Shown here one piece after another: positions 1 to 62,446 of a stretch of 62,446 nt of DNA. Where the stretch lies: the NCBI GenBank assembly GCA_022784065.1, contig JALFUO010000047.1, forward strand, positions 1 to 62,446, in the 5' to 3' direction. The notes beneath the pieces were generated by a model. It worked only from the letters and a program-made list of their open reading frames with translations, was not told where the DNA came from and searched no databases. Each line of letters opens with the position of its first letter. Position 1 is the stretch's first letter. Origin of the DNA: Bacteroidales bacterium. Lineage in GTDB: Bacteria; Bacteroidota; Bacteroidia; Bacteroidales; Bacteroidaceae. Position numbers and translations under genes: made by a program.

Positions 1-211
1 TATTAATTCGCTTTGGCAGATTTTGGATTTATTTTCGAGGATAAATTGTAAGTGGAAGAGGGAGCGTAGCGGGCTACGTGACCGATGAGACTTACGATTG
101 AGACCGAAAAGAAAACAAAAGATGACAAAACGTCAACCCAACATTATTGTAATCTTTACGGTGGGAATTTATAGAACCCACCTTAAGGGAAATAGACATC
201 TATATAATATG

Positions 212-787
212 TCAAAGGGCGGCGAATTTCCTAATCGGCTCTTGAAGCGGCGGAGTTTCCACAGCGAGGCGCAAAGCCTCTTCGGGCGTGGCAGCCACCT
301 GCCACAGAGTGGCGTGGAGACTGCTCATGAACTGCTGCTCCACGGCCTGCTCGAGCTGGCGGAGCAAGGGTGAGAAATAGTTCTTCGTGTTGAGCACAAT
401 GATGGGCTTCATATACAGCCCGAGCTGCTTCCACGTGATAATTTCCAAGAGTTCTTCCAGCGTGCCCACGCCACCCGGCAAGGCGATGCAGGCATCCGAA
501 AGTTCCGCCATGCGCTCCTTGCGTACGTGCATATTCTCAGTGACGACGAGGCGCGTCATGCCTTTGTGCTGCCAGCCTTGGTCGATCATGAATTGGGGGA
601 TAACGCCCACCGCCTCGCCGCCCGCTTCGAGGCAGGCATCGGTGGCGGCGGCCATCAGCCCCGTGCGTCCCGCACCATTCACGAGCGTATGCCCGCCCTC
701 GGCAACAAGCCGCCCCAAGGCAGCCGCGTCGCGCACGAAACACTCGGGCGACCGGCCGCTTGAAGCGCAATAGATTGTAATGTTCAT
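212..787 (-). CDS. LOG family nucleotide 5'-monophosphate nucleosidase (TIGR00730-like)
   Basis: PGGVGTLEE (PGGxGTxxE) motif, GAGRTGLM, MHVRKERM; 18 bp downstream of metK. Confidence 0.9.
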   Translation of the reverse strand: MNITIYCASSGRSPECFVRDAAALGRLVAEGGHTLVNGAGRTGLMAAATDACLEAGGEAVGVIPQFMIDQGWQHKGMTRLVVTENMHVRKERMAELSDACIALPGGVGTLEELLEIITWKQLGLYMKPIIVLNTKNYFSPLLRQLEQAVEQQFMSSLHATLWQVAATPEEALRLAVETPPLQEPIRKFAAL

Positions 788-805
788 ATTTTATTTAGAA
801 AAAAA

Positions 806-2092
<1,287 letters not shown>

Positions 2093-2122
2093 ATCAAAAA
2101 TATGTTTTTAGGAAAAATGAAT

Positions 2123-2165
2123 AAAAAAATGCCTGTTCCGCGGCATTGTTGCGGGAGAACAGGCA
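2123..2165 (-). terminator. Intrinsic terminator in metK leader (candidate riboswitch expression platform)
   Basis: Minus strand TGCCTGTTC...GAACAGGCA stem followed by TTTTTTT, between the aptamer and the metK start. Confidence 0.75.
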
Positions 2166-2224
2166 GTGGGCGATATGGTTGCCGGGCTGATGTTGTCTGC
2201 CGCGTTGCAGCGGCTGCGCCCGAG

Positions 2225-2276
2225 CTTCGTTTTAGCATTATTTTTGAGAGGTTGCAAGCAGTCAAATCTTTCCTCT
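2225..2276 (-). ncRNA. SAM-II class riboswitch
   Basis: Minus strand AGAGG-AAAGATTTGACTGCTTGCAA-CCTCT-CAAAAATAATGCTAAAACGAAG matches the SAM-II pattern (P1, GAUUU..UUGCAA, AAAU..GCUAAAA); upstream of metK. Confidence 0.85.
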
Positions 2277-2291
2277 GTCTGTTTTCGCCTG

Positions 2292-2322
2292 CAAAGTTAC
2301 GCATACTTTGCTTATAAGCAAA
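2292..2322 (-). promoter_or_regulatory. Bacteroidetes housekeeping promoter for metK leader
   Basis: TTTG (2322-2319), 19-nt spacer, TAACTTTG (2299-2292); full -33/-7 consensus. Confidence 0.8.
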
Positions 2323-2416
2323 TTTATCTTACTTAAAAGTGCAACAATTAAGCCCCAAAAGCCGCACTTCCTTGTAAGATAGAAGAAAAAGCCCTACCTT
2401 TGTTGGTTTAACCCGT

Positions 2417-3709
2417 ATGCGCACAGAAATGGAACTGCTACTGCATTACGTTTGGCAACAAAAGCTTTGGCCAAGCACGCCGCTCGCCACTACCGACGGC
2501 CAGCCCGTAGACATCATCGACCCGGGACTGCACAACCGCAACGCCGGCCCCGACTTCTTCAACGCCAAAATCAAAATCGGCGGCACGCTGTGGGCGGGCA
2601 ACGTGGAAATCCACGAGAAAGCCGCCGACTGGTTTGCCCACCGCCACCACCTTGACCCTGCCTACAACAACACCATCCTGCACGTCGTGGGCGCGGACGG
2701 CGCAAAGGCCGAAACGGCCGACGGACGCACGCTGCCGCAACTTGTGCTGCCTGTGCCGGCTCATATCTCCCAAAACTACAAGCAGCTTTTGGAGGAAGAG
2801 AAATACCCGCCCTGCTACAAAGTCATTCCTTCCGTCGCCCCCATCAACGTGCACCGCTACCTGAGCGCGCTCACCGTGGAACGGCTCGAAGAAAAGACGC
2901 AGCGCATCAGCGAATACCTGCAACGCACGGGCGGCGACTGGGAACGCGCCGCGTTCATCGCCTTGGCGCGGGGCTTTGGGTTCGGCACGAATGCCGACGC
3001 CTTTGAGCAATGGGCCTTGGGCATCGAGCCGCAGGCCATCGGCAAGCACCGCGACAACCTGCTGCAAGTGGAAGCATTCTTCATGGGGCAGGCAGGGCTT
3101 TTGGACGGGGCGCAGGGCTGCGAGGACGAGTATTTCCGCCTCTTGAAAAGGGAATACGATTTTCTGAAAAGCAAATTCTCGCTCACGCCGATGGACGCCA
3201 CGCGCTGGCGGCTGATGCGGCTGCGCCCACAAAACTTCCCCATCGTGCGCCTCTCGCAACTGGCGGCACTCTACCACAAAGGCGCCACTTCGCTCTCGCG
3301 CATCGTCGAGACACCCGATGCCGACGGCCTGCGCAGCCTGTTCCGCACGGCGGCCACCGACTACTGGCAAGACCATTACCATTTCGGGCACGCCTCTCCC
3401 CACAGCGCGAAAACGCTGCAAGCCGCCTCGCTCGACCTTTTGCTCATCAACGTTGCCGCGCCCCTGCTCTTCGCCTACGGCCGCTACCTTGCCGACGATG
3501 CCTTGTGCGAACGCGCCTTTGCGCTGCTCGAAAGCATCAAACCTGAAAAGAACTTCATCACGCGCAGTTGGGCAGCGGCCGGCATCACCCCGCAACACGC
3601 CGCCGACTCCCAGGCTCTCTTTCGCCTGAAAATGCACTATTGCGACCGCAAGGACTGTCTGCGCTGCGCTTTCGGCGCAGAATACCTCCGCGCCGTGCCT
3701 AAATCGTAA
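2417..3709 (+). CDS. DUF2851 family protein
   Basis: ELLLHYVWQ, PGLHNRNAGPDFFNAKI, GNVEIH, RLRPQNFP, C-terminal YC..K.CLRC; TACCTTTG -7 box upstream. Confidence 0.85.
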   Translation: MRTEMELLLHYVWQQKLWPSTPLATTDGQPVDIIDPGLHNRNAGPDFFNAKIKIGGTLWAGNVEIHEKAADWFAHRHHLDPAYNNTILHVVGADGAKAETADGRTLPQLVLPVPAHISQNYKQLLEEEKYPPCYKVIPSVAPINVHRYLSALTVERLEEKTQRISEYLQRTGGDWERAAFIALARGFGFGTNADAFEQWALGIEPQAIGKHRDNLLQVEAFFMGQAGLLDGAQGCEDEYFRLLKREYDFLKSKFSLTPMDATRWRLMRLRPQNFPIVRLSQLAALYHKGATSLSRIVETPDADGLRSLFRTAATDYWQDHYHFGHASPHSAKTLQAASLDLLLINVAAPLLFAYGRYLADDALCERAFALLESIKPEKNFITRSWAAAGITPQHAADSQALFRLKMHYCDRKDCLRCAFGAEYLRAVPKS

Positions 3710-3739
3710 ACAACCATCAGAACTAAAGCCGCTCTATTT

Positions 3740-4141
3740 ATGGACAAATATATCTTTTCTTTGGAAATGAAGGTGCGCGACTACGAGTGCGACCTTCAAG
3801 GCATCGTAAACAATGCCAACTACCAGCATTACATAGAGCACACGCGCCACGAGTTCCTGCGCTCCGAGGGCATCAGTTTCTCCGCCCTGCACGAACAGGG
3901 CACGGATGCCGTAGTGGCGCGCCTGCAAATGGCCTTCAAAACGCCGCTGCGCAGTGGCGACAGTTTCGTGTCGCGCCTCGCCCTGCGCAAGGAGGGCATC
4001 AAATACGTTTTCGTGCAAGACATCTTCCGCCTGCCCGACAACAAGCCCGTTATCCGCTCCACCGTCGAAACCGTCTGCCTTGTAAACGGCCGACTGGCCG
4101 AAAGCGCGGAACTGAACGAGCGGTTCAGCAAATACTTTTAA
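3740..4141 (+). CDS. Acyl-CoA thioesterase (YbgC/4HBT hot-dog family)
   Basis: VRDYECDLQGIVNNANYQHYIEHTR motif. Confidence 0.9.
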   Translation: MDKYIFSLEMKVRDYECDLQGIVNNANYQHYIEHTRHEFLRSEGISFSALHEQGTDAVVARLQMAFKTPLRSGDSFVSRLALRKEGIKYVFVQDIFRLPDNKPVIRSTVETVCLVNGRLAESAELNERFSKYF

Positions 4142-4178
4142 TATTGTCTCCTTATAGGCAAGCACCTTATGGAAATAT

Positions 4179-4221
4179 AAAAACCGATGATGCGCCGTTA
4201 TGCGGTTCATCATCGGTTTTT
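4179..4221. terminator. Bidirectional intrinsic terminator
   Basis: AAAAACCGATGATG...CATCATCGGTTTTT between convergent thioesterase and higA. Confidence 0.75.
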
Positions 4222-4368
4222 GTTTGAAACGTATTAGTTCTATCGCATTAAAGGGCAAGGCGCAATCTAATATATTTATGCGAATGTTGCCCGCTGCAGA
4301 GACAAAAAGCGAGGAAATCTTTACGGTTTACTTATCTCTGCAGCCTGCAACAGCAGACATTTAGACAA

Positions 4369-4713
4369 TCAAAGCACGGCAGCAATCTTGCGGATTTTAT
4401 CCAAGCGTTGCATAAAAGATTGATCTTTTTGGGCACACCGCACATTATACCTCATTTGCAGGCGTAGCAGCGGTTCTGCCTCCACACCGAGAGCTGCCTC
4501 AAACATCAAGGCCGTCTTCTCGGTTATAGGCCGGCGAGCGTTGAGTATCTCATTCAGCACCGAGTAGCCTAAACCCATTTGTTCCGCAAGGCGACGCTGA
4601 GAAATGCCCCTGAACTCGATTTCGTCTTTAAGTATCGAACCCGGATGCGTCGGATAGGCGGGCTCGAGGTTGTTTGCTATCATTTTTGGGTCAACTCCTT
4701 TAATTTCTACCAT
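4369..4713 (-). CDS. higA: HigA family antitoxin (HTH XRE)
   Basis: PTHPGSILKDEIE...SQRRLAEQMG...LNEILNARRPIT; downstream of HigB-like toxin. Confidence 0.9.
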   Translation of the reverse strand: MVEIKGVDPKMIANNLEPAYPTHPGSILKDEIEFRGISQRRLAEQMGLGYSVLNEILNARRPITEKTALMFEAALGVEAEPLLRLQMRYNVRCAQKDQSFMQRLDKIRKIAAVL

Positions 4714-4719
4714 AATCCG

Positions 4720-5034
4720 TTATTTGTAATGATTTGACAAATCCGTTATATTGCATATCGTCGCTATTATTTCGCCGTCCCTGATATGCTCTTCAAACTC
4801 TATTCGATATTGGTCGTTTACGCGCACAGAAGAAAGCCCTGCTCTGTTGCCTATGAGCTTTTCGTAATTCAAAGAATGGTAGCGGCAAAGCCCGCGCGTG
4901 TTTTCCGTGTCCCTCATCAAGTCTATCACGCGAATGTACTTGCGCACGATTTGCGGCTGAAAGCGGTGCTTCTTGTCAGTCTTGCCTGTTTCGTAGAGTT
5001 CTTTCAGATATTCCTCATTGAAAATTATTTCCAT
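4720..5034 (-). CDS. higB: HigB-like RelE/ParE family toxin
   Basis: Start taken at MEIIFNEEYL; LNYEKL.G.RAGLSSVRVNDQYRIEF; toxin-first order; TAACTTTG at 5060-5053. Confidence 0.88.
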   Translation of the reverse strand: MEIIFNEEYLKELYETGKTDKKHRFQPQIVRKYIRVIDLMRDTENTRGLCRYHSLNYEKLIGNRAGLSSVRVNDQYRIEFEEHIRDGEIIATICNITDLSNHYK

Positions 5035-5231
5035 AAAGTCTCCTTTGCTGGGCAAAGTTAACGATTTCTTTTGAAGTTCGCAAAAATAGCGAACAACCGT
5101 TTATTTCTTCCTTGCAGTAGCGCCGCTCATACGTGACCGCAGAAATTTCAAGCAAGATATTTTTTACTAAGCCCGTACTATTTTTCCCTGTCTGCGCAGA
5201 AAGTTTTTCCTTTCCTATAAGACAATTTTTA

Positions 5232-5309
5232 TTACAAACTTTGTAACACATGTTAGAAACTTTTTAACGCGCGTTACAAAGTTTGTAATGCATGTTAGAA
5301 AGTTTGTAA
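5232..5309. repeat. 21-bp-period palindrome array, copy 1 (4 x TTA[C/G]AAAnTTT[G/T]TAA with 6-bp spacers)
   Basis: Units at 5232, 5253, 5274, 5295; spacers CACATG, CGCGCG, TGCATG; TCTGCGCAGA at 5191. Confidence 0.95.
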
Positions 5310-5574
5310 CAAAAACTTTCAAGGAGATAATGAAAAATGTCTGCGCTGAGAGGGAAAATTTGCAGGCGGCAAATAAGATTTTTTCGGCAGGAACGAAAGG
5401 CCGTCTGCCGTGAGCGCATCGGCGGCCTGCGCAGATAGTTGCTCCACACTGCCTTTCGAGAGAAAAAAAGCGGCAGAACGCGCCTTTCTGCTAAGATAAT
5501 AGGTAAAAGCCGCAACGGCAAAGGTGTTTTTTGCTTAATTTTGCAACAAAACTTATCTATATACAGCCCACACG

Positions 5575-6663
5575 ATGCTCTGCTCTATCGCGCTTTCATT
5601 GCTTAAAGGTCTGACACAAAAGCACATGCGTGAGATTTACGACGTATATGCTTCCGCCGAAGAGGCTTTTGCCGACCTCGGCAGGCAGTACCCGCCGCTC
5701 TCCCAGGCACTGGCTTCGGGCAAGAACGCTGCCATGGAGCAGGCGAAGCGCGAACTGGATTTCTGTGAACGCCACGACATTCGCATCCTGCCGCTCAACG
5801 ACCCGGATTTCCCCTTCCTGCTGCGCAACTGCCCCGACACCCCTACCCTGCTCTACCTGAAAGGCAACGCCAATCTGAACCGGCAGCGCATCGTGTCGGT
5901 AGTGGGCACACGCCATGTCACGGAATACGGGCGGCTGATGTGCAGCGAGTTTTGCACCGAACTGAAACGCCTCGTGCCGGACGTGCTGATCGTGAGCGGT
6001 CTCGCCTATGGCGTGGACATCGTGGCGCACCGCGCGGCCGTGGACTGCGGCGCGGACACGCTTGGCGTACTGGCGCACGGACTCGACCGTATCTATCCTT
6101 CGATGCACCGCGACACGGCGCGTAAGATGATTGAAAACGGCGGCGCCTTGCTCACGGAATACCCCACGGGCACCAACCCCGACAAGGGCAACTTCGTGAG
6201 GCGCAACCGTATCGTGGCGGGCATGGCACATGCCACGGTGGTGGTGGAAAGCGCCAAGAAGGGCGGCGCACTGATTACGGCCGGCCTCGCATTGGACTAT
6301 AACCGTGAGGTCGCCGCTTTCCCGGGACGCGCCACGGACGAGTATTCCATAGGTTGCAACGACCTTATCCGCAACAGCGGCGCAGCACTGATTACCTCCG
6401 CCGAGGATTTCGCGAAACTTATGGAATGGGACACGGAGCAGCCAAAAGCCGTTATCCGCCCATCGCTTTTTCCCGAACTTTCGCAAGAGGAACAAGCGGT
6501 CTGCGCCTTGCTCGGCAACGGCGAGGCACGCGGCATTGCCGAAATGTGCGCCGCACTGAACACGCCGCTCTACAAACTTTCCGCCACGCTGTTCGGGTTG
6601 GAAATGAAAAATATCATCAACCGCATACCGGGCGACCGCATTGTGCTGCAAAAGAAAAAGTGA
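5575..6663 (+). CDS. dprA: DNA-processing protein DprA
   Basis: VVGTR, IVSGLAYGVD, AHGLDRIYP, RRNRIVAG, GGALITA; TAATTTTG at 5536-5543. Confidence 0.96.
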   Translation: MLCSIALSLLKGLTQKHMREIYDVYASAEEAFADLGRQYPPLSQALASGKNAAMEQAKRELDFCERHDIRILPLNDPDFPFLLRNCPDTPTLLYLKGNANLNRQRIVSVVGTRHVTEYGRLMCSEFCTELKRLVPDVLIVSGLAYGVDIVAHRAAVDCGADTLGVLAHGLDRIYPSMHRDTARKMIENGGALLTEYPTGTNPDKGNFVRRNRIVAGMAHATVVVESAKKGGALITAGLALDYNREVAAFPGRATDEYSIGCNDLIRNSGAALITSAEDFAKLMEWDTEQPKAVIRPSLFPELSQEEQAVCALLGNGEARGIAEMCAALNTPLYKLSATLFGLEMKNIINRIPGDRIVLQKKK

Positions 6664-6714
6664 GTGGGATTTTTCCTAAACCTACAAGGAAGGAACACCT
6701 CCTTTTTCGCCCCA

Positions 6715-6730
6715 TGTTTCCCGTGAAACA
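6715..6730. promoter_or_regulatory. parS-like centromere site
   Basis: TGTTTCCCGTGAAACA, 1 mismatch to TGTTTCACGTGAAACA; just upstream of mnmG. Confidence 0.8.
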
Positions 6731-6743
6731 TCATATATAATAT

Positions 6744-8621
6744 ATGTCTGATTATTCCCAAAACTTTGACGTTATTGTCGTCGGCGCAGGCCATGCCGGC
6801 TGCGAGGCGGCCGCTGCCGCCGCACGTATGGGCGCAAAAACGTGTCTCGTCACTATGGACATGAACAAGATTGCGCAAATGAGTTGCAACCCTGCCGTGG
6901 GCGGCATTGCCAAGGGACAAATCGTGCGCGAGGTAGACGCGATGGGCGGAGGCATGGGTGAGGTAACCGATGCCACGGCCATTCAGTTCCGTATGCTCAA
7001 CCGCTCGAAAGGCCCTGCCATGTGGAGCCCGAGAGCGCAGTGCGACCGCCGCCGCTTCATTGACACATGGAGGCGGCGTTTGGAGCAAACCGACAATCTC
7101 TACATTTGGCAGGACGAAGCGACCGAGGTACTCACCGAAGGCAACACGGTTTGCGGCATCCGCACGATATGGGGCGCAGAACTTCGTGCCAGGGCTGTGG
7201 TGATCACTGCGGGCACATTTCTGCGGGGACTGATGCACGTGGGGCGCAAACAGGTGCCCGGCGGACGCTGCGCCGAGCCTGCCGCCAATTTCCTCACGGC
7301 TTCGCTGGAAGCATTAGGCCTAAAATCGTTCCGCATGAAGACGGGCACACCCGTCCGCATAGACAAGCGTTCCGTACATTTCGAGGACATGGAGGAACAA
7401 CCGGGGGAGACGGATTTTCATCGCTTTTCCTACATAAGCCCCTGCCGTCCCCTACCCCAACTACCGTGCTGGACGTGCGAAACAAACGAAGAAGTCCACA
7501 AAATCCTGAGGAAAGGCTTGCCGGATTCGCCGCTTTACAACGGACAGATACAGAGCATCGGGCCGCGCTACTGCCCGAGCATCGAAACTAAGATTGTCAC
7601 CTTCCCCGACCGCAACCACCACCCGCTCTTCTTAGAACCCGAGGGATGCGATACAAACGAACTTTATCTGAACGGCTTTTCATCGAGCCTGCCGATGGAG
7701 ATACAAATCGAGGCTTTGAAGAAGATGCCCTGTTTCAGGGATATGGTGGTTTACCGTCCTGGTTATGCTATTGAATACGATATGTTCGACCCGACGCAAT
7801 TATCGCATAGCCTCGAGACGAATATAGACGGCCTATTTCTCGCCGGGCAGGTGAACGGCACGACGGGCTACGAAGAAGCCGCCGGCCAAGGGATTATCGC
7901 CGGTATCAATGCCGCGCTTAAATGCAGCGGCGGCGAACGGTTCACGCTCGGCAGGGACGAGGCGTACATCGGCGTTCTGATTGACGACCTCGTGACCAAA
8001 GGCGTTGACGAACCGTACAGAATGTTCACCTCACGCGCTGAATACAGAATTTTGCTCCGTCAGGACAATGCCGACGTGCGACTCACGCCTTACGCTATCA
8101 AATATGGAATGGCCTCAGAAGAGCGAACGAGGAGATTCAACCAGAAGAAGGAACGCATCGATGCGATTATAGAATATTGCAAAACGTTTCCCATAAAAGC
8201 ACCCCGCATCAATCCTTTCCTAGAAAGCATCGGCACCACCCCGCTTAGCGGAGGTTGCAAAATGTTCGACCTAATCAATCGTCCGCAAATCACGCTTAAT
8301 GGCTTGGCCAACGAGATAGAGGATTTCAAATCTTTCTTAGATAATATTGATGAAGATAGAGAAGAAACCTTGGAAGCGGCGGAAATTGAAATGAAATACC
8401 ACGGGTATATCGCTCGCGAGCGGGCTTTGGCGGATAAAATGCAGCGACTGGAAAACATAAAGATAAAGGGACGCTTCAACTACGAAAGCCTCACGCAACT
8501 CTCCACCGAAGCGCGACAGAAACTCTCTGCAATAAATCCCGAAACGCTGGCGCAAGCCGGACGAATACCGGGTGTATCGCCAAGCGACATCGGCGTTTTG
8601 CTTGTGTTGCTGGGAAGATAA
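6744..8621 (+). CDS. mnmG: tRNA uridine 5-carboxymethylaminomethyl modification enzyme MnmG/GidA
   Basis: GAGHAGCEAA, MSCNPAVGG, GPRYCPSIE, AGQVNGTTGYEEAA. Confidence 0.99.
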   Translation: MSDYSQNFDVIVVGAGHAGCEAAAAAARMGAKTCLVTMDMNKIAQMSCNPAVGGIAKGQIVREVDAMGGGMGEVTDATAIQFRMLNRSKGPAMWSPRAQCDRRRFIDTWRRRLEQTDNLYIWQDEATEVLTEGNTVCGIRTIWGAELRARAVVITAGTFLRGLMHVGRKQVPGGRCAEPAANFLTASLEALGLKSFRMKTGTPVRIDKRSVHFEDMEEQPGETDFHRFSYISPCRPLPQLPCWTCETNEEVHKILRKGLPDSPLYNGQIQSIGPRYCPSIETKIVTFPDRNHHPLFLEPEGCDTNELYLNGFSSSLPMEIQIEALKKMPCFRDMVVYRPGYAIEYDMFDPTQLSHSLETNIDGLFLAGQVNGTTGYEEAAGQGIIAGINAALKCSGGERFTLGRDEAYIGVLIDDLVTKGVDEPYRMFTSRAEYRILLRQDNADVRLTPYAIKYGMASEERTRRFNQKKERIDAIIEYCKTFPIKAPRINPFLESIGTTPLSGGCKMFDLINRPQITLNGLANEIEDFKSFLDNIDEDREETLEAAEIEMKYHGYIARERALADKMQRLENIKIKGRFNYESLTQLSTEARQKLSAINPETLAQAGRIPGVSPSDIGVLLVLLGR

Positions 8622-8629
8622 CTTTCTTA

Positions 8630-8645
8630 CGTTCCACGTGGAACT
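8630..8645. promoter_or_regulatory. parS-like centromere site
   Basis: CGTTCCACGTGGAACT with perfect 14-bp palindrome GTTCCACGTGGAAC; just downstream of mnmG. Confidence 0.8.
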
Positions 8646-8677
8646 TATTGCTTGAATTTTTTACTAATCAAATACTT

Positions 8678-9214
8678 ATGGACAAAAACTTGCTTATAAG
8701 AAACTTGCGAAACGTGCCTAATTTTCCCAAAGAGGGCATACAGTTTAAGGACGTCAGCACCCTCTTCAAAAACCCAGCATGCGTAAAAGAAATGCTCAAC
8801 GAGTTGGTGAACATTTACAAAGACAAGGGCATCACGAAAGTTGTGGGCATTGAGTCGCGCGGCTTTGTTATGGGTGCGATGCTTGCAGAAAAATTGGGCG
8901 CAGGCTTTATCATGTGTCGCAAGCCCGGCAAACTACCTGCTAAAACAATTTCAGCCGAATACAACAAAGAATATGGCACTGATACCATAGAGATGCACGA
9001 GGACGCGCTCGGTGAAAACGAAGTCGTTCTTATTCATGACGACCTCTTGGCTACAGGAGGCTCAATGAAGGCAGCGATAGAGCTTGTAAATAAGTTTGCC
9101 CCTAAAAAGGTTTACGTAAACTTCCTGATAGAATTGCGCATGGAAGGACTGAAAGGCCGCGAATTTATCGGAGAAGATGCCGAAATAAGCACATTACTTA
9201 CGCTTAGGGAATAA
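8678..9214 (+). CDS. apt: Adenine phosphoribosyltransferase
   Basis: FPKEGIQFKD, IESRGF, RKPGKLP, HDDLLATGGS; start taken at MDKNLL. Confidence 0.96.
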   Translation: MDKNLLIRNLRNVPNFPKEGIQFKDVSTLFKNPACVKEMLNELVNIYKDKGITKVVGIESRGFVMGAMLAEKLGAGFIMCRKPGKLPAKTISAEYNKEYGTDTIEMHEDALGENEVVLIHDDLLATGGSMKAAIELVNKFAPKKVYVNFLIELRMEGLKGREFIGEDAEISTLLTLRE

Positions 9215-9218
9215 ACAG

Positions 9219-11042
9219 ATGCGCAACGCCGACGTACAGGAATATCTTAAGCAAATCGTTTTAAGTTTGCCAGATGCACCGGGGTGCTACCAGTATCTCG
9301 ATGCCTCGGGCATCGTCATATATGTCGGCAAGGCAAAGAACCTGAAAAGGCGCGTCAGCTCGTATTTCAATAAGGAACAGATTTCGGCTAAGACACGCAT
9401 GCTTGTTTCTAAGATTAGAGACATTAAATATGTAGTGGTAAAAACCGAAGAAGACGCGCTTTTGCTCGAAAACAACCTAATCAAACGCTACAAACCCCGT
9501 TACAACGTACTGCTCAAGGACGACAAGACCTACCCTTCCATTGCGGTTACTAACGAATACCTGCCTCGCATTTTCAAGACAAGGCGGCGCACGCGCGGCG
9601 CTACCTATTTCGGTCCTTACAGCCATGTGCCTACAATGTACGCCTTGCTCGACCTGTGCCGGGAGCTCTATCAGCCGCGTCCCTGCAAGACTATCATGAC
9701 GCAGGAAGGCGTAGAAAGCGGCAAATATGAGGTATGCCTGGACTACCACATACATCGTTGCAAGGCTCCGTGTATTGGCAGACAGACGCACGATGAGTAC
9801 TTGCGCAACATCGCCGCCTGTTGCGACATTCTTAAAGGCAATACGGCAAAAGTGGCGCAAGCCATGAAGGAAGAGATGCAAAGCCTCGCCGCCGAACTGC
9901 GGTTTGAGGAAGCACAGGCCGTTAAAGAGAAATACGAACTTATAGAAAACTTTCGCGCTCGCAGCGAGGTGGTCCCGGGACTGCGCCAGGACTTGGACGT
10001 GTTCAATATCATAAGCGAAGAGAACGTGGCTTTCATCAATTTCTTGCACGTCACGGAAGGCTGTATCAATCAGGCTTTTACCTTTGAATATAAGAAGAAA
10101 TTGGACGAAAGCGACGAGGAATTGCTCCGCCTGGGCATCATAGAAATGCGCGGCAGGGGCTTGGGCGGCGCAAAGGAAATCGTGCTTCCATTCCCCGTTG
10201 CTTTACCCGAGGATTATGCTTCGGTCACTGTACCGCTTAAAGGAGAAAAGAAAAAACTACTGGACCTCTCTGCCCTCAACGTGAAACAGTACAAATTTGA
10301 CCGCTTGAAACAGGCCGAGAAACTGGATCCGAGCCAAAAGAATATGCGCCTAATGAAAGAGATCCAGCAGCAACTGGCACTCCCAACCCCACCCCTGCGC
10401 ATTGAACTCTTTGATAATTCTAATATTCAGGGCGAAGACGCCGTGGCTGCCTGTGTGGTTTTTGAAAGACTCAAACCCTGCAAAAAGGATTACAGGAAAT
10501 ATATCATCAAAACCGTGCAAGGCCCTGATGATTACGCCTCTATGGCTGAGGTTGTATATAGGCGTTACAAGCGGCTTAAAGAGGAAAACGGCACACTGCC
10601 CAACCTGATTATCGCCGACGGCGGAAAGGGACAAATGGAAATCATCAGAAAGGTGGTGGAAGACGAATTAGGGCTGAATATCCCCATTGCCGGACTTGCC
10701 AAAAACGACCGCCACAAAACCAGAGAGCTATTATATGGTTTTCCGCCGCAATCAATCGGGTTAAAACCTGAAAGCCAATTATTTAGAACGCTTAGTGCCA
10801 TGCAGGAAGAGGTGCATCGCTTCGCCATATCGTTTCATAGGGAAAAGCGTTCGGCACGGCAAACGGCATCTGAACTCGACAATATCCCGGGCATCGGACC
10901 GAAGTTGCGCACGGCGCTTTTGCAAAAGTTCAAGAGCGTAAAACGCATAAAGGAAGCCCCCTTGGCGGACCTGCAAAGCGTTGTGGGCAGGGCGCGCGGA
11001 CAAAAGATTTTCGACGCGCTGCACGCTACGCAATCCGAATAA
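9219..11042 (+). CDS. uvrC: Excinuclease ABC subunit C
   Basis: GIY-YIG (YVGKAKNLKRRVSSYF), FDNSNIQG, DGGKGQ, C-terminal HhH. Confidence 0.98.
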   Translation: MRNADVQEYLKQIVLSLPDAPGCYQYLDASGIVIYVGKAKNLKRRVSSYFNKEQISAKTRMLVSKIRDIKYVVVKTEEDALLLENNLIKRYKPRYNVLLKDDKTYPSIAVTNEYLPRIFKTRRRTRGATYFGPYSHVPTMYALLDLCRELYQPRPCKTIMTQEGVESGKYEVCLDYHIHRCKAPCIGRQTHDEYLRNIAACCDILKGNTAKVAQAMKEEMQSLAAELRFEEAQAVKEKYELIENFRARSEVVPGLRQDLDVFNIISEENVAFINFLHVTEGCINQAFTFEYKKKLDESDEELLRLGIIEMRGRGLGGAKEIVLPFPVALPEDYASVTVPLKGEKKKLLDLSALNVKQYKFDRLKQAEKLDPSQKNMRLMKEIQQQLALPTPPLRIELFDNSNIQGEDAVAACVVFERLKPCKKDYRKYIIKTVQGPDDYASMAEVVYRRYKRLKEENGTLPNLIIADGGKGQMEIIRKVVEDELGLNIPIAGLAKNDRHKTRELLYGFPPQSIGLKPESQLFRTLSAMQEEVHRFAISFHREKRSARQTASELDNIPGIGPKLRTALLQKFKSVKRIKEAPLADLQSVVGRARGQKIFDALHATQSE

Positions 11043-11109
11043 CGGCTGAAAAGGCCGCAATCTCATATATTTTGTGTAAGTTTGCGCAGACAAACGATTA
11101 TTATATGCT

Positions 11110-11562
11110 ATGAAAGTAGTCATTCAGCGGGTGAAAAGCGCTTCGGTGACCATCGACAGAAAGGTCTTCTCCGAGATACGCGGCGGTTTGCTGGTGCTAT
11201 TGGGCGTTTCGCCCGATGACACAGAAGTCGACGCTGACAAACTGGCCGCGAAAACGGCTGCGCTGCGCATTTTCGACGACGAAAACGGCGTGATGAACCG
11301 CTCCGTAACTGACATTGGCGGAGACCTGTTAGTGGTCAGCCAATTCACGCTGATGGCATCTTGGAAAAAAGGAAACCGGCCAAGTTATATCGGCGCGGCC
11401 AAGCACGAGATCGCCATTCCTCTTTACGAATATTTTTGTAAAAAGTTGGGAGAAGCAACGGGCAAGCCTGTAAAAACGGGCGTCTTCGGCGCAGACATGA
11501 AAGTATCGCTGATAAACGACGGGCCCGTAACGATAATCATGGACACCAAGCACCCTGAATAA
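11110..11562 (+). CDS. dtd: D-aminoacyl-tRNA deacylase
   Basis: VIQRV, SQFTL, NDGPVT. Confidence 0.97.
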   Translation: MKVVIQRVKSASVTIDRKVFSEIRGGLLVLLGVSPDDTEVDADKLAAKTAALRIFDDENGVMNRSVTDIGGDLLVVSQFTLMASWKKGNRPSYIGAAKHEIAIPLYEYFCKKLGEATGKPVKTGVFGADMKVSLINDGPVTIIMDTKHPE

Positions 11563-11592
11563 CCTTTCCCCTACCCCATCATTATTATTACT

Positions 11593-11919
11593 ATGACGAT
11601 ACAGGAAGCACAGAAGACCGTGGACAATTGGATAAAGACCTACGGCGTGCGCTACTTCAGCGAACTTACTAATATGGCGTGCCTCACCGAGGAAGTCGGG
11701 GAACTGGCACGTGTAATGGCTCGAAAATACGGCGACCAGTCTTTTAAGGCCGGCGAAAACCAAGACCCGGCTGAGGAAATGGCGGACGTGCTATGGGTAC
11801 TGCTTTGCCTGGCCAACCAAACGGGCGTTAATCTCGAAGAAGCCCTGCAAAAAAGCATTGAAAAGAAAACGAAACGCGATGCCACACGGCATATAAACAA
11901 CGAGAAATTAAAATCTTAA
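11593..11919 (+). CDS. MazG-like nucleotide pyrophosphohydrolase (YpjD-like)
   Basis: LTEEVGELAR, EEMADVLWVL. Confidence 0.9.
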   Translation: MTIQEAQKTVDNWIKTYGVRYFSELTNMACLTEEVGELARVMARKYGDQSFKAGENQDPAEEMADVLWVLLCLANQTGVNLEEALQKSIEKKTKRDATRHINNEKLKS

Positions 11920-11937
11920 CCAAATAAACCAAACAAG

Positions 11938-12870
11938 ATGAGCGAACATTGCCATTGCGGTTGCCACCACGAAGAACCGCACCACGAATTGAACAAATAC
12001 GAACAGGCTTTTGCCAAGTTTGATGCGCCGATGAGCGATGAACAGGTACACGCTGCCGTAACAAAACTCTTTGAAGAACGAAAGGCTGAATACAACACGC
12101 CTGAAACATTGCGCCAACTTTTTGCTGCCGTCGAACTGACCACGCTGACGGTTACGGACTCGCAGGAAAGCGTGCTGCGCCTCGTTGAAAAGGTAAACAA
12201 TTTTGCCGACGCGCACCCCGAACTGCCTGCGTTTGCCACCATTTGCGTTTATCCCAATTTCGCAAAAATAGTAGCAGATTCATTAGAAGTGGAGGCCACA
12301 CAGATAGCCTGCGTGAGCGGCGGTTTCCCCTCCTCGCAAACCTTTATTGAAGTCAAGACTGCCGAAACGGCATTGGCCGTGCACGATGGCGCAACGGAGA
12401 TAGACATGGTGCTCAGCGTAGGCACGTTCCTCTCTGGCGATTATGAGACTTGCAGCGATGAAATCGAGGAAATAAAGGCCGCCTGTGCCGGGCATCCGCT
12501 CAAAGTAATCCTTGAAACCGGTGCGTTGCAAACGGCCGAGAATATCCATAAAGCCTCCGTTCTGTCAATGTTTGCAGGGGCTGACTTCATCAAAACTTCT
12601 ACTGGAAAGATTGAGCCGGCAGCAACGCCCGAAGCCGCACTCGTGATGTGCAAGGCTATTCGTGACTATTACAAACTGACGGGTACGAAGGTGGGCTTTA
12701 AGGCCGCCGGCGGCATTAAGACCATCGACGATGCGCTTGGCTATTACACGATTGTGCGCGAAGTGCTGGGCGAAGAATGGATTAAAGAAGGACTGTTCCG
12801 CATCGGCACAAGCCGCCTTGCCAATCTCTTGGCAGCAGAACTGACCGGCGAACAAGGAAAACCTTTCTAA
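11938..12870 (+). CDS. deoC: Deoxyribose-phosphate aldolase
   Basis: GATEIDMV, LKVILETG, DFIKTSTG, GFKAAGGI, RIGTS. Confidence 0.95.
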   Translation: MSEHCHCGCHHEEPHHELNKYEQAFAKFDAPMSDEQVHAAVTKLFEERKAEYNTPETLRQLFAAVELTTLTVTDSQESVLRLVEKVNNFADAHPELPAFATICVYPNFAKIVADSLEVEATQIACVSGGFPSSQTFIEVKTAETALAVHDGATEIDMVLSVGTFLSGDYETCSDEIEEIKAACAGHPLKVILETGALQTAENIHKASVLSMFAGADFIKTSTGKIEPAATPEAALVMCKAIRDYYKLTGTKVGFKAAGGIKTIDDALGYYTIVREVLGEEWIKEGLFRIGTSRLANLLAAELTGEQGKPF

Positions 12871-12884
12871 ACCGATATTTACAA

Positions 12885-12924
12885 AATAAAGGGCTTGCAA
12901 TCAAAGCGTTGCAAGCCCTTTATT
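12885..12924. terminator. Bidirectional terminator
   Basis: AATAAAGGGCTTGCAA-N8-TTGCAAGCCCTTTATT between convergent genes. Confidence 0.85.
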
Positions 12925-12940
12925 ATTATGAAGAAGCGTT

Positions 12941-13915
12941 TTATTTCTGTCGGTCTATCACGAAGTCTATATATTGTTCCAAAGATTTGCGGACTGCTTC
13001 GTTCTTGAAAGAAGCAATGGCTGCGTAAGCCTGTGAGCGCAATTCCTGCATCTTTCTTTCAGCATATTCTATGCCTCCATTCTGCTTGGCAAAAGCAATA
13101 AGTGTTTCGATTTCCGCACGGTCTGCCTCACCTTTCTTTACTTTATCGGCCAAAGCAAGCATCACGGCATCATTCGTAGAATTAAGCGCATAGATAACAG
13201 GCAGCGTCAATTTGCCTTCCGCCATATCGCGCCCTGTGGGCTTGCCTATCTCGGAATTGCTGTAATAATCGAAGATATCATCGCGTATCTGGAAGCAAAT
13301 ACCCACGATTTCACCGAAGCGGCGCGCCTTTTCTATAAAGTCTTCGCCGGCATCTGCCGACAAGGCTCCGAGTTCGGCGCACGCTGCAAAAAGCGCGGCG
13401 GTTTTATGGTCAATGATACGGAAATATGCCTCCTCGGAAATCTGTTCGGAGCGGATATTTGCGATTTGGAAAATCTCGCCTTCTGAAAGCGTGCCGCCCA
13501 AACAGGAAATAATGTCTACTATGCGCAGGCTGCCGGTAAAGGCAGCTTCTTGCAGTGACTTGGAGAGGAGATAGTCGCCCACAAGCACCGAAATTTGGTT
13601 GCCGTAGACTGCATTCACGGAAGCCTGTCCCCTGCGCTCGTTGCTCTCATCTACCACATCGTCATGCACGAGGCTGGCCGTATGCAGCAGTTCGAGCGTC
13701 ACGGCAGAATGGAGCGCCTTCTCTCCTATCGCGCCACACTCGCGGGCAATCAGCAGAACGAGCAGCGGGCGCATCATCTTGCCTTTGCGACTACGCACAT
13801 ACTGCAAAGCCCGACCGAGGAAGTCGTCCTCATGGTCAAGCACAGTGTCGAAAAGACGCTCATAACGCGCCAAATCTTCCGCTACGGGCTTACGAATTTG
13901 TGAGAGAATATCCAT
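12941..13915 (-). CDS. Polyprenyl diphosphate synthase (IspB-like)
   Basis: GKMMRP, LVHDDVVD..RRG, FQIRDDIFD. Confidence 0.93.
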   Translation of the reverse strand: MDILSQIRKPVAEDLARYERLFDTVLDHEDDFLGRALQYVRSRKGKMMRPLLVLLIARECGAIGEKALHSAVTLELLHTASLVHDDVVDESNERRGQASVNAVYGNQISVLVGDYLLSKSLQEAAFTGSLRIVDIISCLGGTLSEGEIFQIANIRSEQISEEAYFRIIDHKTAALFAACAELGALSADAGEDFIEKARRFGEIVGICFQIRDDIFDYYSNSEIGKPTGRDMAEGKLTLPVIYALNSTNDAVMLALADKVKKGEADRAEIETLIAFAKQNGGIEYAERKMQELRSQAYAAIASFKNEAVRKSLEQYIDFVIDRQK

Positions 13916-14003
13916 AAATGCGCTTAAAAGTCTACAAAAGTAATAATTTATCGCGATTTACTGATTTATTTGCGTACTTTTACCCTGAAAAACCGAATTT
14001 AAT

Positions 14004-16772
14004 ATGGAAAAACTTTACCTTTTGGACGGTTACGCGCTTATTTTCCGCGCTTACTATGCCCTGATCCGCTCGCCGCGCATCAATTCTAAGGGTGAAAATA
14101 CGTCGGCTATCTTTGGCTTTGTCAATACCTTGGAGGACGTGCTGCGCAATGCCCGCCCCGACTATCTCGCCGTGGCGTTCGACCCTGCGGGCGGCACTTT
14201 CCGCCACGAGGCTTACCCTGAATATAAAGCGCAGCGCGATGCTACGCCGGAGGACATCAAACGCTCTGTGCCGATTATCAAGGAAATTCTCCAAGCATAC
14301 AATATTCCTATCCTCGAAGTGCCTGGCTTTGAAGCCGACGACGTAATCGGGACATTGGCAAAAAAGGCAGAATCCATCGGACTTTCTGTGCAAATGGTTA
14401 CGCCCGATAAGGACTATGCGCAGTTGGTCAGCCCCAATATTACTATGTGCCGCCCGGGACACGGGGCAAATGGCATGGAACTCCTCGGCCCGGCGGAGGT
14501 CTGCGAGAAGTACGGGGTGGGCGCACCTGAAAACGTCATCGACTATCTTAGCCTTACGGGCGATGCCGCCGACAATATTCCGGGCTGCCCGGGCGTGGGC
14601 GAAAAAACGGCGAAAACGCTTTTGGCAGATTTCGGCAACGTGGAAACGCTCATCGAAAACGCCGGCCAACTGAAAGGGGCCTTGAAAAAGAAAATTGAGG
14701 AGAATGTTGAGAAAATCCGTTTCTCGAAATTTTTGGTGACCATCAGGACAGACGTTCCCATCGACTTCGACGCGGAGCGCTTCAAGGTGAAAGAAGCCGA
14801 CAAGGAGGCTTTGCAAAAAATTTACGAGCAACTCGAATTTCGCTCGTTCATCAAAAAAATGCAAGATGCGGATAAAGTGTTAAAAAGCACGCCGCAGCAG
14901 CGCTCTCTCTTTGACGTATTTCCGACCGAAGTACAGGAAGAAGAAATTCACGCAAATCTCAGAGGGTTTGTGGCGGGTTCTGTGAATTATCAACTAATTG
15001 ATAATGTAGAAGATATACGCAAATATTGCGACAAAATTTTGACAAGCGATTTTGTTGCTTTTGACACAGAAACGACTTCTTTGGACGTTTTAGACGCCGA
15101 AATCGTAGGAATGAGCTTTGCAACGGCCGAAGGAGAGGCTGCCTACGTGCCCGTTCCCGCTAATCGGGAGGAAGCGCAGAAAATCATCGATGCGTTCCGT
15201 CCGTTCTTCCTTTCTGAAAAAATTATGAAGGTGGGACAGAACATCAAGTTCGACCTTAACGTGCTTGCCAACTACGGCATCGAAATTTCCGCCCCCTTGT
15301 TCGACACGATGCTCGCGCACTATATCCTTCAGCCCGAGCAACGGCACAATATGGACTACCTCGCGGAAATCTATCTCGGCTACCGAACTATTCACATCGA
15401 GGAACTCATCGGAGAGAAAAAGGGAGGCGGACAGAAGAACATGCGCGACCTCTCCCCCACCCTTATCCGCGACTATGCCTGCGAGGACGCCGACATCACG
15501 CTGCGGCTGATGCGTCCGCTCCGCGAGGAACTTGAAAAGAACAATCAGTTAGATGTGTTCCAAAATATCGAAATGCCACTGATGCCCGTTCTCGCGGAAA
15601 TGGAACGCAACGGCGTGCGCATCGACACGGCCGCTCTCGAAGAAACCGGCAACGCCTTCCGCACGGAAATGGAACAACTTGAAAAAGACATCTATGAAAT
15701 GGCGGGGCACGAGTTCCTCCTCACGTCTCCCCGGCAAGTAGGCGAAGTGCTCTTCGGAGAAATGGGACTGAACGAAAAGGCTCGCAAAACTAAAAGCGGA
15801 CAATATTCTACTTCGGAGGAAGAACTTGAAAAGATACGCCACAAGCATCCTATCGTAGACAAGATTTTGCAGCACCGGGGACTAAAAAAACTGCTTTCCA
15901 CCTACATAGAAGCCCTGCCAAAGTTGATCAACAAGCGCACGGGGCACATACACACGTCTTTCAATCAGGCAGTTACAGCCACAGGGCGGCTTTCCTCGTC
16001 GAACCCCAACCTGCAAAATATTCCCGTGCGCGGTGAGAACGGCCGCGAAATCCGCAAAGCCTTTATCCCCGAGGAAGGACAGATTTTCTTCTCTGCCGAC
16101 TACTCGCAAATCGAACTGCGCCTCATGGCACACCTTAGCGGCGATGCGCATCTTATCGAGGCTTTCAACAATGGCGAAGACATTCACGCCGCCACCGCCG
16201 CCCGCATCTTTAAGAAGCCGCTCGAAGAAGTGTCGCGCGACGAACGCCGCAAGGCCAAGACGGCTAATTTCGGCATCATCTACGGCATCTCTGCTTTCGG
16301 CCTTGCCGAGCGTATGGAAGTAAGCAGAACGGAGGCAAAAGAATTGATTGACAATTATTTCCAAACCTATCCCGGCGTACGGGAATATATTGACAACAGC
16401 GTCAGCCGCGCCAAAGAACTGGGTTATATCGAAACGCTTTGCGGTCGCCGCCGCTACCTGCCCGACATCAACTCGCGCAATGCCGTTGTGCGCGGCTATG
16501 CAGAGCGCAACGCCGTGAACGCTCCCATTCAAGGCACTGCTGCAGACATTATCAAGATTGCCATGATACGCGTCGCCGCGCGTTTCAAGGCGGAAGGCAT
16601 TCGCTCGAAAATGATTTTGCAGGTACACGACGAACTCAATTTCAGCGTCCTCCCTGAAGAACTCGACCGCGTGCGCAGAATCGTTACCCATGAAATGAAC
16701 CACGCTTTCACCCTTTCCGTACCCTTGGAAGCCGACTGCGGAGAAGGAAGCAACTGGCTCGAAGCACATTGA
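14004..16772 (+). CDS. polA: DNA polymerase I
   Basis: 5'-3' exo (LLDGYAL, EADD), 3'-5' exo (FDTETT), ADYSQIELR, QVHDEL. Confidence 0.99.
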   Translation: MEKLYLLDGYALIFRAYYALIRSPRINSKGENTSAIFGFVNTLEDVLRNARPDYLAVAFDPAGGTFRHEAYPEYKAQRDATPEDIKRSVPIIKEILQAYNIPILEVPGFEADDVIGTLAKKAESIGLSVQMVTPDKDYAQLVSPNITMCRPGHGANGMELLGPAEVCEKYGVGAPENVIDYLSLTGDAADNIPGCPGVGEKTAKTLLADFGNVETLIENAGQLKGALKKKIEENVEKIRFSKFLVTIRTDVPIDFDAERFKVKEADKEALQKIYEQLEFRSFIKKMQDADKVLKSTPQQRSLFDVFPTEVQEEEIHANLRGFVAGSVNYQLIDNVEDIRKYCDKILTSDFVAFDTETTSLDVLDAEIVGMSFATAEGEAAYVPVPANREEAQKIIDAFRPFFLSEKIMKVGQNIKFDLNVLANYGIEISAPLFDTMLAHYILQPEQRHNMDYLAEIYLGYRTIHIEELIGEKKGGGQKNMRDLSPTLIRDYACEDADITLRLMRPLREELEKNNQLDVFQNIEMPLMPVLAEMERNGVRIDTAALEETGNAFRTEMEQLEKDIYEMAGHEFLLTSPRQVGEVLFGEMGLNEKARKTKSGQYSTSEEELEKIRHKHPIVDKILQHRGLKKLLSTYIEALPKLINKRTGHIHTSFNQAVTATGRLSSSNPNLQNIPVRGENGREIRKAFIPEEGQIFFSADYSQIELRLMAHLSGDAHLIEAFNNGEDIHAATAARIFKKPLEEVSRDERRKAKTANFGIIYGISAFGLAERMEVSRTEAKELIDNYFQTYPGVREYIDNSVSRAKELGYIETLCGRRRYLPDINSRNAVVRGYAERNAVNAPIQGTAADIIKIAMIRVAARFKAEGIRSKMILQVHDELNFSVLPEELDRVRRIVTHEMNHAFTLSVPLEADCGEGSNWLEAH

Positions 16773-16801
16773 TAATCAAAAGGATAAAGATGATATTACG
16801 C

Positions 16802-16833
16802 AAACGAGGCGTGCCGCGCGGCACGCCTCGTTT
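16802..16833. terminator. Bidirectional terminator
   Basis: AAACGAGGCGTGCCG-CG-CGGCACGCCTCGTTT between convergent polA and flavodiiron gene. Confidence 0.85.
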
Positions 16834-16860
16834 TATTTTCATTTATATTCGGCATTCCCC

Positions 16861-18033
16861 CTACCCTGCCAGTTGCTTACCCAAAGCGCGTGCTTTTTCG
16901 AGGGTGTCCTCCCCTACTCCCTGTTTCCATTCCACGGGGTCACCGACGAGCGTCATACCGATTTGCTCATTGGCAGACATTATCTTTTTCACGCTCTGCG
17001 CCGCCCAGGTAAAGCCGCCGAAGCAGCCCATGCGGCGGTTCTTTACTACGCGTGCCGAAAGGCGGCGCAGCAAGTCGTCCATCTTTGGGAACACATCGCC
17101 GTTGTAGGTCGGTGCGCCAAGCGCCAAGGTGTCGTAGCGGTAGATGTCGGCAAGAATATCCGAGAGCGGACTGAGACTTACGTCGTGCATAATAATCTTC
17201 TTCATTCCGGCAGCAGCCGCGCCCTCTGCCACGGCTTCCGCCACGCGGCGCGTGTGTCCGTACATCGAACCGTAGCAAATCACCAATCCGTGCTCCGCCT
17301 CGCCGGCTGCCATGCGGCGGTAAACGCCCACCGCCTTATCAGCCTGTTCCGTCCACACGGGGCCGTGTGTTGAACAAATAATATCTATGGGCAAACCAGA
17401 AAGTTTCTTCAAAGCCTGCTCCACAGGCGCGGCATACTTGCCAAGGATTGTGGCGTAATAGCGTTCCATTTCATCGAAATAGAGCGCGGTGTCCATATCC
17501 TTGTCCATCACTGCGCCGTTAAGCGCACCGTAGCAACCGAACACGTCGCCCGAAAAGAGAATGCGCTCCGTAGACTCGTAGGTTACCATCGTTTCGGGCC
17601 AATGCACCATCGGCACGATGCGGAAATTCAGGCAGTGCGTGCCGAGTTGCAACTCGTCGCCGTCGGCAACGATAAGGTCGTCCTCGCGCCACACGCCGTA
17701 GAACCCCGTAATCATCTCTGCCGTCTTTTTGTTGCCCACGAGTTTTGCTTCAGGGAAATGCGTGCGCAGCAGGGCGAGTGCGCCGGAGTGGTCCGGCTCA
17801 ACGTGATTGATGATTACATAATCGGGCTGCCGCTCGCCAAGCACGCCTCTGATTTTCTCTATATATTCGGGCATAAAGGCGGCATCAACGGTGTCGATAA
17901 GCGCAACCTTTTCGTCTACAACAAGATATGAATTATAAGAAACTCCGTAAGGCAGCGGCCATAAGTTCTCAAAAAGATGTTTCGTGCGGTCGTTTACACC
18001 TACGTAAACCACTTTTTCTGTAATTTTCATCAT
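16861..18033 (-). CDS. fprA: Flavodiiron protein (FprA family A-type flavoprotein)
   Basis: SYNSYL, NHVEPDHSG, HWPETM, FSGDVFG, flavodoxin YGSMYGHT. Confidence 0.9.
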   Translation of the reverse strand: MMKITEKVVYVGVNDRTKHLFENLWPLPYGVSYNSYLVVDEKVALIDTVDAAFMPEYIEKIRGVLGERQPDYVIINHVEPDHSGALALLRTHFPEAKLVGNKKTAEMITGFYGVWREDDLIVADGDELQLGTHCLNFRIVPMVHWPETMVTYESTERILFSGDVFGCYGALNGAVMDKDMDTALYFDEMERYYATILGKYAAPVEQALKKLSGLPIDIICSTHGPVWTEQADKAVGVYRRMAAGEAEHGLVICYGSMYGHTRRVAEAVAEGAAAAGMKKIIMHDVSLSPLSDILADIYRYDTLALGAPTYNGDVFPKMDDLLRRLSARVVKNRRMGCFGGFTWAAQSVKKIMSANEQIGMTLVGDPVEWKQGVGEDTLEKARALGKQLAG

Positions 18034-18219
18034 AACGCTTTTATCTTTTTACCTTATCATACTGCAAAGTTAGTTATTACTATCAAACGGGTAAAAGCAA
18101 ATAGCAACAACTTAGTATTATTTGCCCACGAATTTCTGCGAATTTCTGCCTCAAAAAGGCATTTGCTTACGGCAAAAGCGTATTTCCTTATAAGAAATTG
18201 CTAACTTTGCGCTTCGGAA

Positions 18220-18497
18220 ACGGTTCATTTATAAGATTAATAGGGAAACGGGTGCAAATCCCGTGCAGTCCCGCTGCCGTGAGTCCCGTTATTTCGCCGG
18301 TCTATTCTTTTTATTAGTAAACAAGTAGACAAGTTTGTAAGTAAACAAGACAAGTCACTGTTATACAATTCTGTCTCGTTTACTTGTCTACTCTTTTTAC
18401 TCGTTTACTAAAAATTAAAAGATCACGCCACTGTTTGGATCAAGCAAGCCAAACGGGAAGGCAAGGCCGATGCGGGGACGAGCCGGAAGACCTGCCG
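18220..18497 (+). ncRNA. Cobalamin riboswitch containing an inserted ~96-bp repeat
   Basis: AGGGAAACGGGTGCAAATCCCGTGCAGTCCCGCTGCCGTGA, GCCACTG (18427), GGGAAGGC (18455), GAGCCGGAAGACCTGCC; TAACTTTG at 18202-18209; upstream of TBDR. Confidence 0.92.
18315..18410. repeat. 8-bp-period inverted-repeat element (GTAAACAA/GTAGACAA family), copy in riboswitch
   Basis: TAGTAAACAAGTAGACAAG...CTCGTTTACTTGTCTAC...CTCGTTTACTA; near-identical to 38105-38204. Confidence 0.9.
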
Positions 18498-18570
18498 CCA
18501 TTCCATCAAATTCTCAATTATTTACACCTCTATCCCTTCGAGGAAAGGGTAGGGGACAACTCTTACAACT

Positions 18571-20616
18571 TTGCACGCTCCGCACTGCAACACGGCTCTT
18601 CGCGCGTGGCTGCGGCTGTCGGCATTGCTCTGCCTGTGGTGTGCCTGCACGCCTCGCGCCGCAGCGCAAACTCCTGCCGAACAGACTCTTGCCACCGCCA
18701 CCGTAACGGCTTCTCTTGCCAAGGAAACGCTTACGGGCGATGCGGCGTATCAGAAAATCGATACCGCCGCACTGCGCCGACGCGGCATCACCGACACGGG
18801 CGATGCCCTGCGCCGCATGGCGGGCATCAACCTGCGCGACTACGGCGGCGCGGGCGGACTGAAAACGGTGAGCGTGCGCGGACTGGGGGCGGCACATACG
18901 GCCGTGACTTACGACGGCCTCGCCATGACGGACGCCCGGCAGGGCGAAACGGACCTCCAGGCGTTCAACATCGACCGCCTCGCCTCTATCGCCCTCCGCA
19001 CCGGCGGCGCGGCGCGGCTGCTCTGCCCCGTGCGCAACGTTGCCGCCGCCGTGGTGGAACTCACGTCCCTGCTTCCCAATTCTACTCAACGCCGTCCCGC
19101 CGTCACCGCCGCCTTGCGCCAAGGCTCTTTCGGCATGGCCAATCCTTCGCTCGGCGCAGGCGGCAGGGTAGGGGAGCGCGGCGCATGGAATGTGGGGGCA
19201 GACTATTTCCACGCCCGCAACAACTATTCTTTTCTCGTTGACAACGGCATCGCCACGCACCGCGAACGCCGCACCAACAGCCTTATGAACGCCGGCACGG
19301 GCGAGGCGGCATTTTCCTTTGCCACTCCGGGCGGCGGCACTTGGCTCACGAAGGGCTATTTCCACGAAAGCCGGCGCGAACTCCCCGGACAGGTAATTCT
19401 TTACACGAACGAGAACGACGAGCATCTGCGCGAACGCACGGCCTTTGCCCAAACCTCTTGGCGGCAACTCTTTGCAAGCAATAGGGTGGAGGTGTTTGCC
19501 GCCGGCAAATATGCCAACCTGCTTTCGCACTACCGCGACATCGACGCGCAATATCCCGGCGGCGGCCTTTCGCAACGCTACGTGCAGCAAGAGGCCTACG
19601 CCACCGCCGGCGCGGCGCTCCATTTGGACAAATGGTCGTTTGCCCTTGCCGCCGACTACGCGCTCGGCACGATGCGGAGCAATCTGAAAACGGACAACGA
19701 CGTGCTGCGCCACACGCTCCTGCAAAGCACCTCCGTGCGCTTCCATACCGACCGCTTCGCGCTGACTGCCCGCGCCGTGGCGAGTTTCATCGACAACAAA
19801 GTCAAGGATAACGCCGCCCGTGCGGCGCGGCGCGTGAGTCGCCTCTCGCCCTCCGCGGGCGCTGTGTGGCGCGTGCTGGGCAGCGAAACCACGCGGCGCG
19901 GCAGCGCCACCCTGCGCCTCAGGGCGGACTACCGCGAAACGTTTCGGGCACCGACTTTCACGGAGTCGTATTTCTACCACCTCGGCTCGCAGTCGCTGCG
20001 TCCCGAAACGGTGCGGCAGGGTGGGGGAGGCTTCACGCTCGACGCCCTTTCCCGCAGCGGCCGCCTCTCGCTGCAACTCACAGCCGATGCCTACGCCAAC
20101 CGCACTGCCGACCGCATCGTGAGCATTCCCATCAGGCTGTTTTGCTGGAAAACGGTGAACCTCGGCACGGTGCGCGGACTCGGACTGGACGCCACGCTCG
20201 AGGCTTCCTATCGCTGCACCGCACGCCACTTGCTGAGCCTGGCCGCGAACTATTCGCTCGCACACGTCACCGACCGCACCGACCCTGCCGACCGCAGCAC
20301 CTTCGGCAAGCAACTGCCCTACGCGCCGCTGCACAGCGGAGCGACTTCGATTGCCTGGGAAAACCCGTGGGTGAACTGCGTGGCGCACCTCACGTTTGCC
20401 ACCTCACGCTGGACCACCGCCGCGCATACCTCGGGCACGCTCCTGCCTGCCTACACCGACGCGGGCTTCGGCCTCTACCGGCAGTTTGCCACGCGCAGCG
20501 TCCGCTGGGAGGCGCGCGCCGAACTCATCAATGCCTTCGGCACGGACTATCAAGTCATTGCCCGCTACCCCATGCCCGGCAGAGCCTACAAGCTCACGCT
20601 GATTATGAATTATTGA
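18571..20616 (+). CDS. btuB: TonB-dependent receptor, BtuB-like (vitamin B12)
   Basis: Plug motif LRDYGGAGGLKTVSVRGLGAAHT, C-terminal YPMPGRAY...Y; under B12 riboswitch; TTG start uncertain. Confidence 0.8.
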   Translation: MHAPHCNTALRAWLRLSALLCLWCACTPRAAAQTPAEQTLATATVTASLAKETLTGDAAYQKIDTAALRRRGITDTGDALRRMAGINLRDYGGAGGLKTVSVRGLGAAHTAVTYDGLAMTDARQGETDLQAFNIDRLASIALRTGGAARLLCPVRNVAAAVVELTSLLPNSTQRRPAVTAALRQGSFGMANPSLGAGGRVGERGAWNVGADYFHARNNYSFLVDNGIATHRERRTNSLMNAGTGEAAFSFATPGGGTWLTKGYFHESRRELPGQVILYTNENDEHLRERTAFAQTSWRQLFASNRVEVFAAGKYANLLSHYRDIDAQYPGGGLSQRYVQQEAYATAGAALHLDKWSFALAADYALGTMRSNLKTDNDVLRHTLLQSTSVRFHTDRFALTARAVASFIDNKVKDNAARAARRVSRLSPSAGAVWRVLGSETTRRGSATLRLRADYRETFRAPTFTESYFYHLGSQSLRPETVRQGGGGFTLDALSRSGRLSLQLTADAYANRTADRIVSIPIRLFCWKTVNLGTVRGLGLDATLEASYRCTARHLLSLAANYSLAHVTDRTDPADRSTFGKQLPYAPLHSGATSIAWENPWVNCVAHLTFATSRWTTAAHTSGTLLPAYTDAGFGLYRQFATRSVRWEARAELINAFGTDYQVIARYPMPGRAYKLTLIMNY

Positions 20617-20641
20617 AATAGCTTGATCATGAAATGATTGA

Positions 20642-20899
20642 GGCGGGCTGAAAGCCCAACTGCTGCCCATAGCCCAGGGCAACGCCCTGGGGTAAACGTA
20701 TGCAGCGAGCAATACATTCGGCATTTTTGCGCACGCAAAAATGCCACGCGCCTTGAGCGCGTAACAAGTACGCAATGCCGCGGGGCGTTGCCCCTCATAA
20801 TGAAGGCTGCTCTTTCAGAGCGTGACACTTTAATCAATGCATTACCCCACCCAGGGCGTTGCCCTGGGCTATGAGCAACAACTGGGCTTTCAGCCCGCC
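20642..20899. mobile_element. Non-autonomous palindromic element (REPIN/MITE-like) between btuB and btuG-like genes
   Basis: Terminal IRs GGCGGGCTGAAAGCCCA..CATAGCCCAGGGCAACGCCCTGGG / CCCAGGGCGTTGCCCTGGGCTATG..TGGGCTTTCAGCCCGCC. Confidence 0.8.
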
Positions 20900-20950
20900 C
20901 AAAAAACAGAAATATCTTATAAATTATCAACCCTAAAAACCTATTCAACA

Positions 20951-22039
20951 ATGAAACACTTACGTTTCCTCCTCCTGCTCGTCATGCCCGCCATGCTCCT
21001 CACGGCCTGCTCCGACGAAGACGAAAACAACGACCAGGGCACACCCATGCCGCCCGCACAAGAAACTGCCGTGCAATGCTACGTCATCAACCAAGGCAAC
21101 ATGTACGACAACATCTCCGGCTCGCTCGACTTTATCTCCTCTAAGAATGAGTACCGCTCGGGCGTGTTCAAGGGCACCAACGGCTTCAGTCTCGGCGACA
21201 GCCCGCAGCGCGGCATTGCCTACGGTTCGAAAGTCTACATTCCCGTCTATGGTTCCAACTGCGTGTGGGTCATCGACAAGACCTCCTGCCGCGCCTTGAA
21301 GCAAATCGCCACCAACTCGCCCGAGGCCGTTTGCGCCGCCGAGGGCTACGTATTCGTATCGAACAACGACGGCTACGTGTCGCGCATCGACACCCTCGCC
21401 CTCGACATTGACCGCCACATCGCCGTAGGCCCCAATCCTATGGGCATGGCAGCTACGGGCGGCAAGGTGTACGTTGCGATTTCCGACGGCTATAACAACC
21501 AAAACAACTATGCCGACGGCAAACGCCTCGCCGTAGTGGGCGCAAAGGACGGCCTGCACGAAACCGACATCGCCTGCGGCCTCAATCCCACGCAGGTGGC
21601 AGCCGACACGGAGGGCAACCTCTTCGTGCTCTGCATGGGCAACTATGCCGACGTGCCCTCCACCGTGCAGAAAATCTCTGCCGACACGCGCGAACTTTCC
21701 ACCGTAGCCCCCGCCTCGCTCATGGCACTGCGCGGCACGACGCTCTACCTCATCAACGGGCAGACCGACTGGGCTACGGGCAGCTTCTCTATGACGGCCA
21801 CGACCTACAACACGCTCACCGCGCAGCCGCTTCAAACCGCCCTCTTTTCTGAAAGCGATAATCCCGCTTACCCCACCTCCATCGACATTCACCCTGCCAC
21901 GGGCGACATCTTCATTTGCTCCGACCCCTCCGCCATGGGCTACTCGCAGCGCGGCTACGTGTACCGCTACGACGCCACGGGCAAACTCCATACGCGCCAC
22001 AATGCCGGCGTGCACCCCTTCGGCGTGGTGTTTATTTAA
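20951..22039 (+). CDS. BtuG-like beta-propeller surface lipoprotein (YncE/DUF5074-like)
   Basis: Lipobox LTAC-SDED; YVINQGN..GSL, LGDSPQ, VGPNP repeats; follows B12-regulated TBDR; start at MKHLRF. Confidence 0.75.
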   Translation: MKHLRFLLLLVMPAMLLTACSDEDENNDQGTPMPPAQETAVQCYVINQGNMYDNISGSLDFISSKNEYRSGVFKGTNGFSLGDSPQRGIAYGSKVYIPVYGSNCVWVIDKTSCRALKQIATNSPEAVCAAEGYVFVSNNDGYVSRIDTLALDIDRHIAVGPNPMGMAATGGKVYVAISDGYNNQNNYADGKRLAVVGAKDGLHETDIACGLNPTQVAADTEGNLFVLCMGNYADVPSTVQKISADTRELSTVAPASLMALRGTTLYLINGQTDWATGSFSMTATTYNTLTAQPLQTALFSESDNPAYPTSIDIHPATGDIFICSDPSAMGYSQRGYVYRYDATGKLHTRHNAGVHPFGVVFI

Positions 22040-22064
22040 TGATTATTTGTTTGGGTCGCAAGGA

Positions 22065-22220
22065 GTAGGGGCGTTTTTAATAATGTCGGCTGCACTCGGC
22101 AATTAGAGCAAGCTCTATTGCACTCGCTTGCACGCCATTTGCAAAACGCCCGGATAATGGTTGCCTAATTGATGTGTGCCATTCGGTGCACACGGCGGGC
22201 GTTTTGCAAAACGCCCCTAC
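22065..22220. repeat. Inverted pair of GTAG-type REP sequences, left copy interrupted by a ~62-bp palindromic insert
   Basis: GTAGGGGCGTTTT[insert]GCAAAACGCCC ... GGGCGTTTTGCAAAACGCCCCTAC. Confidence 0.85.
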
Positions 22221-22846
22221 TTTCTCACCCAAACCTTGTGCGTCCCTTTGCCCTCCGTGGCGAAAGGACTTTCGGGGTCGTTGGTAATAGCTTTCAATTC
22301 CACCGAGGCGGCGGTGCGGCTCAGGTTGTTGAGGCGGGCGTAGTCTTCAATGCGCATGAATTTGTGCGCGTCGATATGCGCCAACGCGCGGGCGATGCGC
22401 TCTTCCAGCGAATAGGGCGATACCGAGAGTTTCTTGACGCGCACTTCTTCATCGCGCTCAAAATGAGCATTGCGCTTCACCTCGCCGAGTAGTCTTTCGG
22501 AAACACGGAAATTCACTTTCTTAGGCACTACGTGGCGATAGAGCAGCGGGTCGTCATCGGAGGACAGCTCCGTAGGTTTGTCGTCGTCAAAGCCAATAGA
22601 AAGGGAGAACGTGCCCAGCCCGTCAATACGCACGTTGTGCCCGTCAGCCAACTCCATTGCCAGCGTTTGTGCCAGCGCATCGAGCGCGGCGCGCAGGATA
22701 TTGGGCTGAATGGAGGTGCTGTAGTGCGACATGAGCTTTACCAACTCATCGGTTGAAAGCGTGTGGTGGCGCTTCAGCTTCGGGAAAACATTGCGCCGGC
22801 CCGACTTATGAATATCGGGCATCTCTTGAAGTACGAATTTTGTCAT
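22217..22846 (-). CDS. HU/IHF-related DNA-binding protein with C-terminal extension (Bacteroidetes HU-like family)
   Basis: LADGHNVRIDGLGTFSLS...VNFR HU-like core; C-terminal DYARLNNLSRTAASVEL possible HTH. Confidence 0.8.
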   Translation of the reverse strand: MTKFVLQEMPDIHKSGRRNVFPKLKRHHTLSTDELVKLMSHYSTSIQPNILRAALDALAQTLAMELADGHNVRIDGLGTFSLSIGFDDDKPTELSSDDDPLLYRHVVPKKVNFRVSERLLGEVKRNAHFERDEEVRVKKLSVSPYSLEERIARALAHIDAHKFMRIEDYARLNNLSRTAASVELKAITNDPESPFATEGKGTHKVWVRK

Positions 22847-22922
22847 AAGATGAGTTTTTGAATAAGGCAGGAAGTTTTTCTTTCGTGCCTTATAATTTTA
22901 TTATTCTTTGAGATAATCTTTA

Positions 22923-23000
22923 TTCAAAACTTTGGAATGTATATTCAAAACTTTGGAACGCTTATTCTAAACTTTGGAATATATGTTCAAAAGTTTAGAA
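22923..23000. repeat. 21-bp-period palindrome array, copy 2, variant unit TTC[A/T]AAAnTTT[G/A]GAA
   Basis: Units at 22923, 22944, 22965, 22986; spacers TGTATA, CGCTTA, TATATG. Confidence 0.93.
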
Positions 23001-23238
23001 CAAAAATTTTCGCTGCAATAATAAGAATTTTCAAGCACCCGGCAAAAAGTTTCTCGGAGAGAAGACAAAATATATAGGGAGAAAGCTTTGACTGCCGCGC
23101 AGCAAGTTTTTATAAAAATATGTGCAAAGCATTTGTTCAATATAAATAATATACATATTTTTGCCTTGTAGTTTTTAGAAACACCTTTTTGTGCGAAATT
23201 TTGCCCTATTTTATCACAAATATAAATCAGAGATTATC

Positions 23239-24675
23239 ATGAAAAAGTTTGCATTTTTGCTTTTGGCCGCCGCCCTGCTCACGGGCTTCACGGCTTGCAG
23301 CGACGACAAGGAAAACGAAAACTCTCAGACCACTACGACCGAAGACGGTGGCGGCAGTGGTGAAGGCGGCGGTGGCGGCGCAGGCGCTAAAACTCCCCTC
23401 GCCCAAAAGCAGTATATGGAGCAAGTGGGCAAGGAACTGATGCAGCTCACACCGTCTTCCGACTTCCAGCAGATTTCAGAGCTTGCCAACCACGTGGCCG
23501 ACACTTATATGGACAGCTACGACTGGGACAGCGTGGAAGAATGGGCAGAAACCTGCTTCGACGATGCCTGCACCTTTATCAACGAAGAAAAAGAAACTGA
23601 AACTTGGCAAGGCTACAACTGGACCACCATTTACAATTATTTCTACAACAATTACAAAAGCCTGCTGATGGCTTCCAACTTCACAGGACACTTCACCGCC
23701 CAAAACGGCAAATGGGTGCAGACGCCCGCCAGCGACCTGCAATTTATCTTCAAGGGAAAGACGGGACAGCAATGCGTGCTCAAGCTCGAAACGAGCGGCG
23801 CGGTGAAAAAAGTGCACGTGGGAGAAATTGAAGAATGGGACGGCTACGAATACACCTACTCGGAAAGCGAACAGACGTCAACCAGCAACAATTATTACAA
23901 CTACTACGACATGACCATCGGCGTGCCCGAACATATCGCCGTGACCCTCACCGAAGGCAGCAACACCATCTGTAAGACCACCGTCAACGTTGACCTCAAC
24001 AGCCTCACCGGCACAGAATTCGACATCAGTAAAGGCAACTTCACAGTCGACGCCACCATAGAACTCAACAACGGCTATAAGTTCACCGTTTCAAAGGTTG
24101 CCTACTCCGCCAACAGCAAAGCAAGCGTCGTGGGCGAAGCCACGAAGAACGGCACAAAGCTCTGCACCCTCGCCGCCGCTGCCGACGTGTCGGGACTGCC
24201 CTCATGCTATCTCAGCACACTCGTGAGCGACGAGGCTGACGAGGACGACTTCGACAATGCCACCGGCAAGAACTGCCACGCCGTGGTGGACCTTATGGGT
24301 AAGATACAGCTAATTGGCGATTTGAGTGACGTGGTAAAATTCGTAGACTACTTGGAACAGGCTGACGAGAACGACGAAAACGAAAGCCAGTTCAAATCGT
24401 ACGTAAACCAGGCCAACAGCCTCTTGCAGTTCTATCTCTACTTCGACAACACGAACACCAAGCAGGCTAAGGTAGACCTTGAGTCTTTCCGCGACGAATA
24501 TTACAACTATTGGAACGGCACGACGACCTATTACTGGTACTGCGAACCCGTTATCCGCTTCTTCGACGGCACGGCTTACAGCACGTTTGAGGCGTATTTC
24601 AACGAAACGGATTTCAAAAGCCTGATCAATACTTTCAACGACCTGCTCGACAATTACGAAGACCTCATTGAATAA
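23239..24675 (+). CDS. Acidic, Tyr-rich surface lipoprotein of unknown function
   Basis: Lipobox FTAC-SDDKE with acidic export-signal-like residues; Gly linker; start at MKKFAF. Confidence 0.8.
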   Translation: MKKFAFLLLAAALLTGFTACSDDKENENSQTTTTEDGGGSGEGGGGGAGAKTPLAQKQYMEQVGKELMQLTPSSDFQQISELANHVADTYMDSYDWDSVEEWAETCFDDACTFINEEKETETWQGYNWTTIYNYFYNNYKSLLMASNFTGHFTAQNGKWVQTPASDLQFIFKGKTGQQCVLKLETSGAVKKVHVGEIEEWDGYEYTYSESEQTSTSNNYYNYYDMTIGVPEHIAVTLTEGSNTICKTTVNVDLNSLTGTEFDISKGNFTVDATIELNNGYKFTVSKVAYSANSKASVVGEATKNGTKLCTLAAAADVSGLPSCYLSTLVSDEADEDDFDNATGKNCHAVVDLMGKIQLIGDLSDVVKFVDYLEQADENDENESQFKSYVNQANSLLQFYLYFDNTNTKQAKVDLESFRDEYYNYWNGTTTYYWYCEPVIRFFDGTAYSTFEAYFNETDFKSLINTFNDLLDNYEDLIE

Positions 24676-26698
24676 GTCTTTCTCAAAAATCCTGATTTGC
24701 TTGATACTCTGTGTGTCGACTTTCCGCCCTGCCCTTGCGCAAGTGGAAAGCGAGACACAGAGTATCGCGCTTGATAGCGCCGTGGTACGGGCATGGCGAC
24801 ATTCGTCGAAAGTGAAACTGAAAGCCGACGGCAGCACCGTGTGGGACATGCGTCTAATGAACGAGCTGCCGCAGATATTGGGCAATGCCGACATCATGCA
24901 CTACGCGCAGGCGATGCCGGGCATACAGACCAATTCGGAATACCGCAGCGGCATCAACATTCAAGGCTGCGAAGCCTCGCACAACTATATCTCCATTTAC
25001 GGCGTGCCGCTCTACAACGTGAACCATCTGCTGGGTTTCTTCTCGGCATTCAACCCCACGCATTTCAGCACTACGGAAATCAGCAAAGCTCCCGCCACGG
25101 CCGCCCGGCCGGGCAGGATTGGCGGCACGCTCAACCTCACCCCGAACCTCGAAAGCATTGACTCCATCAACGGCGAGATCACCGTGGGGCTTATATCCTC
25201 GCAGGGCACGCTGCGTGCACCGCTCGGCAAAAAGGTAGTGCTGGCCGTGTCGCTCCGCGCCGCCTACATGAACCTGCTTTACGGCAAATGGCTGGACACG
25301 GGCGACGGACAAATCAAATATTCGTTCTTCGACTCCAACGCCAGCCTGAAATACGACATCAACGACCGCCACAGCCTCGTGCTCGACTATTACGGCGGCG
25401 GCGACAAGGGCAGTTTCCTGATGCCGCGTTACGGGGCGGACATGGCTGCCCAATGGGGCAACTATGCGGGAGCCGCGCACTGGTTGTTCAAAAAAGAAAA
25501 TCTCGACCTCCGCAACACCTTCTACACCACCCATTACCGTAACCGCTTCAAGCTGAAAATGGCGGAACTCAACGCCACCCTGCCCTCCGATATCCACGAA
25601 ACGGGCTACAAAGGACTGCTGCATTATAAAAAATGGACCGCCGGCGCAAACGCGGCATACTATCTGCTGCACCCTCAATCCATAACTACCGAAGGCTACA
25701 CTAATATCTCTCCAAAAACGCCCGCAAGGCAAAAGGCTTTTGAAACGACGCTGTTTTGCGATTACAGGCAACCGCTTGCCAAAAACCTTGCCGCAACGGT
25801 CGGGCTGAAAGGCACGCTGTGGTACACAGGCAGCACAACGTTTGCCCAAGCCGACCCTTCGGCGTCGCTGACATTCGACAACAGCAAGGTGCAGGCATCG
25901 CTGGCCTACGCTTTCAATCACCAAAACCTTTTTCAGACAGGCTTTACAGACATGGGACTGCCCACGGAGTTCTGGTTCGCCGCCGGAAAGGAGCACCGTC
26001 CGCAAAGAGCCCACACGCTCTGCCTAAGCACGGCGGCCTATTTTGCAAAGAGAAGATACCGGCTGAGCGCAGACCTCTTTCTGCGCCGGCTATTCAACCA
26101 AATCGAATATAAGGGCAATGTGCTCGACCTCGTCAATACCGTGTACGATTACAGCAAGGCGCTCATGCACGGACAAGGCACCAACTACGGCGCAAGCATC
26201 ATGCTGCAAAAGTGCTCGGGGAAACTTACCGGTTGGTGCGCCTACACTTACAGCCGCGCCCGGCGCACGCTTGTGGAACTCGGCAACGAAACCACCTTTC
26301 CCGCTAACCACGACCGGCCACACGAGGGTAACATCTTGGTTTCATACAGCCCCAACAAGCATTGGAACGCCAGCGCCACCTTCGTATTTGCCTCCGGCAA
26401 CCCTTTCACCGCCCCCGAGGCGCTTTGCCTCATCAACAACAACATTGTCTGCATCTACGGCCCTCACAATGCCAACAGGCTCAACCCTTACTACCGCTTA
26501 GACCTCTCGGCAAGCTATAAGTGGCGCGGCAAACTGATGAAAGAGCAAGGCTTCAACGTGTCGCTCTACAACGCTACGGGCCACGCCAACGAACTCTTCT
26601 GGACAATTGACAAACGCGCGGACGGCTCGTTTGCCTACCTCCCCGTATCGTTCATCATAAAGGCATTGCCCTCGCTAAGCTATTTCTGCAAATTCTGA
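24668..26698 (+). CDS. TonB-dependent receptor
   Basis: Plug-like LPQILGNADIM..PGI..NVNHLLGFFSAFN, YYRLDLS, C-terminal F; TTG start overlapping upstream stop. Confidence 0.85.
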   Translation: MNKSFSKILICLILCVSTFRPALAQVESETQSIALDSAVVRAWRHSSKVKLKADGSTVWDMRLMNELPQILGNADIMHYAQAMPGIQTNSEYRSGINIQGCEASHNYISIYGVPLYNVNHLLGFFSAFNPTHFSTTEISKAPATAARPGRIGGTLNLTPNLESIDSINGEITVGLISSQGTLRAPLGKKVVLAVSLRAAYMNLLYGKWLDTGDGQIKYSFFDSNASLKYDINDRHSLVLDYYGGGDKGSFLMPRYGADMAAQWGNYAGAAHWLFKKENLDLRNTFYTTHYRNRFKLKMAELNATLPSDIHETGYKGLLHYKKWTAGANAAYYLLHPQSITTEGYTNISPKTPARQKAFETTLFCDYRQPLAKNLAATVGLKGTLWYTGSTTFAQADPSASLTFDNSKVQASLAYAFNHQNLFQTGFTDMGLPTEFWFAAGKEHRPQRAHTLCLSTAAYFAKRRYRLSADLFLRRLFNQIEYKGNVLDLVNTVYDYSKALMHGQGTNYGASIMLQKCSGKLTGWCAYTYSRARRTLVELGNETTFPANHDRPHEGNILVSYSPNKHWNASATFVFASGNPFTAPEALCLINNNIVCIYGPHNANRLNPYYRLDLSASYKWRGKLMKEQGFNVSLYNATGHANELFWTIDKRADGSFAYLPVSFIIKALPSLSYFCKF

Positions 26699-27558
26699 TG
26701 AAAACGAACATCTGCTTCCTGATGCTGTTGCTCGCTGCCCTGACTGGCTGCGAAAAAGACGTATTGCCTCCCCACAAGTCTATACTGGTGGTAGAGGGCT
26801 GGATTGAGGATGAAGGCTTCCCCGTAGTTATTCTCACGGAAAGCTTGCCCGTCAGCCAAGAATACACCTCATTGGACAATATCTCGGACTACCTTGTGAA
26901 ATGGGCAAAAGTCACCGTCAGCGACGGCGAACAGACGGAAGTGCTGATCGGAAAATATGAGAAGGGATATTTTCCTCCCTACGTCTATACCACAAGCAGG
27001 ATAAAAGGAAAAGCGGGACGCACCTACACACTTACGGTTGAGTATGGAGATTATTATGCCACCGCCGCCACAACCATTCCTGAGCCGCCCGCCATTGACA
27101 ACCTATCGATAAAAAAATGCGCCGACGTGGACACGCTCTACCAAATCGACCTTACTTTCAAAAGCAAACCAAGCAAATACTACCAGATCTTTACCCGGGT
27201 GGGCGCAAACAACCGACAATTTATAGCCTCTTACCTCGGCAGCTACGACGGCAAGGTCTTAACACCCCAAAGCACGCTGCCCGTATACAAAGGTTACAGC
27301 AAAACAGGCAGAAACTCGGACTACACGCCTTATTTCCTGTACAACGACACCTTGACCATAAAGCTGGCCTGCCTCGACGAAGCAGGTTTTAAGTTTTGGG
27401 ACAGCTACTCGAAAAACCTTTCCCTGCAAGGCAACCTCTTTCTCGCCTCTTACGTAAATTTCCCCTCAAACATCAACGGAGGCATCGGCTATTGGTGCGG
27501 CATGGGCACAGACACAAAAAACCTCATCGTATCGAAGTGGCTGAATGAAAACAAGTAA
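26698..27558 (+). CDS. DUF4249-like lipoprotein
   Basis: Lipobox LTGC-EKD; LVVEGWI, AKVTVSDG, PSNINGGIGYW; coupled to TBDR (TGATG overlap). Confidence 0.82.
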   Translation: MKTNICFLMLLLAALTGCEKDVLPPHKSILVVEGWIEDEGFPVVILTESLPVSQEYTSLDNISDYLVKWAKVTVSDGEQTEVLIGKYEKGYFPPYVYTTSRIKGKAGRTYTLTVEYGDYYATAATTIPEPPAIDNLSIKKCADVDTLYQIDLTFKSKPSKYYQIFTRVGANNRQFIASYLGSYDGKVLTPQSTLPVYKGYSKTGRNSDYTPYFLYNDTLTIKLACLDEAGFKFWDSYSKNLSLQGNLFLASYVNFPSNINGGIGYWCGMGTDTKNLIVSKWLNENK

Positions 27559-27586
27559 ACCTTTGTGTAAAGCGAAAGCCCAGGGA

Positions 27587-27832
27587 GTAGGAGCGTTTTG
27601 AAAAACGCCTGTCCAATGCGCCGAACAACAATAACGCAAAGCATTAACCGGGCGTTTTTAATAAGATAGGACTAAACTCCGATAAAATGCATTTTTTCAG
27701 CCTCCAAACTCCGAAAAAAATGCACGATGCACGAATTCTATTCCGCAATCTCGTACGGCTTTGAGGTAAAAAAAGCACATTTTTGGCGATTTATAGTGCA
27801 ATTATTCATACTTTTGCAAATGTTTCTGCTAC
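27587..27832. repeat. GTAG-type REP pair with right copy apparently interrupted by a ~155-bp imperfect IR insert
   Basis: GTAGGAGCGTTTTGAAAAACGCC (27587-27609); GGGCGTTTT-TAATAAG...TTTGCAAATGTTTCTGCTAC; right half degenerate. Confidence 0.55.
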
Positions 27833-27872
27833 AATAATAACCCGTTGGTTGCATTAGATAATAATAATGGTA

Positions 27873-28111
27873 AGGTATTAACTGCCTGGAAGGCAGTACG
27901 GAGCGAAGCGACGATAACCGGGCACGAAGTGCTCGGTGAATGCTATCGTGAAAATTCTGCCTGGAAGGCAGTACGCCTGTAGAAATGTTTAAAGATCATG
28001 TCCTGTGGCGTTGTGCATTCCAGGCACATCGTCTTCTCAACGCCTCACCGAGCACTTCGTGCCCGGTTATCATCGCTACGCTCTGTAGTGCCTTCCAGGC
28101 ACTTAACACCT
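27873..28111. mobile_element. Non-autonomous palindromic element (REPIN/MITE-like) with ~65-bp terminal IRs
   Basis: TGCCTGGAAGGCAGTAC..GATAACCGGGCACGAAGTGCTCGGTGA / TCACCGAGCACTTCGTGCCCGGTTATC..GTAGTGCCTTCCAGGCA; internal copies of TGCCTGGAAGGCA. Confidence 0.85.
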
Positions 28112-28180
28112 AAATCAACCAATGCGCATATAATAGCAATTTGCATTATTGAAGACTTAAAACTATAACTGAAAGCGTAT

Positions 28181-29569
28181 ATGAAAAAGTTTTTACTCTC
28201 TCTCTTTTCGCTGGTCTTTTCCGTCTGCACGCTTAACGCGGCAGAGGTGAGCTTTGCCATGCAAGACCTCACGTGGATGTCCGACACACACGCCGAGTAC
28301 GGCACGGGTTATCAGCTCACAGGCACAGCCGTCGCCGGCCTGCAAATCGGTTACTGGCAGGCCACGAGTGCTTACAAGCCTTCCACGGCGGTGGGCAGCT
28401 ACGTGCCCGTACAGCAAAACCATGTGATGACGCTTGCCACGGCATCGGGCGCAGACATCACGAAAGTCGTGGTGACCTGCCAAAAGCCCACGCGCACCTC
28501 GGGCATCTATTTCAACTCCGTGCTTATCGCCGCCTCCGGCTCTACGGTGACGTGGGAAGGCAACGCCGCCACGCTGAAAATGAAATTCAGCGGACTCTCC
28601 CACGTGACGAACATCACGATTGTCTACAACGACAGCCGAGTGGAACAAGTGGCACTGCCGACGTTCAGTCCCGAATCGGGCACGTATTTCGAGCCGTTCC
28701 TCTTCTCTGCCGAAACGGCCACAGAGGGCGCAACGATACAATATTCCATCGACGGCGGCGACTTCACCGCCTACACCGCCCCCTTTGAAATCAGCACCGC
28801 CTGCACCGTGCAAGTTAAGGCTGTGAAGGAAGGCTATGCCGACAGCGGCATCGCCGAGGCAACCTATAAGTTCCGCGTGCGCAGCGACGTGGCAAGCATC
28901 GCCGAAGCCCTGACCCACCTCGACACGGAAGAGGTGGTGCGCTTCACGAAACCCGTAATCGTGACCTATCAGAGCGAGAGTCAATTCTATACATACGTGC
29001 GCGATGAAAGCGGCAGCACGCTCATTGTCGGCATACTGCCCAAATATGAAAGCGGCGACTCAATCCCCGCCGGCTTCATGGGCAAGATGATCGACGACCA
29101 CAGCCAGCTGAAACTCACGACCAGCGTGAGCGAAGAGTTCAAGACGGGCGCTTCGTTCGGCGAAGCCATCAAGGGAACGGCTGCCGCCGCGCCCGAGGTG
29201 ATAAGCAAAACCTCTGACCCCGTGCCCGCCGACCAGAGTCGTTTCGTGGTGTTCAACATGGTGCTCTTCGATAACACGGAACTCTACATCTCCAACGGCA
29301 CGAAGCTCGCCATCACCAACTACTTCAACACTGCGCTGCCCGAGAGCGGCATGTACAACGTGGCGGGCATCCTCGCCGTGTGGAACGACATGGTAAGCTT
29401 TTACCCCACCGCCTTCTACGACCCGACAACGGGCATCGCCGCCACGCGCTTGGACGCTGGCGCAACGGCCGCCCCCGAAGTGTTCGACCTCAGCGGCCGC
29501 CGCACCACGATGAACGCCAAAGGCCTGAAGATCGTAAGGCAAGGCGGGAAAACGAAGAAGATGTTTTAG
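28181..29569 (+). CDS. Secreted protein with FN3-associated/chitobiase C-terminal-like domain and T9SS-type CTD
   Basis: Signal peptide; ALPTFSPESGTY..GATIQYSIDG..YTAPF..VKAV; C-terminal TGI..VFDLSGRR..KGLKIV. Confidence 0.7.
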   Translation: MKKFLLSLFSLVFSVCTLNAAEVSFAMQDLTWMSDTHAEYGTGYQLTGTAVAGLQIGYWQATSAYKPSTAVGSYVPVQQNHVMTLATASGADITKVVVTCQKPTRTSGIYFNSVLIAASGSTVTWEGNAATLKMKFSGLSHVTNITIVYNDSRVEQVALPTFSPESGTYFEPFLFSAETATEGATIQYSIDGGDFTAYTAPFEISTACTVQVKAVKEGYADSGIAEATYKFRVRSDVASIAEALTHLDTEEVVRFTKPVIVTYQSESQFYTYVRDESGSTLIVGILPKYESGDSIPAGFMGKMIDDHSQLKLTTSVSEEFKTGASFGEAIKGTAAAAPEVISKTSDPVPADQSRFVVFNMVLFDNTELYISNGTKLAITNYFNTALPESGMYNVAGILAVWNDMVSFYPTAFYDPTTGIAATRLDAGATAAPEVFDLSGRRTTMNAKGLKIVRQGGKTKKMF

Positions 29570-29724
29570 AATATAGCACATAACAGCAAGGCGTGCAACA
29601 TTTTTTTAGAATTTGCACGGCGGTCTGCGTTATTTTCCATAATTTTGCAGATACACATAATAAGTTTCTCATAAGGAAGCGTTATGTGTATCTGTTTTTT
29701 GTACAAAAAAATCATAAATAAGCA

Positions 29725-31275
29725 ATGTCTGAAAGAAAAGTACGCGTGCGCTTTGCGCCCAGTCCCACCGGTCCGCTGCACATCGGCGGCGTCCGCACAG
29801 CATTATACAACTACCTGTTTGCCCGCCAGAAGGGCGGCGAACTCGTGTTCCGCATCGAAGACACCGATTCCAACCGCTTCGTGCCCGGCGCAGAGGCTTA
29901 CATCATCGAAGCCTTCGGCTGGCTCGGCATCAAGTTTGACGAGGGCGTGAGCTTCGGCGGCAACTATGGTCCGTATCGGCAGAGCGAACGCCGCGACATT
30001 TATAAGAAATACGTGAAGCAGCTGCTCGACAGCGGCGCCGCCTACGTGGCGTTCGACACACCCGAGGAACTCGACGCGAAGCGCAAGGAGGTGGAAAACT
30101 TCCAGTACGACGCGCACACGCGCCTCGGCATGCGCAACCAGCTGACGCTGGGCGAAGAGGAAACACAAAGGCTCATCGCCGAAGGCACGCCCTACGTGGT
30201 GCGCTTCAAGATTGAACCGGGCGAAGAGGTGCACGTGAAGGACCTCATTCGCGGCGACGTGAAAATCATGTCGGACGTGCTCGACGACAAGGTGCTCTAC
30301 AAGAGCGCGGACGAACTGCCCACGTACCACCTCGCCAATATTGTGGACGACCATCTCATGGAAATCAGCCACGTGATACGCGGCGAGGAGTGGTTGCCCT
30401 CCGCACCGCTCCACGTGCTGCTTTACCGCGCTTTCGGCTGGGCAGACACGATGCCCGAGTTCGCCCATCTGCCGCTGCTGCTCAAGCCCGACGGCAAGGG
30501 CAAGCTCTCGAAGCGCGACGGCGACCGCCTCGGCTTCCCCGTGTTCCCGCTCGAATGGCACGACCCAAAGACGGGCGACGTGTCTTCCGGCTATCGCGAA
30601 AGCGGATATCTGCCCGAAGCGGTGATTAACTTCCTCGCCCTGCTCGGCTGGAACCCCGGCGGCGACCAGGAATTGCTTTCTATGGACGACCTCGTGCGCC
30701 TCTTCGACCTCACCAAGTGCTCGAAGAGCGGCGCTAAGTTCGATTACGTCAAGGGGCAGTGGTTCAACCGCGAATATCTGCTGGCACGCCCCGAGGCAGA
30801 GCTTGCGCCGGAGTTTGTACGCGTGTTTGCCGCCCACGGCATCGATGCCTCGGAAGAGCAGGCCGCAGCCGTGATTGCCATGATGAAGACAAAGAACATC
30901 GAAGTGGAAGAGGGCGGCGTGAAGAAAAAGCGCAGCATCAGTTTCGTGCGCGACTTCTATCCCCTCTGCGACTTCTTCTTCAAAGCCCCCGCCTACGACA
31001 AGGAGGATAAGTTTATCAAGAAAAACTGGAAAGACACCTCTTCCGCCGACATGCAGGAACTGGCCGCCGTGCTCGAAGGCCTCGCCGATTTCAGCGTAGA
31101 AAGCCAAAAGGCAGCCGTTGAGGCGTGGGTGGGCGAAACGGGCAAAAAGCCTTGGAACGCCTGGCGCGTTTGCCTCGTGGGCGAAGGCAAAGGCCCCGAT
31201 ATGTACGAACTGGCAGCTTTCCTCGGCAAAGAGGAGACGCTGCGCCGCATGAAAGCCGCATTAGAAGCATTATAA
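29725..31275 (+). CDS. gltX: Glutamate--tRNA ligase
   Basis: [25 protein letters not shown]. Confidence 0.98.
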
Positions 31276-31283
31276 GATTTCGT

Positions 31284-32498
31284 ATGTACTCCCTCGGTAT
31301 TTATTTAATGGCACTCGGCGTGCGGGTGGCTGCGCTCTTCAAGGAGAAGCTGCGCAAGATGGTACAGGGACACCGCGCCACGTGGCAGATGCTACGCGCC
31401 CTCGGCGGCAAGGACACTTACGTGTGGTTTCACGCCGCCTCGCTCGGCGAGTTCGAGCAGGGCCGCCCGCTCATGGAACGCCTGCGCCGCGAGCACCCCG
31501 AAAAGAAAATACTGCTCACCTTTTTCTCGCCCTCGGGCTACGAGGTGCGCAAGAATTACGACGGCGCCGACCTCGTGTGCTACCTGCCTTTCGACACGCC
31601 CCTCAACGCGCGGCACTTTGTAAAACTCGCCCGCCCGGAGGCTGCCTTTTTCATCAAATACGAGTTTTGGCGCAACTACATCGAGGCGCTCTACAAGCGC
31701 GGCATACCTTGCTACAGCGTTTCGAGCATCTTCCGCGAAAACCAGATTTTCTTCCGCCCCTACGGCCGCGGCTACGCTCGCTGCCTGAGCCGTATGACGC
31801 ACCTGTTCGTGCAAAACGAAACCTCGCGCCGACTGCTCGAAAGCATAGGCGTGACGAATGTGGACGTGGTGGGCGATACGCGCTTCGACCGCGTGCTCGA
31901 CATTCGCAACGCCGCCAAGCCCCTGCCGCTGGCCGAACGCTTCGCGGGTTGCTGGAAGGTACTGGTGGCAGGCAGTTCGTGGCCGCAGGACGAGGAGATT
32001 ATCATTCCTTATTTCAACAAGCACCCCAACCTCAAGCTCGTGCTCGCGCCCCACGTGGTGAGCGAGGAGCACCTGCAAGCCATCGAGCGGCAGCTCACGC
32101 GCCCCGCGCTGCGCTACTCGAAAGCCACGCCGAAAGCGGTGGCGGAGGCCGACTGCCTGATTATCGACTGCTACGGCCTGCTCTCGTCCATTTACCGCTA
32201 CGCTTCCATGGCATACGTGGGCGGCGGTTTCGGCGTGGGCATTCACAATGTGCCCGAGGCGGCGGTGTACGGCATTCCCGTTATTATCGGCCCCAATAAT
32301 AAAAAGTTCCGTGAAGCGCAAGCCCTCCTGCGGTGCGGCGGGTGCAAGGAAATAGCCGGCGCGGCAGACTTTGAGCAGCTTATGGACGCTTGGCTCTCGG
32401 ACAAGGAAGCGCTTGCAACAGCCGGCAAAGCCGCCGGCAGCTACATAGCCGACAATGCCGGCGCAGCCGACCGCATTTTCAGCAATACCCTTCAATGA
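31284..32498 (+). CDS. waaA: 3-deoxy-D-manno-octulosonic acid transferase
   Basis: WFHAASLGEFEQ, YLPFD, GDTRFD, YVGGGF..HNVPE; start at MYSLG. Confidence 0.92.
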   Translation: MYSLGIYLMALGVRVAALFKEKLRKMVQGHRATWQMLRALGGKDTYVWFHAASLGEFEQGRPLMERLRREHPEKKILLTFFSPSGYEVRKNYDGADLVCYLPFDTPLNARHFVKLARPEAAFFIKYEFWRNYIEALYKRGIPCYSVSSIFRENQIFFRPYGRGYARCLSRMTHLFVQNETSRRLLESIGVTNVDVVGDTRFDRVLDIRNAAKPLPLAERFAGCWKVLVAGSSWPQDEEIIIPYFNKHPNLKLVLAPHVVSEEHLQAIERQLTRPALRYSKATPKAVAEADCLIIDCYGLLSSIYRYASMAYVGGGFGVGIHNVPEAAVYGIPVIIGPNNKKFREAQALLRCGGCKEIAGAADFEQLMDAWLSDKEALATAGKAAGSYIADNAGAADRIFSNTLQ

Positions 32499-33751
32499 AA
32501 ATCCTTTTAGTAAATACCTCCGACCACAAAGGCGGCGCAGCCATTGCCGCCATGCGGTTGCTGGAAGCCTTGCGCAAGAACGGTCAAGAGGCTACGCTGC
32601 TGTGCCGCGACAAAGGCACGGGGGAAGAAGGAGTTGTGGGCTTGCCTGAAAGCCGCCGGCAGCAGTTGCGCTTCATTGCCGAACGCGCGGAAATCTTTGC
32701 GGCGAACGGCTTCAGCCGGAAAAATCTCTTTGCCATAGACACTGCCGCCCACGGCACGGACATCACGCGCCTGCCGCTATTCAAAGAGGCCGACGTGATA
32801 CATCTGCACTGGATCAATCAGGCGATGCTGTCGCTCAGCGACCTCAAAAAGATTTTCAATTCGGGAAAGAAAGTCGTGTGGACGCTCCACGATATGTGGC
32901 CCGTGACGGGTATCTGCCACCACGCGCAAACTTGCGACCGCTGGCTGGCCGACTGCGGTAACTGCCGCCTGCTGAAACGCCCCGCGTCCCGCGATATTTC
33001 TTACCGCATCTTCCATAAAAAGCAAAAGATTTACGCTGCCGCGCGCAACCTCGCCTTCGTGGGGTGCAGCCGCTGGCTCACAGACTTGGCACGCCGCTCG
33101 CCGCTCACCGCAGGCCACGAGGTGTGCAACATTCCCAATCCCATCGACACCGATTTCTACGCGCCGCAGCCTGCCGCTGCCGCCCGTGAGGCTCTTGGGC
33201 TGCCCGCCGAGGGAAAGTTGCTGCTGTTTGTCGCCTTTAAGGCCACCGACCCTGGCAAGGGCATTGCCTTTCTGCGAGAGGCTGTGGATATTATTGCCAA
33301 GGAAAACAAGGAACTCGCCGCCACGCTCGGCGTGGTCATTGTGGGCAAAGAGGCAGAGCGTGCCGCCGAGGGTTTCGCCTGCCGCACCTATCCCTTGGGG
33401 TATGTCACGGACAAGGAAAAAATGCGCACGATTTATCAAGCGATTGATGTCCTGACGATGCCCACGCTCATGGACAACCTGCCCAACACGATTGTCGAGG
33501 CGCAAGCCTGCGGCAAACCCTGCGTGGGGTTCAACGTGGGCGGCCTGCCGGAGATGATTGCCAACGGACTGAACGGTATGCTCGTCCCCACGGGCAACGC
33601 ACAGGAACTGGCGCAAGGCATCGCCTCCGTGCTTTCCACAAAGAGCTACGACGCACTCAGCCGCAACGCACGCGCCGCAGCCGTGAGCAATTATTCGCAA
33701 AAAGCCGTGGCAGAGAAATATATTGCCGTTTATAATGGCACAGACAAGTAA
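32495..33751 (+). CDS. GT4 family glycosyltransferase
   Basis: GGAAIAA, VWTLHDMW, DNLPNTIVEAQACGKP; ATGA overlap with waaA. Confidence 0.9.
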   Translation: MKILLVNTSDHKGGAAIAAMRLLEALRKNGQEATLLCRDKGTGEEGVVGLPESRRQQLRFIAERAEIFAANGFSRKNLFAIDTAAHGTDITRLPLFKEADVIHLHWINQAMLSLSDLKKIFNSGKKVVWTLHDMWPVTGICHHAQTCDRWLADCGNCRLLKRPASRDISYRIFHKKQKIYAAARNLAFVGCSRWLTDLARRSPLTAGHEVCNIPNPIDTDFYAPQPAAAAREALGLPAEGKLLLFVAFKATDPGKGIAFLREAVDIIAKENKELAATLGVVIVGKEAERAAEGFACRTYPLGYVTDKEKMRTIYQAIDVLTMPTLMDNLPNTIVEAQACGKPCVGFNVGGLPEMIANGLNGMLVPTGNAQELAQGIASVLSTKSYDALSRNARAAAVSNYSQKAVAEKYIAVYNGTDK

Positions 33752-33768
33752 AAGATAATCACCCAATA

Positions 33769-34554
33769 ATGAAGCCTCCGCTTAAAATATCTGTCATCAC
33801 CGTTACCTACAACGCCGCCAACCTTATCGCCAAAACAATAAGCAGCGTGGAGGAACAAACCTACGATGCCGTGGAACACATTATTATCGACGGCAATTCG
33901 CAAGACAGCACACTTTCTGAAATCCATCATTATCAAGAACGCAACAGCCGCACGGAGCACCCGCGCGAAATAGTATGCCGCAGCGAGCCCGACCGAGGTA
34001 TCTACGATGCCATGAACAAAGGCTTGGAACTCGCCACGGGCAAATATCTGCTGTTTCTCAACGCCGGCGACCGTTTCCACACGCCCGACACGCTTGCACA
34101 GATTGCTGCCGTGGCAGAAAAGGGCGACAAATTGCCTGCCGTGATTTACGGCGACACGCACATCGTCGATGCCGCCGGCAACTTCCTGCACCGCCGCCGC
34201 CTCTCGCCGCCCCCGCGCCTCACGTGGCGGTCGTTCCAGAGCGGCATGCTGGTGTGCCATCAGGCATTCTTCGCCCGCCGCGACATCGCGCAGAAAACGC
34301 CTTACGACCTGCACTTCCGCTTCTCGGCCGACTTTGACTGGTGCATTCGCGTGATGCGCGCCGCCCACCGCCGCAAGCTCCCCTTGGCAAATGCCGGCCT
34401 CGTGGTGGCTGACTATCTCAACGAGGGCACCACCACGCGCCACCACAAGGCCTCCCTGCGCGAGCGGTTCCGCATCATGGAGAAATATTACGGACTGATG
34501 CCCACGCTGGCTTACCACTTATGGTTTCTTGTCCGCAATTTCATTAAAAAGTAA
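33769..34554 (+). CDS. GT2 family glycosyltransferase
   Basis: ISVITVTYNA, IDGNSQD, SEPDRGIYDAMNKG, FLNAGD. Confidence 0.92.
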   Translation: MKPPLKISVITVTYNAANLIAKTISSVEEQTYDAVEHIIIDGNSQDSTLSEIHHYQERNSRTEHPREIVCRSEPDRGIYDAMNKGLELATGKYLLFLNAGDRFHTPDTLAQIAAVAEKGDKLPAVIYGDTHIVDAAGNFLHRRRLSPPPRLTWRSFQSGMLVCHQAFFARRDIAQKTPYDLHFRFSADFDWCIRVMRAAHRRKLPLANAGLVVADYLNEGTTTRHHKASLRERFRIMEKYYGLMPTLAYHLWFLVRNFIKK

Positions 34555-34581
34555 AAGCGCGGGGCACACAATATTATATAT

Positions 34582-35055
34582 ATGTACAGGTCAAAGAAAT
34601 TATCTCCCGAAGAGGCTTACCGCCAGGCAAGCGGCGAATGTGCGCGGCGCGAAACGTGCCGCGCTCATTGGTACAGGAAGTTTATCGCCGCAGGACTTTC
34701 GCCTTTGGAAGCCGATGACGTGCTCGGCCGCCTCGAGCGCGAGGGTTTTATTGACGAGACGCGTTATGCCCGCGCCTATGTGAGCGACCATTACCGCTTT
34801 TCGCAATGGGGGCGCGAGAAGCTGCGCCACATGCTTTGCGCCGATGGCATCGCCTCTTCTATTATTGAGGAAGCCCTAAAAGAGATTGACGAAGACGTAT
34901 ATCGCGAAAACCTTAAAAGCCTTTTAGAGAAGAAAATTCGTTCCGCAGGCACCGACGACCCGCGCACACTCACCCGCAAGGCAGTGTCCTACGCCGCCGC
35001 CCGAGGCTACGAGGCCGACCTTATTTTTGAGATTTTCAAGGACATTTATTGCTAA
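34582..35055 (+). CDS. recX: Regulatory protein RecX
   Basis: L..EGFIDETRYARAYV, WGREKL, RGY. Confidence 0.85.
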   Translation: MYRSKKLSPEEAYRQASGECARRETCRAHWYRKFIAAGLSPLEADDVLGRLEREGFIDETRYARAYVSDHYRFSQWGREKLRHMLCADGIASSIIEEALKEIDEDVYRENLKSLLEKKIRSAGTDDPRTLTRKAVSYAAARGYEADLIFEIFKDIYC

Positions 35056-35172
35056 TAGTAAAAGCAAAAACGCCTTTTTCTTATATAAAAGTTTGCCAAA
35101 GGTCAGATTTTTTATACTTTTGCACGTATTCTAAAATAAAAACTAAACAAAATCACATAAAACAATCTCCGT

Positions 35173-38091
35173 ATGAAACAGAAATTACTTCTTTTCTTCT
35201 GCTTCCTGTTCGCTGCGTTGCTCAAGGCTTCTGCCGATGAGCTGTATTACGATCAGGATTTTGACCAAGCCGCCGACTACGCCGAAGGCAATTACGTGCC
35301 CGAAGGCTGGTTATCGGAAGGCACGCTTGCGCTTTATCGCCAAAAGGCTTCCGATATGGGTATCTCTGCACACTCGGGCAGTTACGTGTTCGGCAATATG
35401 GGCAGCTATATGGGCGTGCGCGATGAAATAGTCTACACGCCGGGCTTCACGCTTGCCGCAGGTAAGGCCTGCACGTTCAGCTTTTGGCTTTACGCGCCGG
35501 GCGGCAGTCCCGCTTCCTTACGCAACACGCAGATTAAAGTGACGGCCGGCACGGCGCAGACCAAGGAAGCGCAAACCGTAGAACTTGGCCAAACGCCGAA
35601 GCAGGCGCACAGCACGTGGACGAAGTATTCCTTTGAATTTACCCCCGAGACGGAAGGCGAATATTTCTTTGCGCTCCATCTTGTCACCACTATTTCGCAG
35701 AGCGGTTTGGTGGCTTTCGACGACATCGTCGTTGAAGGCGAAACGCCCGCCGCACCCGTACCCACTGGCGAACTGCAAGAACTTTCCGCCGCCTATGCCG
35801 ACGGCTTCGATTTCGCCGCTCCTTATACTTATAAGGGAGAAGCCATTGTGAGTTATGTGAATGCCGCTGCCGGCGTGGCTTATCTGCAAGACGTTACGGC
35901 TGGTGCCAAACTCCTCTTCCCCGCTGCCGCCGCCCCGAAAGCCGGCGACAAGATCAGCGACCTAGGCTGCACGCTCGCCCTCGCCGACGGCGTGCTCACG
36001 ATGACCATTCCCGCCGATGCCGCCGCGCCCGCCTTCACCACTGTGTCCGAAGGCAATGCGCTTCCCGCGCAGCCCGTCACCCTCGAAGCCCTCGCAGCCG
36101 AGCCGCAGCTCTATGCCGGCAAACTTATTGCCGTGGACAACGTAACGTTCAGCAACATCGAGGCAGGCGACGTGTTTGAAGAAGGATTAGACTATACGCT
36201 TACCGATGGCACGTCCTCCATCGCTCTCGGTTTCCTGCCCGGTGATGCGCTCTACGATGAGGGTATTCCCACCGAAGTGCTCAAAGTGACGGGTATCGCC
36301 CTGAGCGGCACGACTGCCACGATTGCGCCGCGCACGCTCGAGGATATGCAGAAATACACCGCGCCCATTGTCCACGATACGAAGGAACTGCCCTACCAGC
36401 AGTCGTTCGACAATGAAAACGAAGACTACGACGGCACGTCGCAGCTGCCTACGGGCTGGGCTTGCACGGGTACCGTGCCGTTTGTTACCGCCAACATGGA
36501 CGGACTGCTCGCCCACGGCGGCACTTATTACCTCATCACGCCCGAGGGTTCCTTCTTGCGCGACGAACGCCTCTACACGCCGTTCTTCGACATGGAAGCC
36601 GGCAAGACGTATGTGTACAGCTTCTATCTCTACCTCCCGGGCAAGGTGTCGCTCGGCGCGCTGCAGCCCACCAACGTTACGGTAACCGTGGGCAACGACC
36701 AGGAGAGCAGCGCACAGACCACCACGCTCCTCACGCTCAACGGGCAGAGCCTTACGAGCTGGACGAAGCAGGAAGTGAAGTTTGTGCCGATGGTAAGCGG
36801 CCAGTACTGCTTTGCCGTCAATCTTTCCTCTGACAGCCCCTCGTGCGGCGACATTGCCATCGACGACGTGACGGTGTTTGAAGAAGGCTCCGTAATGCGC
36901 CCCACCGCCGAGTTTGGCATACCTGCCTGGTACGACGTATTCGAGTCGCGCCTCTGCGTGTTCCGTGGCACTGCCGTGCAAATGATTAACCTCTCCACCG
37001 AAGCCACAGAATACGAGTGGAGCATTCCCGGCGCGAACCCCGCAACCTCTACCGCAAAGAACCCCTCTTTCTATTTCCCCGAGGAGGGCACGTATACCAT
37101 CACGCTGACCGCCAAGAACAGCCGTTTCAGCAAGACCACGACGAAAGAAGTAAAGGTTTACTTCCCCACCGACGAGGGTCAACTTGGTCTGATGAACTAC
37201 AATCCCAGCGAGGATAAGATGATCAGTTATTTTGATGAAATGCCCACTTATCCCACCGACCCTGAATTTGACTACATTTCCGGTTTCAACCACTACTATT
37301 ACCGTTACGCCCAGCGCTACGCCCTGCCTGCGGAGACCAAGATGACTATTTCGAACATCTCTACCTGGCTCGTGGCTTACTCGCGTATGTCGGCCTACAC
37401 TGCCGAAGAGCGCAACTGGCCCTTCACCATTTCTTTCTATGGCGAGACTGACGGCAAACTGGACGAGACCAAGTGCTTCGGCCGCAAGATTTCCACGCTC
37501 GTAGACGAGTTCGGCAACGTGGGCATCGGCTACGAGCATCCCAAGATGTGGGGCTTCAGTCTCGAAAGCAACCCCATCACGGTGCAGGGCAACTTCTACG
37601 TAGCGTTTGAATATGACCCGCAAATCCCCATCGACTCTCCCGACCCCAACATCACGCGCTCTTACATTGCGCTCAGCCTTGCGCAGAGCCGTCTGCCGCA
37701 GTCGAACATGTACGTTTATCCCACTTCGGGTCCCGAAGGATTTACCAAGACCAACCAGTGGTGCAGCCTCAACGAGTTCGACGCTTCAAAGGCCGGCTAC
37801 AGCCTCGCCCTCATCTTATGGGCAAATGCCGAGGGTGCCACAGCCCCGAGCGGCATTATGGCTATCGGCCCTGACGGCAAGCCTGCCTTTGCAGCCCGTC
37901 CCTGCGGCGAAAGCCTCAACATAAGCGGCACGGAAGCCGGCGAACGCCTCACGCTCTTCGATGCCGGCGGCCGCCTCGTGCGCACCGCTGCAGCCGAAGC
38001 CGGCGCCACGCAAATCAGCCTCGGCGGATTGAGCGCAGGTACATATATTATTATGTCGTCGAAAGGCGCAGTGAAATTTGTGAAAAAATAA
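35173..38091 (+). CDS. Large T9SS-type secreted adhesin-like protein (two cleaved-adhesin/MAM-like domains, PKD)
   Basis: Signal peptide; two repeats (F..P.GW..AH.G.Y..RDE..YTP.F..FSF.LY.PG..WTK..G.Y.FA..DD); PKD YEWSIPG..NPS..GTYTITLTAKN; CTD LFDAGGRLV..GTYII. Confidence 0.72.
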   Translation: MKQKLLLFFCFLFAALLKASADELYYDQDFDQAADYAEGNYVPEGWLSEGTLALYRQKASDMGISAHSGSYVFGNMGSYMGVRDEIVYTPGFTLAAGKACTFSFWLYAPGGSPASLRNTQIKVTAGTAQTKEAQTVELGQTPKQAHSTWTKYSFEFTPETEGEYFFALHLVTTISQSGLVAFDDIVVEGETPAAPVPTGELQELSAAYADGFDFAAPYTYKGEAIVSYVNAAAGVAYLQDVTAGAKLLFPAAAAPKAGDKISDLGCTLALADGVLTMTIPADAAAPAFTTVSEGNALPAQPVTLEALAAEPQLYAGKLIAVDNVTFSNIEAGDVFEEGLDYTLTDGTSSIALGFLPGDALYDEGIPTEVLKVTGIALSGTTATIAPRTLEDMQKYTAPIVHDTKELPYQQSFDNENEDYDGTSQLPTGWACTGTVPFVTANMDGLLAHGGTYYLITPEGSFLRDERLYTPFFDMEAGKTYVYSFYLYLPGKVSLGALQPTNVTVTVGNDQESSAQTTTLLTLNGQSLTSWTKQEVKFVPMVSGQYCFAVNLSSDSPSCGDIAIDDVTVFEEGSVMRPTAEFGIPAWYDVFESRLCVFRGTAVQMINLSTEATEYEWSIPGANPATSTAKNPSFYFPEEGTYTITLTAKNSRFSKTTTKEVKVYFPTDEGQLGLMNYNPSEDKMISYFDEMPTYPTDPEFDYISGFNHYYYRYAQRYALPAETKMTISNISTWLVAYSRMSAYTAEERNWPFTISFYGETDGKLDETKCFGRKISTLVDEFGNVGIGYEHPKMWGFSLESNPITVQGNFYVAFEYDPQIPIDSPDPNITRSYIALSLAQSRLPQSNMYVYPTSGPEGFTKTNQWCSLNEFDASKAGYSLALILWANAEGATAPSGIMAIGPDGKPAFAARPCGESLNISGTEAGERLTLFDAGGRLVRTAAAEAGATQISLGGLSAGTYIIMSSKGAVKFVKK

Positions 38092-38104
38092 AGTATTAAT
38101 TTAT

Positions 38105-38204
38105 TAGTAAACAAGTAGACGAGTTTACAAGTAAACAAGACAGGTCACTATTATAAATAATCAATTCTGTCTCGTTTACTCGTCTACTTGTTTACTCGTT
38201 TACT
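38105..38204. repeat. 8-bp-period inverted-repeat element
   Basis: TAGTAAACAAGTAGACGAGTTTACAAGTAAACAAGAC...GTCTCGTTTACTCGTCTACTTGTTTACTCGTTTACT. Confidence 0.9.
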
Positions 38205-38216
38205 CAAAATTAAGCT

Positions 38217-47304: not shown

Positions 47305-48519
47305 ATGCGCGTTTCCCTGTTCATAGCCCGCCGCTATCTGTTCTCGCTCCGCTCGCTCGGCATCAGCACCGTGGTGAGCCTGATAGCCGTGCTCGGCGTG
47401 ACGGTGACGACGGCCGCCCTGTTTTGCACGCTCTCCGTGTTCAATGGTTTCGGCGATTTAGTGAAAAGCCTCTATACCGCTTTCGATTCCGAAATAAAGA
47501 TAACGCCGAAGACAGGCAAATACGTTTCCGCCGCCGACCCCACGCTGCAAAAAATGAAAAGCGCGGAGGGCGTGGCAGTGGCTTCCGAAAGCATAGAAGA
47601 TGCCGCCCTTATCCTCTTCACCGGCCGCCCCGCCGTGATTACGCTCAAGGGCGTGGACGGCAACTTCGACCGCTGCACCGGTATACGCAACATTCTCTAC
47701 GGCGAAAACGGCAGGTATCTGCTCCGCGCAGGCAACGTAGACTACGGCATACCCGGCATAGGGCTGGCAGGCATGATGGGGACAGTGGATTACGGCACGC
47801 TCGAAATCTGCGTGCCGCGCCGGGGCGAGCAGGTGAACCTCGCCAACCCCGCCGAAAGCTTCAACGTAGGCACGCTCGCCTCGCCCGGCGTTTGCTTCGA
47901 CGTCAATCAGAAAAAATACGACGACAGTTATCTCCTCACCTCCCTCGAATTTGCGCAGGAACTGCTCGAGCAGCCCGGCAACATAACCCAGTTGGAACTT
48001 AAATTAGCAGACGGGGTAGACGCTGCCGCCGTGAAGCGAAAATTGAAAGAAATCGGCGGCGAGAAATTTGAAGTGCTCGACCGCTTAGAGCAGCAGGGCG
48101 AGATGTACCGCATGATGCAGATAGAAAAACTGATGGCCTACATCTTCCTGAGCCTTATCCTCGTCATCGCCACCTTCAACGTAGTGAGCACCCTTTCGCT
48201 CCTCATGGTGCAGAAGCGCGAGGATCTTCAAACCATCGCCTGCCTCGGCGGCGACGGCAAGATGCTGCGCGGTATCTTCTTGAGTGCAGGCAGAATGATA
48301 TGCCTCATCGGCGGCCTGCTCGGCACGGGGCTCGGCGCCCTGCTCTGCTACATTCAGCAGGAATACGGCATCATACGCCTCGGCCAGTCGTCGGGCACGT
48401 TTATCATTGACTACTATCCCGTGAGCGTCCACCCCGCCGACGTGATATTGGTGCTGCTCACTGTCACGGGCTTAGGGTTCTTGTCCGTCCGCATCGCCGT
48501 GCATCGGCGTTTCAGATAA
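47305..48519 (+). CDS. ABC transporter permease, FtsX/LolE-like
   Basis: FIARRYL, LSVFNGF, periplasmic loop, three C-terminal TM segments. Confidence 0.85.
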   Translation: MRVSLFIARRYLFSLRSLGISTVVSLIAVLGVTVTTAALFCTLSVFNGFGDLVKSLYTAFDSEIKITPKTGKYVSAADPTLQKMKSAEGVAVASESIEDAALILFTGRPAVITLKGVDGNFDRCTGIRNILYGENGRYLLRAGNVDYGIPGIGLAGMMGTVDYGTLEICVPRRGEQVNLANPAESFNVGTLASPGVCFDVNQKKYDDSYLLTSLEFAQELLEQPGNITQLELKLADGVDAAAVKRKLKEIGGEKFEVLDRLEQQGEMYRMMQIEKLMAYIFLSLILVIATFNVVSTLSLLMVQKREDLQTIACLGGDGKMLRGIFLSAGRMICLIGGLLGTGLGALLCYIQQEYGIIRLGQSSGTFIIDYYPVSVHPADVILVLLTVTGLGFLSVRIAVHRRFR

Positions 48520-48749
48520 TCAAACGGGGAAAATAAGAGAAAAAAAGGCAGAAAAGTAACTTTTTCAATAAAAACCTTTTTTTGTTATAAGAAAATTCCC
48601 TACTTTTGAGGCACATACCGAGAAAATGCCCCTTTTCCTTATATGCTAACCAAGAAAAACACAGCCGGCATTAAGGAAATTTAAGAAGGAAGCATTTGCA
48701 TTCGCCGTATGTTTCTTTTCCACAGAAAACCTTATAATCTATTTCATCT

Positions 48750-50708
48750 ATGTGTTATTTAAGATTTGACAAGACGCAGATGACCAACCTTCAGGATTCC
48801 CTTTTCAAGGAGTTGCTGATAACGAACAGGTCGGGCGCGTATTGTTCTACGACCCTCGTAGGGTGCAATATCCGAAAATATCACGGACTCTTGGTCGTAC
48901 CCGTACCCGAGATTGACGACGAAAACCACGTGTTGCTTTCCTCGCTCGACGAAACGGTAATCCAGCACGGCGCAGAGTTCAACCTCGGACTGCATAAGTA
49001 TCAGGGCGAGAATTATAGCCCGAAGGGTCACAAGTATATAGTAAGTTTCGAGTGGGAGAAAGTGCCCACGTGGGTGTATCGCATAGGCGGCGTGCTGCTG
49101 AAAAAGGAAATTGCCTACGACACCACTACCTTCCGCCTCTACATCCGTTACACCCTGCTCGATGCCCACTCGGCAACCACCCTGCGCCTCAAGCCTTTCC
49201 TCGCTTTCCGCAGCGTAAGGCAGTGGACCCACGAGAACGGCGCTGCCAACACGGGCTTCGAAGCCGTGGAAAACGGTATCCGCATGTGTCTTTACCAAGG
49301 CTATCCCGACCTTTACATGCAACTCAACCATAAGGCAGAATGGCATCATCAGCCCGACTGGTATCGCGGGCTCGACTATCCGAAAGAGCGCGAGCGCGGT
49401 TATGATTCTTCCGAAGACCTCATGGTACCAGGTTATTTTGAAATGCCGATCAAGAAGGGCGAGAGCATCATCTTCACTGCTTCGCTCGCATCGGTTGCGC
49501 CGCGCCAGATGGGCAAACTCATGGACGCCGAAATAGCCGCCCTCGACAGCCGCGACAGTTTCTATCACTGCCTCGTCAACGCCGCCCACCAGTTTAAGGT
49601 GCAGAAGGACGGCGAGAATTATCTCCTTGCCGGCTATCCTTGGTTCAAGTGCCGCGCCCGCGACATGTTTATCGCCATGCCGGGCATCACGCTTTCCATC
49701 GGCGAGGTCGAGATGTACGAGAAATATATGGAAACCGCCGCGAAGGCTATCCGCAGTTACATCAATAAGGAGCCGCTCCCCGTGGCCATCTACGAAATGG
49801 AACAGCCCGACACGCTGCTTTGGGCAATCTGGTGCATACAGCAATATGGCAAATATGTTTCCCGCCAGAAGTGCAACGAACTTTATGGCGACTTGCTGCG
49901 CGAGATGATAAAGTTCATTCGCGACGGCAAGCACTCCAACCTCTTCCTGCATGACAATGGACTGCTCTACTCCAACGGTCGCGACCGCGCCGTGACGTGG
50001 ATGAACGCGCAGAGCAACGGCCGCCCCATCACCCCTCGCTCGGGATATATCGTAGAGTTCAATGCCCTGTGGTACAACGCGCTCAAATTCTACGAACAGA
50101 TACTTTCCGAAAATGGCAGCGACGAGAACAAGGCGCTTGCAGCGCAATTCGCAGCCGAGGCTGAGAAGACGGCCCGCTCGTTTAAGGAGGTGTTCCTCAA
50201 CGAATACGGCTATCTGCTCGACTATGTGGACGGGCAGATGATGGATTGGAGCGTGCGCCCCAACCAGCTCTTCGCCATCGCCCTCGACTTCTCGCCCCTC
50301 GACATGAAGGAGCGCAAGGGCGTGCTCGACATCTGCACCAAGGAACTCGTAACGCCCAAGGGCATCCGTTCGCTCTCGCCGAAGAGCGGCGGCTACAACC
50401 CCATGTATATCGGCCGTCAGGAGCAGCGCGACTTCGCCTACCATCAGGGCACGGCGTGGCCGTGGCTCACGGGTTTCTATCTCGAAGCCTACCTCCGCGT
50501 CTACCGCATGAGCGGCGTGAACTACATCGAGCGCCAGCTTATCGGCTTTGAAGAGGAACTCTTCTACCACTGCGTGGGCACCATTCCAGAACTCTTCGAC
50601 GGTAACCCGCGCTTCAGCGGCCGCGGCGCCATCTCCTTCGCCATGAACGTGAGCGGTATTCTGCGCGCTATCCGCCTGCTCGAAAAGTACAACAACGAGC
50701 TTGCCTGA
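48750..50708 (+). CDS. Glycogen debranching enzyme (amylo-alpha-1,6-glucosidase family)
   Basis: RKYHGLLV, AGYPWF, TWM, VEFNALWYNAL, RPNQ, YHQGTAWPW, IPELFDG; TACTTTTG at 48601. Confidence 0.88.
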   Translation: MCYLRFDKTQMTNLQDSLFKELLITNRSGAYCSTTLVGCNIRKYHGLLVVPVPEIDDENHVLLSSLDETVIQHGAEFNLGLHKYQGENYSPKGHKYIVSFEWEKVPTWVYRIGGVLLKKEIAYDTTTFRLYIRYTLLDAHSATTLRLKPFLAFRSVRQWTHENGAANTGFEAVENGIRMCLYQGYPDLYMQLNHKAEWHHQPDWYRGLDYPKERERGYDSSEDLMVPGYFEMPIKKGESIIFTASLASVAPRQMGKLMDAEIAALDSRDSFYHCLVNAAHQFKVQKDGENYLLAGYPWFKCRARDMFIAMPGITLSIGEVEMYEKYMETAAKAIRSYINKEPLPVAIYEMEQPDTLLWAIWCIQQYGKYVSRQKCNELYGDLLREMIKFIRDGKHSNLFLHDNGLLYSNGRDRAVTWMNAQSNGRPITPRSGYIVEFNALWYNALKFYEQILSENGSDENKALAAQFAAEAEKTARSFKEVFLNEYGYLLDYVDGQMMDWSVRPNQLFAIALDFSPLDMKERKGVLDICTKELVTPKGIRSLSPKSGGYNPMYIGRQEQRDFAYHQGTAWPWLTGFYLEAYLRVYRMSGVNYIERQLIGFEEELFYHCVGTIPELFDGNPRFSGRGAISFAMNVSGILRAIRLLEKYNNELA

Positions 50709-50813
50709 AAAAAATAGAGAGAGGCGGCAAAACTTATCATATACATATTATATATATAATAAGCCGCCGAAATTTTTTAGATAAAGAAAAGAGAACACAC
50801 AATACACGATACT

Positions 50814-52100
50814 ATGAAAGTATTAATGTTCGGTTGGGAGTTTCCCCCTCACATCTTGGGCGGACTCGGCACTGCCAGCTACGGCATCACCAAAGGCCTG
50901 TCGGTGCAGCCCGACATGCAAATAACGTTCTGCCTGCCCAAGCCTTGGGGCGACGAGGACAAAAGTTTTATGAACATCATCGGGCTGAGCACTACGCCCG
51001 TAGTGTGGCGCGATGTAGACTACGATTACGTGAAGCAGCGCCTCGGCGATAAGATGTCGCCCGAGCTCTATTTCTCCCTGCGCGACCACATCTATGCCGA
51101 CTTCAACTATCGCCTCACCGACGACCTGGGCTGCATAGAGTTCTCAGGCCGCTACCCCGAAAACCTGCACGACGAAATCAACAACTATTCCATCGTGGCA
51201 GGCGTCATCGCCCGCCAACAGGAGTTCGACATTATCCATGCGCACGACTGGCTCACCTATCCCGCAGGCATCCACGCCAAGAGCGTGAGCGGCAAGCCCC
51301 TCGTAATCCACGTCCACGCCACCGACTTCGACCGCTCGCGCGGCAACGTCAACCCCACGGTTTACAGCATCGAGAAAGACGGTATGGACCACGCCGATTG
51401 TATCATGTGCGTTTCCGAACTCACGCGCCAAACGGTCATCAACCACTACCACCAAGACCCCGCCAAGTGCATCACGATGCACAACGCCGTCTATCCCCTC
51501 TCCGACGACATCTTGCAAATGGTGCGCGAGCGCCGCGAAGGCCATAAGGGGCGCAAGGAAAAAGTGGTCACCTTCCTCGGACGCATCACGATGCAGAAAG
51601 GTCCCGAGTACTTCGTTGAGGCAGCCGCCCTCGTGCTCAAGCGCACCCACAACATTCGCTTCTGCATGGCAGGTTCGGGCGACATGATGAACGATATGAT
51701 CGAGATGGCGGCGCGCAAGGGCATAGCCGACCGCTTCCACTTCCCCGGCTTCATGAAAGGAAAGCAGGTGTACGAAGCCTTTGCCGACAGCGATGTCTAC
51801 GTGATGCCCTCCGTCAGCGAGCCCTTCGGCATTTCGCCCCTCGAAGCCATGCAGTGCGGCGTGCCCTCCATCATCAGCAAGCAGAGCGGCTGCGCCGAAA
51901 TCCTTGACAAGTGCATCAAGACCGACTACTGGGATATCCACGCTATGGCCGATGCCATGTATGCCCTTTGCACCAACGATTCGCTCCACGAATACCTCAA
52001 AGTGGAAGGCATCGACGAAGTGAACCGAATCACTTGGGAAAAAGTGGGACAAAAGATATTCAACGTTTATAGTGAAACCATAGCGCGTTGCAGCAATTGA
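50814..52100 (+). CDS. GT4 glycosyltransferase (glycogen cluster)
   Basis: GWEFPP..GGLG, HAHDWLT, GRITMQKG, SEPFGISPLEA. Confidence 0.9.
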   Translation: MKVLMFGWEFPPHILGGLGTASYGITKGLSVQPDMQITFCLPKPWGDEDKSFMNIIGLSTTPVVWRDVDYDYVKQRLGDKMSPELYFSLRDHIYADFNYRLTDDLGCIEFSGRYPENLHDEINNYSIVAGVIARQQEFDIIHAHDWLTYPAGIHAKSVSGKPLVIHVHATDFDRSRGNVNPTVYSIEKDGMDHADCIMCVSELTRQTVINHYHQDPAKCITMHNAVYPLSDDILQMVRERREGHKGRKEKVVTFLGRITMQKGPEYFVEAAALVLKRTHNIRFCMAGSGDMMNDMIEMAARKGIADRFHFPGFMKGKQVYEAFADSDVYVMPSVSEPFGISPLEAMQCGVPSIISKQSGCAEILDKCIKTDYWDIHAMADAMYALCTNDSLHEYLKVEGIDEVNRITWEKVGQKIFNVYSETIARCSN

Positions 52101-52200
52101 TTTTATCTTGAAAATTTCGGGACGTTCCGCCGAAAGAGCGAGAGAAACGCCCCCTTCCTAATCCGTCTACTACTAAAAACAATAAAATAAAGGAAACACC

Positions 52201-53679
52201 ATGAAAACCGTTTGTTTATATTTTGAAATCCACCAGAACATTCACCTGAAACGGTATCGCTTCTTCGACATCGGCACAGACCATTATTATTATGACGACT
52301 ATGAGAACGCCCGCTCCATCTCCGAAACGGCAGAGCGTTCCTACGTGCCCGCCCTCGCCGCGCTCATCGAAATGGCAAAGGCCAACCCCGGTTTCTTCAA
52401 GTGCGCCATTTCCCTTTCCGGCTGCGCCATCGAGCAGCTCGAAAACCATGCGCCGCAGGTCATCGAACTCCTCCAGCAACTCAACGAGACAGGTTGCGTG
52501 GAGTTCCTCGCCGAGCCCTATTCCCACGGCTTCTCTTCGCTCAAGAACGAAGAGTGCTTTAAGGACGAAGTGCAGCGCCTCTGCAAGAAGGTGAAACTCC
52601 TCTTCGGTAAAGAGCCCAAGATATTCCGCAACTCTTGCCTTATCTACTCCGACGAAATAGGTGAACTCGTGGCCGGTATGGGCTTCAAGGGCATGCTTGC
52701 CGAAGGCGCCAAGCACGTGCTCGGTTGGAAGAGCCCGCACTTCGTCTACAACTGCAACCGCGCCCCCAAGCTCAAACTCCTGCTGCGCGATTACAGCCTC
52801 TCCGAAGACATCAGCTTCCGCTTCAACGATTCCTCTTGGAGCGAATATCCCCTCTTTGCCGACACTTACGCCAACTGGATTGCACAGTTGCCCGAAGAAG
52901 AGCAAGTCATCAACATCTTCATGGAACTGTGCGCCCTCGGCATCTTCCAGCCCCTCTCGTCCAACATTCTCGAGTTCATGAAAGCCCTGCCCCAGCAGTT
53001 CAAGGAGCGCGGCATCACGTTCAGCACGCCCTCCGAAATCTGCGCCAAGATGAAGAGCGCGGGTCCGCTCGACGTGACCTATCCCACATCTTGGGTAGAC
53101 GAAGAGCGCGACCTCTCTCCCTGGCTCGGCAACATCATGCAGCGCGAAGCCTGCGACAAACTCTATAGCATCGCCGACCGCGTGCGCATCTGCCGCGACC
53201 GTCGCCTCATGCAGGACTTCGATTATCTCCAAGCCTCCAACAACCTGCGCTTCATGAGCACCAAGGCCAACAGTTACGGCGGTTACCGAGGTATCTACGA
53301 CTCGCCCTACGATGCCTTCACCAACTATATGAACATTCTCGGCGACTTCATCACCCGCGTCAACGACCGCTACCCCCTCGACATCGACAACGAAGAACTC
53401 AACTCCCTCCTCACCACCATCAAGAACCAGGGCGACGAACTCGCACTCAAAGACAAGGAGATAGAGAAACTCCACAATATGATCAGCCGCCTCGACAAGG
53501 GAGAAGAAGCCCCTGCTGAAAAGAAAGCAAAGCCCGCCGCTGCCAAGAAAGCACCCGCTAAGAAGGCAGCGCCCAAGGCAGCCGAAGCGGCAAAGCCCGC
53601 CGCTCCCAAGGCTAAGAAAGCTCCTGCCAAGAAAGCCGCCCCCAAGCAGGCAGCGCCGAAAGCGGAGGCCAATCAATAA
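52201..53679 (+). CDS. GH57 alpha-amylase-like protein with Lys/Ala/Pro-rich tail
   Basis: YFEIHQ, EPYSH, FRNSCLIYSD, SWVDEERDLSPWLGN; PAKKA-repeat tail. Confidence 0.88.
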   Translation: MKTVCLYFEIHQNIHLKRYRFFDIGTDHYYYDDYENARSISETAERSYVPALAALIEMAKANPGFFKCAISLSGCAIEQLENHAPQVIELLQQLNETGCVEFLAEPYSHGFSSLKNEECFKDEVQRLCKKVKLLFGKEPKIFRNSCLIYSDEIGELVAGMGFKGMLAEGAKHVLGWKSPHFVYNCNRAPKLKLLLRDYSLSEDISFRFNDSSWSEYPLFADTYANWIAQLPEEEQVINIFMELCALGIFQPLSSNILEFMKALPQQFKERGITFSTPSEICAKMKSAGPLDVTYPTSWVDEERDLSPWLGNIMQREACDKLYSIADRVRICRDRRLMQDFDYLQASNNLRFMSTKANSYGGYRGIYDSPYDAFTNYMNILGDFITRVNDRYPLDIDNEELNSLLTTIKNQGDELALKDKEIEKLHNMISRLDKGEEAPAEKKAKPAAAKKAPAKKAAPKAAEAAKPAAPKAKKAPAKKAAPKQAAPKAEANQ

Positions 53680-53710
53680 TATAATCTGAATAAAAAAAAT
53701 ACAAACAGCA

Positions 53711-54631
53711 ATGAATAAAAGATTTTTCACCGCAGGCCGCCTCATGGGCGCAATGCTCTGCCTCATGCTTGCTCTCACGGCCTTCTCTTCCTGCAGCGAC
53801 GACGACGACAAAGACGCACCCCGCCTCACCTCCGCCGTCATCAGCCTCGACCCCGCTGCCGGCATTACGCACAATTCCGCCGTCATTACGCTCCGTCTCG
53901 CCTCCGGCGAAGCGCTGGGCAAATACGATAAATACAACGTCAGAGTATGGACCGTAGACGAGGAAACAAATGAGGAAACCAACGTTTATAACGAAACATT
54001 CGTCGCCCCGCAAGAACTCGTCCAGAAGATAGAGCTCACCGGCCTCCTGCCTCAAACCACCTACAAATATCAGGCCACGGCATATACCGCCATCGGCACG
54101 CAGACGGGAGAATATCGCACGGCCATCGCATCTTTCACCACTCCCTCTCTTGAGGCAGAAGAAGAAGATGGCATTAGCGAAGGCGAGTTTATCGACCTCG
54201 GCACAGGCGTGGAATGGGCCAGCTGCAACCTCGGAGCAGCTTCGCCCGAGCAAAACCAATATTATTATGCCTGCAACGATGAAGTCGTGAAAGCCGAACT
54301 CGCTGCCGCAGCGCGCCGCCTGCCCACAGAGGCAGAACTCCAGGCCCTTATCGAGAAATGCAAATGGACATGGTACGAGCACAACGGCGTTTGGGGCTAC
54401 CGCGTAGCTTCCGCCGCCACTGGTAAGAGCATCTTCCTGCCTGCTGCAGGCATCTATTTGGAGGGAGCTGTCACCGGTGCGAGCAAGCAAGGCTATTATT
54501 GGATAGACAACAGCGAGCTCGGCGAAGACGCAACAACCGCCCGCGCATTCAACTTCAGCCAGGGTTGGAACAATATGTTCTACGACTATCCCATTCTCAG
54601 CGGGCTTGCAGTGCGCCCCGTGAAGAAATAG
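53711..54631 (+). CDS. Lipoprotein with FN3-like and C-type-lectin-fold (DUF1566/Fib_succ-like) domains
   Basis: Lipobox FSSC-SDDDD; LTGLLPQTTYKY; IDLGTGVEWASCNLGA, RLPTEAEL, SIFLPAAG, GYYW, GLAVRPV. Confidence 0.75.
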   Translation: MNKRFFTAGRLMGAMLCLMLALTAFSSCSDDDDKDAPRLTSAVISLDPAAGITHNSAVITLRLASGEALGKYDKYNVRVWTVDEETNEETNVYNETFVAPQELVQKIELTGLLPQTTYKYQATAYTAIGTQTGEYRTAIASFTTPSLEAEEEDGISEGEFIDLGTGVEWASCNLGAASPEQNQYYYACNDEVVKAELAAAARRLPTEAELQALIEKCKWTWYEHNGVWGYRVASAATGKSIFLPAAGIYLEGAVTGASKQGYYWIDNSELGEDATTARAFNFSQGWNNMFYDYPILSGLAVRPVKK

Positions 54632-54785
54632 CCGCGCCGCATAAAAAAGGGCAGAATAAAAAAGATAGAGAAAAGATAGGGGGCGTTCTATAAGCATTAT
54701 TATAGGACGCCCCTTAAACCTATCCGCTCCCGCAGCGTCATATATATATAATATGTACAGTCACAATATAATTCAATAAAAGAAA

Positions 54786-55655
54786 ATGAACACAAGCAGA
54801 ACAATCCTCATCGCAGCCCTCTCCCTCGTGCTGACCAGCTGCGTCGGCAAAAAGCAGTATGCCGAATTGCAAACCGCGCACAACGCCCTCAAAGACAAGT
54901 ACGCCGCGCTCGACAAAGACTATCAGGACGCAAAGGTACAGATAGCCGCCTTCACCTCCGACTCCAAAAGCCTCGCCGCCCGCCTCGCCGACGAGCAGCA
55001 GCGCAACCGCGACCTGCAAGCTGCCTACGGCAAACTTCAAACCTCCTACACCGAAAACGTGTCGCAGGGCAACGTGAACATCTCGAAACTGGTGGACGAA
55101 ATCAATGCCTCCAACAAGTTCATCAAGCAGCTCGTCGATGCCAAGTCCAAGAGCGACTCCCTCAACCAAGCCCTCACCAACAAACTCACCCGCTCCCTCA
55201 CGCGCGAAGAGATGAACGACGTGGACGTGCAGGTGCTCAAAGGCGTGGTCTACATCTCCCTGGCCGACAACATGCTCTATAAGAGCGGCAGCTACGAAAT
55301 CGGCGACCGCGCCGGTGAAACGCTCTCCAAGATAGCCAAAATCATCACCGACTATAAGGACTACGACGTGCTCGTGGAGGGCAACACCGACAACGTGTCC
55401 ATTTCGCAGAAAAACATCCGCAACAACTGGGACCTCTCCGCCCTCCGCGCCTCCTCTGTCGTGCAGGCCCTGCAAACGCAGTACGGCGTAGACCCCAAGC
55501 GCCTCTCGGCCGCCGGTCGCGGCGAGTACAACCCCCTTGCCGACAACGCCACCGAGAAGGGTCGCCAGCGCAACCGACGCACGCAAATCATCATCACGCC
55601 CAAACTCGACCAGTTTATGGACCTCATAGACCAGGCCCCCGAGGGAGAGCAATAA
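54786..55655 (+). CDS. OmpA/MotB family peptidoglycan-binding lipoprotein with coiled coil
   Basis: LTSC lipobox; VEGNTDN, NWDLSALRA, AGRGEYNP, NRR. Confidence 0.9.
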   Translation: MNTSRTILIAALSLVLTSCVGKKQYAELQTAHNALKDKYAALDKDYQDAKVQIAAFTSDSKSLAARLADEQQRNRDLQAAYGKLQTSYTENVSQGNVNISKLVDEINASNKFIKQLVDAKSKSDSLNQALTNKLTRSLTREEMNDVDVQVLKGVVYISLADNMLYKSGSYEIGDRAGETLSKIAKIITDYKDYDVLVEGNTDNVSISQKNIRNNWDLSALRASSVVQALQTQYGVDPKRLSAAGRGEYNPLADNATEKGRQRNRRTQIIITPKLDQFMDLIDQAPEGEQ

Positions 55656-55680
55656 AAACAAATAATACTTTCTATATTCA

Positions 55681-55729
55681 AAACCAAAACCGCCCTGACG
55701 CACATCGCTGCGCAGGGCGGTTTTGGTTT
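55681..55729 (+). terminator. Intrinsic terminator
   Basis: AAACCAAAACCGCCCTG...CAGGGCGGTTTTGGTTT. Confidence 0.8.
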
Positions 55730-55764
55730 ATATAGTTTTCTGCTTAATAATATATGCGAAAATG

Positions 55765-55821
55765 CTTCACAGAAACTTAACCGCCCTGTAACAATGCCGT
55801 AACCGAGCCGCCATAATTTTG
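55765..55821 (+). promoter_or_regulatory. Pho-box-like 11-bp direct repeats plus -7 element
   Basis: CTTCAC (55765), CTTAAC (55776), TGTAAC (55787), CGTAAC (55798) at exact 11-bp period; TAATTTTG 55814-55821. Confidence 0.6.
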
Positions 55822-55854
55822 CAGCATCAAAATAATTAGGATTTATTGTTTTTT

Positions 55855-58494
55855 ATGGACAAACGCTTTGTAGCAGCGGCGGCTTTTGGTTTCCTCGTTT
55901 TCCTGCCGGCTTTGGCCGACGGTATCAAGGGTATCGTGAAAGATGCCAAGACGGGAGAGGAAATCATTGGCGCAACGATTGCCATTAAAGGAAAACCCGA
56001 CACAAAAACTATTTCAGGCCTCGACGGCTCTTTCTCTATCGACACGAAAGGAGGAGCGTGCACACTGGTGTGCACCTGCCTCGGCTACCGGCCGCTGGAA
56101 ATTGCGGCGCAGGAGGAGGAAAGCGTGGAAATATGCATGGACGGCAATGAGGTGACGCTCTTGGAAGCGGTGGTTATCGCCACCAATCCCGGCGTGACGG
56201 AGAGCGGCGCGCGGCAGTTGGAAAACAAGGCTATGCACGTGATGAACGTGATGAGCGCGAAAGCCATGGAACTTAGCCCCGACATCACCGTTGCCAGCGT
56301 CATACAGCGCATGAGCGGCGTGACGGTGGAGCAAAACAGCAGCGGCGAGGGACAATATGCCATACTGCGCGGTATGGACAAGCGATACAACTACACCCTC
56401 GTGAACGGCGTGAAGATTTCTTCGCCCGACAATAAGAACCGCTTCGTGCCCCTCGACCTTTTCCCCAGCGAAATGCTCGACCGCATAGAGGTGAGCAAGT
56501 CGCTGACGGCCGACATGGAGGGCGACGGTATCGGCGGCGCGGTAAATCTCGTGATGAAAGATGCGCCCGCCCGAAGGCAAATCACCGCCAACATTTCCAC
56601 CGGCTACAATGCCATGTATTTCGATCGCGACTTCACTTCGTTTAATTGGCGCGACGCCAACAAGAAGTCGCCCTATGAGGTGCAAGGCCGCCCCGAGTCG
56701 TACCGCGTCACGGCCGACGATTTCACTACGAAAAACTTGCATGTGAAAAACGCCGCAGCCCGCCCCGATCTCAACGCAGGCGTGAGTTACGGCGACCGCT
56801 TTTTCGACGGCAAGTTGGGCGTAATGGCAGCCCTCTGCTATCAGCATGCCAACAGAGGCAAGGAGGCTGAGGCTTATTATCTGCCGGGTAAGACCATTTA
56901 CGGCACGCAATTCCGCACTTACAGCACGGCCCAAACGCGCACCGCCGCCCACGCCAAGCTTGACTATAAACCCGCCGCGGCGCATAAGTTGACGTGGTAT
57001 GGCGGATACATGGATATGAAAGAGCAGCAAGTGCGCGACATGGCCGACGAGAAAAGCGGCAGCACGCGCCTGCGCTACACCCACCAATACATATTTTCCA
57101 CCACGCTGCAAGGCACGCACCATTTCGGCTCGTCGGGGCTGGAATTGGAATGGAAGGGTGCTTACAGCAAGGCGCTCAGCGAAACGCCCGACCAAGCGGA
57201 ATTAAATTTCATCGGCACGCATATCGCCAATACGGGTTCTGCCACGCGTCGCTGGGAGCACAACGACGACCGCGACCTCGCCGGCCATCTCGACTTGAGA
57301 TATAGCCACGGGTTGATGACTTACAGCGTGGGCGGCATGTATCGCGACAAGAAGCGCGGCAGCTTTTTCAACGAATACACCTTCGATAGTACCACCGGTA
57401 CTGCCAACCCGCAATATCGCGGCGAGGATTGGAACAACTTCGACGAACTCAAACTCAAGCCCCGCCCTTACGGCAATATCGGCGACCCGCTCAACTACGA
57501 CGCTACGGAGCAGATTGGCGCGGCTTACGCTATGACCAAAGCGAAGGGCAAGCGTTGGGACGCCACTGTAGGGCTGCGCGCGGAGCACACGGTGCAGGGA
57601 TACACGCTGATTTTCCCTCGCTACTCCGACCCCGATGGCGAGCAGCGTTACACGGACATTCTGCCCTCGGCCCATTTCAAGTATGAAATCCACCCCAAGG
57701 GCCGCCTGCATCTCAGTTACAACCGCTCCGTGAACCGCCCGAGCTTTTTTGAAATCGTGCCCTATACGATAATCAATGAAGATTATAAGGAAAAGGGCAA
57801 TCCCGACTTGGAACACACCGTTGCCGACAATATCGACCTCCGCTATGAGTTCTTCCCGAAAGGTAGCGAGCAGGTGATGGTGGGCCTCTTCTACAAGCAT
57901 CTCCACAACCCCATTGAATACGGCCTTATCAACGAGGGCCAAGACACATACTACAAGCCTATGAACTTGGGTAACGCCACGAACACCGGCGTTGAAATCG
58001 ACGTAATGAAATATTTCAAGTGTTTCGGCGTAAAGGCTAACTACACATTCACCCATAGCCGCATCACCACGAGCAAGAGAACCATGCAAGGCAGCGAAGT
58101 GATAAGTGTAAATCAGTCGCGCCCGCTGTTCGGACAGGCGGCCCACGTAGCCAACGTGAGCCTGCTTTATAAAAGTTCGCGCTGGCATTGGGAAGGCCAG
58201 ATATCTTATGGATATACAGGAAAGCGGCTCAGCGATATCAGCAACTGGCTCGACGATGATATTTGGGAAAAAGGCTATCATCGCCTCGACCTCTCGCTCG
58301 AAAAGGGCTTCCCGAAAGCGGGCATCACGCTCTTTTCCAAGGCATCCAACCTGCTCGATACGCCCGTAGTGCGCATTGTGGGGCGCGGCGACCACACGGC
58401 CACCGTTGACACGCCGCGCGACAATGGCTATGTGATTGAGCGTAAGGAGTGGCACGGCCAAAGCTTTATGTTCGGATTGCGTTGGAAATTGTAA
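55855..58494 (+). CDS. TonB-dependent receptor with N-terminal CarboxypepD_reg-like domain
   Basis: IKGIVKDAKTGEEIIGATI; plug RMSGVT..GEGQY..RG..RYN..VPLDLFP..IEVSKS.TADMEGD.IGGAVNL. Confidence 0.92.
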   Translation: MDKRFVAAAAFGFLVFLPALADGIKGIVKDAKTGEEIIGATIAIKGKPDTKTISGLDGSFSIDTKGGACTLVCTCLGYRPLEIAAQEEESVEICMDGNEVTLLEAVVIATNPGVTESGARQLENKAMHVMNVMSAKAMELSPDITVASVIQRMSGVTVEQNSSGEGQYAILRGMDKRYNYTLVNGVKISSPDNKNRFVPLDLFPSEMLDRIEVSKSLTADMEGDGIGGAVNLVMKDAPARRQITANISTGYNAMYFDRDFTSFNWRDANKKSPYEVQGRPESYRVTADDFTTKNLHVKNAAARPDLNAGVSYGDRFFDGKLGVMAALCYQHANRGKEAEAYYLPGKTIYGTQFRTYSTAQTRTAAHAKLDYKPAAAHKLTWYGGYMDMKEQQVRDMADEKSGSTRLRYTHQYIFSTTLQGTHHFGSSGLELEWKGAYSKALSETPDQAELNFIGTHIANTGSATRRWEHNDDRDLAGHLDLRYSHGLMTYSVGGMYRDKKRGSFFNEYTFDSTTGTANPQYRGEDWNNFDELKLKPRPYGNIGDPLNYDATEQIGAAYAMTKAKGKRWDATVGLRAEHTVQGYTLIFPRYSDPDGEQRYTDILPSAHFKYEIHPKGRLHLSYNRSVNRPSFFEIVPYTIINEDYKEKGNPDLEHTVADNIDLRYEFFPKGSEQVMVGLFYKHLHNPIEYGLINEGQDTYYKPMNLGNATNTGVEIDVMKYFKCFGVKANYTFTHSRITTSKRTMQGSEVISVNQSRPLFGQAAHVANVSLLYKSSRWHWEGQISYGYTGKRLSDISNWLDDDIWEKGYHRLDLSLEKGFPKAGITLFSKASNLLDTPVVRIVGRGDHTATVDTPRDNGYVIERKEWHGQSFMFGLRWKL

Positions 58495-58534
58495 AAACCG
58501 TTTATTCGCCAACAAAAATTTTATTATTATTATT

Positions 58535-59926
58535 ATGAAGAAAAGTAATCTTTTCCTGCTGCCCGCGCTTTTTGCGGCAGTCCTTACGCTGAACACGGCG
58601 TGCAGCGACGACGAAGCACCCGCCGCGCAAAACAATGCCGAGCAAACTCAAACTAATCCCACCGCACAGCAAGTGAGCGGCAACGTGAGCGGCACATGGA
58701 CGCGCGGCTCCGTTATCAACGTTACCGGCCACATCGTCGTGCCGCAAGGCCAGAGCCTTACGATTGAAGACGGCGTGCAGGTGATTTTCTCTGCTGAAGG
58801 CGTGGGCGTAAACCACGTGCCCATCGAATTTACCGTAAATGGCAACCTTTACATTAAGGGTACGGAAGCCTCGCCCGTGCTGCTCAGCACCGAGGCCGAC
58901 CTGCGCACGCCCGACAACGCCTTTGCCGGACTTTGGGGCGGCATCGTGGCAGGCGTTACCTGCGAGGAAATGCTCATCGACCACGCTATCATCGAATATA
59001 CCGGCGGACAGGTAATCGAGGGTAGCCCCGCCGCCGAAAACGGAGTATATACGGCAGGCGACGATGCCTATCCGCAAATCACTACCAACAATACCTCAGG
59101 TCGCTACGTCCTCACCAATAGCATCATTCGCAACGGCTGGAGCGACGGCATCTACCTTATGGGCGGCAACGCCATTATCCAGAACAACACGTTTGTTGCC
59201 AACGGCTACGACGGCGCAGAAGCCGTCAACTGCAAGGCAGGCGTTAAGGCCGACGTGGTTGGCAACGTGATGTTCTCGCCCAATACCAACGGCCTCAAGC
59301 TTTCGTCTTCCGGCCAGAGCGAAACGCGCGGCCAGGCCAAGATTGCCGCTTACAACAATACGATCATCAATGCCGGCTGGCGTCGCGACGGCGAAAAGGG
59401 CGGTTCGGTTTATGTGGAGAAAAACGCCCTCGTATATGTGTTCAACAATCTCTTGGTGAACTGCAAGTTCCGTGTGCAGACCCCGAAATATACCTCGCCC
59501 GACGACCCCGAAAAGGGCTATGCATCGGCCTCCGTTATCGACTACAACTATTACGCATCGGGTAGCCAGCGCAGCGCGATTGTGTTCCCCGACGAAAGCA
59601 ACGTGGCTTACGCTTGGGAGGGATATAACTACAACAACTCCAACTATTTCAACGGCACGGTAGATGCCCACAGCGTCATTGCCACGCAGGACAACGGCCG
59701 CGACCCGCTCTTCGTGAACTTCAACATCAACGGCGTGGCGCTCACCGACTATGCCTACAATTCTTCTTGGGACTTCCACCTGCAAGCCTCCTCGCCCGCA
59801 CTCTCCGGCGCCTATGCCGCAGGCGACATCACAGGCTATTTCACAAATAGCGGCATCAGTGTGGCAGGCCAGACTTTCACCTCTGCCGCCCCCGCCGCCC
59901 GCTTCGGTGCTTTCGGTACGAAGTAA
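58535..59926 (+). CDS. Surface lipoprotein with right-handed beta-helix
   Basis: Lipobox NTAC-SDDE; SLTIEDGVQVIF, G....PV, WGGI, IEYTG, NNTF/NNTI rungs, DFHLQASSPAL; start at MKKSNL. Confidence 0.8.
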   Translation: MKKSNLFLLPALFAAVLTLNTACSDDEAPAAQNNAEQTQTNPTAQQVSGNVSGTWTRGSVINVTGHIVVPQGQSLTIEDGVQVIFSAEGVGVNHVPIEFTVNGNLYIKGTEASPVLLSTEADLRTPDNAFAGLWGGIVAGVTCEEMLIDHAIIEYTGGQVIEGSPAAENGVYTAGDDAYPQITTNNTSGRYVLTNSIIRNGWSDGIYLMGGNAIIQNNTFVANGYDGAEAVNCKAGVKADVVGNVMFSPNTNGLKLSSSGQSETRGQAKIAAYNNTIINAGWRRDGEKGGSVYVEKNALVYVFNNLLVNCKFRVQTPKYTSPDDPEKGYASASVIDYNYYASGSQRSAIVFPDESNVAYAWEGYNYNNSNYFNGTVDAHSVIATQDNGRDPLFVNFNINGVALTDYAYNSSWDFHLQASSPALSGAYAAGDITGYFTNSGISVAGQTFTSAAPAARFGAFGTK

Positions 59927-59939
59927 TTCCTTAGATTTA

Positions 59940-60043
59940 TAGCAAACAAGTAAACGAGTAGACAAGTAAAACAAGCAAGTTGCCTGCCTAACAACATATA
60001 GTAAGCAGTCGTCTCAGTTTTGTCTACTTGTTTACTCGTTTAC
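59940..60043. repeat. 8-bp-period inverted-repeat element
   Basis: AAACAAGTAAACGAGTAGACAAGTA...TTGTCTACTTGTTTACTCGTTTAC. Confidence 0.85.
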
Positions 60044-60073
60044 GCTTCACCACCCCCAAAATAATCTTTTCCT

Positions 60074-61024
60074 ATGTTTTCCCGATTATTTTCCAAAATA
60101 CTCCTTTTCCTCCTGCCGCTCGCTGCTATGGCACAGACGGCGCAGGATTGGAAGGCAATGGAACGCTCCATCGGCGTGGTGCTTGCCAACGACCTCGGGC
60201 GCAATGGTTATTACGACCAAAAGCCCATTGCCGAAACTATGGCGGCACTCTGCGAGCAGGTTGACGTGGAGTGCGTCGTAGCCCCTGGCGACATACATCA
60301 TTTTGAGGGCGTGCGCTCTGTGGACGACCCGCTCTGGATGACCAACTACGAACTCATTTACAGCCACCCCGAACTCATGATTCCCTGGCATTGCACCCTC
60401 GGCAACCACGAGTATCGCGGCACTACGCAAGCCTGCATCGACTACACCCGCAAAAGCGCGCGCTGGAACATGCCCGAGCGTTACCACACGTTTGTGCTTA
60501 CGGCCGACGACGGCACCACGCTGCGCTTCGTGCTTATCGACACAACGCCCCTCATCGACAAATACCGCACCGAAACCGACAAGTATCCCGATGCCGCCTT
60601 GCAGGATCGCGACCGCCAGTTGGCGTGGATGGACTCCGTGCTCACGGCTGCCAACGAGGACTGGGTGCTTGTGGCTGGCCACCACCCCGTTTATGCCGAC
60701 ACGGGTAAGGACGATTGCGAACGCGCCGATATGCAGAAATACGTTCGCCCCGTGCTGCAGCGGCATTCAGATAAAGTGGCCATGTATCTCTGCGGGCACA
60801 TTCATAATTTCCAGCACATCCGTCCCGGCAACGGCGACCCGATAGACTACGTGGTCAATTCAAGCGCGTCGCTCTCGCGAAAGAAGGTGGCGCCCACGCC
60901 CGGAGCGGTGTTCGTGAGCGGTGAGAGCGGATTCTCGTTCATCGCGGCCGACCGCCACAGCCTCACGCTCTATATGCTCGACAAAGAAGGACGCACGCTC
61001 CATAAGATAGAGCGCACAAAGTAA
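60074..61024 (+). CDS. Secreted calcineurin-like metallophosphoesterase (purple/tartrate-resistant acid phosphatase-like)
   Basis: Signal peptide; NDLG, PGD, LGNHEY, GHHP, CGHIH. Confidence 0.9.
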   Translation: MFSRLFSKILLFLLPLAAMAQTAQDWKAMERSIGVVLANDLGRNGYYDQKPIAETMAALCEQVDVECVVAPGDIHHFEGVRSVDDPLWMTNYELIYSHPELMIPWHCTLGNHEYRGTTQACIDYTRKSARWNMPERYHTFVLTADDGTTLRFVLIDTTPLIDKYRTETDKYPDAALQDRDRQLAWMDSVLTAANEDWVLVAGHHPVYADTGKDDCERADMQKYVRPVLQRHSDKVAMYLCGHIHNFQHIRPGNGDPIDYVVNSSASLSRKKVAPTPGAVFVSGESGFSFIAADRHSLTLYMLDKEGRTLHKIERTK

Positions 61025-61147
61025 TCCATAAGAGAGTCCTTTCATTCTGCGCAGACGGTATTGCCGCCTGCGCAGTTTTTTTATTACCTCGGAGCTATTT
61101 CTTCCTTGCTCCAAGCAATTTTTCACTATCTGCGCAGATAATTTTTA

Positions 61148-61225
61148 TTACAAAGTTTGTAACAAGCGTTACAAACTTTGTAATACGTATTAGAAACTTT
61201 GTAATATGTATTACAAACTTTGTAA
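61148..61225. repeat. 21-bp-period palindrome array, copy 4
   Basis: Units at 61148, 61169, 61190, 61211; spacers CAAGCG, TACGTA, TATGTA; TCTGCGCAGA at 61046, 61129 and CCTGCGCAGT at 61067. Confidence 0.95.
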
Positions 61226-61379
61226 TAAAAATTATTTTAGCAGATAGGAAAAAATATCACGGGCTTAGGGAAGAATTTCCCCTTGATAGTAAAAAATATA
61301 AAGGAGATAATATTGGCGGCATAGGCAGATAGTTGGAATTAAAGCACTAATTTTGCAGAAAAGAAAAACGGAAGAAAGT

Positions 61380-62446
61380 ATGCTGCTTGTAATCGACGAT
61401 AAAATACCCTTTATGCGCGGGCAGGCCGAGAGGCTTGGCCGCGCTGTGTATCTGCCCGGAGCAGAGATAGGGCCGCGCGATGTGGCAGAAGCCGATGCGC
61501 TCATCGTGCGCACGAGGACGAAAATCGACAAACGCCTGCTCGACGGCTCGCGCGTGCGCTTCGTGGCCACTGCCACCATTGGCACGGACCATATCGACAC
61601 GGCCTATCTCGACAGCCGGGGCATAGGGTGGGCGAGTGCGCCGGGCTGCAATGCAGGGAGCGTGGCGCAATATGTGGCGTGCACCCTCGCCGTGCTGTGG
61701 CAGGAGGGCGTGCTGACGATGCCGCCCGAGAAGTGCACCGTGGGCGTAGTGGGCGTGGGGCACGTGGGCAAGCGCGTCTGCGAGGCCGTGGAACGCCTGG
61801 GCTGCCGCGTGCTGCGCTATGACCCTCCGAGGGCAGAAGCGGAGGGTGCGGCAGGTTTTGCCACGCTTGAAGAGGTAGCGGCCGAAGCCGATGTGGTGAC
61901 GATGCACGTGCCGCTCACCCGTGCGGGCAAATTTGCCACCTTCCACATGGCGGACGCGGCGTTTTTCGAGGCTTTGAAAAAGAAGCCCGTGTTTATCAAC
62001 GCGGCGCGCGGAGAGGTGGCCGACACCGACGCGCTCATTGCGGCGATTGACGCCGGAAAGGTCAGCGCGGCGGTAATCGACACTTGGGAGCACGAGCCGC
62101 GCATCTCGCCCGAACTGCTGCGCCGCGCCCGTATCGCCACGCCGCACATCGCGGGTTACAGTGCCGACGGCAAGGCTTGCGGCACGCGCATGGCACTCGA
62201 AGCCGTGGCGCGGGCGATGGGGCGCGATGACTTGCGGTTTGACGACATCCTGCCGCCACCCCTGCCCGAAGGCTTTGTGTATAGTCCTGAAGATTTTAAG
62301 AATGTTCCTGTCCTCGAAAAAGCAAACGAAATTTTCCCTCACCCGTGGCGCGAGATGCTGCGCCTCTATGACCCGCGCCGCGACAGCCGCGCCCTGAAAG
62401 CCTGCCCAGATAAGTTTGAGAAATTGATGGGCGACTACCCGCTGCG
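61380..62446 (+). CDS. pdxB: Erythronate-4-phosphate dehydrogenase (runs off window end)
   Basis: Hand-translated MLLVIDDKIPF..ADALIVRTRT..FVATATIGTDHID; same frame gives FEKLMGDYPL at the window end; absent from ORF track because no stop in window. Confidence 0.93.
   Translation, partial: MLLVIDDKIPFMRGQAERLGRAVYLPGAEIGPRDVAEADALIVRTRTKIDKRLLDGSRVRFVATATIGTDHIDTAYLDSRGIGWASAPGCNAGSVAQYVACTLAVLWQEGVLTMPPEKCTVGVVGVGHVGKRVCEAVERLGCRVLRYDPPRAEAEGAAGFATLEEVAAEADVVTMHVPLTRAGKFATFHMADAAFFEALKKKPVFINAARGEVADTDALIAAIDAGKVSAAVIDTWEHEPRISPELLRRARIATPHIAGYSADGKACGTRMALEAVARAMGRDDLRFDDILPPPLPEGFVYSPEDFKNVPVLEKANEIFPHPWREMLRLYDPRRDSRALKACPDKFEKLMGDYPL

What the first reader, a model, noticed from the sequence alone, without database searches (positions are those of the whole stretch)
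5232..5309. Dispersed family of 4-unit, 21-bp-period palindrome arrays (four copies in 62 kb)
Seen: at 5232, 22923, 41336 and 61148 there are exactly four 15-bp palindromes (TTACAAAnTTTGTAA consensus) separated by 6-bp spacers, each array 78 bp. Nine of 12 spacers are perfect pyrimidine-purine alternations; the other three are CGCTTR or its reverse complement. The copies are ~18-20 kb apart and lie in divergent, convergent and tandem intergenic contexts, so they are not simple operators of one regulon. 21 bp is two helical turns, placing all sites on one DNA face. Inference: a cooperative protein-loading platform (chromosome organisation near the origin) or the core of an undescribed mobile element. 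I do not recognise it as a named element.
Basis: partly seen in the sequence, partly recalled or inferred. Interest (0 to 1): 0.85.

Follow-up and report, generated by a model that had tools for sequence, protein, structure and literature searches.

The report
Evenly spaced docks for HU-like protein
An Alloprevotella-like gut bacterium carries about 90 copies of a 250-base palindrome array spread evenly along its chromosome, one per 20-25 kb; arrays of the same build sit in front of most genes examined for a little-studied HU-like winged-helix protein of Bacteroidales, so they are likely that protein's docking sites and likely help fold the chromosome.

Summary
Each 78-bp core lies inside a ~250-bp dyad: 4 arm units, 4 core units and 4 inverted arm units, all 21 bp. 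The genome holds 92 sites, none inside called genes. They are spaced far more evenly than chance (gap CV 0.38 vs 0.85; 0 of 5,000 shuffles). Two sister species show the same evenness; another repeat in this genome does not.

The likely binder is HU-HIG-wHTH (HU domain plus winged helix). Both copies of the gene in this genome sit directly behind an array, each behind its own sequence type. Across seven Bacteroidales families, 51 of 67 such genes have a phased palindrome array upstream, against 0 of 72 downstream and 0 of 18 HU genes lacking the winged helix. The 21-bp period maps to one branch of the protein tree.

Best reading: an autoregulatory operator amplified into a chromosome-wide lattice of fixed-size nucleoprotein anchors. 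Binding and function are inferred, not shown. It fails tests for MITE, dif and centromere, and lacks some REP/BIME hallmarks. I found no paper describing it.

The parts
5232..5309 (.). Core 1: four type-A 15-bp palindromes at a 21-bp period
   Evidence: an orthologous core is present in all 4 sister genomes
5148..5393 (.). Whole element 1: 4 left arm units + core + 4 inverted right arm units
22923..23000 (.). Core 2: four type-B palindromes; likely operator of the HU-HIG-wHTH gene, whose start lies 115 bp from the core centre
   Evidence: type B kept in front of all 4 orthologues
22839..23084 (.). Whole element 2; its arm units reach the start codon of the HU-HIG-wHTH gene
22217..22846 (-). 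Gene for P0001, 209 aa: HU-HIG domain (PF18291) plus C-terminal winged helix; likely binder of type-B cores. Its paralogue P0002 (53-54% identical, G000:C71:5400-6026) sits behind a type-A core.
41336..41413 (.). Core 3, type A, between convergent genes
41252..41497 (.). Whole element 3 (outermost left arm unit is weak)
61148..61225 (.). Core 4, type A, between tandem genes
61064..61309 (.). Whole element 4

Best explanation
The arrays are 250-bp elements of twelve 21-bp units, kept at even 20-25-kb intervals across the chromosome, and are likely the binding sites of the HU-HIG-winged-helix proteins, likely serving as a lattice of architectural anchors for the nucleoid. Steps: (1, shown) a four-unit phased palindrome array precedes most HU-HIG-wHTH genes examined, with a sequence private to each gene. 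(2, inferred) Each HU-type homodimer presents two winged helices that read the half-sites of one palindrome, while the HU body bends the A-tract and flexible pyrimidine-purine DNA; four dimers load side by side on one face of the helix. (3, inferred) In front of its own gene the array acts as an autorepression operator. (4, shown) In this clade the operators of the two paralogues were copied to about 90 or more sites and are held at even spacing. (5, inferred) The arms extend the complex to a fixed ~250-bp footprint that bends or wraps DNA and marks off ~20-kb loops or topological units.
For: Gene-array link: both HU-HIG-wHTH genes of G000 are the two closest of 92 array-preceded genes among 1,458 called genes (115 and 137 bp). 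P0001 has a type-B core and P0002 a type-A core; this holds for all 4 P0001 orthologues and for the 1 P0002 orthologue with upstream DNA assembled. 51 of 67 full-length homologues with at least 300 bp upstream have a phased palindrome array (score >=0.55), against 0 of 72 downstream regions and 15 of 233 control upstream regions. 0 of 10 HU-HIG genes without a winged helix and 0 of 8 classical HU genes have one. All 27 genes with a 21-bp array fall on one side of a single branch (99/93); the other 25 have 22-23-bp arrays. Motif similarity tracks recognition-helix identity after removing HU-domain identity (partial 0.23, 0 of 1,000 permutations, 52 genes); in the 21-bp class rho is 0.41 for the winged helix and 0.10 for the HU domain. 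A prediction held: the G070 'gamma' array type led to a full-length gene directly behind one copy. Arrays also precede homologues in Bacteroides finegoldii, Parabacteroides distasonis (2) and Phocaeicola massiliensis (4 of 4, read by eye). The Bacteroidetes -7 promoter box (motif recalled) occurs in 28 of 51 upstream regions against 6.9 expected, in 22 of them within 90 bp of the array. Protein: AlphaFold model pLDDT 86, HU fold (4FMR E 7e-6) plus winged helix. Selection: fixed unit positions differ at 7 of 832 sites in 26 orthologous pairs, against 1,636 of 12,021 four-fold degenerate sites. Spacing: CV 0.38 vs 0.85, smallest gap 5 kb, longest free stretch 38 vs 57 kb, each 0 of 5,000; G076 CV 0.44 (P 0.0014) and G094 CV 0.29 (P 0.0012); a control repeat with 57 copies has CV 1.19. 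Long gaps stay rarer than under exclusion-only nulls of 5-15 kb (P <= 0.002), which points to selection for coverage. Footprint: arms have 4 units on 124 of 172 sides. 11 of 12 assembled right ends of an IS3-family element lie 99-152 bp from a core centre, 10 of them at 108, 129-131 or 150-152, in 21-bp steps just outside the last arm unit.
Against: No binding or function was measured. 16 of 67 homologues lack a scoring array, including G025's and all 3 examined from family f137. The 67 include near-identical kin, so permutation values overstate. Within the 21-bp class the helix-motif partial correlation is weak (0.13, P 0.09). Even spacing is not general to cognate arrays: G070's 'alpha' arrays, which have a cognate gene, are uneven in the 400 kb read (7 copies, CV 1.04). 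Its evenly spaced 'beta' arrays (11 copies, CV 0.40, P 0.002) have no cognate full-length gene in that 97%-complete genome; nor do arrays seen in G016. Other proteins may therefore serve such arrays. G094 keeps many type-A cores but no P0002 was found; its contig starts at the downstream neighbour, so this is undecided. No exact -7 box lies near G000's own two genes. The arm motif also occurs without cores in other genomes, so arms may bind a second protein. Only 8 of 150 order-level genomes had a strong homologue, so the role cannot be universal. Burroughs et al. (PMC5499826, section 10 read) argue that HU-HIG proteins are unlikely to be sequence-specific transcription factors.
Confidence: 0.5

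Rival explanations
1. Self-marking system. The same protein binds the arrays, but the lattice tags host DNA every ~20 kb so that unmarked incoming DNA is excluded or silenced (Chi-like logic). An arms race would drive the fast turnover of protein and site.
For: Long gaps are selected against. Array sequences are private to each gene and lineage; cross-genome searches found only each genome's own type, apart from one similar pair. PMC5499826 (section 10 read) proposes a conflict role for HU-HIG from its rapid diversification.
Against: No effector gene was seen linked to either gene. A 20-base core stretch had 0 matches in the viral contigs, so there is no sign of mimicry (few phages of this host may be held). 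Many genomes carry only about 10 copies.
Confidence: 0.2
2. Parasitic operator. Arrays spread by gene conversion or recombination and are merely tolerated; protein-mediated exclusion between neighbours (like target immunity) produces the spacing.
For: A young subfamily shares both arms at >=90% identity at unlinked loci. Copies are gained and lost between sister species. Exclusion of 8-12 kb alone reproduces the CV (P 0.08-0.47).
Against: Exclusion alone does not reproduce the lack of long gaps (P <= 0.002). No fixed ends or uniform target duplication. Fixed positions are far more conserved than neutral sites (conversion between copies could contribute).
Confidence: 0.12
3. Large regulon or titration sink. 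The arrays regulate neighbouring promoters or buffer the free protein level.
For: Operator-like position at the cognate genes. 22 of 62 classified sites lie between divergent genes, against 73 of 352 available gaps.
Against: 9 of 62 sites lie between convergent genes. Neighbouring genes share no family or function beyond the HU-HIG pair. Neither a regulon nor a sink needs even spacing.
Confidence: 0.1
4. Site-specific recombination arrays. The 6-bp spacers flanked by inverted arms act as dif-like crossover sites that shuffle the genome.
For: Spacer geometry resembles tyrosine-recombinase sites (recalled). The central base flips C<->G at 19 of 104 positions, against 251 of 9,643 at neutral sites. 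Junctions holding an array are non-collinear in 12 of 20 cases, against 12 of 99 others.
Against: G000 has only 4 tyrosine recombinases, none next to an array. Only 1 of 78 orthologous spacers was inverted. The synteny breaks are confounded by IS3 insertions that break contigs at arrays. The linked gene is an HU-wHTH gene, not a recombinase.
Confidence: 0.08

Closest known systems
HU-HIG clade, wHTH-fused subclade (Pfam PF18291; Burroughs et al. 2017, PMC5499826; PDB 4FMR is the Ig-fused relative)
   Same: P0001 and P0002 are members: PF18291 E 6e-18 and 8e-18, plus a C-terminal winged helix.
   Different: The paper reports no DNA site ('upstream' and 'palindrom' have 0 occurrences in its main text) and judges the clade unlikely to be sequence-specific. 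Here each gene has its own phased array. Its supplements were not read.
REP/BIME of enterobacteria, with IS1397 (passages of PMC1525189 read)
   Same: Dispersed intergenic palindrome mosaics proposed as nucleoid-protein sites, and targeted by an IS3-family element.
   Different: AT-rich 15-bp units with fixed number and phase, no preference for convergent gaps, even spacing, a dedicated cognate protein, and the IS lands at the element's edge rather than inside a palindrome.
MatP/matS, Noc/NBS and SlmA/SBS (recalled)
   Same: A lineage-restricted DNA-binding protein with dozens of chromosomal sites and a chromosome-scale role.
   Different: Those are single short sites confined to, or excluded from, the terminus region. 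Here 12-unit phased arrays tile the assembly evenly and the site sequence changes from gene to gene.
BrickBuilt MITE of Porphyromonas gingivalis (PMC4596501; abstract and first ninth of the text read)
   Same: Bacteroidales intergenic element built on a 21-23-bp period.
   Different: BrickBuilt has 19 copies, 1 to 22.8 direct repeats, and leader and tail with inverted ends. This element has a fixed four-palindrome core, dyad arms and no fixed ends.
Plasmid centromeres and iterons (parC/ParR, sopC, RepA iterons; recalled)
   Same: Phased repeats two helical turns apart, often doubling as the binder's own operator.
   Different: One locus per replicon there; about 90 chromosome-wide here. No partition ATPase or Rep gene was seen beside either gene.

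Membership tests
HU-HIG (wHTH subclade), for the protein | HU-HIG domain | tested here: met
   PF18291 65 bits against a cut-off of 26 for both paralogues; top Foldseek hit 4FMR
HU-HIG (wHTH subclade), for the protein | C-terminal winged helix | tested here: met
   Residues 142-208 align to winged helices, best Z 9.6, rmsd 1.6, 58 residues
MITE (incl. BrickBuilt) | Fixed terminal inverted repeats | tested here: not met
   Conservation fades past +-125 bp; among the 45 closest of 92 near-identical arm pairs printed, homology ends 84-264 bp from the core edge
MITE (incl. BrickBuilt) | Uniform target-site duplication | tested here: not met
   8-mers at the edges in 5 of 84 copies (0 in the control zone), at varying offsets and mostly arm motifs; 5-mers 28 vs 22
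MITE (incl. BrickBuilt) | Clean empty sites in relatives | tested here: not met
   At the 7 of 11 loci inspected where G000 lacks the array, much of the intergenic gap is replaced; species-level comparison only
REP/BIME | Intergenic palindromes in mosaics | tested here: met
   0 of 92 sites inside called genes
REP/BIME | GC-rich stem-loop units, favoured at gene 3' ends (recalled) | tested here: not met
   AT-rich units with a 1-base centre; 9 of 62 sites convergent vs 48 of 352 gaps
REP/BIME | Associated Y1/RAYT transposase | not tested
   No RAYT family search was run
Xer/dif sites | One or few copies at the terminus, two distinct non-overlapping arms (recalled) | tested here: not met
   92 copies; symmetric arms shared between adjacent spacers
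parS/parC/iteron centromere | Clustered at one origin-proximal locus | tested here: not met
   Even genome-wide spread
MatP/Noc/SlmA-type systems | Bias towards or away from the terminus | tested here: inconclusive
   103 contigs, 85% complete; no hole over 38 kb, but origin and terminus were not placed
MatP/Noc/SlmA-type systems | Demonstrated binding by a dedicated protein | not testable with these tools
   Inferred from linkage and co-variation only
Zalpha / Z-DNA binding | Asn and Tyr in the recognition helix, prolines in the wing (passages of PMC2632926 read) | tested here: not met
   Fold match Z 9.3, tied with SelB and IdeR; the helices of P0001 and P0002 hold no Asn or Tyr and the wings no Pro
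Rfam RNA families | Match at gathering score | tested here: not met
   Only two riboswitches in the window, neither at an array

The most novel reading that the evidence does not exclude
A new kind of bacterial chromosome organiser: a sequence-specific HU derivative whose own operator was multiplied into an evenly spaced lattice of ~250-bp nucleosome-like anchors, one per ~20 kb. Protein and site co-evolve rapidly from lineage to lineage, as centromere proteins and satellites do, possibly as a self-mark against foreign DNA. The same pairing could account for the unexplained 21- and 22-bp four-palindrome families noted in other Bacteroidales.
Probability: 0.45. Interest if true: 0.92.

Novelty: categorically new. 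Interest (0 to 1): 0.82.

Why it matters
It gives a DNA target, readable directly from sequence, to a Bacteroidales protein family whose function was open and which was thought not to be sequence-specific. Each gene carries its predicted site upstream, so dozens of natural protein-site pairs are available at once, including pairs in culturable P. distasonis and B. finegoldii. That offers a recognition code and possibly orthogonal repressors. If the even lattice folds the chromosome, it would be a sequence-encoded ruler for bacterial loop or domain size, a long-open question, testable with one ChIP-seq and one Hi-C experiment. I rate it categorically new because it failed at least one defining feature of each DNA-element family I could test; the function itself remains inferred.

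Tried and rejected
Core pattern in 60 drawn relatives: 0 of 60. The genus-wide search found many copies in only 4 of 147 genomes, the tight sister clade (gidA 86-95% identical; next 76%), one copy in G077 and arm-like fragments in five more. A planned search for the bare arm architecture in relatives was not carried out; variants with other core sequences were looked for only by de novo periodicity scans of fetched stretches.

Orientation to replication or transcription: none (45 vs 39 with skew, 17 vs 14 with tandem genes, 12 vs 13 between neighbours). DUF6078 and DUF6261, leads from earlier notes: not found in G000 (85% complete, and the DUF6261 control rang nowhere). LysR-type binder, considered for the T-N11-A geometry (recalled): 2 genes in G000, neither directly at an array. 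tRNA/tmRNA: none in the window. Single-sequence fold of P0001 failed (pLDDT 35).

Complex prediction of four P0002 copies scored 0.73 against a best control of 0.00 (mark reached by 20 of 30 solved pairs and 1 of 23 single chains; contacts agree >=88%; partner pLDDT >=76). The confident interface is one HU-domain pair only, likely from likeness to solved HU dimers, and no dimer-dimer contact was named. RNA contigs cover parts of the P0001 gene in 4 of 4 metatranscriptomes laid, but DNA carry-over was not excluded. Phage records: 1 of 50,697 holds a weak homologue. The alignment-based viral search could not run.

Literature: searches found no description of these arrays or of an HU-HIG binding site; only PMC5499826 was listed with the term HU-HIG. 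The library lacks most subscription papers.

Full report
Observation. They are far beyond chance: profile scores 85-138 against a best of -85 in 100 shuffled windows. The window is contig C52 of G000 (2.23 Mb, 103 contigs, 54% G+C, 85% complete). Of the records listed, one genome sharing the core is titled Alloprevotella sp. and four Bacteroidales bacterium; the best-holding sequencing runs are mostly pig-gut metagenomes.

Anatomy. A scan of G000 found 86 complete cores and 6 partial ones. Of 89 not cut by a contig end, 84 have four units. Cores are all type A in 74 of 86, all type B in 5, and mixed or ambiguous in 7. Conservation continues about 84 bp each side as 21-bp arm units with A/T tracts, inverted about the centre; 124 of 172 sides have four. 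The element is thus a ~250-bp dyad of twelve units. None lies in a called gene; 31 are in tandem, 22 in divergent and 9 in convergent gaps (crude gene calls of my own). Orientation is unrelated to GC skew, gene direction or neighbours.

Spacing. The 28 within-contig gaps run from 5 to 34 kb (mean 19 kb, CV 0.38). Placing 92 sites at random in intergenic gaps gives CV 0.85 and a longest free stretch of 57 kb against 38 kb observed; 0 of 5,000 trials reached the observed values, and stricter gap sets agree. A second dispersed repeat in the same genome (57 copies) is clumped, CV 1.19. Stretches of two sisters repeat the result: G076, 18 arrays in 378 kb, CV 0.44; G094, 15 in 346 kb, CV 0.29 (uniform null, parts of the genomes only). 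An exclusion rule of 8-12 kb reproduces the CV but not the absence of long gaps (P <= 0.002). Both crowding and holes are therefore avoided.

Evolution. High copy numbers occur in only 4 of 147 other genomes of the genus, the closest clade. In 26 orthologous pairs, fixed unit positions differ at 7 of 832 sites against 14% at four-fold degenerate sites. Spacers change at near-neutral rates but mostly by transitions (48 of 58 changes), and the central base flips seven times faster than neutral C<->G (pairs were selected on one spacer type). Units switch between A and B within the same arms, which points to conversion between copies. There are no fixed ends, no uniform target duplication and no clean empty sites. 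An IS3-family element, identified from full copies in two relatives, has 11 of its 12 assembled right ends 99-152 bp from a core centre, in 21-bp steps just outside the last arm unit. I read this as an indirect footprint of a protein complex covering the whole element (inference); REP-targeting IS1397 is the precedent (PMC1525189, passages).

The candidate binder. Three of G000's six HU-family genes adjoin arrays. Two encode ~209-aa HU-HIG proteins with a winged helix. They are the two closest of 92 array-preceded genes: P0001 behind the type-B core at 22923, and P0002 behind a type-A core. I then read the upstream DNA of homologues: 51 of 56 genus matches and 28 of 37 order-level matches outside G000. 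These gave 74 full-length genes; 7 were dropped for short upstream DNA. Of 67, 51 carry a phased palindrome array within 350 bp, each with its own sequence; 0 of 72 downstream regions and 15 of 233 control upstream regions do. Six of seven families are represented among the positives. HU-HIG genes without the winged helix (0 of 10) and classical HU genes (0 of 8) have none. The period follows the protein tree: all 27 genes with 21-bp arrays lie on one side of one well-supported branch (midpoint root, rows without a scoring array left out). Motif similarity follows the recognition helix more than the HU domain, strongly over all genes and weakly within the 21-bp class. A -7 promoter box lies within 90 bp of the array in 22 of 51 genes, as expected for an autorepression operator. 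Cognate arrays are dispersed in other lineages too: about 40 loci in G070, 9 in G088, 10 in G020 and about 28 in G246 of another family (BLAST-limited counts).

Against. Binding is not shown. G070's cognate 'alpha' arrays are uneven in the 400 kb read, while its even 'beta' arrays have no cognate gene found; G016 has arrays but no full-length gene; G025 has the gene without a scoring array; P0002 is missing from G094's assembly at a contig break. So the gene-operator link is strong (my estimate 0.85), while the claim that this protein imposes or uses the even spacing is weaker. Arms also occur without cores and may have their own binder. How new copies arise is unexplained; conversion or recombination between copies is my best guess.

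Mechanism. Shown: anatomy, conservation, even spacing, gene linkage, period-clade match. Inferred: an HU-type dimer reads each palindrome with two winged helices and bends the flexible DNA; four dimers sit on one face; the arms extend the complex to ~250 bp; the gene represses itself; and the lattice partitions the chromosome into ~20-kb units (0.5 overall). Rivals: self-mark (0.2), tolerated parasite with exclusion (0.12), regulon or sink (0.1), recombination sites (0.08).

Comparison. The protein belongs to the wHTH subclade of HU-HIG. Burroughs et al. 2017 (PMC5499826; passages and section 10 read, supplements not) thought the clade unlikely to be sequence-specific and proposed a conflict role. 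The DNA element works like matS, NBS or SBS sites and like BIMEs, but fails defining features of MITEs, REP/BIME, dif and centromeres. Searches found no description. Earlier notes of this scan describe similar four-unit arrays in other Prevotellaceae with an unknown binder; a look-up for an HU-HIG link found none. Verdict: real, under selection, probably new in kind; interest 0.82.

Noticed in passing
G000 contig ends C1, C9, C10, C19, C40, C42, C53, C66, C86, C90, C98; full relatives in L129, L132: An IS3-family element inserts, always by the same end, just outside the arrays' last arm unit in 21-bp steps. In relatives it sits beside other 21-22-bp repeats.
   Followed up: partly
L234-L253 (G070:C1:1-400000): At least five different four-unit array types coexist. 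The 'beta' type is evenly spaced but has no cognate gene found; the 'alpha' type has a 188-kb hole.
   Followed up: partly
L153:14600-14720 and L152 (G016): Four-unit 21-bp arrays, one with the same TTAC/GTAA boxes but A/T-rich spacers and G+C-rich centres, in a genome with no full-length HU-HIG-wHTH gene found.
   Followed up: partly
L013-L015, L024, L025; G000:C25:1110; G070:C1:365426: Arm-like units occur without a core, which suggests the arm motif has its own history or binder.
   Followed up: no
G000:C27:3246, C55:21324 and C55:21544: Three 22-bp four-unit arrays; one matches the array in front of a third HU-HIG-wHTH paralogue in G076 (L218) that was not found in G000's assembly.
   Followed up: partly
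window 22040-22215 and 20800-20900; G000:C71:6070-6345: A G+C-rich hairpin repeat family (~270 bp, 57 copies counted from the C71 copy) is clumped rather than even and often breaks contigs; used as the spacing control.
   Followed up: partly
L055 against G000:C95:35039-36632: A sister species lacks G000's array but has one 1.5 kb away, as if the site had moved by one gene.
   Followed up: partly
G000:C95:347-950: A classical HU gene also adjoins an array, on its 3' side.
   Followed up: no
window 4369-5055: HigB/HigA toxin-antitoxin pair next to element 1; the DNA left of the element differs in two of the four sister species.
   Followed up: no
window 2222-2281 (-) and 18204-18513 (+): SAM-II long-loop and cobalamin riboswitches (Rfam).
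   Followed up: no
G077:C38:7329-7463 (L011): A single complete element in a distant member of the genus, a possible horizontal transfer or binning error.
   Followed up: no
window 22803-22998, run X17: One RNA-run contig changes strand inside the type-B core: an inversion or a palindrome artefact.
   Followed up: no
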